Positions 1 through 64,000 of a stretch of DNA of 64,000 nucleotides are shown here, piece after piece. Origin of the DNA: Octopus vulgaris (Eukaryota); contig OX597835.1 of NCBI GenBank assembly GCA_951406725.2, positions 14,632,001-14,696,000 on the forward strand, read 5' to 3'. The translations under genes were made by a program, and so were the position numbers. Under the pieces are notes generated by a model. That model had not been told where the DNA came from and did no database searches. It was given only the letters and a program-made list of their open reading frames with translations. Each line of letters opens with the position of its first letter. The stretch's first letter is position 1.

Positions 1-176
1 CTTACTTGAAATAATTACACACAGACACTTGTTTCTAGGTTGAAAAAAAAATTTAAGTCGATAGGAAAAATATATATGACACCCATCAATCAATAAATGC
101 AATTATATATACATACATCATTGTAGACATACATATATTGGAATATGGACATGTCTTGCTATTATTATCATTATCA

Positions 177-360
177 AGGTAGCGAGCAGGTAGAAATGCT
201 TTGCGGTATTTCGCCCGTCGCTACGTTCTGAGTTCAAATTCCGCTGAGGTCGACTTTGTCTTTCGTCCTTTCGGGCTCAATAAATCAAGTAGTGAAACAC
301 TGAGGTCGATGTAATCGAATAGCCCCCAAAATTTCAAGCCTTGTGCCTATAACAGAAGGG

Positions 361-437
<77 letters not shown>

Positions 438-525
438 GGCGGTCAGTTGGCAGAATCCTTAGCACGCTGGACGAAATGTTTAGCGGTATTTCGCCAGTCG
501 CTACGGTCTGAGTTCAAATTCTGAG
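177..525 (+). mobile_element. Degenerate SINE A2 (A head/core, ...gccttgtgcctata tail), then (ATT)n, then a second truncated SINE A head
   Basis: B-box-like gagttcaaattcc and core gaggtcgactttgtctttcgtcctttcggg; the tail runs into (ATT)n at 361-435; second head ggcggtcagttggcagaa at about 438. Confidence 0.8.
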
Positions 526-694
526 TTGCATATCTAGACATGGTCATATATATCTAAATGATAAACTTCTGGAAAGTTTTACAGATTTTAACAATTCCAT
601 TGATGGATTGGATCTGTAGTCTTCGAATGTATGTATTTACGTATGTATGTGTGTATGTGTGTAAGTATAGGTAGACAGAAAGATATATATATAT

Positions 695-925
695 ATAAAT
701 TAGAAAAAAAATCACCTTTTATAAATTCAAAATGAACAATTAAATTACACCATCTAGAAAATTACATATAATAGAAATATTAAAACCAAAATAACAATAA
801 TATTGAATTGATAAAAGGTGTTTTTTTCTAATTGTTATATATATATATATGTTATATTTTGTGAGATTTGATTTAGTATTTCTAAATTGAATTTTTCCCT
901 GTAAGTTAGGAAATATATTCCCTCA

Positions 926-930
<5 letters not shown>
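695..930. repeat. Dispersed (TA)n-embedded repeat with internal inverted repeat, probably a Penelope-like terminal remnant
   Basis: aattagaaaaaaaatcaccttttataaattcaa is inverted at about 803-833; near-identical sequence occurs at 55621-55770. Confidence 0.6.
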
Positions 931-956
<26 letters not shown>

Positions 957-1220
957 GAAAGGTACATGCATATTATACTATGTACATACATGTTGATAAA
1001 TACATACACACACATTTGTATATTATTCACGTATATACATATATGTGTGCATGCATGCATGTATGTACATTGTGTGTATATTATATATGTGTGTGTGTGT
1101 GCATGAGTGTGTGTATGTATCACGTTTTCATTTTACTCTGAGTGAAAAGGAGATGAACGAGTTTCAAATAGGAGTGAAAATACTATTCCCCAGGTTCTGT
1201 AGTTCTCACAATGAGACATA

Positions 1221-1484
<264 letters not shown>

Positions 1485-1973
1485 GTCTACGTCGAACTTT
1501 CTTACAGTTTCGATGGAAGTGAAACTATTCTATTATTGAAATACAATAATAAAAAAAAAAGAACTTTTAACTAACGAACGAGCCTTCTTTAAAATCACAA
1601 GGGAAAGGTCAGATATGATGGATGACATTTGTGATTTGGAATAAAACGAAGCTTTTCCATGCAACAATAGCACCTGTGCTTCAACGGTGACGGTTCTTCA
1701 CAAGGTTGACTTAAATACTTTTTTCTGTCTGATTTCCCAGTCTGTAACATTTGTCATAATTTTACAGTGATTTCAGGTATGAAACTAATATGAAATTCTC
1801 GCCTGTACTCATATGATTACATGTTTTCTGTATTCTGTATGCTAAATAATATTGGTTCCTATGTATGTATGTGTGTGCATGAATGTAACCCTCGTGCGAC
1901 TTTGCGGGGTTTTATCTCTGTTTCTTTTTTGTTTTCTTCTTCTGTTCCGTTTATTTGACTGGACTTTGCTCTA

Positions 1974-2008
1974 GCATCCGATGAAAGACCATATCCGAAA
2001 CGTCAGAC
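1974..2008 (+). ncRNA. Candidate degenerate type-I hammerhead ribozyme motif
   Basis: CCGATGA-aagaccatatcc-GAAAC-GTC-aga; stems I and II are weak. Confidence 0.35.
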
Positions 2009-2327
2009 TTTTATTCTATAACTTTTGCTCCTTAACATTTCTCTTCTATTTTTTTTTAGCATCAACCTAATAAGAGCCATTTATTTGATGAAGGAGCGGA
2101 AAAGTGGAACTTAGAGTGTGTGTGTGGAGAGAGAGAGAGAGAGAGAGAGAGTAGAAGAAAAAGTAGAAAGTCCTTGGTACAGTATTATATATTTGAAAAA
2201 AATGAATAGAAATGCCTTTTCTGATAATTGTTTCACTTCATAATTAGTTGCTATTTCTAGCAATGCTGGTACTACTTTATGCCCTTGTCACTTTAGTGAC
2301 GTTTATAAATTAATAAGCCACCTACAT

Positions 2328-2940
<613 letters not shown>

Positions 2941-3629
2941 TACGTCTTCGTGAAAATTACTTTCGGTTCCATTAAGAATTATATTAAATATGGAACTACC
3001 AAAGATACATATACTGAAATGTTGATGTTCATAGTCGAACGTTCCAAGCCAACACAAGATGCTTCATTTTTACCATTTTTTTCCTTCTTCTTCTTCTTTC
3101 TTTGTATCAGAGATTCTGATGCTGCTATACAAGACGCCTGTACATACCAACATCTTTGTATTCTAATTATTCTTAATGAATAGGTCTTCATAATGATTGC
3201 TCCACAGACGCTCTCTTCTCATCAAGTGAAAGTCTATATTCATAAAGTAATCTTAGCTCTATAATTATATATAATACGCTACTGTATCTCACTGGTATTT
3301 TGACAAGGGTATTATACAGGTGAAAGTATTTGAAGATATTTGCTATCAACTGCTTATCATTTTTTTTTTGCTTATTTTCTTTCTTGCCTTTTGTTGTTGT
3401 TGTTGTTTTTTGTTTTTTGTTTTGTTTTTGGATTGCGTTGCCGCACGGTTTTCTTATTATACATGACAACCGCCTATACATCTATTATGTATTTATATAT
3501 CTATTATATATATTTTCACTGTTATTGAAACCAGCAGCTGCTGATGTGTCTCAAGTTAGTATAGCTTTTGCAGCCTCGTTTCAAACAAAAAAAATTACAA
3601 AAATGTAAAAAATTAGACAACAATGTCAG

Positions 3630-3631
3630 TG

Positions 3632-3687
<56 letters not shown>

Positions 3688-3801
3688 CGTGGTGGTGATA
3701 GTAGTGGTAGTAGTAGTAGTAGTAGTAGTAGTTGTCGTGGTAGTAGTTGTGTAGTTGTCGTGGTGGTGGTAGTTGTGGTAGTAGTAGTGGTGGTAGTAGT
3801 A

Positions 3802-3834
<33 letters not shown>

Positions 3835-4327
3835 GTTGTCGTGGTAGTAGTTGTGTAGTTGTCGTGGTGGTGGTAGTTGTGGTAGTAGTAGTGGTGATAG
3901 TAGTAGCAGCGCAGTAGTAGCGGTAGTAGTAGTAGTAGTAGTAGTAGTAGTCGTGGTAGTAGTAGCAGTAATAGTGGGCAGTAGTAATGGTAACAATAAT
4001 AGTGGCAGTGGTAGTGGTAGTTGTGGTAGTTGTAGTAGTGGTAACTGCGGTGGTGATATTTGTGGTAATGGTACAGGTAGTAGTAGCAGTAGTAGTAGTG
4101 GTGGCAATAGTAGTAGCAGTATTAGTAGTAGTTGTGGTGGTGGTGGTGGTAAATGTGGCGATGGTAGTGGTACATGTAGCAGTAGTGGTGGTGGCCGTAG
4201 TAGAAATGGTAGTAGTAGTGGTGGGGGGGTCAGTGCTTGTGGTGATAGTAGTTGTAGTAGTGGTGGCAGTATTCTTAACAGTGGTGCTAGTTGTAGTAGT
4301 GATGGGCACGGTCGTCGTCGTCATCGC

Positions 4328-4370
<43 letters not shown>

Positions 4371-4378
4371 CCAGTAGT

Positions 4379-4419
<41 letters not shown>

Positions 4420-4432
4420 TATTAGTAGTAGC
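3630..4432. repeat. (TAG)n/(GGT)n/(CAG)n trinucleotide low-complexity tract
   Basis: Direct reading; explains the poly-S/T/V/L ORFs. Confidence 0.97.
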
Positions 4433-5289
4433 TGTTATTAACTGACCTTTTTGTGACCTTTTTCAAACGCACTGATTGTTACGGCGAGTTAAGCCATCTT
4501 ACGTACGATTCGAAACCTTAATCTTTCCGGGCGCAACATTGACTATTGAAAAGGTTGCAAGACGCAACGAAGATTTTTAGGAAAATAAAAATAAGAAATT
4601 AGTGGAAATTTTACCGGTGAGTGTGTTAAATAATAAGGCACCAAAAGAAAATGACTCTCCCCAGACACAACAGAATATGCTTCAACACACGAACTCACAT
4701 AAAGAATCTTGCAAACCAAACCCCAAAAGACGAAACGTAGTTTAGTTTAGAATTAATAACTCGGGTCAAAGGCACTCCTCATTGTGGAAAAGGGTTAACC
4801 GGCTCAAAATACCAAAATACCTTCAGTTTTTCTTTCTTTTTTCTCTCTTTTATTTTTTATTCATTTATTTATTTATTTATTGTCGTTAAGGTAATCTTAC
4901 TGGTAATGGCAATGGTAGGAACGGAGAGTAGATGAGAGATGATACACGACGCTTTCGAAATTTACCAAAGTTCGTTTTGAGAATGTGGAAGCGCTGGGGT
5001 TCTCTGTTATAATAATAATAGCTTTCACCATTTAAAACAGTTCTACTATATGAGCTGCCTTCTTGTGCAAAACAAACACTGATGCTTGTTTTCGTTTATT
5101 TATATATTTTAGATTTTTCATAGATATAATCTAGATTATATTTTTTTCTTCGCACCAAATGTGACTATTATTGCGAGCGGTACACATGTTTGCATGCATT
5201 CATAAAAAAATATCTGCCTGTTTAATGCATCAATGAAAATATGCATGCTATTCATAAGTATGTATTTCAAAGTAACTTACCACACAATT

Positions 5290-5780
<491 letters not shown>

Positions 5781-6459
5781 ATGTATGTATATATGTATAC
5801 ATATATGTATTATGTATGTATCTATATAAAGGCATGTGTGTGTGTGTGTGTAATGTGTGTGCCAGATATATACATATATATGCAGGTGAGTTAGACATCA
5901 CACAAAATCCAACACAGTTATAAACGCTACACCTACGTGCGTGTGTGTGTGTGTGTCCGTCTATGTGTGTGTGTGTGTGTGCGTGTGTATACGCGAGTAC
6001 ATACACATCGACATATTAAAAACAAATGGAAAAATACTTTGAAGTCTTTATTATATATAAAAAATGGAAAAGCTATTACGTTTCATCAAAAGCTGCTACC
6101 GGTTTCAATTGCAGTGACTCTGTACTGATGCAAATAGAAATGAATTAAGTCAAATAAAAAATTAATCGTTGATAATAACGGTTTTGAAAGTTCACGATTA
6201 TTTTTATTACGAAATTTACGTATCTGCCGTTGCTGGCCTCTCTTTGATAGCTGCTGTGGTCATAGCAGTGGCAACAGTTGGCAACCGTAGCAGCAGCAGT
6301 GGTGATTGGTCTATTGTGCTTTGTTGGCAGCACTGATATTAATCACTGGTATGAGTAATTATATATTGGGGGTGACAGAATTTGTTGCAACAATGGTAGT
6401 GTAGTAGTCGTGGTAGTTGTGATGCTAGTAGAAGTGACTGCATCAGCCACAACAGCATC

Positions 6460-6494
<35 letters not shown>

Positions 6495-6607
6495 AAGAAG
6501 AAGAAGAAGAAGAAGAAGAAGAAGAAGAAGAATAAACGATTGTGACTCTAGGTGTAGAAGCATCAGTCTGCTCCCCTCGTTCAGCAACAGCACTGGCGAT
6601 ACTGGCC

Positions 6608-6671
<64 letters not shown>

Positions 6672-6742
6672 AAATGATTGTGACTAGGTGTAGAAGTATC
6701 AGTCTGCTCCCCTCATTCAGCAACAGCACTGGCGATACTGGC

Positions 6743-6790
<48 letters not shown>
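6460..6790. repeat. About 135-bp tandem duplication embedded in (TAG)n
   Basis: gattgtgact..aggtgtagaag(c/t)atcagtctgctcccctc(g/a)ttcagcaacagcactggcgatactggc occurs at about 6538 and 6677. Confidence 0.9.
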
Positions 6791-6791
<1 letters not shown>

Positions 6792-6829
6792 TTGGTAGTT
6801 GCAGCAGTAGTAGTATCTTATGCTTCCCA

Positions 6830-7380
6830 TAGTTGTGGAGAAGTGGCTGGTTTTTCGCTATGAATGTAATTTCTTAAGTGATGCTTTGCTGTTAGGGAGT
6901 GTTAGAGACAAATTGATACAAAGGAAGACTGTAAATTAAGTTGTTTCTTACTCGCACATGTGTCCATATGTTCACTGAGGTCCCTTTCCGTTGGATTTTC
7001 ATGTCTATGTAGAGTCATCCTTTGTCTTAAAAACATTCCGGTTTGCTCTATATACTTTTCTTCACAACCTGAATAAGATATGCATAAATTGGGTATTCGG
7101 ATGCATAGGTAAAATTACTTCTTTACTCCGAGAAGTTGCTTTTGTTTCAAAAGGATCTCCGATCTTTCTCCCAAACTTCCACACATTCCATTGTTGGATA
7201 GGCCACATTTCTTACGGTTGGTTCTGTTATTACTGTAAATACTTTTGCCTCTGTTAATATATTTTTTATTGATTTAGGCGGGTGTTTTTTCATAATGGTA
7301 AGTGTTTATAAAATATCATTTTCTATGGCTCTCGGATCGACCCACACCATGAATTGGGTTCGTAGAAACTGCATAGAAGC
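6830..7380 (-). pseudogene. Decayed Penelope-like retroelement C-terminus (zinc-binding region plus GIY-YIG endonuclease)
   Basis: Manual minus-strand translation with frameshifts gives KCGLSNNGMC...SNFTYASEYPIY...SGCEEKYIEQTGMFLRQRMTLHR...SEHMDTCA, matching the PLE pattern (LIYxIxCxxC...YIGQT...LRxRxxxH...H). Confidence 0.75.
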
Positions 7381-7749
7381 CCGTGCTTGGATTGTACCTA
7401 AAATTGAAAGGGATCCGCCCTTGTCGCATACTGTGTCACTTATACGTTACTTCAGGGGCAGGTAATTTAGTTGATCGAACAATTGATACCTCTTCGTCGA
7501 ACGAAGAAGATCCAACACCACCATCATCACCACCACCATCGCTGCCATCGCCGCCGCCGCCGCCATTAAATTTGAAAGAGAAATAATCTAACATTCTGGC
7601 ACAAGTTCAGCCCGCAACGCCCAGCTTGTTCTTTATATCAAACATTCTGTTAGTTGCTCTGTCCACATCCACAGTAGATTAATATTCCATTAAATATACT
7701 TCGGTTAAGAGAATTGAAAAAAAAATAATGTATCTTTACCATTATTTAT

Positions 7750-8540
7750 GATTTGTCTCTGTGGAATATTCCACAGAGAAATGTTAGAATGTTTACAAAA
7801 TTTAATGCAGTTAATCTCTGATTTGTATTTCAGACACCTCTTCCCACTGTGTTGATTTACTGTCGAACGCAGCTCACCGCCATCTTGCTTTCTAACTATG
7901 TCAAATATGGCTATAGAAACACAACCAATGTGAGAAACTTTCTCCTCCTACGCACTTCAAATCCAATTAATCCAAATAATATCATTTTATATTCGATCGG
8001 TTTCGTATAAAGCTACTGTATCATTTGCACAGAGACAACTGTTTTCCGAAAATATGAAGCCGAGATTTAAACGAAGGTAGCATTTCCTTTTAGCTTGGTT
8101 TATTCTGAGCCAAGGTCACAATGAACTGACTATAAATACAGAGCTTATAATCTGCCTAGGACGAGCTGTTAATATCGATAGTTTTGTTAAATTAGCAGTT
8201 TTAGTGTTATTACCGTTTTACAAGATGAATGTAGATTCGCAACAATCGGAAGAAACTCGTAAAAATTAGTCTTCTGCTTCAAATGTATTGGGTAATTGTT
8301 AAATACGTGTAGGAGTGACATATTTGCTACGGAACAAATTTATATGAAACGAGGAAGGGTGGGCGGGAAATAAACAGTTTATAGCCTCGTTTCCAGCACT
8401 TAGAAACCCAATATATGCATCGAACGGTTTTATGAAAATAAAGTAAAAATATATTCGGTCTTTTAGTGACGATGATGATCCTTTCATCTTGCGAGGCAGC
8501 ATCAGAAATGTATTTGCATACTAAAGGATTCGGTAAAGGA
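7750..8540. promoter_or_regulatory. Candidate promoter/first-exon island
   Basis: Repeat-free stretch with minus-strand CAAGATGGCG|GTGAG (YY1-type motif, ATG at 7883, splice donor), DRE-like TATCGATA at about 8173 and E2F/GC-box-like GGGCGGGAAA at about 8361. Confidence 0.3.
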
Positions 8541-8851
8541 AAACATTAAGCAAGCATTTTATATGAGCCAAAGGAAACATAAGCGCTTCCTTCCATTCTA
8601 GAATGTTATGGATACAAGTTATTCACGCCATTCAATCAGACGAAACAAAACCCGAGTTTATTTTACAGAAGTACTTCATGCACGGCAATTAGTTGCAATA
8701 TTTACTGCTGCTAATCAATGAAGCATATCTACCTTGAAGCTGCTAGAGACCAATAATCATTATGGGTGTAAATTAGGAAACGGAATAACAGTGAAAAACC
8801 GAAAAATGTTCAACAGAAGAAAAGAGAGAGATGGATTTATTTCTGAACAGA

Positions 8852-8883
<32 letters not shown>

Positions 8884-8889
8884 ATATAG

Positions 8890-9090
8890 TTAATACAAAC
8901 CTGAAAACACAGCAACGCGAGGACGTGGAACAAGTATAGTATTATTGAACGCTAAGGAAAGAAGGAAAGAAGGAGGGTTTAATGTTTCGAGCTGTGCTCT
9001 TCGTCAGAAACATAGGAAAAGGAAAGATCCATAGAAGGGAAGACGGAGGAAAAAAATCGCCAACGGTACACACGCGGTCACATTTTGAAT
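8890..9090 (-). mobile_element. Short (TA)n-flanked Penelope-pLTR-like element carrying a hammerhead motif
   Basis: Homologous to 51620-51820; both are flanked by TA repeats and contain the same hammerhead core. Confidence 0.65.
8977..9011 (-). ncRNA. Minimal type-I hammerhead ribozyme motif
   Basis: Minus strand reads gttt-CTGACGA-a-gagc(aca)gctc-GAAAC-ATT-aaac; stem I is gttt/aaac, stem II gagc/gctc, with a G>A change at the GUH triplet. Confidence 0.65.
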
Positions 9091-9094
9091 ATAT

Positions 9095-9103
9095 ATATAA
9101 ACA

Positions 9104-9155
<52 letters not shown>

Positions 9156-9187
9156 CACGTATTTATATGTATGTGTATGTATCTATA

Positions 9188-9220
<33 letters not shown>

Positions 9221-9458
9221 TTGTGTGTGTGTGTGTGTGTGTATATATATTAGTGTGTGTACATATATATATATATATATATATGTGTATATATATATGT
9301 GTATATATATGTATATGTATATATATGTGTGTATATATATATATTTGTATATATATGTATATATATATATATGTATATATATGTATATGTATATATATAT
9401 GTAAATATACGTATGCGTATATATATATATATGTATATATATGTATATCTATATATAC

Positions 9459-9540
<82 letters not shown>
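9095..9540. repeat. Compound (ACAT)n/(TA)n/(TG)n/(GA)n microsatellite
   Basis: Direct reading. Confidence 0.95.
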
Positions 9541-9543
<3 letters not shown>

Positions 9544-9934
9544 CACTAAGTGAACATCCAATATGCTGGGCCACTGGTTTAAATTGATATTGATTATTAA
9601 ATGAATATTCAACTGTTTACCCTTAGAATTTACAATTATATATATACATATATATAATTTCAAAACATTTCTGTACCTTCGGTTACGGTTTCAGGGTCAG
9701 GGTTAGGGTTAGAGTTTTAGGGTTAGTATTTTAGAGTTAGTGTTCGGGGGAAAAGTGAAAATTGAAGAAGTTGGAGGAAAAGGGGGTGAATTTCACAATG
9801 CCGATTTTTGGCAATTTTCCGGAACCTCCGTATCAGAAAACTGGGATTTTTTGTAAAAAAGGAATTACAAAAATAAACAAATTTGGAAGAAAATGGCGAC
9901 GGGGACGGAAGTCTTTCCAAAATTAGAAGCGAAG

Positions 9935-10135
9935 GGTGGAAAACGGGTAGAATCGTTAGCACACCGAACAAAAATGCTTAGCAGCATTTTGTCATCTTTA
10001 CGTTCGGAGTTTAAATGCTGTTTTTCATTTCTTCGGGGTCGATAAAATAAGTACCAGTTGAATGTTAGGGTCGATGTAATCGGCTTACGCCCTCCCTCAA
10101 AACTGTTGACCTTGGGTTAAAATTTTAATCCAATA
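9935..10135 (+). mobile_element. Degenerate SINE A2
   Basis: gtagaatcgttagcacaccg...ttcggggtcgataaaataagtaccagttg...gggtcgatgtaatcg. Confidence 0.7.
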
Positions 10136-10654
10136 ATTAGAAATGGTGTCGCCCCGTTGATCCCTCTTGCTTTGTCGACATTGACTTTGTGTAATGAATT
10201 CATCAACACTTTACAACTATCGTATGTACCTAATGAATTTAGTTTATTTCATTGATGGACATAATTTTTGGGTGTAACCAATAAAAATCTTCAATATTTA
10301 AGTGACTTCTTCATTCATTGAGGTATAACATAATGGCAGCTACAATCCTGGTGTGTAACCAATAGAAATCTTTAATATCTAAATGGATTCTTCAACCAAT
10401 GAGGTCTAACCACTCTCCTATATTTTTAAATTCTGTAAGAGTTGTGGTTCCTCGCGACACAAACATTGTGAAAGGAACTAAATTGCCGATCACCGCCGTT
10501 TTACCGATTAAACAAGATGTCTCACGTGCATAGGTCGTCTGGCTTTCAAATTTGTAATACAAATTGGCTGTAGGCCTTCGCTGAACCCAAAATCTCCGAG
10601 TGGCCGACATATAATCTATCAAAGGTAGGTAAGCATCTTTTTAAGCCCTATATA

Positions 10655-10925
10655 CAGGATGGGTCATAAGTCATGCACCAAAACACTTGACATTTCATTT
10701 CTATTACGCTTTTTTTATTATTACTGAAATGTACAATATATATTAAAGAATACGCATACCACCCGTTTTGCGGCGAAACAAAAACCCTAACCCTAAACAC
10801 CTGGTGTGCGTATTCTTTACCTTCGGTTAGGGTTAGGGTTTTTGTTACTCCGAAAACCGATGGTGTGCGTATTCTTTACCTCCGCCCACCTTTTAATCTT
10901 GGTGCGTGACTTTTAGCCCGCTCTA
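10655..10925. mobile_element. Tc1/mariner-type MITE with a nested insert containing telomeric repeats
   Basis: Left TIR caggatgggtcataagtcatgcaccaa versus reverse complement of right end tagagcgggctaaaagtcacgcaccaa; TA flanks; insert at 10744-10880. Confidence 0.65.
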
Positions 10926-10968
10926 TTATATATATATGTTTTTGAAGTAATATTATTGCGTTAATTAA

Positions 10969-11189
10969 CCCTTTAGTGTTCAGATTACTCTGTTAAATGT
11001 AATGCTTTTTTATTTAAATTGTTTTGAATTAATCATGCATTACCTTACAGCTTTGAGGTTTCAATGATGTGATTGTTTATTTTTAGAATGTCAATGTAGG
11101 TTAGGTGTGAGAGGCTGGATATGGCCAGTTTGAATATAAAATATGTAGAATATATTGGGCCGGATTTGGCCAGTTTAAACACTGAAGGG
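10969..11189. mobile_element. piggyBac-like MITE
   Basis: TTAA|CCCTTTAGTGTT...AACACTGAAGGG|TTAA, i.e. TIRs plus a TTAA TSD. Confidence 0.85.
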
Positions 11190-11521
11190 TTAAGGTAGAT
11201 GAAATTTGATTAAATATGCTTAGATTTTTTTTTAAAGCTTTTTGTCAACATGAGTATGTTTAATATTTTTATATTTTGCCATAATTTCTCTACGGTAAGT
11301 TCAGACCCTGTCTGCGTATTCCGAATATATCTTTATTTCATTTTTTTATATTGGTAATTTTGCGTTTGACTCTTCGCCCGAGATTCGAAATCAAAACGTT
11401 TTATTCTGCTATTGAAATTTGAATATGTCGACTCGTTGATATTCTTGATTTTAAATACATTTTTAATTCATAGACATCTTGTATTTTATACATTAAAAAG
11501 GAAAAAAAAAACTGACTTTAA

Positions 11522-12162
11522 CCTGTGAAGTCCCACTGTCCTATAAATAGGACACTAAATGAGAACACTAAATAAGCTATATCACATTGTCTCGGTGTAC
11601 TATTTATAGGACACCGAGTATTTCCATTCCTACTTGAAGTAAACGAGTTTTAATAATTGACTTTTTTTCATTTTAACTTATTTTCAATCATCTGTAAAAA
11701 ATTTAAAGGGATCTTTTCGGTTTGAACGGCAGTTTTTTTTATTAAATAATTTCCACGTAACTAAACACTTTTAAACTTCGTATACTGGTAGAATGTGTTT
11801 ATAAAACATCTTTTTCTCTTGGCTTTATTGAGGAATTTCTATAGTTTGTAAGATATTTGTTGTTTTTTTCTTCAATTTCTACCAATCAATGACGTCTATT
11901 GAGGTGAAAACATTGTGTCGTATGAATATGTCCGTCGTTTAAGAAACAGATTGGGTTTATTTACATTTCTGAATAAAAAAGATACCATTCCCTCCTCCCC
12001 ACCCATAACTAACCCTAACATATTGAAATGCAATAGATCGATACTAGGGTCATAATTAAGGGTGACAATTTCATATGGCACCGCTAGAAAAACTACCGTT
12101 CAAACCGAAAAGATCCTTTTAAAGTAATATTAAGAAATTTAAGTATTCTGGGACTTAATGTG
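11522..12162. mobile_element. Degenerate TTAA-flanked MITE hosting a nested element
   Basis: ttaa|cctgtgaagtccca...tgggacttaatgtg|ttaa; internal inverted repeat tgtcctat-aa-ataggaca. Confidence 0.45.
11707..12118. mobile_element. Non-autonomous TIR DNA transposon with TTAA TSD (Kolobok-like termini)
   Basis: About 30-bp TIR ggatcttttcggtttgaacgg(c/t)agttttt; context ttaa|AGGGATC...GATCCTT|ttaa. Confidence 0.8.
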
Positions 12163-12313
12163 TTAAATGTATTTCCTATTTAAATTGGGGTTGGCCTCAC
12201 CATAATTTCTATAACGACGTCTTCTGTTAAAGTATACAAAGGAAACGTGAGACCAGTATATTAAAGGGGGAAAAAACTTCCTTCCAAAATGAAGTACAGT
12301 GATTCGTTATCCT

Positions 12314-12456
12314 GGCGTGGGGTGTTCGTTTTGAGCAGACCGCACGGGGGACCACTTTAGAAAGGGAGCAGGGAGAATGTTGAAGGTACGTTGAGCTTAA
12401 GGAAAGAGCGACGAATTTGGTTACCGTACAGAGCAGTCAAAATCCACCCTACGCCC
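12314..12456. mobile_element. Possible old MITE
   Basis: Imperfect TIR ggcgtggggtgttcgttttga / tcaaaatccaccctacgcc. Confidence 0.35.
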
Positions 12457-12789
12457 ATGCTATACCACGATACTAACTATTCATGTGAAACAGTTAAAAA
12501 GATTTAGAATTATCTGTTAAATGTACTGACATAGCAAGGGAATAGTGACAGAGAGGTTTTGGCAGACCAGTAAACATACCAGTTGTCAACCTAAGAGAAG
12601 CAGGTTCGATTCCTACTTGTCTTTTATTATGCATTCCATTTTCCTATTCGCGTTGCAAACCTGCGTAAATCGCTCTTGGAAAGCGTAAACACACATACCC
12701 CACACACACACAGATCTCTCTCCCTCCCCCACTCCCTCTCTCCCTCCCCCACTCCCTCTCTTCCTCCTCTCTCTCTCTTCCTCCTCTCC

Positions 12790-12900
12790 CTCTCTCTTCT
12801 TCCCCCACTCTCTCTTCTTCCCCCACTCTCTCTTCTTCCCCCACTCTCTCTTCTTCCCCCACTCTCTCTTCTTCCCCCACTCTCTCTTCTTCCCCTACTC
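12790..12900. repeat. 18-bp minisatellite (ctctcttcttcccccact)n
   Basis: About 6 copies, direct reading. Confidence 0.92.
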
Positions 12901-13599
12901 TCATACATACACATATGTACACACGCACATAAACGTATATCTTTGAATTCAGTGATATATTTACTGGAGCACCAAATGCTTCTATTAAGGGGAAAAACTA
13001 CGTTTTTGTCCGAAAGCTCAGCTAGATTTTCCAATTTTGTTGTTTTGAGCAGAACTAATGCATTAGATCCACTTACTACACTTAAAATGTGATACAACAT
13101 TAAGTCTTTGAACAAACTTACACCAGCTGTTGGCTTACCCAAACATTTGCAGCGTCTGTACCCTACTTATACAAAGATGGACTATAAAACCCTTCTAAAA
13201 CTTCAAATTCTTTAACTCGTTGAAGCTGGGCGGTACAAATAAAGTACCACTTATTTGTATCAGATTAATGAGCGGTGATACTTAACTTGTATCGAAACTT
13301 AGCATTCTTATCGCTGCATGGTCGGTGGCTCAGAAAACGTACCACTTCATCTATCGGCCAATCAAAAGCTACCCTTACATCTGGCAACAATTTCTGCGAC
13401 ACAAACGGAATACTGAATCCATTTTGTGCCAAAGGCCAGTCGACGAAAAATCAAGAGTACAAATGTTTGTTATAAATTTTTGCCCTTCTAGAGTTTTTTT
13501 TTTTTTTTTTGCCAATCATTCTAGCTTCTGAAAGACTTAAAATACCTATATTTAGTTATCACAAATATATATACCAAAAGCAATATAGTAAAATGTAGC

Positions 13600-13808
13600 T
13601 TTCAAATTTTAGCACAGGGCCAGCAATTTTGGGAGAGGTGGGATAAATCGATTGCATCGACCCCAGTGCTCGACTGGTATTTGTTTTATCGACTCTGAAA
13701 GGATGAAAGGCAAAGTCGACCTCGGTGGAATTTGAACTCTGGACGTAAAGACGGACGAAATGCCACTAAGTATTTTTCCTGGCGTGCTAACGCTTCTGCT
13801 AGCTCGCC
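13600..13808 (-). mobile_element. SINE A2
   Basis: Core gaaaggatgaaaggcaaagtcgacctcggtggaatttgaactc with an A2-type tail. Confidence 0.8.
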
Positions 13809-14037
13809 TGAAATTAACTATGAACCGGCATCAAACAAACTAAAGTACGAAAAGCTCTCGTAACAGAATCGCAGTTACAAAATGACATGACTAACGCTAC
13901 AGAGGAATCGGATTTCTCACAGATTCCAACGAAATGTTTATCAAGGCATTAGTTTGCTAGATTCTTGAGGTGAACTCGAGTGCTGAAACAGATTTTGTTG
14001 TATCTCGGGAGAATCATTGTTAATAAATACACACACC

Positions 14038-14258
14038 TATTTCTTTACTACCCATAAGGGGCTAAACACAGAGGGGACAAACAAACGGATTAAGTCGATT
14101 ATATCGACTCCAGTGCGTAACTGGTACTTATTTAATCGACCCCGAAAGGATGAAAGGCAAAGTCGACCTCGGCAGAATTTGAACTCAGAACGTAACGACA
14201 GACGAAATACCGCTCAGCATTTCGTCCGGCGTGCTAACGTTTCTGCCAGCTCGCCGCC
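14038..14258 (-). mobile_element. SINE A1, full length with TSD
   Basis: 17-bp TSD taataaatacacacacc at 14021-14037 and 14259-14275. Confidence 0.92.
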
Positions 14259-15067
14259 TAATAAATACACACACCGGTTCTATTTCACTTCTGTTCGTTA
14301 ACATTTCGCCTATTAACCGCCGTTCTGGAGTATAGCTGGTATGTCTTTGATCATCATGATCGAACGATTACTCAAATGATCGGTTAGTTAATTAGCTACA
14401 TATTAACGAATTGACTAATAAAAGAAGGAAAGCAGAACCAGTGGTATAATGACTTTCGTGTGATACAAAAAATACTATTTATTAGGTCTTCTCACAAATT
14501 CACTTAAGAAGGAAATCCTGCTAAATCTAGTTACAACTTGTTCTATCCAGAAATATAGAATTGAATATGCTTTACTAGAAACCTAAAGATGGGGAAAAGT
14601 GAAAGATTATGCGGAAGCATTCGAAATTTCTGCTTTTATGAGAGTTTGCGGAATATAGATATAAACTTGAGAGCTCTTAACACATCCTTTACAACCTGTT
14701 ATTGAATATTACAGAAAGAAATGTATGTACGATAATAGTAAATATCTCTATAGAAAGAACCGGGTATCTCAGCATCGTTTCTCGACCTGCTAGAAATACC
14801 AGCAACCTGATCTCCTTCCGATCATATCCGACTGTCATAAAAATAGATGGGAGACGTATTGTCCGTGATGATGTGCTCCTAGATACACTACCAGGCGCTG
14901 AGCTGATTGAAATCGTTTGCACATTGAGCAAAATGCTTAGTGGCTCTTTGCGTTCTGAGTTCAAATCGCACCGAGGTCAACTTTGCTTTCCATCCCTTCA
15001 AGGTCGATGAAATAAAATAGCAGTCAATTCTTGGTACTTATCCATGTAATCGATTTGTCCTCACCTC

Positions 15068-15296
15068 GGCGAACTGGCAGAAACGTTAGCACGCCGGGCG
15101 AAATGCGTAGCCGTATTTCGTCTGCTGTTACGTTCTGAGTTCAAATTCCGCCGAGGTCGACTTTGTCTTTCATCCTTTCGGGGTTGATAAATTAAGCACC
15201 AGTTACGCACTGGGGTCGATGTAATCGACTTAATCCCTTTGTCTGTCCTTGTTTGTCCCCTCTGTGTTTAGCCCGTTGTGGGTAGTAAAGTAATAG
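15068..15296 (+). mobile_element. SINE A1 nested in an older SINE A2 (about 14895-15330)
   Basis: TSD atttgtcctcacctc on both sides. Confidence 0.9.
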
Positions 15297-15540
15297 ATTT
15301 GTCCTCACCTCCTCTCAAAATTGCCGATCTTCGACCCGGCAACGGACCGTCGTCCCGTTCAGAGGGTTGTTGTGGTCTCAGTTACTTTCAAGCCACAGAA
15401 ACCGGGTAACTGGTCTTTTTGAGTACCAGGCCTAAAGAAACATTAAACAAAAAACATTAAATCTTTTTGTTGCTAAATTCCTGTTGAAATAAACTGTTTG
15501 GCGATGCTGAGGCACCGCCCCGACGGGTTTTAGTCATATA

Positions 15541-16613
15541 CTAGATGTACCCGCCGTGACCCGTTGGGTCACATCCACTTAAAGTTGAAAATCTCGATGC
15601 GCAACGGGAAAGGAAAAAAAAATACTATTTCGAATTTCATGTAATAAAATTTTTAATACAGTTCTCCTGCCTTTGGTGTCACAACATAAACCCGACAAAG
15701 TGCTTCTCTGAAAATGTTCAAATGTCCTTTAACTTTTTTTCCTCGCCTTCTTTGCGATTCTTTGTTACTACTGTTTCAAGTGAAATACATAGGTACTTCA
15801 GCATAAAGTAAGACTTTTTTTTGCAAAGTCATCATTCTGTCAACATTCTGTCAATGTTGTTCTCATATGTCGTTCATTGACAATCATATATATCCTCATT
15901 ATTTCTGAATAATATTCTCTTTTCATCTGGTATATGAACGTGCAGTCGCACTATTGCAGGTGCTCTTTCATGAATTGAAAATCCTAAAATGTATGCAACT
16001 GCTTCGGAGGGTGCAATATACCTACCCATAAGGTATTGACTAATGTCATTATGATTCTTGGTCATTTCCTTTCAGCGTGTACTTGATGACATACTTAATA
16101 TGCTGCTCTGAGGCAACGATTTCAACGTTGCAGGGAGATTCGAATGCTCTTTAAAAAGTTTCATTATAAAGTAGAGCACATTTGTTGTTTGTATTTCCAT
16201 TCTTATGAGATTCAGCTCTTCCCATTGCAACTAATGTTCGTCTATAAAGAGATAATCTCTCTGTTTTTCTGCCTTTTGATTAAGATGATAAAGATTAATA
16301 TCTTATTTTAAATAAGATAGTAATATTCCCCTTTAAGAAAAAAAAATTCATGTACTTCAAAAATGTAATTCAAAAATGTCATAAAAATATAGGGAGAATT
16401 TCTATCTTTCAAGTCCATGGCACACTGAAAGTTGAATAAATGATTAAGGGGGTGGGGAGAAAGATAAAAGGACGGACGACGACTCTAAAGTGTCGGCATT
16501 TTTAACTTGATTCTTTTTTTTTTTAAAGAGGGAAAGGACTATTTTATTTGTAATCTTTATCATCTTGATCAAATGGCAGGAAAAACAAGCTTTGAGTTTA
16601 GGTATAATATAGA
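15541..16613 (-). mobile_element. Internally deleted Helitron carrying a RepHel fragment, inserted into an old SINE B
   Basis: 5' end A|TCTATATTATA; 3' hairpin gtgaccc-aac-gggtcac followed by CTAG|T; RepHel motifs inside; the flanks rejoin as SINE sequence (ttttagtcata|tacatcg). Confidence 0.85.
15575..16230 (-). pseudogene. Helitron RepHel coding fragment (frameshifted)
   Basis: CNVEIVASEQHIKYVIKYTLKGND; DISQYLMGRYIAPSEAVAYILGFSIHERAPAIVRLHVH; LLYAEVPMYFT; RVYVVTPKAGELY, matching canonical HINVE...KY..KG.D / RYIS..EA.WR...F.IH motifs. Confidence 0.88.
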
Positions 16614-16782
16614 TACATCGGCATAGTTTTTTTGTTTGTTTTTTTAAAGTCTGCTACTTATTCTATCGGTTTCTTTTGCTGAACCGCTTAATTTAGGGGA
16701 TGTAAACAAGCCTGTTTTCTGATCGTGAATAGATATTTATACCAAGAAGAGAGCAGCAATCAGGAATTTGAATTTCGCAAAG

Positions 16783-17195
16783 GGCAGAATTATGACTGTG
16801 TGGTTAAAAAAAAGCTCTCTTTGAAACCACATGATTTGGGGCTCAATCCTTCTACGCCGCACCTTGAGCAAGTGTCTTCTACTATAGCTCCGGACTGAAA
16901 TGTCCTACGATCAAATTTTGGTAAAACGGAAAATGTGTAGAGGCCCGTCGTGTGTGTAGGTAGATAGACAGGTAGATAGAAAAATGTCTTTATCACTTAT
17001 TCTCGTCACTACTTAATTACAAGTATTGGTTTGTTTACGATCCCCATAACTTAGCGGCTCGGCAAAAGAGAATAAAATAAGAACTAGACTTTAAAAAATA
17101 TATAAATACTAGGTTTGTCTTGTTCAACTAAATCTCTTCAACGTAATGCTCCATCACGGCCGTGGTCCAATGTCTAAAACAAGTAAAAGATAAAA
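16783..17195 (+). mobile_element. Degenerate SINE B
   Basis: ctgtgtggtt...caccttgagcaagtgtcttctactatagc...aacaagtaaaagataaaa. Confidence 0.75.
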
Positions 17196-17832
17196 TATAG
17201 CTGCGCGTTTAGAATTTCCAATAAGTTTAATGGACGGTGAAATCATTCACTGACGCTGGTGTGCAAACCGCTGTCGAAGATGAAGTATTAAAGAGCCTGT
17301 AGGATTCCTCTTGTTTTGTTCCATCTTTTGAAGCTGCATAGTCAAAGATCCACGTCGATCACCGTCAGGCATAATTATATCTAGACTTTAAGGGTTTTGA
17401 TTGAGTTTCTATTTGTAAACTTTGATATTGGTGGACTGGGGAATAGTTATTTAAATCGGGAATGTAACTTTTCTGCTTTTTTTTATTTATATTTTATTTA
17501 TGTCATAGAGCGGCCGGTGATGTTTTAAAAATACCTTCTCGACAAAACAGAAGCAAATTTTCTTTCGAAATTTATGTGGATGCAATATTCATACACACAC
17601 ACACACACACACACACGTTAGAAGTAGTCGATAGGTGTCGGGCACGAAACTTTGAGTTACGTTGGTGTCTGCCGATTAAAAATCATACTCAAGCGTACGA
17701 GGAGGTATACACACACACACACACACACACACACTCACTCAAACGTAAGAGAAGGCACACACACACACACACACACTACGAGAGCACACAAACGTGCGTA
17801 CGACCGCTCACTCACACGCGTTTGAACATTCA

Positions 17833-17869
<37 letters not shown>

Positions 17870-17949
17870 CGACACACACATACGAACATTCAGTTTTACA
17901 CACACTCACACACTTGCGTACACTTGCGTACGAACACACTCACACGCGC

Positions 17950-18190
17950 ACACATACACATTTGAGTACACATGTACAAGCACACACATTTGAGTACACA
18001 TACGTACAAGCACACACATTTGAGTACACACACGTACAAGCACACACATTTGAGTACACACACGTACAAGCACATACACATTTGAGTACACACACGTACA
18101 AGCACATACACATTTGAGTACACACACGTACAAGCGCATACACATTTGAGTACACACACGTACAAGCGCATACACATTTGAGTACACACG
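17950..18190. repeat. 22-24 bp minisatellite (cacatttgagtacacacgtacaagca)n
   Basis: About 8 copies. Confidence 0.92.
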
Positions 18191-18359
18191 TTCGAACTCA
18201 CCAGCTCACACACAACCACAATTTATAACACAAACACCAGTACACACACACACTCATACACACACACATCTGCTTAAATCTATCTACAACTCTCTATATT
18301 CGTATATATGAGCTTATGAGAGAACCAGGAAGAAGGTATGTATTTGAATATGTATGTAA

Positions 18360-18861
<502 letters not shown>

Positions 18862-19289
18862 TGACGTAACGTAATAGACAAAATGCAGGAAACGGTTTTC
18901 CCTCTTCAACATTTTCGCTACTAAGATAATTTTCAGAAGACGTTAGACTTTTAAAAACATTTCTATGAATCATATCAGATAAAAATATAGCAAAATAAAG
19001 AAGAACTGCAATGTAATGAGGCCATTAAGCTGTGATTGTATAGAAAAATAGTGAATAAAATTACAGAGAACATCTCTTCTAACAACCATCTATTGATTCT
19101 TACTCTATAATCTTGATTGTAGTGTATGATGGTAGTCAGGCGATGATTGCAGTAAATATATACATCATAATAACTATCATAAATATGTTTGTGAGAGGTG
19201 TGTTGTTGCTTGTGGAGTGACTAGTAGCGCCCTAAAATGGCGGCGGATGTGTTTAGAGATGGATGTTTGAGGCGAATGAGTTTGTTGTT

Positions 19290-19830
19290 GTTATTCGAAG
19301 TGGCGGTGGCGGTGGTGGTGGCAGTGGTTGATTTCTATGCTGTAAATGGTGGTTGTAACGGTGGTGGTTGTTGTTGCTGTTGTTGTTGTTGTTAGTAATG
19401 ATGGGGGTTAAGAATGTATTGTTAAATGTGGAGATATGCATGTATCGTTGATGATGATGATGATGATGATGACAATGTTAATGCATCTAGTGGTACCGAT
19501 GGTGGTGGTGGCGGTGGTGGTGGTGGTAGGGAATGTTTGGAAATTATGCCATTAGCAGATATAGTTACGTTATTGTTGATTGGAATGATAGCAGTAATGA
19601 TGTTGATGAAGGCGGTGGTGAGGGTGGTGGTGGTGGTGGTGATGGAGCGATGATTATAATGATGACGGTGGCGATGATGATGATGATGGCGGCGGCGGCG
19701 GTGGTGGTTGTGGTGATGAGGCGGATGATGGTAATAGCGGCAATGATGTGTGATGGTAGCCTTAATGGTATGGTGGTAGTGGCGATGCTGATAGTGTCGC
19801 TGTGCTCGCACAGTGATGGTGGTGGTAGTA
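19290..19830. repeat. (GGT)n/(GAT)n low-complexity tract
   Basis: Direct reading. Confidence 0.9.
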
Positions 19831-20469
19831 TTGATGTTTGGAGTTGAGATCTTTTTATGAAAGTAGTTTAGTGTGGAACTAAAAAAAAAAAACCCACATC
19901 AAACAAGCACTCATGGAAATAACTATTTAGCGCTGGGGCAGGTTCTGTTTCTGCAAAGCATATTTCATAAAATGGCTTCTACAGACGAGACGGCAATAAT
20001 TAATTGGGTTGCTACTTCGTAAGCACAGCGCCATCTTTCGTTGGTTATAGTTTCGAACGAATTAACATCGGAAACGGTGTAAATGAACGAAAAAAAAATT
20101 GATCTAGACTTGAACTCTTCAAGGTAAAAATACATCCAGAGAAATCGGTTGCATGGCAAAAAGACAACGAACACGGGAGATTTAAATGTAGGATTTAGAT
20201 ACATATGTGAGAATTGAACCCGTTCTGACAAATATGGTCGAAGGGATAATACCACAAATTGTTTAATAAATAGGCTGTGTGTGTGTGTGTGTCAGTAACT
20301 ATTTTATGCTGTGTCTCAACGTGTAGCTTGTAGTTCAGCGCAAGCTGAAGAGTTGCGTAATCAACGAAACATACCGTTCTACATGACAAATTGTAAATAT
20401 CCCGTATTTTCCACATGTATATTATAGTTCTGTTCTTCCCATTTATTTAATGAAAAAAGAGTAAAGAGT

Positions 20470-20790
20470 AACCTCTCTTTTGGTCATGAATGGCCATGGG
20501 ATTGCACCTAGAAAGTACCCCTCCGGGGCACAAGTCCGGACAAGGTTGTTTATGGAAGATCAGCAGTCGCCCATGTATACCAGCCGCTCCTCGCTACTCC
20601 AATGATGTTGTTCAAGGGAAAGGCAACGGCCGATACATCTCGGCACCATTCATGTCGCAACTAATTTCGACAGCTGGGTGAACATTATTTCTACAACGTG
20701 AAATAGTCATGCTCAATAACAGAACAGCCGGTCCGGGAATTGAATTCGCTACCTCGTAATTGTGAGCTCGACGCTCTCACCACTGAGCTA
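20470..20790 (-). mobile_element. SINE D (degenerate)
   Basis: Homologous to 31005, 41891 and 54985. Confidence 0.8.
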
Positions 20791-20897
20791 TAAATTCATA
20801 GAACTGGCTACTTATTGAGATGGAATAACTCTCAGGGATTAGATATCTCACTTAGATCCATTTGCATCTGTTTACAATGAATATATATATATATTCA

Positions 20898-21199
20898 TGG
20901 AGGCGCAATGGCCCAGTGGTTAGGGCAGCGGACTCGCGGTCGTAGGATCGCGGTTTCGTTTCCCAGACCGGGCGATGTGAGTGTTTATTGAGTGAAAACA
21001 CCTAAAGCTCCACGAGGCTCCTCCTGGGGGTGTTGGCGATCCCTGCTGTACTCTTTCGCCACTACTTTCTCTCACTCTTTCTTCTGTTGGCCTGCTCGCT
21101 TAGCCAGCGGAGTGGCGTCATTTGAAGGCTAAAACAATGCGAAGCGCATTGTGACCAGCGATGTGTAGCAACATCTGATAGCCTGGTCGGTCACGGTGA
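20898..21199 (+). mobile_element. SINE C with alternative tail (C2)
   Basis: tRNA-like head tggcccagtggttaggg...ggtttcgtttccc shared with 46753, but a different 3' half. Confidence 0.88.
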
Positions 21200-21579
21200 T
21201 ATATATATATATATACACACACAAAGAGTAAATATATGGCACAACGAAGTACCGATATTTACTGGAAGATAGATCAAGTTTATGGGTGGCAGACATATCT
21301 TGAAAAATCTGAAACCTGCGCAGGTCCCACATTATCCTTTTCCAGGTATTTCATCTTTCAGATGTTCTCCCTGGAGGTAAGACAATTTTTTCTAGTTTGT
21401 TGCACACACGCATTTTTGCTAGTACATACTCGGTGAAGCTATACATTAGCGTCGTATTATTACGTTCGCTATTTCCAGTAAATATCGGTACTTCGTTGTG
21501 CCATATATTTACTCTTTGTATATTTTTCCCTCGCGGGCTATTCTTTACTGGAAAGCAATACTCTAGTATTGCATTACTA

Positions 21580-21616
<37 letters not shown>

Positions 21617-21945
21617 GTAGCATTTAACCGTCTTAACTCATATCTCATTCGCAATAGTTCTCGAAGTGTATTCACTAATTTCAATGGTAGTTATTTCCCG
21701 GTGATCTATTAAGCAACCGCTTTGTTTCATTAGCCATTCCTGGACGATTCATACACCAACCGCTCGTGATGTCAACAAGATGCTTTGTGACAAAAACGAG
21801 TAACTATTTTTAATTCCACAATGGTTTTAGTTTAGTGAAACAATCAGATGGTAAATATACATTATTTTCTATACGGGCATGTTTTTTGTCCAGTATTTAC
21901 GTTTGTTTAATCGGTGTTAAGTCGATTATATGTTGACTGGATAAG

Positions 21946-22174
21946 GCGGCGAGCTGGCAGAAACGGTAGCACGCTGGGCGAAATGCGTAGCCGTATTTCG
22001 TCTGCCGTTACGTTCTGAGTTCAAATTCCGCCGAGGTCGACTTTGCCTTTCATCCTTTCGGGGTCGATAAATTAAGTACCAGTTACGCACTGGGGTCGAT
22101 GGAATCGACTTAATCGCTTTGTCTGTCCTTGTTTGTCCCCTCTGTGTTTAGCCCCTTGTGGGTAGTAAAGAAAT
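21946..22174 (+). mobile_element. SINE A1 with TSD
   Basis: TSD tatatgttga(c/t)tggat. Confidence 0.92.
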
Positions 22175-22362
22175 ATATATGTTGATTGGATGTGCACATT
22201 GTGACAAAATATTCCACTCAGATAAACTAAAAGTATACTGTGTTGGGTTATCTCTCTTCGCGTGTATTTAAGTGATTCAATTTATACTCCACAGGTTTCT
22301 TAGAGTACTGTAAAGATAGTCAGAGTACTCTGGTTAAGGACATTTAATGCATGCTGCATCAC

Positions 22363-22770
22363 TTTGGCTGTGTGGTAAGTAGCTTGCTTACCAACCACAT
22401 GGCCCCGGGTTCAGTCCCACTGCGTGGCACCTTGGGCAAGTGTCTTCTACTATAGCCTCGGGCCGACCAAAGCCTTGTAAGTGGATTTGGTAGACGGAAA
22501 CTGAAAGAAGCCCGTCGTATATATGTATATATATATATATATATGTGTGTGTGTTTGTTTGTGTGTCTGTGTTTGTCCCCCTAGCATTGCTTGACAACCG
22601 ATGCTGGTGTGTTTACGTCCCCGTAACTTAGCGGTTCGGCAAAAAGAGACCGATAGAATAAGTACTAGGCTTCCAAAGAATAAGTCCTGGAGGTCGATTT
22701 TTACTCGACTAAAAGGCGGTGCTCCAGCATGGCCACAGTCAAATGACTGAAACGAGTAAAAGAGTAAGAG
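22363..22770 (+). mobile_element. SINE B (CORE-like, internal TA/TG microsatellite)
   Basis: A-box tggctgtgtgg, B-box ggttcagtccc, CORE-like ccttgggcaagtgtctt, tail (aagagtaa)n. Confidence 0.92.
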
Positions 22771-23397
22771 TATATAACGGCGGTTGCATCAGTATGGCCG
22801 CAGCTCTGAACTGAAACTACAGGAAAAAGAGAAAAAAATGGCGTAGAGAGGATGTCTCGGAGGAACAAAGCCACTTTCCACTGTTTCTCTCTATCGGAAC
22901 AAAATTATGACAAAATGTAAATATTCAGCTTCCTCTAAGAATTACACAACACAAACGGAATAATAAGAAGGTGGTTACGCAATCAAAGCTATATTTAATA
23001 CGGGAAACATTGAGAAATTAATGTCGGATAAACTTAGAGAGGTATTTTGCTTCTGTTCATTTCAGCGTATTTAACGGAAATTTTGCCTTGCTTTAATTTG
23101 CCAAACTGCTTGCTAATCGCTAAATAATATACAGAAATGTACATTAGTTGGCATCAATTCAGTTTTGGGTAATCAAACCTCTACAAGACAAGCTCACGCC
23201 AACGCATTCTGAGAATGGTGTTGTAAACAAAGATATACTTATTAGCGGATATGCAGAAAATATCATCGCTTCCAGAACGAGAAACAAAAGTAATTCTAGC
23301 CTATGCTCGCAGAATATCTGGAATTTGAAGGCTAACGGAATTAACTATAATCGCAGTGTTTTATATTCGAGATATAAAAATAGCTATTGTACATATA

Positions 23398-23832
23398 GGC
23401 GCAGGAGTGGCTGTGTGGTAAGTAGCTTGTTTACCAACCACATGGTTCCGGGTTCAGTCCCATTGCGTGGCACCATGGGCAAGTGTATTCTACTATAGCC
23501 TCGGGCCGACCAATGCCTTGTGAGTGGATTTGGTAGACGGAAACTGAAAGAAGCCCGTCGTATATATATGTATATACAGACACCCGCATATATATATGTA
23601 TATATATATATATATATGCGGGTGTGTGCTTGTGTGTCTGTGTTTGATCCCCTAGCATTGATTGACAACCGATGCTTGTGTGTTTATGTCCCCGTTACTT
23701 AGCGGTTCGGCAAAAGAGACCGATAGAGTAAGTACTGGGCTTACAAAAGAATAAGTCCCGGGGTCGAGTTGCTCGATTAAAGGCGGTGCTCCAGCATAGC
23801 CACAGTCAAATGACTGAAACGAGTAAAAGAGT
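23398..23832 (+). mobile_element. SINE B, full length
   Basis: Same structure, starting ggcgcaggagtggctgtgtgg. Confidence 0.92.
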
Positions 23833-24054
23833 ATACCGAGGAATACAAAACAAAATGCATTCATTTTAGATGCCCAACAAAAGACAAGTGATTGTGTTGA
23901 AGTGAAGGCATGAGAACAAATCTCCCTTCAAGGGCCCTTTCCAACTGCAGACGGGCTCAAGTGCCATTTATAGTGGGGATTGATATAGTGTTATTTTTTA
24001 TGATAATTACATCTTTGCTTTATGAAGGTTAACCTGTAGCAATACATCATCTAA

Positions 24055-24437
24055 CTCTCTTTTACTCTTTTACTTGTTTCAGTCATTTGACTGCGGCCAT
24101 ACTGGAGCACCGCCTTTAGTCGAGCAACTCGACCCCGGGACTTATTCTTTGTAAGTCCAGTACTTATTCTATCGGTCTCTTTTGCCGAACCGCTAAGTGA
24201 CGGGGACGTAAACACACCAGCATCGGTTGTCAAGCAATGCTAGGGGGACACACATACATATATATACATATATACGGCAGGCTTCTTTCAGTTTCCGTCT
24301 ACCAAATCCACTCACAAGGCATTGGTCGGCCCGGGGCTATAGCAGAAGACACCTTGCCCAAGATGCCACGCAGTGAGACTGAACCCAGAACCATGTGGTT
24401 GGTTAGCAAGCTACTTACCACACAACCACTCCTGCAC
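24055..24437 (-). mobile_element. SINE B
   Basis: Reverse complement of the B consensus. Confidence 0.92.
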
Positions 24438-24749
24438 TTTTCTGATTAACAAAAGTGGTTTTCGGATGAAGAGCAAAATTGAGGGCAAATCAATTGTTTG
24501 TCAGAAAAATGTAAGAAAAGGGTATCTCGAGAAGCGTTGGTGTGAAGCTCTAGCTTGGAGTTTTATTGTCACTCGATTAGTTAATTCGTAAATTGATTAT
24601 TTAATTGGTTTTGAAGATAACGTCATTGGATGTGACAAAAGAATTTGCCAAACCAATTAATTATTGAATTTACTAATTAATAGAGCAATTATCTAATTCA
24701 TTGATAGTAAAAATGTATGTATGTATTGGTAGCAAGACACTCCTAAAGG

Positions 24750-24760
24750 ACATATATATA

Positions 24761-24796
<36 letters not shown>

Positions 24797-24920
24797 TGTA
24801 TGTATGTATGTGTATGTATGTATGTATGTATGTATGTATGTATGTATGTATGTATGAATGTATGTATGTATGTATGTATGTATATATGTATGTATGTATG
24901 TATATGTATATGTATGTATG

Positions 24921-24952
<32 letters not shown>

Positions 24953-25049
24953 TGTATGTATATGTATGTATGTATGTATGTGTATATATATATATATATA
25001 TACTATACAAATACACTCATATATATATATGAGTGTGTGTGTGCATACT

Positions 25050-25093
<44 letters not shown>

Positions 25094-25110
25094 CATACAT
25101 GCATATACAC
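24750..25110. repeat. (TA)n/(ATGT)n microsatellite
   Basis: Direct reading. Confidence 0.96.
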
Positions 25111-25142
25111 ACACAAGAAGCGCATTAAAAATGAGAAAATGA

Positions 25143-25732
25143 CGGCATAAGTTCGTGGCTGCATGGTAAGAGGTTTGCTTCTCAACCACATGCTTCTGGG
25201 TTCAGTCCCTCTGCGTGCTACCTTGGACAAGCGTCTTGTATTATATATTTCCTTACTACCCACAAGGGGCTAAACACAGAGAGGACAAACTAGGACAGAC
25301 AAACGGATTAAGTCGATTACATCGACCCCAATGCGTAACTGGTACTTATTTAATCGACCCCGAAAGGATGAAAGGCAAAGTCGACCTCGGCGGAATTTGA
25401 ACTCAGAACGTGGCGGCAGACGAAATACCGCTACGCGTTTCGCCCGGCGAGCTAACGTTTCTGCCAGCGTCTTGTATTATAGCCTCACGCACCAAAACTT
25501 AAGATTTCGTGGACGGAAACTGAAAGAATCCCGATGTGTGTGTGTGTATCATTGTCTGTCTTTGTCCACCTCCACCACCACCACCACCACTTGACAATCG
25601 GTGCTGGCGCGTTTACATCTCCGTAAATTAGCGGTTCGTCAAACAGACCCATAAAATTAGCATAAGGCTCTAAAAAATGTTCTTCAAATTGATGATCCAG
25701 TATGGCCGCAGTCTGACGACTGAAACAAGATA
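25143..25732 (+). mobile_element. Old SINE B interrupted by SINE A1 (25246-25466, minus strand)
   Basis: TSD agcgtcttgtattata on both sides of the A1 insert. Confidence 0.85.
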
Positions 25733-25796
25733 AATGCTACACACACACACATACACAATGAAGGTGAACTGGCAGTCATAGTATATTTTACAATAA

Positions 25797-26018
25797 GGTG
25801 GCGAGCTGGCAGAAACGTTAGCACGCTGGGCGAAATGCATAGCCGTACTTCGTCTGCCGTTACGTTCTGAGTTCAAATTCCGCCGAGGTCGACTTTGCCT
25901 TTCATCCTTTCGGGGTCGATTAAATAAGTACCAGTTACGCACTGGGGTCGATATAATCGACTTAATCCGTCTGTCTGTCCTCTCTGTGTTTAGCCCCTTA
26001 TGGGTAGTATAGAAATAG
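25797..26018 (+). mobile_element. SINE A1 with TSD
   Basis: TSD atagtatattttacaat. Confidence 0.92.
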
Positions 26019-26328
26019 ATAGTATATTTTACAATGCTTTGCTTTACTGCATTTGTTTCGATTCCGTGCTTTGAGTTCAAATCCTGCCGAGGCCAGCCTT
26101 ACTTTTCTTCGTTTCGGGGTTGATAATAATCTACTAGTACCGATTGATGGATCGGTGGAATTCTTAAAGGTTCGAGCATGGCACCTTGAGAGAGGCGTTC
26201 TGACAGCAACACCTGGTCCCAGTCAGCGGTTTTTTACCCTCGGGTAAACAGCAGTCTGGAGAGAAGTGGAACTTGCATTCTAGTTTTTCTCAAAAAATCT
26301 CCTCTAATCCTTCACATGTGGAGATAAC

Positions 26329-26514
26329 TTACTCTTTTACTTGTTTCAATCATTTGACTGTGGCCATGCTGGAGCACCGCCTTGAGTCGAGCAAATCGAC
26401 CCCAGGACTTATTCTTTGTAAGCCTAATACTTATTCTATCGGTCTCTTTTTGCCGAACCGCTAAGTTACGGGGACGTAAACACACCGCCATCAGTTGTCA
26501 AGCGATGTTGGAGG

Positions 26515-26575
<61 letters not shown>

Positions 26576-26735
26576 TATGACGGGCTTCTTTCAGTTTCTG
26601 TCTACCAAATCCACTCACAGGTCTTTAGTCGGCCCGAAGCTATAGTAGAAGACACTTGCCCAAGGTGCGACACAGTGGGACTGAACCCAGAACCATGTGG
26701 TTCGTAAGCAAGCTACTTACCACACAGCCACTCCT
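26329..26735 (-). mobile_element. SINE B
   Basis: Reverse complement of the B consensus. Confidence 0.92.
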
Positions 26736-27791
26736 TCATGCTGGGAAATATCTAATATGGTTGACAGAAACTATCACCATTGCTTACCGTGAAGCATTAC
26801 TATCTTTTGAGACGAAAATCTCCAGTTAAGCGACCTGAATAGCTTTAAGCAAGTCTTCACTCGTTCTCCTTTCTGTTAAAGATGTGAACACGGAAGAATG
26901 CAACTTACTGGTTTAACATTCCCTGGTAGGTTTAAATGGCGGCTTGACGGATGATACATATTTTCTTCGACGTTAAAAAAATATCAGGAAGCTGTGTACT
27001 TTGTGATATCCACCATGAGTATCTTCGATATAAATATTAAAAAGAAAAACTTGATTTAAATTAAGAAACAGAAACTTAACTGTACAGCACTTATCTTCAG
27101 ACGTTTTTCACACAGAATCTTTATAAATATTAATTTCTCTTATATTCTAAGATGTCAGATAAACCGGATTGTGTGAATGCAATGGAATGATAAAACGAAC
27201 ACTTAGTTTTCCACAAATATTTTGAACAGTCATCTATAGAAAGTATTCACAAAGAAAATAAATTATAGAGCATCCGTTTTTATCGCAACAATATTTCCTT
27301 AAACGTAGAATAAAATGTTATTTCTAGTATAGCAACAACAATTCTTTTGTGCTATTATGAAATATTAAAAACATTTCTTTTAAACTACATTATTCCAACA
27401 AGAAATATATTAAAGAAATAAAAATTTCAAAACCATATTCTGTAAATAGAAAAGCATGTAACATCTTTCTTCAAAGAACTGGTAGTTGTCTGGATTGTTG
27501 CTGTTTTAAATAAGGTAGCCGAAAGCAATTTTAATCGAATTTACAGCCGTAAATTTATAAAAATTTTGAGATGTCGTTCAGTCAATATGGAGAATTAATG
27601 TTAGCGTGACATCGTTAACGTTCCACCTAGAACTCGCGGCAGTCAGTGAGTAAATAACGTCTTCTACTCAGATCATAGTATGTCCGAATGTAGGGGTTGT
27701 ACGCATCGTGTTCGTTCGAATACGTATAAGTGTGGTCTATCAAGTCGTAAATACAGCAGTGAGGTGAGCACTTTTACATTATATATATATA

Positions 27792-27970
27792 GGCGCAGGA
27801 GTGGCTGTGTGGTAAGTAGCTTGCTAACCAACCACATGGTTCCGGGTTCAGTCCCACTGCGTGGCATCTTGGGCAAGTGTCTTCTGCTATAGCCCCGGGC
27901 CGACCAATGCCTTGTGAGTGGATTTGGTAGACGGAAACTGAAAGAAGCCTGTCGTATATATGTATGTATG

Positions 27971-28005
<35 letters not shown>

Positions 28006-28212
28006 GTGTTTGTGTATCTGTGTTTGTCCCCCTAGCATTGCTTGACGACCGATGCTGGTGTGTTTACGTCCCCGTCACTTAGCGTTTCGGCAAAAAAGAG
28101 ACCGATAGAATAAGTACTGGGCTTACAAAGAATAAGTCCCGGGGTCGATTTGCTCGACTAAAAGCGGTGCTCTAGCATGGCCGCAATCAAATGACTGAAA
28201 CAAGTAAAAGAG
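27792..28212 (+). mobile_element. SINE B, full length
   Basis: B consensus. Confidence 0.92.
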
Positions 28213-28228
28213 TGTGTGTGTGTGTGTA

Positions 28229-28260
<32 letters not shown>

Positions 28261-28448
28261 GAATGAGAGAAAGATTGATAAACAGGCATCTCTTGTATAG
28301 TTTTATTTTGGTTATTATTGTTTCGTTTCGTATTTCTATGCTTTTTTTTTTCCGCCGGGTATTGTAATTTTCGAATTTCAAATATTAAATTGCTTCTCTC
28401 CCCACCACCTTCCTCATCATCTTCTTCGTGTTACTTTTATTTGATCTC

Positions 28449-28486
<38 letters not shown>

Positions 28487-28624
28487 TCTGTATCTATGTG
28501 AACGAGTGTCTGCTGGCCATGTCTGTATATCTGTCGACTTGCCTGCCTGTTTGTCTGTTTGTATGTATATGTTCTGATTTCATTTTCAGATTTCTCACCA
28601 GCAGAGAGAAAGAATCGAGTTAAA

Positions 28625-28797
28625 TTGTGCCGGTGTCTTGTTAAAAGCACCCACCAAACTCTTTAAAGGGCTTGGTGTTAGGGAGGGTATCCAGCTGTAG
28701 AAACCATGCCAAATCAGGACGGAACCTAGTGCAGCTCACCAGCTTGCCATCCGACCCATTCTCACATGGAAAATGGACGTTAAAGGGTGATGATGGT
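28625..28797 (+). mobile_element. 3' fragment of a further SINE/LINE-tail family
   Basis: ttggtgttagggagggtatccagctgtagaaacc...catggaaaatggacgttaaa followed by a (gat)n tail; a related reverse fragment lies at about 49440-49515. Confidence 0.6.
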
Positions 28798-28914
28798 GTG
28801 TGTGTGTTTAGACGTATGACAAGATTCCTCTTGTTTATAAGTAAGCATGCATGGCTCCGGAGGTGAATGTTACAGCATATATTGATGTGACTAGTTTTGC
28901 TATACATACATACA

Positions 28915-29465
28915 CACTCGCACGCATATATACATAGATGCAAGCACATACACACTCGCATGCATACACACACACTCGCGTACATGCACACACACACACA
29001 CACTCGCGTACATGCACACACACACACACTCGCGTACATGCACACACACACACACACAATCGCGTACATGCACACACACACACACACTCGCGTACATGCA
29101 CACACACACACACACACACACTCGCGTACATGCACACATACACACACACTCGCATACATGCACACATACACACACACTCGCGTACATGCACACACACACA
29201 CTCGCGTACATGCACACACACACACTCGCGTACATGCACACACACACACTCGCGTACATGCACACATACACACACTCGCGTACATGCACACATACACACA
29301 CTCGCGTACATGCACACACACACACACTCGCGTACATGCACACACACACACTCGCGTACATGCACACACACACACTCGCGTACATGCACATACACACACT
29401 CGCGTACATGCACACACACACACACACACACTCGCGCGCATGCATATAAGCACACTCGCGCGCAT
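28915..29465. repeat. Minisatellite with core ctcgcgtacatg and variable (CA)n spacer
   Basis: About 20 copies. Confidence 0.95.
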
Positions 29466-29638
29466 GCACACACACACACACACACACTCACAATCACTCA
29501 CGCACACACACGCACTCACTCACACACGCTCACGCACACGCACTCAAGCACACGCACACACTCACGCACTCGCACGCATGCACACACACTCACGCATACA
29601 CGCACACTCACTCACGCACTCGCACGCATGCACATACA

Positions 29639-29686
<48 letters not shown>

Positions 29687-30015
29687 TATGGCTGCATGTC
29701 TACGCTTCTGTATACTTATTAGAAGCCATACTTCCGGAACGTTTTACCTATTTTCACAGTGTTACCTTTAATAGTTTGCAATAGAAATTTCCTAATTAGC
29801 CGTGTCCTTTCTGGGTTTTGTGGGGCCCATCCTATGAGGAACGGTGCAAAGGCAGCTAGTCCCGTATCCAGATACTCCACTAAATCTCAAATTACATCGA
29901 GTCGAGTAACTTCAGAGTTCACATTCGTTCGCCATTAAAGTTTCCTATTTCCTTCGGTAATCTTTAACATGCGGTTAACATCTGCGAACCAACAGACTTT
30001 CACTTTTATGTACAA

Positions 30016-30527
30016 CTAGCAGTATTGCCCGGCGTTGCTCGGGTTTGTAAGGGAAATAACTATATAAGCATTTTTAGAGAGTTAATTCCCTTATAGATGC
30101 CAATTCGGGCTTTCTTAGCCATTTCTGTTTTAGTGTCTTCAAGCCATGAAGTCGTTGTTCTAAAAGAACGCTGGTCTCCTTGACAACGCTTTACGACGTT
30201 AATTTCCTTACACTCCCTTCCCCACAGCTTCACGAGGGAGGAAGAAGGGGAGAAGCAAACAGGTGCAGGTGTGACCATGGACGCCAACTCCGCCGCCATC
30301 GAAACACGAAAAATTATGCATTAAAATGGAATAAAAAAATGATGTTAAATTATTTTTAAAATCGTAGACTCATCGTAGACGCGCGCTAATACTCAGACAG
30401 GCTCGATATGAATCACGACTATAAGATACCCGAATTTGGCTAAACTGCACCGCAAAATGTGGGAGTAGTTAGGAATCTAAATCGAAGGGGACAGACACTC
30501 ACACAACTACAATTTTATATATATAGA
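30016..30527 (-). mobile_element. Non-autonomous Helitron
   Basis: 5' end A|TCTATATATATAAAA; 3' hairpin cccgagcaacgccggg then caatactg-CTAG|T. Confidence 0.88.
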
Positions 30528-31004
30528 TTTGCAAGATTTGCAAGATATGCATCTTATAAAAGTCTTGACAGGAGCATCCTACCTACTAGTATCCTGTCAT
30601 TTCCTTTCGGCGGATTGCACTGTTCAGGTTTTGCAACGATACCCTGGTTCAAAATTAGACATACCCCAGCTTGTGTCTGTAGTTGGTTCCAACACATACG
30701 ACTTAACTCGAAAAACACGAATGAAACATTTTAAAAACTTCATTACTTAATATCTGTTTTAATAAATGGTTTCTTCATATTTTAGATGTATTTTATTTAA
30801 TTTTCCATATTGGTTTCAGTTTTCTTTTTTTATTAATTTCTATGCTTTTAAATATGATCGAGATTGACGTGAAGTTGAACAAATTGACTAATGGTGAAAC
30901 TTATTTTCATCAATCAATTTCTATTAAGAAAAAAAAAAAACAGACGTTAAGTCATAAACTCGAAACAACGTAAGCAAATTTTCGGGCAGCCACTAATATG
31001 TTGT

Positions 31005-31340
31005 GGTGTATGGCTCTGTGGTTAGAGCGTCGGGCTCACAATCATGGGTTTGATTCCCAGGTCAGGTTGTGTGTTGTGTTCTTGAGCAAGACTCTTTATT
31101 CCACGTTGCTCCAGTTCACTCAGCTGTAGAAATGAGTTGCAATGTCACTGGTGCCAAGCTGTATCAGCCCCTTTGCCTTTCCCTTGGATAACGCTGGTGG
31201 CGTGGAGAGGGGAGGCTGGTATGCACGGCTGACTGCTGGTCTTCCAGAAACAACCCTGCCCGGACTTGTGCCTTGGAGGGTAAATTTTCTAGGTACAATC
31301 CCACGGTCATTCTTGACCAAAGGGGTTCTTTACCCTTTAC
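31005..31340 (+). mobile_element. SINE D
   Basis: tRNA-like head tggctctgtggttagagcg followed by gtgttcttgagcaagac...ttgctccagttcactcagctg. Confidence 0.88.
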
Positions 31341-31359
31341 CTATAACACAGGGAACAAG

Positions 31360-32370
31360 GGAACATCCTTAGATAATCCCACAATTTCTGCGTCACTTGT
31401 AGTGTTTTGCCGAAAGGAAATGAACTGAAAGTGATTGTGGAGGGCAGATTTCCGAGATGCCATGTCTGTGGCATGACAAAGCATTTTCGGGCGTTTTGCA
31501 CACAAAACAAGCGAGGGGACGGGCCTATCACCGATGTCAGCCATTTCCACAACAACATCTACAGGAAAATAAAAGGAAGTGATGCAACATCTTCTCAAGG
31601 CAGAACCACAGCGGCGGCTCCAGCTGAGGTGGAAGGAGCGACAACAGAAAAAGCGCCAGAAACAGAAACATCAGCAGCAGTTGTAGAAATAAAACCAGCC
31701 CCAGAACCACCACCACCACCACCGTTTCCATCAAAATGGACAAGCACTTTAAAAGAGAGGACCTGCCGGTTTTTGTCCCAACCCAGCTCTCCATCTCCTC
31801 TCTATCAAACACATGATCATACATAGACAAGCACACAAACACAAGCACACACCCGAAGTGGGGATGAAGAGGAAGAAAAACAAGCCAAAAGAAAGCACAA
31901 GAGAAAAACATCCGGATCAACACAAACATCGGCCAACACAAAAAGTACTTATTTCTTTACTGCCCACAGTAGGGGCTAAACACAGAGGGGACAAACAAGG
32001 ACAGACAAACGGATTAAGTCGATTACATCGACCCCAGTGCGTAACTGGTACTTAGTTTATCGACCCCGAAAGGATGAAAGGCAAAGTCGACCTCGGCGGA
32101 ATTTGAACTCAGAACGTAACGGCAGACGAAATACGGCTACGCATTTCGCCCGGCGTGCTAACACTGACAACAAACCCTCCAGCGCAACAACCGCTTACGC
32201 AACAAAAGCTATCACCACCAGCACAACCAACACCACCACAACCGCACCTATCCCCAAAAGAAAGCTTCCGGAAGAACAGTTAAATTCTCAGACCCCGAAT
32301 TTTGTGCTAATGGGTTGGACAAATAAAGATCCCATGGCCCTCATATCTCAAAATAAAGAGATCGAGTGAG
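31360..32370 (+). pseudogene. LINE ORF1/gag-like relic with CCHC zinc knuckle, interrupted by SINE A1 (31948-32163, minus strand)
   Basis: LKVIVEGRFPRCHVCGMTKHFRAFC fits CX2CX4HX4C, followed by low-complexity A/T/P/K-rich frames with frameshifts. Confidence 0.55.
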
Positions 32371-33409
32371 TTGAAGTAATTCATGTCACATGCGTCCTTC
32401 AAGTGCTAGAAGAGCTGTTGTTAGTGCGTATGCCACTAACAACGTATTTACGACTGCGTAGACTCACTAATACGTATTTCGAACGATCGCGATACGCACG
32501 ACTCCTACATCAAGATATATCCTGATCTGGTTAGCACACATTTATTTACTCAATATTCAAGATTTCTGCCTCAGGTGTGTAGACTTGGTTTTCAGATGCA
32601 GTATCGTCTTTGCTGGTCAGATGTTGCCGAAGGGAAATGAAGCTACATGCGAAAGCTGTTTAAAGCGTTATATAAGCCTTTGGCATTTTGTTTTCGTTTT
32701 AAGTTAGGTTGATATACTTCACTGAAGTGGAAATTTCTGTTATGGGTTAATACTTTTCATGTTTTAACATCAATAACCTCGCTCTCACTTACGGTCTATA
32801 GAAATGCATCGTGTGTCAACTGGTTGTTTGTGCAAAGTGCTGAAAATCTTATTGTTTTATTCTGCGGTTATATTCCTTGTTTACGATATGTTTCTTAAAA
32901 GAAATGTGTTCCTTCATGCCTAAATACATGTAGCATACTTCATTAAATATCGAAGAAATATTCGGGCCCTGGATGGATACGGGGCGATGTATTGTGTGTG
33001 GGTTTCAGCAAAGGTATATGGGTGTAGTTGACTCCAGAAATCAGGGGTTTTTTTACCAATAAAAAATCTTCGTCTGAGGATTATTTTGGGGCTTAATAAG
33101 ATGTGAATTGACCTGAGGTCGCACACGCGTGCATGCGCAGACATGGCTGTGCGGTTAAGGAACTCGCTTTTTTACCACTTAGTTTTGGGTTCAGTCCGAC
33201 TGCATGGTACCTTGCGTGTGTGGATGAAATAGATAGTAACTATGCGTGAAAGGTCGCCGGATGCACACACACACACACTCAGAATAGCTAGTTGTAAAGT
33301 CTCAATGAGATGAGAGAAGTATACTAACAAGTAAAGCTAATCTCTACAACAATGTGGCTGTTCCATGTTACTACTAGTTTAACCCCAGGCAGATCTGTCA
33401 GTTCATTAT

Positions 33410-33617
33410 CTGTTTCTTTACTACCCACAAGGGGCTAAACATCGAGGGTACAAACAAGGACAGACAAACGGATTAAGTCGATTACATCGATCCCAGTGCG
33501 TAACTGGTACTTAATTTATCGACCCCGAAAGGATGAAAGGCAAAGTCGACCTCGGCGGAATTTGAACTCAGAACGTAACGGCAGACGAAATACGGCTGCG
33601 CATTTCGCCCGGCGTAG
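33410..33617 (-). mobile_element. SINE A1, 5' truncated
   Basis: A1 consensus. Confidence 0.9.
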
Positions 33618-34096
33618 CGCATCACTGCATCCTGTACGTAAATATTGCCAGCAGGAAAGCAAACCAATACCATCTTCCAGCAGACAAAAGGATCGCGAGA
33701 CCGATTCGGTTTCGAGCTAGTTTCCTCATCCTCAGTCACGAACACTTGGTCGCCAGAGAGATGGCCAGAGTCCGCTCCAGCCAGCAATATATTATAAACA
33801 AAGCGACCATCGGTCACTGATTTACTGCAAGCAAAATAGCTAGTTGCTGGCAATATATATGTATAGGGTGCAGTGTTGCACCGATAACCAGCTTGTGTGT
33901 GTGTGTGGGTGGGTGTCACCATCACTTCATGGCCGGTGTTGGTTTGTTTACATCTCCGTAACTTACGATTCGACAGAAGATATGGATAGAACACGTACCA
34001 GACTTCAAAAGCAATAAGCACTGGTCTCCATTTGTTTGGCTAAACCCTTTGAAGGCAACACCCCTCCCCCCAGCGGAACCGCTTTCTTACGACCGA

Positions 34097-34131
<35 letters not shown>

Positions 34132-34136
<5 letters not shown>

Positions 34137-34362
34137 CTTTACTACCCACAAGGGGCTAAACACAGACGGGACAAACAAGGACAGACAAACGGATTAAGTC
34201 GATTATATCGACCCCAGTGTGTAACTGGTACTTAATTTATCGACCCCGAAAGGATGAAAGGCAAAGTCGACCTCGGCGGAATTTGAACTCGGAACGTGAC
34301 GACAGACGAAATACAGCTACGCATTTCGCCCAGCGTGCTAACGTTTCTGCCAGCTCGCCGCC
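34132..34362 (-). mobile_element. SINE A1 inserted in (TA)n
   Basis: A1 consensus with TA repeats on both sides. Confidence 0.92.
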
Positions 34363-34447
<85 letters not shown>

Positions 34448-34687
34448 TTTTAATTGCATAGTTTCGCTGATTGAAATCGTTATGCATTTAAACGTAGTAA
34501 GCAATTAACGATAATCTCACACCTAGCGATAAATTACAAGATTTCTATAGAAAGCCAGCAATAAGATCTTGCGGTTCTGTTTACAGATACCTGGCGCCCA
34601 TCACCAGCTGATGCAAAGTTACCATTTTACATACCTTATTTACAATGAAGATTTACTTAAAGAAGAACTGTTTAAAATACACAATGT

Positions 34688-34769
34688 GTATATATATATA
34701 TATATATTTTTTTTTTTTAATTTTTATCTAGTTTCAGCTCACAAGCTGTGGCCATGCTGGGGCACCGCC

Positions 34770-34826
<57 letters not shown>

Positions 34827-35067
34827 TGAGTGTATTTTTACCTTGTTAACAATTAACACGGAAAAAAAAAATAAATAGTTACCAGGGCAGCAAAAATCTC
34901 ACAAGTAAAGGTGTTGTAACTCCTTGTTTATAAAGGTAGAAACTTCGTGTTTACGTTGAATATTTTGAATAATATGAATAAAAATATGAATATATATATA
35001 TATATATTTTTTTTTAAATTTTTATCTAGTTTCAGCTCACAAGCTGTGGCCATGCTGGGGCACCGCC

Positions 35068-35124
<57 letters not shown>

Positions 35125-35277
35125 TGAGTGTATTTTTACCTTGTTAACAATTAACACGGAAAAAATAAATAAATAGTTACCAGGGCAGCAAAAATCTCAC
35201 AAGTAAAGGTGTTGTAACTCCTTGTTTATAAAGGTAGAAACTTCGTGTTTACGTTGAATATTTTGAATAACATGAAT

Positions 35278-35290
<13 letters not shown>
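34688..35290. repeat. About 300-bp near-perfect tandem duplication bounded by (TA)n
   Basis: Each unit is a SINE-B-like tail fragment, then (TA)n, then gaatgagtgtattttt...gaataaaa. Confidence 0.92.
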
Positions 35291-35326
<36 letters not shown>

Positions 35327-35669
35327 GTGTGTGTGTGTGTAGTTTAAAATAGTATATATCGAAATTTGAACTTTGGTAGTCTTTGATACTTTGACACGGT
35401 AAGAATAACTTGAAAACATTAGTCCTTTTGATGTTGTTTGTAAACATGAGATGCTAACTACAGACGTTTTAACGCATCATGAAAATAGAAGCTTCCGGAA
35501 CGACTTCACTCATTTCACATAAATATTAATTTTGTTATATTTTGATTTTCTTTCACTCCAATCGGAAATAGCCTGATACAATTAACTAATTATCAAGTCA
35601 ATTTTACAAATATTTCTGTACAAATGTGTGTCTGAGTCTATGTAAATGTAACTGTTTTATATATATATA

Positions 35670-35724
<55 letters not shown>

Positions 35725-36699
35725 AAAAAAGAAAAACAGATTGAAAGTTGTTTTCATTTTTAGACACCTTTTCTCATTTTGAAGACATGACAGTTTAGGA
35801 AATATTTTCGTTAGAAAAGCACGCTCCAGTATTGCGTGGCTTTTGCAAATTGAATCTATATACGTGAGAAAAACCCCTAGTTAATTTGACAATTTTTCTA
35901 TTTTTAAGAACCTTTTTGTACTTTTGGAAACATTTATTTTCAGAGACTTTTTTTTTTTTACAAAAGCACACCTTCCTATTGTTGTTACTTTCGTACATTG
36001 AACCTCTTTCAGATTTTTTGGTTTCTTTTTCAAAGTGTTTGTGATTAGGCTCACGTTTTGTGTTGGGATTGAGATGTGATACAGCTATAGTTAGTGTTGT
36101 TTCAGTTGAAAACCCGAAAACAAATGTGGCTTTTAAAGAGGAGTTTATCGATTACCGTCAAAAACTGTTGAGCAATTCTCATCCATCTTAAATGGTGATT
36201 ATACATTAAAAAGAAATATAAGCATGAAAACCTGCAAAAAAAAAAAAAAGAAGCAGCGAATTATCTGCATCGTTAGAGCGACGGACAGAATGCTCTGAGG
36301 TATTTTTTCTGATTCTAAGTTCAAATACTCGAAGTCAACTTTGGCTTTCATCCATTCAGAGACAAGGAAAGCACCAATCCAGGGCGATGGATTAGCGGAA
36401 ATATTAGGAAGTCAAGCGAGAAGGCTTGTTCGAGTGATGTCTTGATTATTATAGCCTCAACTCTGCCCCGATAGAGACCTTCGTTTAATGGAATCCATCA
36501 ATAGCCATTCCGACTCTTTACATTTCTGACAAAGTGCCTTCCAAACAATGGTACTAGGCTCTATTGGCCCAAGTCCACGTCTTTGGATAAACGTTGGTGA
36601 CCTGAAGAGAGGAAGCTTGTATGCGTGGATAACTGCTGGCCATTCTGGAAAAAAAATCTTGTCTAGGCCTGCACCGATATGTACATATCGGCATTGACC

Positions 36700-37135
36700 G
36701 CAGGCTTTGTGGTAGGAAACTTGTTTCCCAACCACATCGTTCCGGGTTCAGTCCCATTGTGTAGCACCTAGGTGCTTCCCAATCACATGGTTCCGGGTTC
36801 AGTCCCACTGCGTAGCACCTTGGGCAGGTGTCTTATACTATAGCTTTGGGCCGACCAAAGCCTTGTGAGTGGATTTTGTAGACGGAAACTGAAAGAAGCC
36901 CGTCATATATATGTGTGTGTATCTTAGAACCTCTGTTTGTCCCCACCCACCATTGCTTGACAACTGATATCGGTGTGTTTACGTTCCCGTAACTTAGCGG
37001 TTCGGCAAAAGAGGATAGAATGAGTACTAGTCTTACAGAGAATAAGTCCTGGGGTTCAATTTCTCCGACTAAAAAACCCTTTATGGCGATGCTCTAGCAT
37101 GGCTGCAGTCAAGTGATTGAAACAAATAAAAGAAT
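36700..37135 (+). mobile_element. SINE B with duplicated head segment
   Basis: ttcccaa.cacat.gttccgggttcagtccca occurs twice (about 36725 and 36776). Confidence 0.85.
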
Positions 37136-37233
37136 ATATGAGAGAAAAGAAAGCTAGTTACTGCTGGATCATTTTTGTACATTGGTCAACACTATAGCAG
37201 TTGACCTGGGGTTAAAATAAACTACTACTACTG

Positions 37234-37615
37234 TGGAAGCACTCCGTCGGTTACGACGACGAGGGTTCCGGTTGATCCGATCAACGGAACAGCCTGCTCG
37301 TGAATTTAACGTGTAAGTGGCTGAGCAATCCACAGACACGTGTACCCTTAACGCAGTTCTCGGGGATATTCAGCGTGACACAGAGAGTGACAAGGCCGGC
37401 CCATTGAAATACAGGTACAACAGAAACAGGAAGTAAGAGTGAGAGAAAGTTGTGGTGAAAGAGTACAGCAGGGATCACCACCATCCCCGCCGGAGCCTCG
37501 TGGAACTTTAGGTGTTTTCGCTCAATAAACACTCACAACGCCCGGTCTGGGAATCGAAACCGCGATCCTACGACCGCGAGTCCACTGCCCTAACCACTGG
37601 GCCATTGCGCCTCCA
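37234..37615 (-). mobile_element. SINE C1, full length, inserted in (ACT)n
   Basis: Reverse complement of 46753-47125; actactactac on both flanks. Confidence 0.92.
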
Positions 37616-38214
37616 CACTACTACTACTACCACCGCCACCACCAGACAATTGCATTCTTAATAAATAATAGAGAAATTGAACAGAATCTCTAGAAAGTAG
37701 AGCTTTGTTTTTTTAATTTCTATTGGGTATTGTAGGAAAATATTTTTCAATAAATTGTATTTCTCGTATAATGTAAGGCGTTCGATCTTGACTTTGCTGT
37801 CGTTCGATTCGGGATTGTAAATTGTGGTGTTGATTAACTGGTCGTCTGCACGGTCTAAATCCGACATTGAATCGCCTTGAGCTTGCTTTTCCCAACTATC
37901 AAAGTTAAATGGGGTGTGAAGTTCTAAAGAAGCGAATTAACCAGGGATTGTTTGATCCTTAAGGAATGGAACTTTTCAAAGTTAATAGCTTCATATTTCA
38001 TTAGATATTCTATCGCAAACACGAGAGAGATGCTGTGGTTGTTGCTAGGAATAAATGGATTATACGACGGAGTAGTTTCTCTGTGCTTATAATAATAATA
38101 ATAATAATGATAATGATAGATGAAAACCCAACGCTGGCAATATGCTAAAACGTTTTAGAAACAGTCATGTGTGAGACTAGATTTTATTCATATTCACTTG
38201 AAATAATAATTCTT

Positions 38215-39090
38215 TGTCCAATAGGCACAAGGGCGGCAACATTTTTAGAGAAAGGAAGTTGATTGCACCACCCTTAGTGCTCAACTGGTACGTTATTGTA
38301 TCGGTTCTGAAAGGGCGAAAGGGCAAATTTGACCTCGGCGGCATTTGAACTCGCAATGTAAAGAGTCGGAGAAATGTAGGTAAGCATTTTGTTCGACAAT
38401 TTGCCTGTTCTATTGCTCTCGTAATAATAATGCTTTCAAATTATGACTAAAGGCGAGCAATTTTAGAGGGCTGAGACAAGTGGAAAACATGTACCCCCGT
38501 GATCAACTACCCCGAAACGGCGAAAGGTGAGGTTGGTTTCGGTTGCATATGAACTCAGAACGCAAAGAATCGGAAGAAAAGCTGCTAAGCATTTGGTCCG
38601 GCACACTCTCGATTCTATCAGCTGACAATAGTTTCAGGTTTTGACGCAAGGCCAGCAATTTAAGGGTGGTGGGGTGGGGGCAAGTCGATTACATCAACTT
38701 CCAGTACTTCACTGATGCATTATTTTATCAACCCCCAAAAGGAAGAAAGGCAAAGGTGACCGGCGAGATTTGAACTCAGAACGTAAAGAGACAAGAAATT
38801 CCACCGAGCGCACTAAGGATTCCTCCAGTTGATGATGATAATGATGATAATAATAATAATAATAATAATAATAGTCCTTCCAACAAAAGGCATAAGGACT
38901 GATATTTGGGGGAGGGGACTGGTCGATCACATCGACCCCAGTGTTTCACTGGTACTTACTTTATTGACTCAGAAAGAATGAAAGGCAAAGTCGGCCTCGG
39001 AGGAATTTGAACTCAGAACGTAGTGACAAATGAAATACTGTTAAGCATTTCGCCCGGTGTGCTAACGATTCTTTAAGCTCGTTGCCTTTA
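38215..39090 (-). mobile_element. Chain of four degenerate co-oriented SINE A2 copies, mostly separated by (TAA)n
   Basis: Repeated gaaaggcaaa.tcgacctcggc.g.atttgaactc cores at about 38320, 38520, 38750 and 38980. Confidence 0.8.
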
Positions 39091-39094
39091 ATAA

Positions 39095-40232
39095 TAATCT
39101 TTTCTATGCTAGACACAAGGCCCGAAATTTTGGGGTTGAGGGCCAGTCGATTAGATTGACCCCAGTACGCAACCGGTACTTAATTTATCGACCTCGAAAA
39201 GATGAAAGGCAATGTCGACCTCGGCGGAATTTGAACTTGGAACGTAGCGGCAGACGAAATACCTATTTCTTTATTACTCACAAGGGGCTAAACACAGAGG
39301 GGACAAACAAGGACAGACATAGGTATTAAGTCGATTACATCGACCCCAGTGCGTAACTGGTACTTAATTTATCGACCCAGAAAGGATGAAAGGCAAAGTC
39401 GACCTCGGCGGAATTTGAACTCAGAACGTACAGACAGACCAAATACCTATTTCTTTATTACCCACAAGGGGCTAAACATAGAGGGGACAAACAAGGACAG
39501 ACATAGGTATTAAGTCGATTACATTGACCCCAGTGCGTAACTGGTACTTAATTTATCGACCCCGAAAGGATGAAAGGCAAAGTCGACCTCGGCGGAATTT
39601 GAACTCAGAACGTACAGACAGACCAAATACCTATTTCTTTATTACCCACAAGGGGCTAAACATAGAGGGGACAAACAAGGACAGACATAGGTATTAAGTC
39701 GATTACATCGACCCCAGTGCGTAACTGGTACTTAATTTATCGACCCAGAAAGGATGAAAGGCAAAGTCGACCTCGGCGGAATTTGAACTCAGAACGTACA
39801 GACAGACCAAATGCCTATTTCTTTACTACCCACCAAGGGGCCAAACATAGAGGGGACAAACAAGGACAGACATAGGTATTAAGTCGATTACATTGACCCC
39901 AGTGCGTAACTGGTACTTAATTTATCGACCCCGAAAGGATGAAAGGCAAAGTCGACCTCGGCGGAATTTGAACTCAGAACGTAACAGACAGACCAAATAC
40001 CTATTTCTTTATTACCCACAAGGGGCTAAACATAGAGGGGACAAACAAGGACAGACATAGGTATTAAGTCGATTACATTGACCCCAGTGCGTAACTGGTA
40101 CTTAATTTATCGACCCCGAAAGGATGAAAGGCAAAGTCGACCTCGGCGGAATTTGAACTCAGAACGTAGCGGCAGACGAAATACGGCTACGCATTTCGCC
40201 CGGCGTGCTAACAATTCTGCCAGCTCACCGCC
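39095..40232 (-). repeat. SINE A concatemer: one head, five A1 units of 184-186 bp, one A2-tailed unit
   Basis: Unit boundaries (ctatttc) at 39263, 39447, 39631, 39815 and 40001. Confidence 0.95.
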
Positions 40233-40921
40233 TTTAATAATAACAACAACACATTTTTAATGCTATTATTCAATATACAGCTTAAAAAAAAAAAAAAAGA
40301 ATTAAAGAGATGCGTAAACCGCGTCATTTCTTTACTGCTGACTGATGTGTCAAATATTTCACCTAACTTAACAAATATCATTCTGCCATTTTATGACAGA
40401 GAGATAAAAGTTAAGAGAATAGAGACAGCTATGTTCATTGTTCGGTTATCAATGAAATGTCATCGGTCACCGAAGCCCTACGACAGAATTGTGAATGGAA
40501 TAGAAATAATTATAGCAAACAACGAACATTTTACTGCGTTTCATTGTATGATATTGTCAATAACAACGCGGGAACTTTAGCAATTAAGAGAAGTGGCCTT
40601 TCAAAAAACTATTTAAGCAGGACTGCTGTTAAAAATCTCATCGAATATACTTGTAGCGAAATTAATGCCAATGAGATTTACGTATCTACCACCTTGGAGC
40701 TCAACACTTCTTTAAATTGGAATGACTTCAAATCTTACATCAGCCTTAAATGTCCTCGATTTTTTCTTCGAATTCTGGCTTTGCCAAAGAGTTTATGTAT
40801 TCTTAAAGTCTTGGCGAAAATATTTCAAGTTTACAAAGTGAATACAACATTCATACATATATACATACATACATGTGTGTATTTGTGTGTGTGTGTGTGT
40901 GTATTATATATATATATATAT

Positions 40922-41145
40922 AGTCAGTCGCCACATGAAAGTGACTGTTGAATGATACTGCTAGTTTAACCCCAGGCAGATTCTACACCAGCTGGTTATC
41001 AGTGCAAGGGTTTCGCACCCCTTGTTAACAATATATTGTATTATATAAAGGGTGCAGAGTCACACCGATAACCAGCTGGTGGAGAATCTACCCAGGGTTA
41101 AACTAGTAGTAACATTCAACAGACGCTTTGATGTGGCGACTGGCT
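40922..41145. mobile_element. Foldback/MITE-like element with about 90-bp imperfect inverted arms
   Basis: agtcagtcgccacat...ctagtttaaccc...ccagctggttatc pairs with gataaccagctgg...gggttaaactag...atgtggcgactggct; related fragments at about 33350-33400 and 33860-33895. Confidence 0.75.
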
Positions 41146-41319
41146 TTGCTTTTTGGTACAGTTATTACTCTACTCTCTTCTCAAGATTTTACAACTAGCT
41201 AGTTTGCTTATATATATATATATATATCTTTTATTATCTTTTATTAGTCATTTGACTGAGGCCATGCTGGAGCATATATATATATATATAATGGTCATGA
41301 CATATTTTTCTTTATTATA

Positions 41320-41446
41320 TAAGGTTGTCCCAAAAGTTCGTAAAAACTTTGCGAAAATTTGAATTTTATGCAATTTTTAATTGTTTGTTTGAGTTTATAT
41401 TATAGTCAATTTTCGCAAGTGTTTACGAACTTTTGGGACAACCTAA
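41320..41446. mobile_element. Mariner-type MITE
   Basis: About 38-bp TIR aggttgtcccaaaagttcgtaaa...gcgaaaatt with TA flanks. Confidence 0.88.
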
Positions 41447-41619
41447 TATAATAAAAAGATTCGGAAAAAAATACCACGCAGGGAATTGTAAAAAGGATTC
41501 AGAAGAACACAGAAATATATGTTGGAAAAACCTATTTCATAAATGTATTTTTTCAACATAAAATTTGAGCATTTTCCTTCTAATTTTCCTTTTTACTTTA
41601 CATGTGAGTATAAATATGA

Positions 41620-43125
41620 ATTAGGTTGGAAATAAAGTCCTGTAGCATTTTTGACATGATCCATTTGAGGGTACCTTTTCAATATTTTCTTTATAACTAT
41701 TAATTTTTACATTCCAATGGGTGTTTTTCTTTCTTGGTAGCTGACTTTATGCCACTGGGGTTACATTAACATCGATTTTCCCCCTTTTAAAAGGAGTTTA
41801 CATCAGACCCATATCAGACACTGTATAGCGCATGACTTCAAAACGGTCTCTTCAGCTTTGGAAGCGGCAAGAAGTATTTGTTCTTCTATAGACGCATGGC
41901 TCTGTGGTTAGAGCGTCGAGCTCACTATCGTGAGATAGTGAGTTCGATTACCGGACCGGGCTGCGTTGTACTCTTGAGCAAGACACTTTATTTCACGTTG
42001 CTCCAGTTCACTCATTTGTGGAAATGAGTTGCGACGTCACAGGTGCCAATTATATTGGTCTTCGCTTTTACCTTGGATAACACCAGTGGCATGGAGAGGA
42101 GGGGAGGCTGTTATGCATGGGCGACTGCTGGTCTTCTATAAACAATCTTTCCTGAACATGTGCCTTGGAAGGCAACTTTCTAGGTGCAATCCCATGGTCA
42201 TTCATGACCGAAGGAGATCGTCGTCGTCTATAGAAATAAATCCTGTTTTCGAAACTTGGCGAGTTTCGTTTTGGAACTTACTCTCTTGCAGATTTCCTTC
42301 GATCTGACGACCAACTTCCATCAATATTAAGGTCCTAAAAATCGTAGTTAAGGAAAATCCGAAGCAAAGTGCTCGAGAATTAGCAAAACTGTTGAGTTCA
42401 AGTTACACTTTCATCATAAACACCTCTCATGACTTTGGAGCAGTGTTTAAACTTGGTTACTGGGCCACTTCATCATCTAACCGTTTCTCAACTTAATCAA
42501 AGTGTTGCCCTCGAGTCGACAACGAAGAACAGACTTGCTGCCGAGCCTTTCTTGGGTAGAATCATCACAAGTGATGAAAAAATAGATTATCTGTAATTAT
42601 ATCCAATGAAATCAACAATGGTTAGCACCAAGTGGAAAAGGAGTCCATCCCCAAACCAAGACTACACAAGAAAATAGTTATGATCTGTTTTGTGGGACAT
42701 GAAAGATAGTGTCTATCATGAAGTGTTAGTGTTAAACCAAAGAAATATTTTGTTAATGCGAAGTTCTGTCGCCAATTGGAAGCATTGCACAAACATTAAT
42801 CGGAAGAGCGCCCATCCTTCTTATTCCTCTGATTTTGCTCTATCTGGCTACCATCGTTTCGTATCATTGTAACGTTATTTAGGAAAAAAAAGTTCTGTTT
42901 TTAATTGTGGAGAGGTTAACAATAATGTGTAGGAGTGGGGGTGTCCTTTTTCTTGCTTCGATGTCTGAAGAATTTTACGCCAGAGAAATCAAGAATTTAT
43001 CAAATACACGGGATTATGTTAGTAATGAAGGGAAATATTATCTTGATTAAATACATCAATTAAGACGAAAAAAGCATTTGTTTGTCATCCATCTTGAGAT
43101 GCGGCAAGAATTTTTTGATAAATAT
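41620..43125 (+). mobile_element. Decayed mariner transposon (transposase pseudogene) interrupted by SINE D
   Basis: HIRHCIAHDF..EAARSIC; KENPKQSARELAK; FLGRIITSDEK; WDMKDSVYHEVL; HPSYSSDFALSGYHRFVSL (compare HPPYSPDLAPSDYHLF); left end ttaggttgg. Confidence 0.88.
41891..42216 (+). mobile_element. SINE D nested in the mariner
   Basis: D consensus; tctatag repeated at both flanks. Confidence 0.88.
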
Positions 43126-43239
43126 ACAAATGTTTGTGTAGGTATGTTTATATGTATACATATGTATAAGTATGCAGGAGTGTATATATTGGAACAAATA
43201 TATGTATATATATATATATATATATATGTATGTTATGTA

Positions 43240-43835
43240 TGTATGTATTCATGCATATATGTGAGTATATATATATGTATGTATGTATTCATGCATATAT
43301 GTGAGTATATATATATGTATGTATGTATTCATGCATATATGTGAGTATATATATATGTATGTATGTATTCATGCATATATGTGAGTATATATATATATAT
43401 GTATGTATTCATGCATATATGTGAGTATATATATATGTATGTATGTATTCATGCATATATGTGAGTATATATATATGTATGTATGTATTCATGCATATAT
43501 GTGAATATATATATATATGTATGTATGTATTCATGCATATATGTGAATATATATATATATGTATGTATGTATTCATGCATATATGTGAGTATATATATAT
43601 GTATGTATGTATTCATGCATATATGTGAGTATATATATATGTATGTATGTATTCATGCATATATGTGAGTATATATATATATGTATGTATGTATTCATGC
43701 ATATATGTGAGTATATATATGTATGTATGTATGTATTCATGCATATATGTGAGTATATATATATGTATGTATGTATTCATGCATATATGTGAGTATATAT
43801 ATGTATGTATGTATTCATGCATATATGTGAGTATA
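43240..43835. repeat. About 40-bp minisatellite (gtatgtattcatgcatatatgtgagtatatatatatgtat)n
   Basis: About 14 copies. Confidence 0.95.
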
Positions 43836-44834
43836 TATATTTGTATTATGTATACACACACACACATACGGGTATAGGCTTCCTATGTGGATATAAAGTG
43901 TGTATTAGCCTTCAGTGGATTTGGTTTAATTGAATAAAAATCCATATATCTCCTAAGCTGATGGCAACAGCAAACAGAAGACACTAAAGTAAACTACGTC
44001 TTGAACATCATTATTATTATTATTGTTATTATTATTATTATTGCTGAAAACAAACAACTACGTGAAATGCTTTTTGTTTTATGCAAGTAAGTCACATTAT
44101 AAAACTCAGCTATCTGCTACTTGATGGGAATTACGAAAAACAGCTGCCAGTAAGGAAAATAAAATCGGAGAAAATTTTTTTTGTGTGTGTGTGTGTTTTT
44201 ATAATAGATTGAGAAAAAAAAACCAGAAAAGAAATTAAATACGATGATGATGATGATGATGAAGACGACGACGATGATGATGATGATGATAGGAAAAAAA
44301 CGAATCTCAAATGAAAATTGGTCAGCCATGCGTAAGAAAGATTTTTCTCAACGGACATAAAAAAACTAGTCATAGATCTAATCTTGTTCTTCATAATCCA
44401 TCTGAAGAATTTTCTGAAAGCCATCGAACGGATACACACAAGCATAAAGTTATTATTACACACACACACACACACACATATATGCGTAGAAAAATATTCA
44501 AAGATTCCTATAAGTAAATAACGAAAGGATAAATTGTATAAATAAAAACAACAAACTAAACAAGATATTGTGAAGCCTATGAAAAAAACTTCTCCGAAAC
44601 ATGCGTATGAACATCAAAACATGCATATAAACTTATTCGGGAAGATAATACACGTTGCATATAATTAAAAGTGTGTATATGCACACACACATACGCACAC
44701 ACACACACACACACATATATACACGTACACATATACACGTGCGCATAAATATATATCTATATACATAGGTATATAGATATATGTGTGTGTATATGTATAA
44801 ATACACACACAGTTTATGTTCTTTAACTGCTTAT

Positions 44835-45592
44835 ATATGTATATGTATATGTATATAAGTATGTGTATATGTATATGTGTATATGTATATATGTATATGT
44901 ATATAAGTATGTGTATATGTATATGTATATAAGTATGTGTGTATGTATATATGTATATAAGTATGTATATATGTATATGTGTATGTATATATGTATATAA
45001 GTATGTATATATGTATATAAGTATGTATATATGTATATAAGTATGTGTATATGTATATAAGTATGTGTATATGTGTATATGTATATGTATATAAATATGT
45101 GTATATGTATATAAGTATGTGTATATGTATATGTATATAAGTATGTGTGTATGTATATATGTATATAAGTATGTATATATGTATATAAGTATGTATATAA
45201 GTATGTGTATATGTATATAAGTATGTGTATATGTATATATGTATATGTATATAAGTATGTGTATATGTATATAAGTACGTGTATATGTATATAAGTACGT
45301 GTATATGTATATAAGTACGTGTATATGTATATAAGTATGTGTATATGTATATAAGTATGTGTATATGTATATATGTATATGTATATAAGTATGTGTATAT
45401 GTATATAAGTATGTGTATATGTATATATGTATATAAGTATGTGTATATGTATATATGTATATAAGTATGTGTATATGTGTATATGTATATAAGTATGTGT
45501 ATTTAAGTATATATGTATATGTATTTATGTATATAAGTATATGTATATAAGTATATGTGTATAAGTATATGTGTATAAGTATATGTGTATGA

Positions 45593-45630
<38 letters not shown>
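44835..45630. repeat. About 20-bp degenerate minisatellite (gtatataagtatgtgtatat)n
   Basis: Direct reading. Confidence 0.93.
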
Positions 45631-45638
<8 letters not shown>

Positions 45639-45860
45639 CTGTTGTGCATAATTGTGTTTGTGTATAGACATATGTAGCGTGGTGTGTGCGAGTAGAATGT
45701 TATATAACTTTCTGTGTGTATATACATATATGCTATTAAAACTATACATACACGTTATTTAACTGTATATTTATGTGTATACATACTTTCTTACTACACA
45801 CGCGCACACATTTTTGTGTGTATCAATACATGTGCAAGTCTGTATACTGTACACACACAC

Positions 45861-45912
<52 letters not shown>

Positions 45913-46329
45913 ATGTGCGAGTGCGTGTAAAATGTAAAGCTATCTGTCTTTATATAGTTAAACATTTCAGAATATATATATATATATTTAATAGTTTAGA
46001 AATGTAGCTGGAAAGATAACCCAGCAAATTGTATGGTTGCGAATGTGTATCTGTGTAAATATTTAAATAATATTAATATATGCATTCTGGTATAGTAAGC
46101 GTGAAAGTGTATGCATTCTGCTATGTTAATCGTTCATGAACGTGCAGGCGTGCGTGGGTGTTTGCATGCGTGTACCTGCACGCCTTGCATACATTCGTTC
46201 TTGCAGAAAACACCACGGCATTTGCTTCTGTGTTTATCTAAATTGTGACACGGCCATTGTTTGTTTCTCTCTATCGACGCCATTTTCAATTTTGATGGTT
46301 ATGTTGTCGACGTCGTGTCAAACACTTAC

Positions 46330-46557
46330 CTGTTTCTTTACTACCCACAAGGGGCTAAACATAGAGGGGACAGACAAGGACAGACATAGGTATTAAGTCG
46401 ATTACATCGACCCCCAGTGCGTAACTGGCACTTAATTTATCGACCGCGAAAGGATGAAAGGCAAAGTCGACCTCGGCGGAATTTGAACTCAGAACGTAAC
46501 GTCAGACGAAATATGGCTACGCATTTCGCCTGGCGTGCTAACGTTTCTACCAGCTCG
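46330..46557 (-). mobile_element. SINE A1 with TSD
   Basis: TSD tcgtgtcaaacacttacc. Confidence 0.92.
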
Positions 46558-46752
46558 TCGTGTCAAACACTTACCTCAAGATGACAGTTGCAGTACTGGG
46601 CCTTATTCACAAATTCTGTTCTCTATTGTAGTTTATGATTGTTTAAAAGCCGCGATGGCATTGAAATGGGACTGTTATAGATTCGTCTATGCTGCATCAC
46701 TCTCATTTGTGGATTAATATTTTGTTTCTTTGTAGCATATCACCTCGCAAAG

Positions 46753-47467
46753 TGGAGGCGCAATGGCCCAGTGGTTAGGGTAGCGGACTCGCGGTTTCGA
46801 TTCCCAGACCAGGCGTTGTGAGTGTTTATTGAGCGAAAACACCTAAAAGCTCCACGAGGCTCTGGCAGGGGATGGTGGTGATCCCTGCTGTACTCTTTCA
46901 CCACAACTTTCTCTCACTCTTACTTCCTGTTTCTGTTGTACCTGTATTTCAAAGGGCCGGCCTTGTCACTTACTGTGTCACGCTGAATATCCCCGAGAAC
47001 TACGTTAAGGGTACACGTGTCTGTGGAGTGCTCAGCCACTTACATGTTAATTTCACGAGCAGGCTGTTCCGTTGATCGGATCAACCGGAACCCTCATCGT
47101 CGTAACCGACGGAGTGCTTCCATCACCATTTGCGTTTGGCTGTGTCAGAATTAGCCCTAATTATATTCGCCTTGGTTTTGCGCTCATTTTCCAATTATGC
47201 CGATTCCGATGTCAAAATGCCAACCCAACTTGTTATGGTTCAAATTACAGATATTTATCAAATATTGATTAATGATTTTAGAAAAGGAACAATTTACAAC
47301 TAATTATTTAGAAATTTTTAAAATTAAGGCATTAATAAGACAAACGATTAAAAGACACAGAAGAAAAAAAATCAGCCACTTGCATGTTAATTTCACGAGC
47401 AGGCTGTTCCGTTGATCGGATCAACCTGAACCCTCGTCGTCGTAACCGACGGAGTGCTTCCATCCAT
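46753..47467 (+). mobile_element. Composite of SINE C1, about 240 bp of unrelated DNA and a second C1 3' end, all within one TSD
   Basis: acctcgcaaa at 46742-46751 and 47469-47478. Confidence 0.8.
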
Positions 47468-47553
47468 TACCTCGCAAAATAACTGTAACTGCCGTAAAGC
47501 AGTCTGGGGACATTAGAAGCATTGCCTTTATGTGGTTTTACGTTAAAATACAT

Positions 47554-47724
47554 AGGCGCAGGAGTGGCTGTGTGGTAAGTAGCTTGCTAACCAACCACAT
47601 GGTTCCGGGTTCAGTCCCACTGCGTGGCATCTTGGGCAAGTGTCTTCTGCTATAGCCTCGGGCCGACCAATGCCTTGTGAGTGGATTGGTAGACGGAAAC
47701 TGAAAGAAGCCTGTCGTATATATG

Positions 47725-47755
<31 letters not shown>

Positions 47756-47980
47756 ATATGTTTGTGTGTCTGTGTTTGTTCCCCTAGCATTGCTTGACAA
47801 CCGATGCTGGTGTGTTTACGTCCCCGTAACTTAGCGGTTCGGCAAAAGACACCGATAGAATAAGTACTGGGTTTACAAAAGAATAAGTCCCGGGGTCGAT
47901 TTGCTCGACTATAAATGCGGTACTCCAGCATGGCTGCAGTCAAATGACTGAAACAAGTAAAAGAGTAAAGAGTAAAAAGA
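47554..47980 (+). mobile_element. SINE B, full length
   Basis: B consensus. Confidence 0.92.
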
Positions 47981-48061
47981 GCTACTCTTTACGGCAAAAG
48001 TAATGTTGAGCTCACCTTCCTCTGGACATTCAGTATAGTTTCTTTTCATTCGTATTGTTTT

Positions 48062-48284
48062 CTAATAGACATGACTGTGAGGTAAGAGGCTTGCTTCCCA
48101 ACCACATGCATTCGGATGCAGTCTCTCTGCGTGACATCTTGAGCATTTATTTATTCTTTTGTAAGCCCAGTACTTATTCTATCGGTCTCTTTTGCCGAAC
48201 CGCTAAGTAACGGGGACATAAACACACCAGCATCGGTTCTCAAGCAATGCTAGGGGGACAAACACAGACACACAAACACACACA

Positions 48285-48333
<49 letters not shown>

Positions 48334-48815
48334 GACGGGCTTCTTTCAGTTTCCGTCTACCAAATCCACTCACAAGGCTTTGGTCAGCCCGAGGCTATAG
48401 TAGAAGACACTTGCCCAAGGTGCCATGCAGTGGGGCTGAACCCGGGACCATGGGGTTGGTAAACAAGCTACTTACCACACAGCCACTCATATATATGTAT
48501 GTATCTTATACTATACCTTCGGGCCGATCAAGACCTTGTGAATGTTAGACAGAAACTGAAAGAAGTCCTTCCTGTGTGTGTGTGTGAGTGTGTGTAGGTA
48601 GGTAGATGTTTATGTCTGTCCCCTCCGCTCGACAACCAGTGTTGGTCTGTTTACATTCCTGTAACTTAGCAGTTCAACAAAAGACAACGATAGAATAGGT
48701 ACCATTTAAAAATTTTTATTTAAGAAAATAAGTTCTGTGATCGACTGTCCAACTAAAACCCATTCATGTGGTGCCCCAGCTTGGCCGCAGTATAATGGCT
48801 GAAACAAGTAAAAGG
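48062..48815 (+). mobile_element. Old SINE B interrupted by an inverted younger SINE B (about 48150-48490)
   Basis: Head at about 48070 and remainder at 48500-48815; the insert is reverse B consensus. Confidence 0.8.
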
Positions 48816-49274
48816 GGATGTCAGTCGTAGACTGCGACCAGGCTGGGACACGGGGACCTTACGATTTGACCATTGATCTTTTAATTCGGTGTGCAAGAGA
48901 AAGTTCGATTTCGCGGGTCTTTGGCAAATATTCAAACATTTCTTAATGATGAGCCACCTAGTTCTGACACTGGTCTTAAATTTTAAATCTGGAACACCTT
49001 TAAGGTGAGAATGAAGCCGACTGTTTAGAATTTCTCACTCTTCGAAATTTCATTCTCTCGTTTGAGTCAGATTGATCAAAACTGCGCCAATCTATTTCTC
49101 CCTGTTAAACCCAGCTTGCCTTTCTTCTGTTCAGTGAAGAGCAATTTCCGAAATCGGAAATTTACGAGTTTTGTGCTGCAGATGAGAAACTCAAAGATTT
49201 TATGGTGTGAAAATGAGAAAGGCTTATTTAGATATCATGCAACAGAACTATATTAGCATCATTATTGTTATTTA

Positions 49275-49320
<46 letters not shown>

Positions 49321-49964
49321 GAAGATTAGATTGAATGTGTCGGAGGAAGGTGATGTATTTACTTGAATCATCGTTTAAGGATGTGGGAGGCTGTCGGTCC
49401 GATTTGTAATACAGTGCGCTTAAAGAGTAAGGTTCGTTCGTTTTAACGTCCATTTTCCCGTACTTGCATGGGTCGGGCTGAATGGTTTTGAGACGAATTT
49501 TCTACGTCCAGATGAACCGCATATCATCAGGTACGTGTCATGAGAGATTTAGTGTCTTATACTACACTACTTCATTGTGAATGTACTCTGAGTAAACCTT
49601 TAAATTTGCCATAAAGATACTTTGATTCTATCGCAGCTTTGTGTTCCTGAAGTCCGTTTAGAGTATCAGACATGGAAGTAATTTTCATTCTAAATTTTGT
49701 TAATTCTTATGTTTATTAGAAGCAGTTGTTTAGTAGAATCTGAGGGTGGCTGGGTCCAGATAAGATTTGCAATAAACTGGTTTTACTTCTTTACAAAGTA
49801 TTTTAACAATTTTTTAATGCAATTCCTAATATTTAGATATTAAAAAAAGAGACATTTTGAAGCATTAGATATTTATTAGGGACCAGTAGAGTAAAATAAG
49901 AATGGAAGGGGTCCACAGGCAAAAATATGGTTGGGAACCATTGTCGAACAAATGGATCCCAGTC

Positions 49965-50232
49965 ATTGCTGAGCCACAAAGTTATGGGGACAGAAACGAA
50001 CCAACACCGGTTGTCAGGTGGTGGATGGAACAAATGCGGATACACGCGCACACACACACACAGTCATTCGAAAGAGACTTCTATAAAGTTTGCATCTATC
50101 AAATACATTCACAAGGTATTGGTCGGGCCCGGAGCTGTGTTGTAAGTCACTTATCCAAAATGCTGCGTAATGGGATCGAACTCGAAAGCGCATGGTTGCA
50201 AACCAAGCTTCTTAACCATACAGCCGTGCCTA
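49965..50232 (-). mobile_element. Degenerate SINE B
   Basis: gcatggttgcaaaccaagcttcttaaccatacagccgtgcc. Confidence 0.7.
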
Positions 50233-51094
50233 TATTGTATATAAGAAATAAGCCTGAATTTCTTTATAGACATACTACAAACACGAACACACTCTTACGC
50301 ACAGATATACATATGCACATACACAGACGCACGCGCGCATTTAAGTCATTTTTAGATATATTATAATACATATAAAAAAAATGCCTTTCCCTTTATTATA
50401 AATAAGTAAAAACAAAACACCTGTAATACACACACACACACACACACATACACATATATATATATAAATACATGCATATACTTACACACAAGGTATGTGT
50501 GTTTGTGTGTAGGTACGTATGTCTGCCGTTTCTGTTTGTATATATAACATCAGATATTATTCCAAGTGGAATCTTCTCTCTCCTCTAAGAGTTTCTTTAT
50601 CTATTCATGTTCAACGAAGCGTGTAAGAATTATATTAAAAAGTTGCTGGTTTTGTTTTAATAACGAATAATTGACGACGCACCTACATACACTTGATTCC
50701 ACGCGTATCTACATTATGTCTGTATGTATACATACACAGATATGAATGTGTCTATCTATATATCTTATCTAAATGTGCTTCACCTCTGTGTTTACACTTT
50801 CCGATACTCGTATGTATGAAAACAAGTCTCACATAAAGCGCTTGGTGTGTGTATGTGTACGTATGTATACGTGAATGTATAAGTATATATATATTATGTG
50901 TATGCATATCTATATATGTACAGGTGTATGCATACGTATGTAAGTGCATATGTCTCTATACACACGTACACAGAAAGAGACGACAGAGGTATGTATATAT
51001 GCATATGTGCATGGTTGTGTAGGCCTGTGTATAAGCCTGTGTCTGTGTGTGCGCTTGTGAACATCTGTAATTTAAGTGTGTGTATATGTGTATA

Positions 51095-51136
<42 letters not shown>

Positions 51137-51267
51137 GCATTTAAATCCAAGTTTATGATGTGCAACTGCTTTGTTATCTCTTTATAATTCAATCTTGGAT
51201 CATGAGTTGCGGTCTCAACCATCACAGCTGTGATAAACACATACAGCGTAAAGTGCATAAAACAATG

Positions 51268-51318
<51 letters not shown>

Positions 51319-51349
51319 GTGTTGGTGTTATATATACAGTCCAGTCATT

Positions 51350-51559
51350 GGTCAGCTAGCCGAAACTTTGAAGTGGCTGTCAATATTTTTGTTGAATAAT
51401 AATAAATTTGTACTCTACCAAATGTATCGAATAAACCTCGATTTAATTGGCTTTCATCTTTTCGGAGATGATAAAACGAGTACCAGTCGAACACTGAGGA
51501 GTGAAGTAATCGATTTATCCCCTTCTCTGAAATTATTGATCTTGAGCCAAAAATTTAAA

Positions 51560-51560
<1 letters not shown>
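51350..51560 (+). mobile_element. Degenerate SINE A2
   Basis: ggctttcatcttttcggagatgataaaacgagtaccagt. Confidence 0.55.
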
Positions 51561-51602
<42 letters not shown>

Positions 51603-51619
51603 ATAATAATAATGATAAC

Positions 51620-51820
51620 CAAAAAACGAAGAACACAAGGAAAAAAAACAACGCAGGCACATGATACATGCAAAATATTAGCAGACACTCAGCAAAAGAA
51701 AGAAAGGTGGTTTTACGTTTCGAGCAAAGCTCTTCTTCAAAACTTCAAAAACAGGAGATACAAGAAAGTCCAAGAGAAAAGGAAGGCGGATGAAAAAATC
51801 GTCAACTATTCACATGTAGT
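51620..51820 (-). mobile_element. Short (TA)n-flanked Penelope-pLTR-like element
   Basis: Homologous to 8890-9090. Confidence 0.65.
51710..51743 (-). ncRNA. Minimal type-I hammerhead ribozyme motif
   Basis: Minus strand reads gtt-TTGAAGA-a-gagc(ttt)gctc-GAAAC-GTA-aaac (C3U variant). Confidence 0.6.
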
Positions 51821-52172
51821 TATATATATATATATATATAAATTTATATATAGAGGGCATTATATACATGCCAGAAGGCATTATACATACATGCCAAACG
51901 CTAAGAGGGACAATTAGTCATTTCTACCAAAAATATTACTGACAATTTCTTGTTAAGTTTTCCTTATTAAGTAGTTGTCCTTAATTGCTAAATCTATATA
52001 TATATATATATATATATATTAGTTGAGAGTTAGTTCCTCTTATGCATGGCGATACTAGTAGCCTGGCGTTAGAACTCGATATGCACACGCTTCAGAAGAA
52101 AATGTCAGTCAAGAAATAGAGCAATAATGAGAAATTAGAATAACAAATGAATAAATAATTATGAACTTCATT

Positions 52173-52253
52173 AGCTTAAGGTTGTTTCTGCTATTAGGTG
52201 CAATGCACTCAAAGTTGAATTCTTGAGTATCACCCTATAGCTTCATCGGAGCT
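52173..52253 (-). ncRNA. Degenerate type-I hammerhead with long stem II
   Basis: agct-CCGATGA-a[gctatagggtg..actcaag/ctttgagt..cacctaatagc]a-GAAAC-aacc-TTA-agct; the surrounding 52030-52200 is homologous (reverse) to 55885-56040. Confidence 0.5.
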
Positions 52254-52542
52254 TCAAAATATATTGTAGACATTCAGTGCATAAAATAATGTTTATGTAT
52301 ACTCAAGCATATGTCTATGTATTTTTATCCTCTGTATAAATATCTAAGTAAATTTGTATATTTAATAATGATATATATTCGTCCGACTACAGCTGGGCTT
52401 TGTGGGGTCGTTGGTGACTGATCAGGCCAACCTGCACTCGGAAGGTTCTTTGGCAGTATGGACAAGGATTGGTGGCGGTAGCTGGGGATTCGTCGGTTTA
52501 CCTCGCCTGTCTGTTTTCATGTAATATCGTATGAAATGTACA

Positions 52543-52920
52543 CTGTGTGGTAAGTAGCTTGCTTGCCAACCACATGGTTCCGGGTTCAGTCCCACTGCGT
52601 GGCACCTTGGGCAAGTGTCTTCTACCATAGCCTCGGGCCGACCAAAGCCTCGTGAGTGGATTTGGTAGATGGAAACTGAAAGAAGCCCGTCGTATATATG
52701 TATATATTAGTATATATGTGTGCGTGTGTGTTTGTGTGTCTGTGTTTGTCTCCCTAGCATTGCTTGACAACCGATGCTGATGTGTTTATGTCTCCGAGAC
52801 CGATAGAATAAGTACTGGGCTTGCAAATAATAAGTCCCGGGGTCGAGTTGCTCGACTAAAGGCGGTGCTCCAGTATGGCCGCAGTCAACTGACTGAAACA
52901 AGTAAAAGAGTAAAGAGTAA

Positions 52921-52922
<2 letters not shown>
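52543..52922 (+). mobile_element. SINE B
   Basis: B consensus with an internal deletion. Confidence 0.9.
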
Positions 52923-52962
<40 letters not shown>

Positions 52963-52964
<2 letters not shown>

Positions 52965-53315
52965 AGCTGAGTGGTAAGATTGCTTAGCAACAAGGTTCTG
53001 GGTTCAGTCCCACTGTGTGCCATATTAGGTATCTTCTGTTGTAAGCCTCGGGCCCCACTTAACCCTTGTGTTTGGATGTGGTAGATGGAAACCAAAAGAA
53101 GTTCGTAGTGTGTGTGTGAGTAGTTGTTTCTTTGTCCCTCATCACTGCTTGTCAAGCGGTGTTGGTTTGTTTATATTCCCATAGCAAAGAGATTCGGCAT
53201 AATTACCGAGATTCAGAAAAATAAGTACTGGGCTCGAGTTATTCGACTGAAACCCTTCAAGGCGATGCCCCAGCATGGCCGCCGCCCAATGACTGTAACA
53301 AGTACAAGACAAAGT
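52963..53315 (+). mobile_element. Degenerate SINE B
   Basis: gctgagtggtaagattgctt...gggttcagtcccactg...ccagcatggccgc. Confidence 0.75.
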
Positions 53316-53909
53316 ATATAGATATACATATTTTTGTTTGTTTGTTCACGCATCTGTTTAAGATACGAACAAATGTAAATTGATATATCCTCATAAATAA
53401 AATGTGTGTGTATATATAAATCTATCCCCCGTCTTTTGTTATATATATAAATTTAAGATTGTGTGTGTGTATATACAATCTTAAATTTTATACAGTTTTA
53501 AAAAACATTGGATATTTATATGGAAAACAAAAAAATATATATATATATTTTGCAAGTTCATTTCCAATAAAAATGTCAGCTACTATCAAGAAAAGTTTTC
53601 TGTTAAATTTGTTGACTTCAAACTAGTTACTTCTGTACAAAACACTCACATAGACACCCAAGCCTACGCACATTTATAAAATGGACACACTTATACATAA
53701 ATGTATATATGCATAAATCCATATGAATAAATAATATACGAATCTTACATATATTACACATATGAATGCATAATATATTGCACATATGCATACATATATA
53801 TGCGTGTGTTTGTATATATATATATATATGTATTTATTCAAAAAGCCCAAGAATATGTAAATAAAACTAATTTTTAGGTACAAATATTTATTTGAAAATA
53901 GGAATTGAC

Positions 53910-54370
53910 AAACAGACGCACAGACACATGTAGGAACAAGTACATACGTATACATGTGTACATGTATGTGTATAAATATATTTGTGTACATAAGTAAACG
54001 CATTTATGTCATGTAATATACATGTTTGTGTGTGTGTTTATGAATTCGTTCATGTATGTATATATTTGCAATGCCTTCATGTGTGTGTGTATATACGTGT
54101 GTGTGTCTATGTTCATATATGTATGCAAACATACGCACAGACACATGTAGCAACAAATACATACGTATACATGTGTACATGTATATGTATAAATATATGT
54201 GTATTTAAACGCGTTTATGTCATGTAATATACATGTTTTTGAATGTGTATATATGAATTCGTTCATGTATATATATATATATTTGCTTGCCTTCATGTGT
54301 GTATATATACGTGATTGTGTTTGTGTCTATGTTTATATAAGTATGCAAATATATGCACACACAGAAATGT
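53910..54370. repeat. About 217-bp imperfect tandem duplication
   Basis: cacagacacatgtag...atgtcatgtaatatacatgttt occurs at about 53919 and 54136. Confidence 0.85.
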
Positions 54371-54984
54371 TTGTATATAAATTTGTAGATAGAACATTGT
54401 GTATATACGTATATAATTTGTATAGTTGTATATGTATGTAAATATATATATATGTATAATATAGACACATACAAGTACATATCACAGAATATACCATATT
54501 CTTCTCCATCTATAGTCCTCATATATTCATATATTCATAGGTGTGTGTTATGAGAATCAAACAAGAAGGTACATGCAACCAACTTCATAGCACAACTGTT
54601 ATTCATTGATTGAACAGAACAACTAGAATGATCTCAGAGTCGCTTTTATACGATCGAAAACACGCCTCCGTCTTTGCTTCCTTGTATTCCACTGATTAAA
54701 CTAACAGTAAATGAATAGAATAAACAAATGTGTTTCTATTATCAATAGCAATGTCATAAAGGAGTTCGTGGAAGTTTGCGACACTGTACACATCAGACAC
54801 TTACGCACTTCTACGCAACGTATACATACGGGTGTATGTGAGTATATCTATGCGTGCTTCTGAGTATATCAGAGCGTATGTGTCGTGTCTCTCTATATAT
54901 GTGCGTTTGTCACTAATATAACGAAAATAGATTTTCGCGAAAAGAATTTTTGGCACAGAGGTCAGTGATGATTGAAATGAAATG

Positions 54985-55316
54985 ACCCCCTTCGGTCAGA
55001 CACTGACCATGGGTTTGCACCTAGAGAGTTACCCTCTGAGTCACAAGTCTGGGCAAGATTGGTTTATGGAAGACCAGCAGTCGCCCATGCATACCGGTCT
55101 CCCCTCTCCACGTCACCGATGTTGTCCAAGGGAAAGGCAAAGGGGCCAATACAGCTTGGCACCTGTGACGTCGCAACTCATTTCGACAGCTGAGTGAACT
55201 GGAGCAACGTGAAATAAAGTGTCTTGCTCAAGAACACAACACGCAGCCCGGTCCGGGATTCGAGCTCACAACCTCACGATCGTAAGCTCGACGCTCTAAC
55301 TACTGAGCCACGCGCC
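54985..55316 (-). mobile_element. SINE D, well preserved
   Basis: Minus-strand head ggcgcgtggctcagtagttagagcgtcgagc...ctcgaatcccgg. Confidence 0.92.
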
Positions 55317-55388
55317 TTTATATATATCGTAATGAGATTTTTAAAAAAACCAAGGCTGAGTAGGTTTTTGAAAATTTATAGATAGAGG

Positions 55389-55436
55389 TTCTTACAGCTG
55401 TTTCCAGGATATTTATTATATCCCTTCATCGGAGAC
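55389..55436 (-). ncRNA. Type-I hammerhead ribozyme motif with palindromic stem III
   Basis: tct-CCGATGA-ag-ggatat(aataa)atatcc-tg-GAAAC-agct-GTA-aga. Confidence 0.65.
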
Positions 55437-55763
55437 GGTATGAGAGGATGGTTAAGTAATAGTTAATTTAGATAGGATACGAAATAGAGAGTGAGGTGGA
55501 GGAAAGAAAATAGATGTGAGATATGTAGGGATATTGAATTTGTAGATCCATTTTTTAGGCAGAATGGTATATGATTCCAATACCTTATGAGAAAAATTCA
55601 TCCATATATATACATACATATATAAATTAGAAAAAAAAACACCTTTTATCAATTCAAAATGAACAATTAAATTACACCGTCTAGAAAATAAAAGGTGTTT
55701 TTATTTATTTAGTATTTCTAAATTGAATTTTTCCCTGTAAGTTAGGAATAATATTCCCTCAAA

Positions 55764-55809
<46 letters not shown>

Positions 55810-55812
<3 letters not shown>

Positions 55813-56045
55813 TAAGGGAACAAGTAATGCAATTTCATTAGCAAACAGCTGTTTCTGCTGCAAGATGCAATGTACGCTATTATGAATGCATTGCATCTCA
55901 CCAGAAACAGCTGTAGTTTATTACGTAAGTTCTGGTTTCCTCGTCCTTTATATAATCTCCTAATACGCTCTGTACTCGACTAACGCCTTTCTCTGAAGGA
56001 TACGCCTATTGAGTTCTAACACCGGGTTTATTAGTATCGTCTGAC
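55810..56045. mobile_element. Penelope-pLTR-like remnant with inverted duplication around GAAACAGCTGT
   Basis: acagctgtttctg..agatgcaatg pairs with cattgcatct..cagaaacagctgt as a hairpin (55845-55914); (TA)n flank. Confidence 0.55.
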
Positions 56046-56954
56046 TATTAATTATACTATCAGAGCATGGAACTTATAAATGCCTACATTTATATCATGT
56101 GTGTGGGTGCATAGTCTACTTTACCATTAATGTAATAACAGCAAAAAAGTAATTCGTCCAGTGAGAGATAAATATTGTTTAATGTAAATAGTATATGGTT
56201 ATGAACTAGTAGTTTCATACGCTGGAGATATTTTCTAGACAATTTTTAATAATATGCTTACTGTCTCTGAGTAATCTTCGGGTTCTGAGCACGCGGCTTA
56301 TACAAGTTAGAAATCAGGACACTAGAAATAGAGAAATCACGAGAAAAGAATAGAGGATGCTGGATGAAAAATTTGAATTTTTTATGAAAAAGTTGCAGTT
56401 GAGTTTATACAATAAACTCCGTCTATATGAGGCAGTTTTCGGCACATGAACAAAAGTAAGGTTACTAACTTGGCAGAGCACGTGTGGGGCTTAAGGACCA
56501 ACTCCATGCCATATACAATCAAATGGAAAATCGTAGAAAAATCCATGCGGCATGTTAATGGATCTGAAAAAAAATACCAAATTATGGGTAGCATAACTGC
56601 TGAACACTAGATCAGAAAAGTTTTATCAAATGCAAACAGAGGGCTGGTTTCTTGGAAGAGTGAGGGGGGGGGATAACCATAAATATGTTTCTGGTTATAA
56701 ACTGTCATAGACAGAACATAGTTCTACAGAGGTGCTATAGAATATTGCTGGGATGCTGTGGAAGGAAAGATATTATGAAGTGCAAATCTGAAACAATCTT
56801 GATTGTCTATGCCGGATAAATCCGTTACAGATCACGCTGAACTAACTCGTTACAGTCCAAAATAAATCTCTTGGAATCATTACAATTGACGGAGCTAAAA
56901 GCGTTAAACTGCGGAGTCAAAAGCTTAAGACACAACATGGTGGATGCTGCAACA

Positions 56955-57598
56955 TCTCTCTCTATATAAACGGCAGTTTGTCTGTCTGTGTGTCTGTCAG
57001 GTTGTACCCTCACGCTGACCACGGCTTTCAACCGATTCTGATGAAACTTGACACACACATAGCCCAATGTCATAATTCAAAACTAACGCAGCGAAAGTTT
57101 TGAAAAGTTCCCCCAGTTCTGAAAAAGATTGCTAAATTAGACATGGGATCGAGAATCTAAGCTTTTCATATGCAACGCATTTTCTGTTGTAGTTTTCGCA
57201 ACTTGCAATTGATTTTCACCAAACTCATGGTGAAGCTTAATGTTACCCTAAGAAACTTAATTCTGACATTAGTTTTCCATGCAATAGCTTACCATCAGAA
57301 AAAATCGATAAAATCATGCCATTTTGGGAAATCGCGTTCAAATTCAAGATAACGTATTTTCGACAATATCTTTCACAAATTGGCAGGAATTTTTTTTTAA
57401 TTCACAGCGAGCATCATGTCTGCTCCAAGGAGCTATATGGCCCTTTTTATTCCAATAGGATACTTTATTACTGGAAAAAAATCGGTTAATTAAATCATAT
57501 GTGGCACACATAGCAAACCGATTTGTGTATTAAACACAAACCACAGACTGTCTAGGGGACGCCTTCCATACCCGGGCAACGCCGGGCTATGCTGCTAG
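56955..57598 (+). mobile_element. Non-autonomous Helitron
   Basis: 5' end A|TCTCTCTCTATATAAA; 3' hairpin cccgggcaacgccggg then ctatgctg-CTAG|T. Confidence 0.9.
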
Positions 57599-57829
57599 TT
57601 CTTTTATAAAACGCATACCTTTCTAAATAACATAATGCTAGCACCTGAACATTATTGACGCAGTTTTAGAAAAAACTAGTTCGTTAATTCCTGCTCATGG
57701 CTTCTACTACAACCGATGCCAGAAGCACTGTCTGGAAAGAAACTTTCTGCAGACGTCTATCAGACTTTGGAGCAATCTTCCAGAGATTATTGGCTACAGA
57801 CGTCGAAAGACTGAGTGAACAAACATCTG

Positions 57830-57901
<72 letters not shown>

Positions 57902-57939
57902 ATCGACATAAATACAAGTTCTTTGAAAATAAACGTTCA

Positions 57940-58810
57940 TGTTTCAGTTCTTTGACTGCGGCCATGTTGGAGCGCCGTCTTGAAGTATATTATGTTTCTT
58001 TATTACCCACAAGGAGCTAAACATAGAGGGGACAGACAAGGACAGACAATAAACGAATTAAGTCGATTACATCGACCCCAGTGCGTAACTGGTACTTAAT
58101 TTATCGACCTCGAAAGGATGAAAGGCAAAGTCGACCTCGGCGGAATTTGAACCCAGAATATAACGGCAGACGAAATACGGCTACGCATTTCGTCCGGCAT
58201 GCTAACGTTTCTGCTAGCTCTAGTCGAACGAATCGACCTCAGTAGTTATTTTGTTGTAAAGCCGCGTACATATTTTATCGTTTTTTTTGCCGAATCGCTA
58301 GATAACTAGACGTAAACACACCTAGACCGGTTTCAAGCGGTGGTGGGTCACGCACACACATTTTACATACTCGATGAGATTCTTTCAGTTTTCTCAATCA
58401 AACCCACTCAAAAGGCTTTAGTCGACCAGAAGCTATAATAGATAAAGCTCCACGAGGCTCCGGCAGGGGATGGTGGTGATCCCTGCTGTACTCTTTCACC
58501 ACAACTTTCTCTCACTCTTACTTCCTGTTTCTGTTGTACCTGTATTTCAAAGGGCCGGCCTTGTCACTCTCTGTGTCACGCTGAATATCCCCGAGAACTA
58601 CGGTAAGGGTACACGTGTCAGTGGAGTGCTCAGCCACTTACACGTTAATTTCACGAGCAGGCTGTTCCGTTGATCGGATCCATTGGAACCCTCGTCGTCG
58701 CAACCGACGGAGTGCTTTCTCCTCCAATAATAGATACTTTCCCATGGTGCCACGCGGTAGGATTGAATCTGGAACTATATGCTTCGGAAGTAAACTTCTA
58801 TCCACACACC
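57940..58810 (-). mobile_element. Old SINE B with nested SINE A1 (57992-58220, minus) and 5'-truncated SINE C1 (58445-58720, plus)
   Basis: The B fragments rejoin across the inserts; the C1 insert is flanked by ataatagata. Confidence 0.82.
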
Positions 58811-59079
58811 CACGCTTTCACACACACACACACACACACACATGAAGCTGAATAATACATTCTCTTCACTGGTTATGCGAAAGGCTTTCCGGGCTGTAAA
58901 ATGACGCAGTGAAGGAATATATATACATATGCATATACACGCGTATATATATATGCTAGTATATACATGTGTGCATTTAATAAATGAATGGATATGTGTA
59001 TGCATGTATTCATAACATGAATGTGCGAGTTGTGTTTGTACGCTTATATAATATATTCATGCACATACACGGTCGCATA

Positions 59080-59138
<59 letters not shown>

Positions 59139-60728
59139 TAAGGTATGTAGAAAAATACAACATGGACAAGAACGTATAACTCTTAGAAGACGACACAATA
59201 AACACGGACAGGACATTCGAAACCCTCAGTCTTCAGTCAAGAACCGGATCATCGTAGTAATTTCGGCTGATTAATCTTGAGATTACTAGATCACGGCCAG
59301 CCCTCCAAGAAAAACCAAGCAACGAGCATTAGAAAAACTAAGCTGGAAGCGTAGATTTCCTGGAAGAAGGATCGAATGCATACGAACACCAGGACAGCAA
59401 AAGGGACAGATATAAAAAAACAAAAAACAATAATGGAATACAGAAACATGAAATACAGAAGCATTAACGGTGAAAACAACAGTGTCTTACGACTGATAAC
59501 AAGCAAACAAATTTTTTCTCTGGCGCAATGGAAAAAGCCTTTATAGTGGCGGACGAAAACAGCGATGTTAACAGAACGAGGGTCAGAGGCTGAAAGGCAG
59601 ATTTCGGCCAACAGTCACGTGACAGAGAAGAGGGAAAAGAAAAGAAAGAGAAGCAAAGGAAGAGAGAGAGAGAGGAGGGACAAACGCAACAAAGAGAGAG
59701 AAGAGAGAGAAAGAAGGAATCAGAGAGAGAGAAGGGATGGGTGTCGAAGAATGACCTGTGAGTGCAGAGCGAGACAAAGAAATAGGAGGGTAGTGGAAGA
59801 CTAGACCAAAGAATCAGAGGAAAGAGAAGAGAAAAAGAGGATGAGTAGAGAGAAAAGAGAGAGAGGGGGACAGATCAAGTAAAAATGAGAGAGAGAGAGA
59901 GACAAACAGAGAGTCGTACCAATTATTAAGAATATGTGCTCACATAAATGTTAAGGGGGGTACGGGGCGCCTGGAATATATGTTAAGGTATGTAGAAAAA
60001 TACAACATGGACAAGAACGTATAACTCTTAGAAGACGACACAATAAACACGGACAGGACATTCGAAACCCTCAGTCTTCAGTCAAGAACCGGATCATCGT
60101 AGTAATTTCGGCTGATTAATCTTGAGATTACTAGATCACGGCCAGCCCTCCAAGAAAAACCAAGCAACGAGCATTAGAAAAACTAAGCTGGAAGCGTAGA
60201 TTTCCTGGAAGAAGGATCGAATGCATACGAACACCAGGACAGCAAAAGGGACATATATAAAAAAACAAAAAACAATAATGGAATACAGAAACATGAAATA
60301 CAGAAGCATTAACGGTGAAAACAACAGTGTCTTACGACTGATAACAAGCAAACAAATTTTTTCTCTGGCGCAATGGAAAAAGCCTTTATAGTGGCGGACG
60401 AAAACAGCGATGTTAACAGAACGAGGGTCAGAGGCTGAAAGGCAGATTTCGGCCAACAGTCACGTGACAGAGAAGAGGGAAAAGAAAAGAAAGAGAAGCA
60501 AAGGAAGAGAGAGAGAGAGGAGGGACAAACGCAACAAAGAGAGAGAAGAGAGAGAAAGAAGGAATCAGAGAGGAGAAGGGATGGGTGTCGAAGAATGACC
60601 TGTGAGTGCAGAGCGAGACAAAGAAATAGGAGGGTAGTGGAAGACTAGACCAAAGAATCAGAGGAAAGAGAAGAGAAAAAGAGGATGAGTAGAGAGAAAA
60701 GAGAGAGAGGGGGACAGATCAAGTAAAA
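59139..60728. repeat. 845-bp near-identical partial tandem duplication flanked by (TA)n
   Basis: Units start at ttaaggtatgtagaaaaatacaac (about 59138 and 59983); the duplicated ORFs at 59291 and 60136 are offset by 845 bp. Confidence 0.95.
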
Positions 60729-61454
60729 AATGTATATATATATATACATACACACACACACACATACACGCATGCTCATATATATTGCATTAATAAAAGT
60801 TTATCTCTAGCTTGAAGCCATGTCTGTAACACCATTTTAAGAATTTATCGTCAAACGATGGATTTTTTAAATTATTCAAAACTGTCAATTTTTCCTTTTT
60901 CTTTTTTTTTTTTTTTTAAGAATCTTATCCCCTTTTCGTGACTTGAACATTTTTGCAAAATTTTTAGAATTGAATGATTAATGCCATATTATGTTCTAAG
61001 TATTTTTCTTGGGGATTACACAGGCAGAATAGCATTCTTAGCGTGCTTCCATCAATTCTGAAACCATACTGTGTTGCTATGTATTACAGAGGATTCTGGG
61101 CGCTTTGAGAACATTTTGTACATTTACACAAGTATTCTGGTACAATACTTGTAAAACACATCTAAAATTTTCTCCTATCCTTGCAGAAATAATAATACTA
61201 ATTTTAGTCATTCACGTTTGAGGGTTTAAAGTTCCGTGTATTTTATATGTAAACGTCATTTACCTATCGTTTGTTTATGCAGATGGCGTGTCTGAAATAT
61301 TTAATTATTAAATATATATTTCCTCCTTCAACAAATGCGCTATTGTCTAATATTTAGTCCATTCTCTATTTGCTGCCAAGTTCTTTACTTGGATGCAATG
61401 AATTTCGAACCTTGTTGGTTATTGCCGTAATGCCTTTTCACTGATAAGGGATCC

Positions 61455-61735
61455 CCATTGCAGAAATTGACCCCGAGCTTATTTTGAAAGTCTGGTACTT
61501 ATTCTATCGATCTCTTTTGCCGAATGGCTTGGTTACACGCACATAAACCAACACCAGTTGTCAGGTGGGGAGGGGAGACAAACACAAGAACACACACATA
61601 CATGTATGCGACGAGATTCAACACAGTTTCCGTCTACCAAATTCACTCAGAAAGCATCGGTGAGCCTGGGGTTATAGAAGGCGACATTTGCCGAATGAAC
61701 TACGCAGTTGAACTGAGCCTAACACAATGTGGCTG
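61455..61735 (-). mobile_element. Degenerate SINE B
   Basis: ggtacttattctatcgatctcttttgccgaa...cagtttccgtctaccaaattcactc. Confidence 0.75.
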
Positions 61736-61828
61736 TAAAAATAGGATTCTCTGCATTATATGCTTAATACATGGAAAGTACCTTTTGAGTGAGGTACTCT
61801 TAGAAAAAAGAAGTGGTGTTCCTATATA

Positions 61829-62418
61829 TATTTCTTTATTGCCCACAAAGGGCTAAATATATAGGGGACAAACAAGGACAGACAAACAGATTAGGTCGAT
61901 TACGTCGACCCCAATGCGAAACTGGTACTTTATTTATCGACCCCGACAGGATGAAAGGCAAAGTCGACCTCGGCGGAATTTGAACTCAGAACGTAACGAC
62001 AGACGAAATACCTATTTCTTTACAACCCACAAGGGGTTAAACATAGAGGGGACAGACAAGGACAGACAAACGGATTAAGTCGATTACGTCGACCCCCTGT
62101 GCGAAACTGGTACTTTATTTATCGACCCCGAAAGGATGAAAGGCAATTCGACCTCGGCGGAATTTGAACTCAGAACGTAACGACAGGCGAAATACCTATT
62201 TCTTTACTACTCACAAGGGGCTAAACATAGAGGGGACAGACAAACGGATTAAGTCGATTACATCGACCCCAGTGCATAACTGGTACTTATTTAATCGACC
62301 TCGAAAGGATGAAAGGCAAAGTCGACCTCGGCGGAATTTGAACTCACAGCGTAACGATAGACGAAATACTGATGAGCATTTCGCCCGGTGTTCTAACGTT
62401 TCTGCCAGCTCGCCGCCT
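61829..62418 (-). repeat. SINE A1 trimer (one head plus three units)
   Basis: Junctions gaaatacctatttc at about 62006 and 62189. Confidence 0.93.
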
Positions 62419-62777
62419 TGTATATAGTGAAAGAGTAAATGGTATGAAAACGGTTGAGAAACACTGCCCTATGTATATAAATCTTAGCAGGAAAGCTATT
62501 ACACTGTGATGCTTCGAGTGACACAGCATCTGACAGATGCGCTCCTTGTGTCCAGAAATCGACTTGACAATATTTTCCTGTTCATTGTGTTGCGCTGCAC
62601 GAATGAAGAATGAGAAGCAATTAATTCTATCTCCTCCAAGTCGAAGACGTCAAGCGGTGTTCCCCATAAGTTGATTCCAAATTTTGATGCAAGGCCAGCA
62701 ATTTCGGTGGAGTAGGGATAACTTGATAACATCGACTCCCCCTCCGCCAATGATCAACTGGTACTTATTTCGTTAAA

Positions 62778-63192
62778 GGCGGCGAGCTGGCAGAACTGTT
62801 AGCACGCCGGTCGAAATGCTTAGCGGTATTTCGTCTGCCGTTACGTTCTGAGTTCAAATTCCGCCGAGGTCGACTTTGCCTTTCATCCTTTCGGGGTCGA
62901 TAAATAAAGTACCAGTTAGGCACTGGGGTCGATGTAATCGACTTAATACCTATGTCTGTCCTTGTTTGTCCCCTCTGTGTTTAGCCCCTTGTGGGTAATA
63001 AAGAAATAGGTATTTCGTCTGCCGTTACGTTCTGAGTTCAAATTCCGCCGAGGTCGACTTTGCCTTTCATCCTTTCGGGGTCGATAAATTAAGCACCAGT
63101 TACGCACTGGGGTCGATGTAATCGACTTAATACCTATGTCTGTCCTTGTTTGTCCACTCTATGTTTAGCCCCTTGTGGGTAGTAAAGAAATA
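62778..63192 (+). repeat. SINE A1 dimer within a single TSD
   Basis: Junction aagaaatag|gtatttcg at about 63009; flanks ggtact(t)atttcgtt. Confidence 0.93.
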
Positions 63193-63707
63193 GGTACTAT
63201 TTCGTTGACTCGGATAATTGCTCGGCTGTCAACTCGCCGACTTAGTGTCCCCATAAATTATTGAGCTACGTTTTAGAGGTTTCGGGTTTCACTCGTGCCT
63301 TGTAGAAATTCGAGATGTTACATAAAACCACCGAGCAGCTATACTATTCAATTCCAACACGATCTATTTACCATCTTCCCAGCATAATTGCGAAATACCT
63401 CTATTCAGGGGACCGTACAATCCCCTATTATTGAAATGCCATTCTCAATTGTTTTTAAAATACTAATTCTAGCAAGTAGACCCATTAAAATATCTTAGCA
63501 GGTTCGCTCATCCCCCGGCAAAAGAAGGTACCCAGCTATGACCACCCACTTCGAGAATCAGCAATAAGTTATAATGAAATACATTCTTTTCGCTTAGGAC
63601 AACGATTTGTAAGTTTTCTCTGTTACTATGAAATTGGTACCCCTAGGGGGCCACATCGTACTGGGAGCCTGTCTCTCGCTAAAACAACACAAAATGGAGA
63701 TTCCGAT

Positions 63708-64000
63708 TACTCTTTTATTCTCTTGTTTCAGTCATGTGACTGTGGCCATGCTGGAGCACCGTCTTTAGTCGAGCAAATCGACCCAAGGTCTTATTCTTTG
63801 TAAGCCTAGTACTTATTCTATCGGTCTCTTTTACTGAACCGCTAAGTTACGGGGACGTAAACACATCAGCATCGGTTGTCAAGCGATGTTGGGGGGGGGG
63901 CAACAAACACAGACACACAAACATATACACACACATACATATATATATACACATATATATGACGGGATTCTTTCAGTTTCCGTCTACAAAATCCACTCAT
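63708..64000 (-). mobile_element. SINE B running off the window end
   Basis: Reverse complement of the B consensus. Confidence 0.9.

Follow-up and report, generated by a model that had tools for sequence, protein, structure and literature searches.

Tandem multimers of an Octopus vulgaris SINE share one exact junction and are best read as self-targeted insertions

SINE tandem arrays are already known. In squamates, the SINE-derived satellites (sSat) consist of tandem partial-SINE units (Vassetzky et al. 2023, PMC10702118), and in the blood clam Scapharca broughtonii a tRNA SINE forms multimers of the type TSD-(SINE)n-TSD (PMC11481361). According to the available text of PMC10702118, the squamate satellites can be hundreds of units long and often have a subtelomeric position, and their main explanation is unequal recombination or insertion at the same locus; like the three arrays described here, which lie in a 64-kb stretch of the Octopus vulgaris genome (64,000 nucleotides, hereafter the window), they have unit limits that are uniform from locus to locus and dimeric patterns that alternate. 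Both also have units shorter than the SINE, with one terminal unit extended to the SINE end (3/3 arrays here). In contrast to sSat, the octopus arrays are short, dispersed and TSD-flanked, end at the exact 3' end of the element and are joined at a site carrying its target motif; the sSat criterion being at least four middle monomers, inner units number four, one and none in the arrays called 39, 61 and 62, respectively. With the clam multimers they share the host phylum and probably the element type (a mollusc tRNA SINE), a complete head in first position, head-truncated later units and a single TSD pair (PMC11481361). The inner units of the clam are also 3'-truncated, by internal duplication, whereas every octopus unit keeps its full 3' end, and the available text of PMC11481361 describes no fixed self-target site.

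Other mobile elements offer partial parallels. The tandem dimers formed by double insertion in Drosophila (McGurk and Barbash 2018, PMC5932611) are comparable in that a preference for an insertion site gives tail-to-internal tandems which then undergo unequal exchange; as presented in the available portion of that paper, they keep the target duplication in the junction and are variably truncated in 5', whereas in the octopus all eight junctions lack a spacer and share a single breakpoint. Animal non-LTR retrozymes are described in the available text of PMC7229834 as tandem units of 170-400 nt with a hammerhead ribozyme and circular RNAs. The 184-nt octopus units fall within this range; unlike retrozymes, they lack a ribozyme and follow a Pol III head in each array. 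Zepp of Chlorella inserts into earlier copies of the same element, and at R2 5' junctions the cDNA anneals to the homologous upstream target. Both are autonomous LINE-type elements, unlike the SINE studied here, and are likened to it by description and not by sequence; Zepp1 is named only as telomere-associated in the available text of PMC10088271. No account of a SINE array with this fixed junction was found in the openly available literature that was searched. The octopus multimer is real, widespread and base-precise, it is best read as self-targeted insertion, and a fixed self-target site would be new for SINE arrays.

The SINE and its three arrays

The repeated element, the A1 SINE, is a non-coding, dispersed sequence of 231 nt, and 33 stretches of the 64-kb window match a monomer query. 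Its family has two tail types, A1 and A2, and the window holds ten A1 monomers, of which the following is a full-length example:

21945..22175, plus strand: A1 monomer, 231 nt, with a 16-nt TSD

Comparison with the general consensus of Pol III promoters allowed us to recognise an A-box-like motif near SINE positions 11-21 and B-box-like columns 75-84, the latter invariant in all 17 heads. Positions 1-5 and 84-88 pair as in an acceptor stem when the head is folded; ARAGORN returned no tRNA gene and Rfam no tRNA match. TSDs of 13-18 nt flank six of the ten A1 monomers, the others being one copy within a microsatellite, where the TSD is undelimitable, and three 5'-truncated copies without TSD. 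The 3' end is sharp and has no simple-repeat tail. Directly 3' of it, the motif N-R-T-A is present at 9 of 12 non-junction insertions (background 0.065, p ~4e-9), with a purine as +2 base in 12/12, and extended complementarity of the targets to the RNA 3' end is not significant (20 matches vs 15.7 expected, p 0.11). A Pol III-type SINE mobilised by target-primed reverse transcription is the best explanation for the 231-nt element. A head that does not recur at the 3' end, together with long TSDs, led us to reject a non-autonomous LTR element. OK, OR1 and OR2 are tRNA-type SINEs of octopus, reportedly described by Ohshima and Okada in 1994 (a work cited in PMC4824008 and PMC4758252), and we assume that the A1 SINE may be one of these OK/OR families.

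A partner LINE was sought in 20 of the 67 ORFs of the window, which gave no match to reverse transcriptase or endonuclease families and one weak Cdc37 match below cut-off; matches to the tail within the window are SINE copies only. The T-stretch signature described for RTE-type elements in the available text of PMC13295347 is not evident by eye in the insertion flanks. A stem-loop region containing CCTTGTG is common to A1 and A2 tails (e.g. 62980-63006; a weak likeness of 70% over 27 nt) and is a candidate LINE recognition element. Several A1 copies have 2-3 A residues between TSD and position 1 (e.g. 62775-62777), and the true 5' end may lie 2-3 nt further upstream. Another abundant repeat family, represented at 63691-63900 and by 18 further matches, carries a 27-nt stretch with 78% identity to A1 positions 146-172, which suggests a SINE domain common to both.

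Three loci of the window carry arrays made of a 47-nt head followed by six, three and two units:

39090-40232, minus strand: array 39, whole, head and 6 units
40186..40232, minus strand: array 39 head (SINE 1-47), comprising A-box-like motif, 5' arm of the head hairpin and hairpin loop
40002..40185, minus strand: array 39 unit 1, A1 tail
39264..40001, minus strand: array 39 units 2-5, A1 tail, with private variants at 55-64 and alternating ones at 116 and 154
39090..39263, minus strand: array 39 unit 6, positions 48-166 of another subfamily and an A2 tail ending in (ATT)n
38866..39086, minus strand: older full-length A2 SINE directly after array 39
61829..62417, minus strand: array 61, head and 3 diverged units, with a flanking repeat of 6-7 nt only
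62778..63192, plus strand: array 62, head 62778-62824 and units 62825-63008 and 63009-63192
62760..62774, plus strand: left copy of the single TSD of array 62, read by eye
63193..63206, plus strand: right copy of this TSD, 14 nt, one base shorter (1-nt indel), read by eye

The loci, the 47-nt head and the unit length of about 184 nt agree with the original prediction, made from the sequence alone, except that array 39 starts at 39090 and its five A1 units (184, 186, 184, 184 and 184 nt) are followed by a sixth, A2-tailed unit of 174 nt. A test for one TSD per array had also been proposed; a single TSD is seen at array 62 (15/14 nt) and reduces at array 61 to the short flanking repeat. Array 39 starts and ends in (ATT)n, like other A2 copies.

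The A2 SINE at 38866..39086 is the first in a run of degenerate head-to-tail copies reaching down to ~38256. Such runs of full-length A2-tailed copies separated by (ATT)n, at 38256-39086 (minus strand) and 180-521 (plus strand), represent a second tandem mode of the same SINE family, consistent with insertion into microsatellite tails, and joints resembling this mode also occur in the public runs X14 and X8. Tandem duplications at 59131-60752 and 34692-35306 (periods of ~845 and ~298 bases) indicate that local duplication is common in the window.

Comparison of the units revealed that unit 1 of array 39 shows no difference from unit 6 at positions 49-71 and then nine over 72-166. From position 65 on it is identical to inner unit 4 (167/167 positions), and the four differences between these two, perhaps from fewer than four events, all lie within the initial 17 nt, about the length of a TSD. 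The head of this array is A2-like at positions 17-20 and has C at position 48, a mismatch with the G48 of unit 6. On the sequence, the simplest reading is that an A2 host received A1 material at position 48, with unit 6 as the probable remainder of the host element; G48 in unit 6 needs a donor-derived base and is a misfit for self-insertion. The A2 tail of the last unit, which had been cited in favour of self-insertion, is confirmed. The four inner units of array 39 differ from one another by 3-9 changes, and units 3 and 5 share two variants absent from units 2 and 4, which indicates a two-unit local duplication or conversion and bears out the suggested local amplification of inner units.

The units of array 61 differ at 15-21 of 183 sites, the largest within-array values and as many as between unrelated monomers; unit 1 groups with separate monomers, and units 2 and 3 together (support 92). 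Those of array 62 differ at six sites, three of them marked as common to monomers by a one-monomer criterion. The unit phylogeny proposed as a check has array 61 mixing lineages, and arrays 39 and 62 belong to one sub-lineage carried by only one of the ten monomers.

The junction between positions 231 and 48

All eight junctions of the three arrays join SINE position 231 to position 48, as had been claimed; the junction motif occurs eight times in the window (seven exact, one with one mismatch) and not once in 100 shuffles. Direct microhomology is at most 1 nt, and the two 5-nt words common to tail and head (226-230 with 36-40, and 204-208 with 43-47), which would place the breakpoint elsewhere, are unused. 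Unequal crossover as origin of the first junction was rejected for this want of microhomology, in agreement with the earlier argument. The SINE's own positions 48-51 match the N-R-T-A target motif, and the junction reads G-G-T-A. Eight further sense N-R-T-A sites lie within the SINE and none is among the listed joints, so that the motif alone does not explain the preference for site 48.

None of the ten A1 monomers begins at position 48. An unresolved intermediate (head, TSD, second full head) was found neither in the window nor among the 15 of 584 joints listed from public runs. Two full-length A1 copies, 15067-15295 and 25797-26017, have landed in the sense orientation within older, diverged SINEs, near positions 160 and 20, respectively. 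Both retain an ordinary TSD and a complete head, which is what one expects if the host is too dissimilar for homology to resolve the 5' end. By eye, array 62 and the 21945 copy seem to be antisense insertions into SINE remnants, without confirmation by script. Pattern scans elsewhere gave one metagenome-contig locus without SINE context, taken as chance, and none in four scans of genome and viral contigs.

Four public sequence runs were compared with one monomer, and 15 of 584 joints were listed, so that the counts are lower bounds. The raw-read run X22, with 15 of 12.9 million reads on the SINE (one with the junction), was left out. In the three contig runs, 86,822-255,680 contigs per run match the SINE. 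The 231-to-48 junction is present in contigs of all three and is, among the joints listed, the best-supported 3'-end joint in two, X12 (at least 26 contigs) and X8 (at least 36). An examination of this junction against other breakpoints had been proposed: of the listed 3'-end joint depth, where contig depth is not copy number, the share landing at 48-50 is 98% in X12 and 94% in X8, with X14 the exception at 49%. Three rows lie outside this tally, two of which look like site-48 variants and one of which would lower the X14 share. In X14, a second 3'-end joint, to SINE ~15-22 (63006-63008 to 62798-62799), equals the site-48 joint in strength. Contigs starting at 48 are mostly preceded by a SINE tail (at least 542 in X12, agreement 0.84; at least 580 in X8, agreement 0.62).

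The junction base in contigs is G, C or A, mirroring the head alleles. The share of C is 24% (X12) and 28% (X8), against 21% and 16% for C48 in heads. That of A is 8% in X12, close to the G>A rates of 5-12% at eight CpG sites and above the 1.6% at the single non-CpG comparator; position 48 is CpG only in head context, which qualifies a reading as CpG-type decay. Donor ends vary as well (CA or AA before the join), and the pairing of donor-end with position-48 alleles, all within 2 nt of the join, gives at least five junction haplotypes. This variety argues against one ancestral dimer; with junction-allele rows of 7-12 contigs each and depth that is not copy number, it speaks for several origins and not for a given number of them.

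The ends of the unit had been described as complementary and able to close into a terminal stem. The 6-nt complementarity is present (~0.002 by composition over 5 offsets); the stem itself is not predicted, its pair probabilities being 0.00 in the 231-nt RNA, 0.03-0.04 within a 184-nt unit and no higher than 0.01 over the junction of a dimer, as positions 49-56 are engaged in the head hairpin with a probability >0.99. A terminal stem joining the unit ends was therefore discarded. Folding of the head RNA gave a long hairpin (z -1.8 to -4.2 in four heads), the apex of which is, in array 62:

62809..62836, plus strand: head hairpin apex, SINE 32-43 paired with 48-59, with a 4-nt loop at 44-47, from folding

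The loop being at 44-47, the junction falls exactly at its 3' edge, in 4/4 heads folded. In 15 of 17 heads, positions 43 and 48 pair to close the loop, with seven double changes that are probably one inherited event; taken as a whole, the hairpin shows no more covariation than shuffles do (164 of 500), and this closing pair is the only one to vary on both sides. As DNA, the head hairpin is not unusually stable (z -0.5 to -1.0), and folding gave no support to a cruciform. The hammerhead core CUGANGA is absent from both strands of the unit, and Rfam gave no ribozyme match. In an old A2 copy (38643-38820, minus strand), the 5' arm of the head hairpin and its loop appear to be missing and the sequence picks up again near position 48, a hint of a fragile apex.

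Origin of the arrays

We put at roughly 55% the probability that the arrays arose by insertion of the SINE at position 48 of a genomic copy, with a 5' end resolved by homology, followed by transcription and retrotransposition of the multimer and by local unequal exchange; of the models originally offered, the one in which the SINE repeatedly inserts into its own head, homology resolving the 5' ends, has the most support. From the observed target motif, TSD sizes, array anatomy and allele variety, we infer a nick, an annealing and a multimer transcription. The enzyme of a partner LINE would nick a genomic copy between positions 47 and 48 and copy a donor RNA from position 231. The cDNA end would then anneal to the host head, instead of bringing in a second one, because it matches both host head and TSD, and the host would gain exactly one 48-231 unit behind a single head. 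The product could be transcribed and retrotransposed as a multimer, since the A box is kept, a B box is gained per unit and the A1 units lack any run of four T (T4 terminator), so that Pol III could read through the array. Multimer RNA pairing with nicked copies across the junction would reinforce the same join, and inner units would then be multiplied locally by unequal exchange or slippage, as is seen in array 39.

Self-insertion is favoured because the N-R-T-A target motif is what the junction presents as G-G-T-A, because unit 1 of array 39 is a mosaic with a TSD-sized match to unit 6, and because the last unit of that array has the tail of another family and the array occupies an (ATT)n site typical of that family. 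Also in its favour, junction-base alleles mirror the heads and donor ends vary in public contigs, the units of array 61 differ like unrelated monomers with unit 1 grouping among them, and no A1 monomer begins at 48. Against it, a few amplified source copies could produce the allele rows, and a multimer master alone would also put arrays 39 and 62 in one sub-lineage. The missing head-TSD-head intermediate, the p of 0.11 for docking, the unremarkable DNA hairpin, the C48/G48 misfit and the 49% of X14 count on the same side. Candidates for the preference for site 48 are the inverted-repeat loop between A and B boxes, the 6-nt end complementarity, selection for B boxes, or homing of the multimer RNA; as a general rule, the complementarity to the RNA end is unsupported (p 0.11).

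An RNA cleaved at the 3' edge of the hairpin loop, between 47 and 48, would let the reverse transcriptase jump from headless RNA to the next SINE 3' end and finish on a full-length RNA, with no circle involved. This route accounts for the position of the junction at the loop edge, for the conserved closing pair, and for heterogeneous units, one flanking TSD and allele variety; jumping of the R2 reverse transcriptase between RNAs without homology is described in PMC12203849, and in vivo cases in the available text of PMC3414825. We consider it unlikely, since it predicts headless monomers starting at 48, of which there are none among ten, and the public contigs that start there mostly have a SINE tail before them; nor does it predict the TSD-sized match of units 1 and 6 in array 39 or CpG-type decay at the junction base. 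Spread of one or a few ancestral dimers as multimer masters, with local unequal exchange and no ongoing preference for site 48, is a decidedly improbable sole origin. It agrees with the sub-lineage that arrays 39 and 62 share with a single monomer, the one TSD of array 62, the T4-free A1 units, the two-unit duplication pattern in array 39 and the similar one-TSD arrays of the clam (PMC11481361, available text), and multimer source copies probably contribute. The single origin once proposed is weakened by the several junction haplotypes, the mixed lineages of array 61 and, in array 39, an A2-tailed last unit and a unit 1 mosaic that require another event at 48.

A further suggestion had been a circle, a 184-nt RNA whose ends meet in a terminal stem and which is copied by rolling-circle reverse transcription as proposed for retrozymes. 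Its unit size would suit animal retrozyme circles (PMC7229834, available text), the 6-nt end complementarity is unlikely by composition and the inner units of array 39 are close to one another. However, the end stem reaches a probability of at most 0.04, neither a hammerhead core nor an Rfam ribozyme was detected, and a circle has no head, yet all three arrays start with a complete one. The units of array 61 differ too much for a single circular template, and those of array 62 differ at standing subfamily sites, which leaves this model very improbable. An assembly artefact is an unlikely, indeed scarcely credible, origin, because the units differ and contigs from three independent public runs contain the same joint; a TSD also flanks array 62.

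Self-insertion at position 48 could go further than single events. Multimer RNA, running past 231 into 48 and onward, might pair with nicked heads, those of other subfamilies included, and convert monomers to fixed-junction multimers. We regard this homing SINE as possible though doubtful; the donor-type G48 and the unit 1 mosaic of array 39 fit it.

In the available texts on squamates (PMC10702118) and the clam (PMC11481361), the first duplication that seeds a satellite from an interspersed SINE is left open. With many short arrays, a base-precise junction and allele markers on both sides of it, this origin step can be examined by counting in assemblies already available. Should self-targeting hold, copy counts and age estimates of SINEs in these genomes would be distorted, and a non-autonomous element would be landing safely in its own promoter region and multiplying its B boxes. 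Homing, if true, would amount to an RNA-templated, self-propagating conversion that adds B boxes each time and seeds dispersed satellite nuclei.
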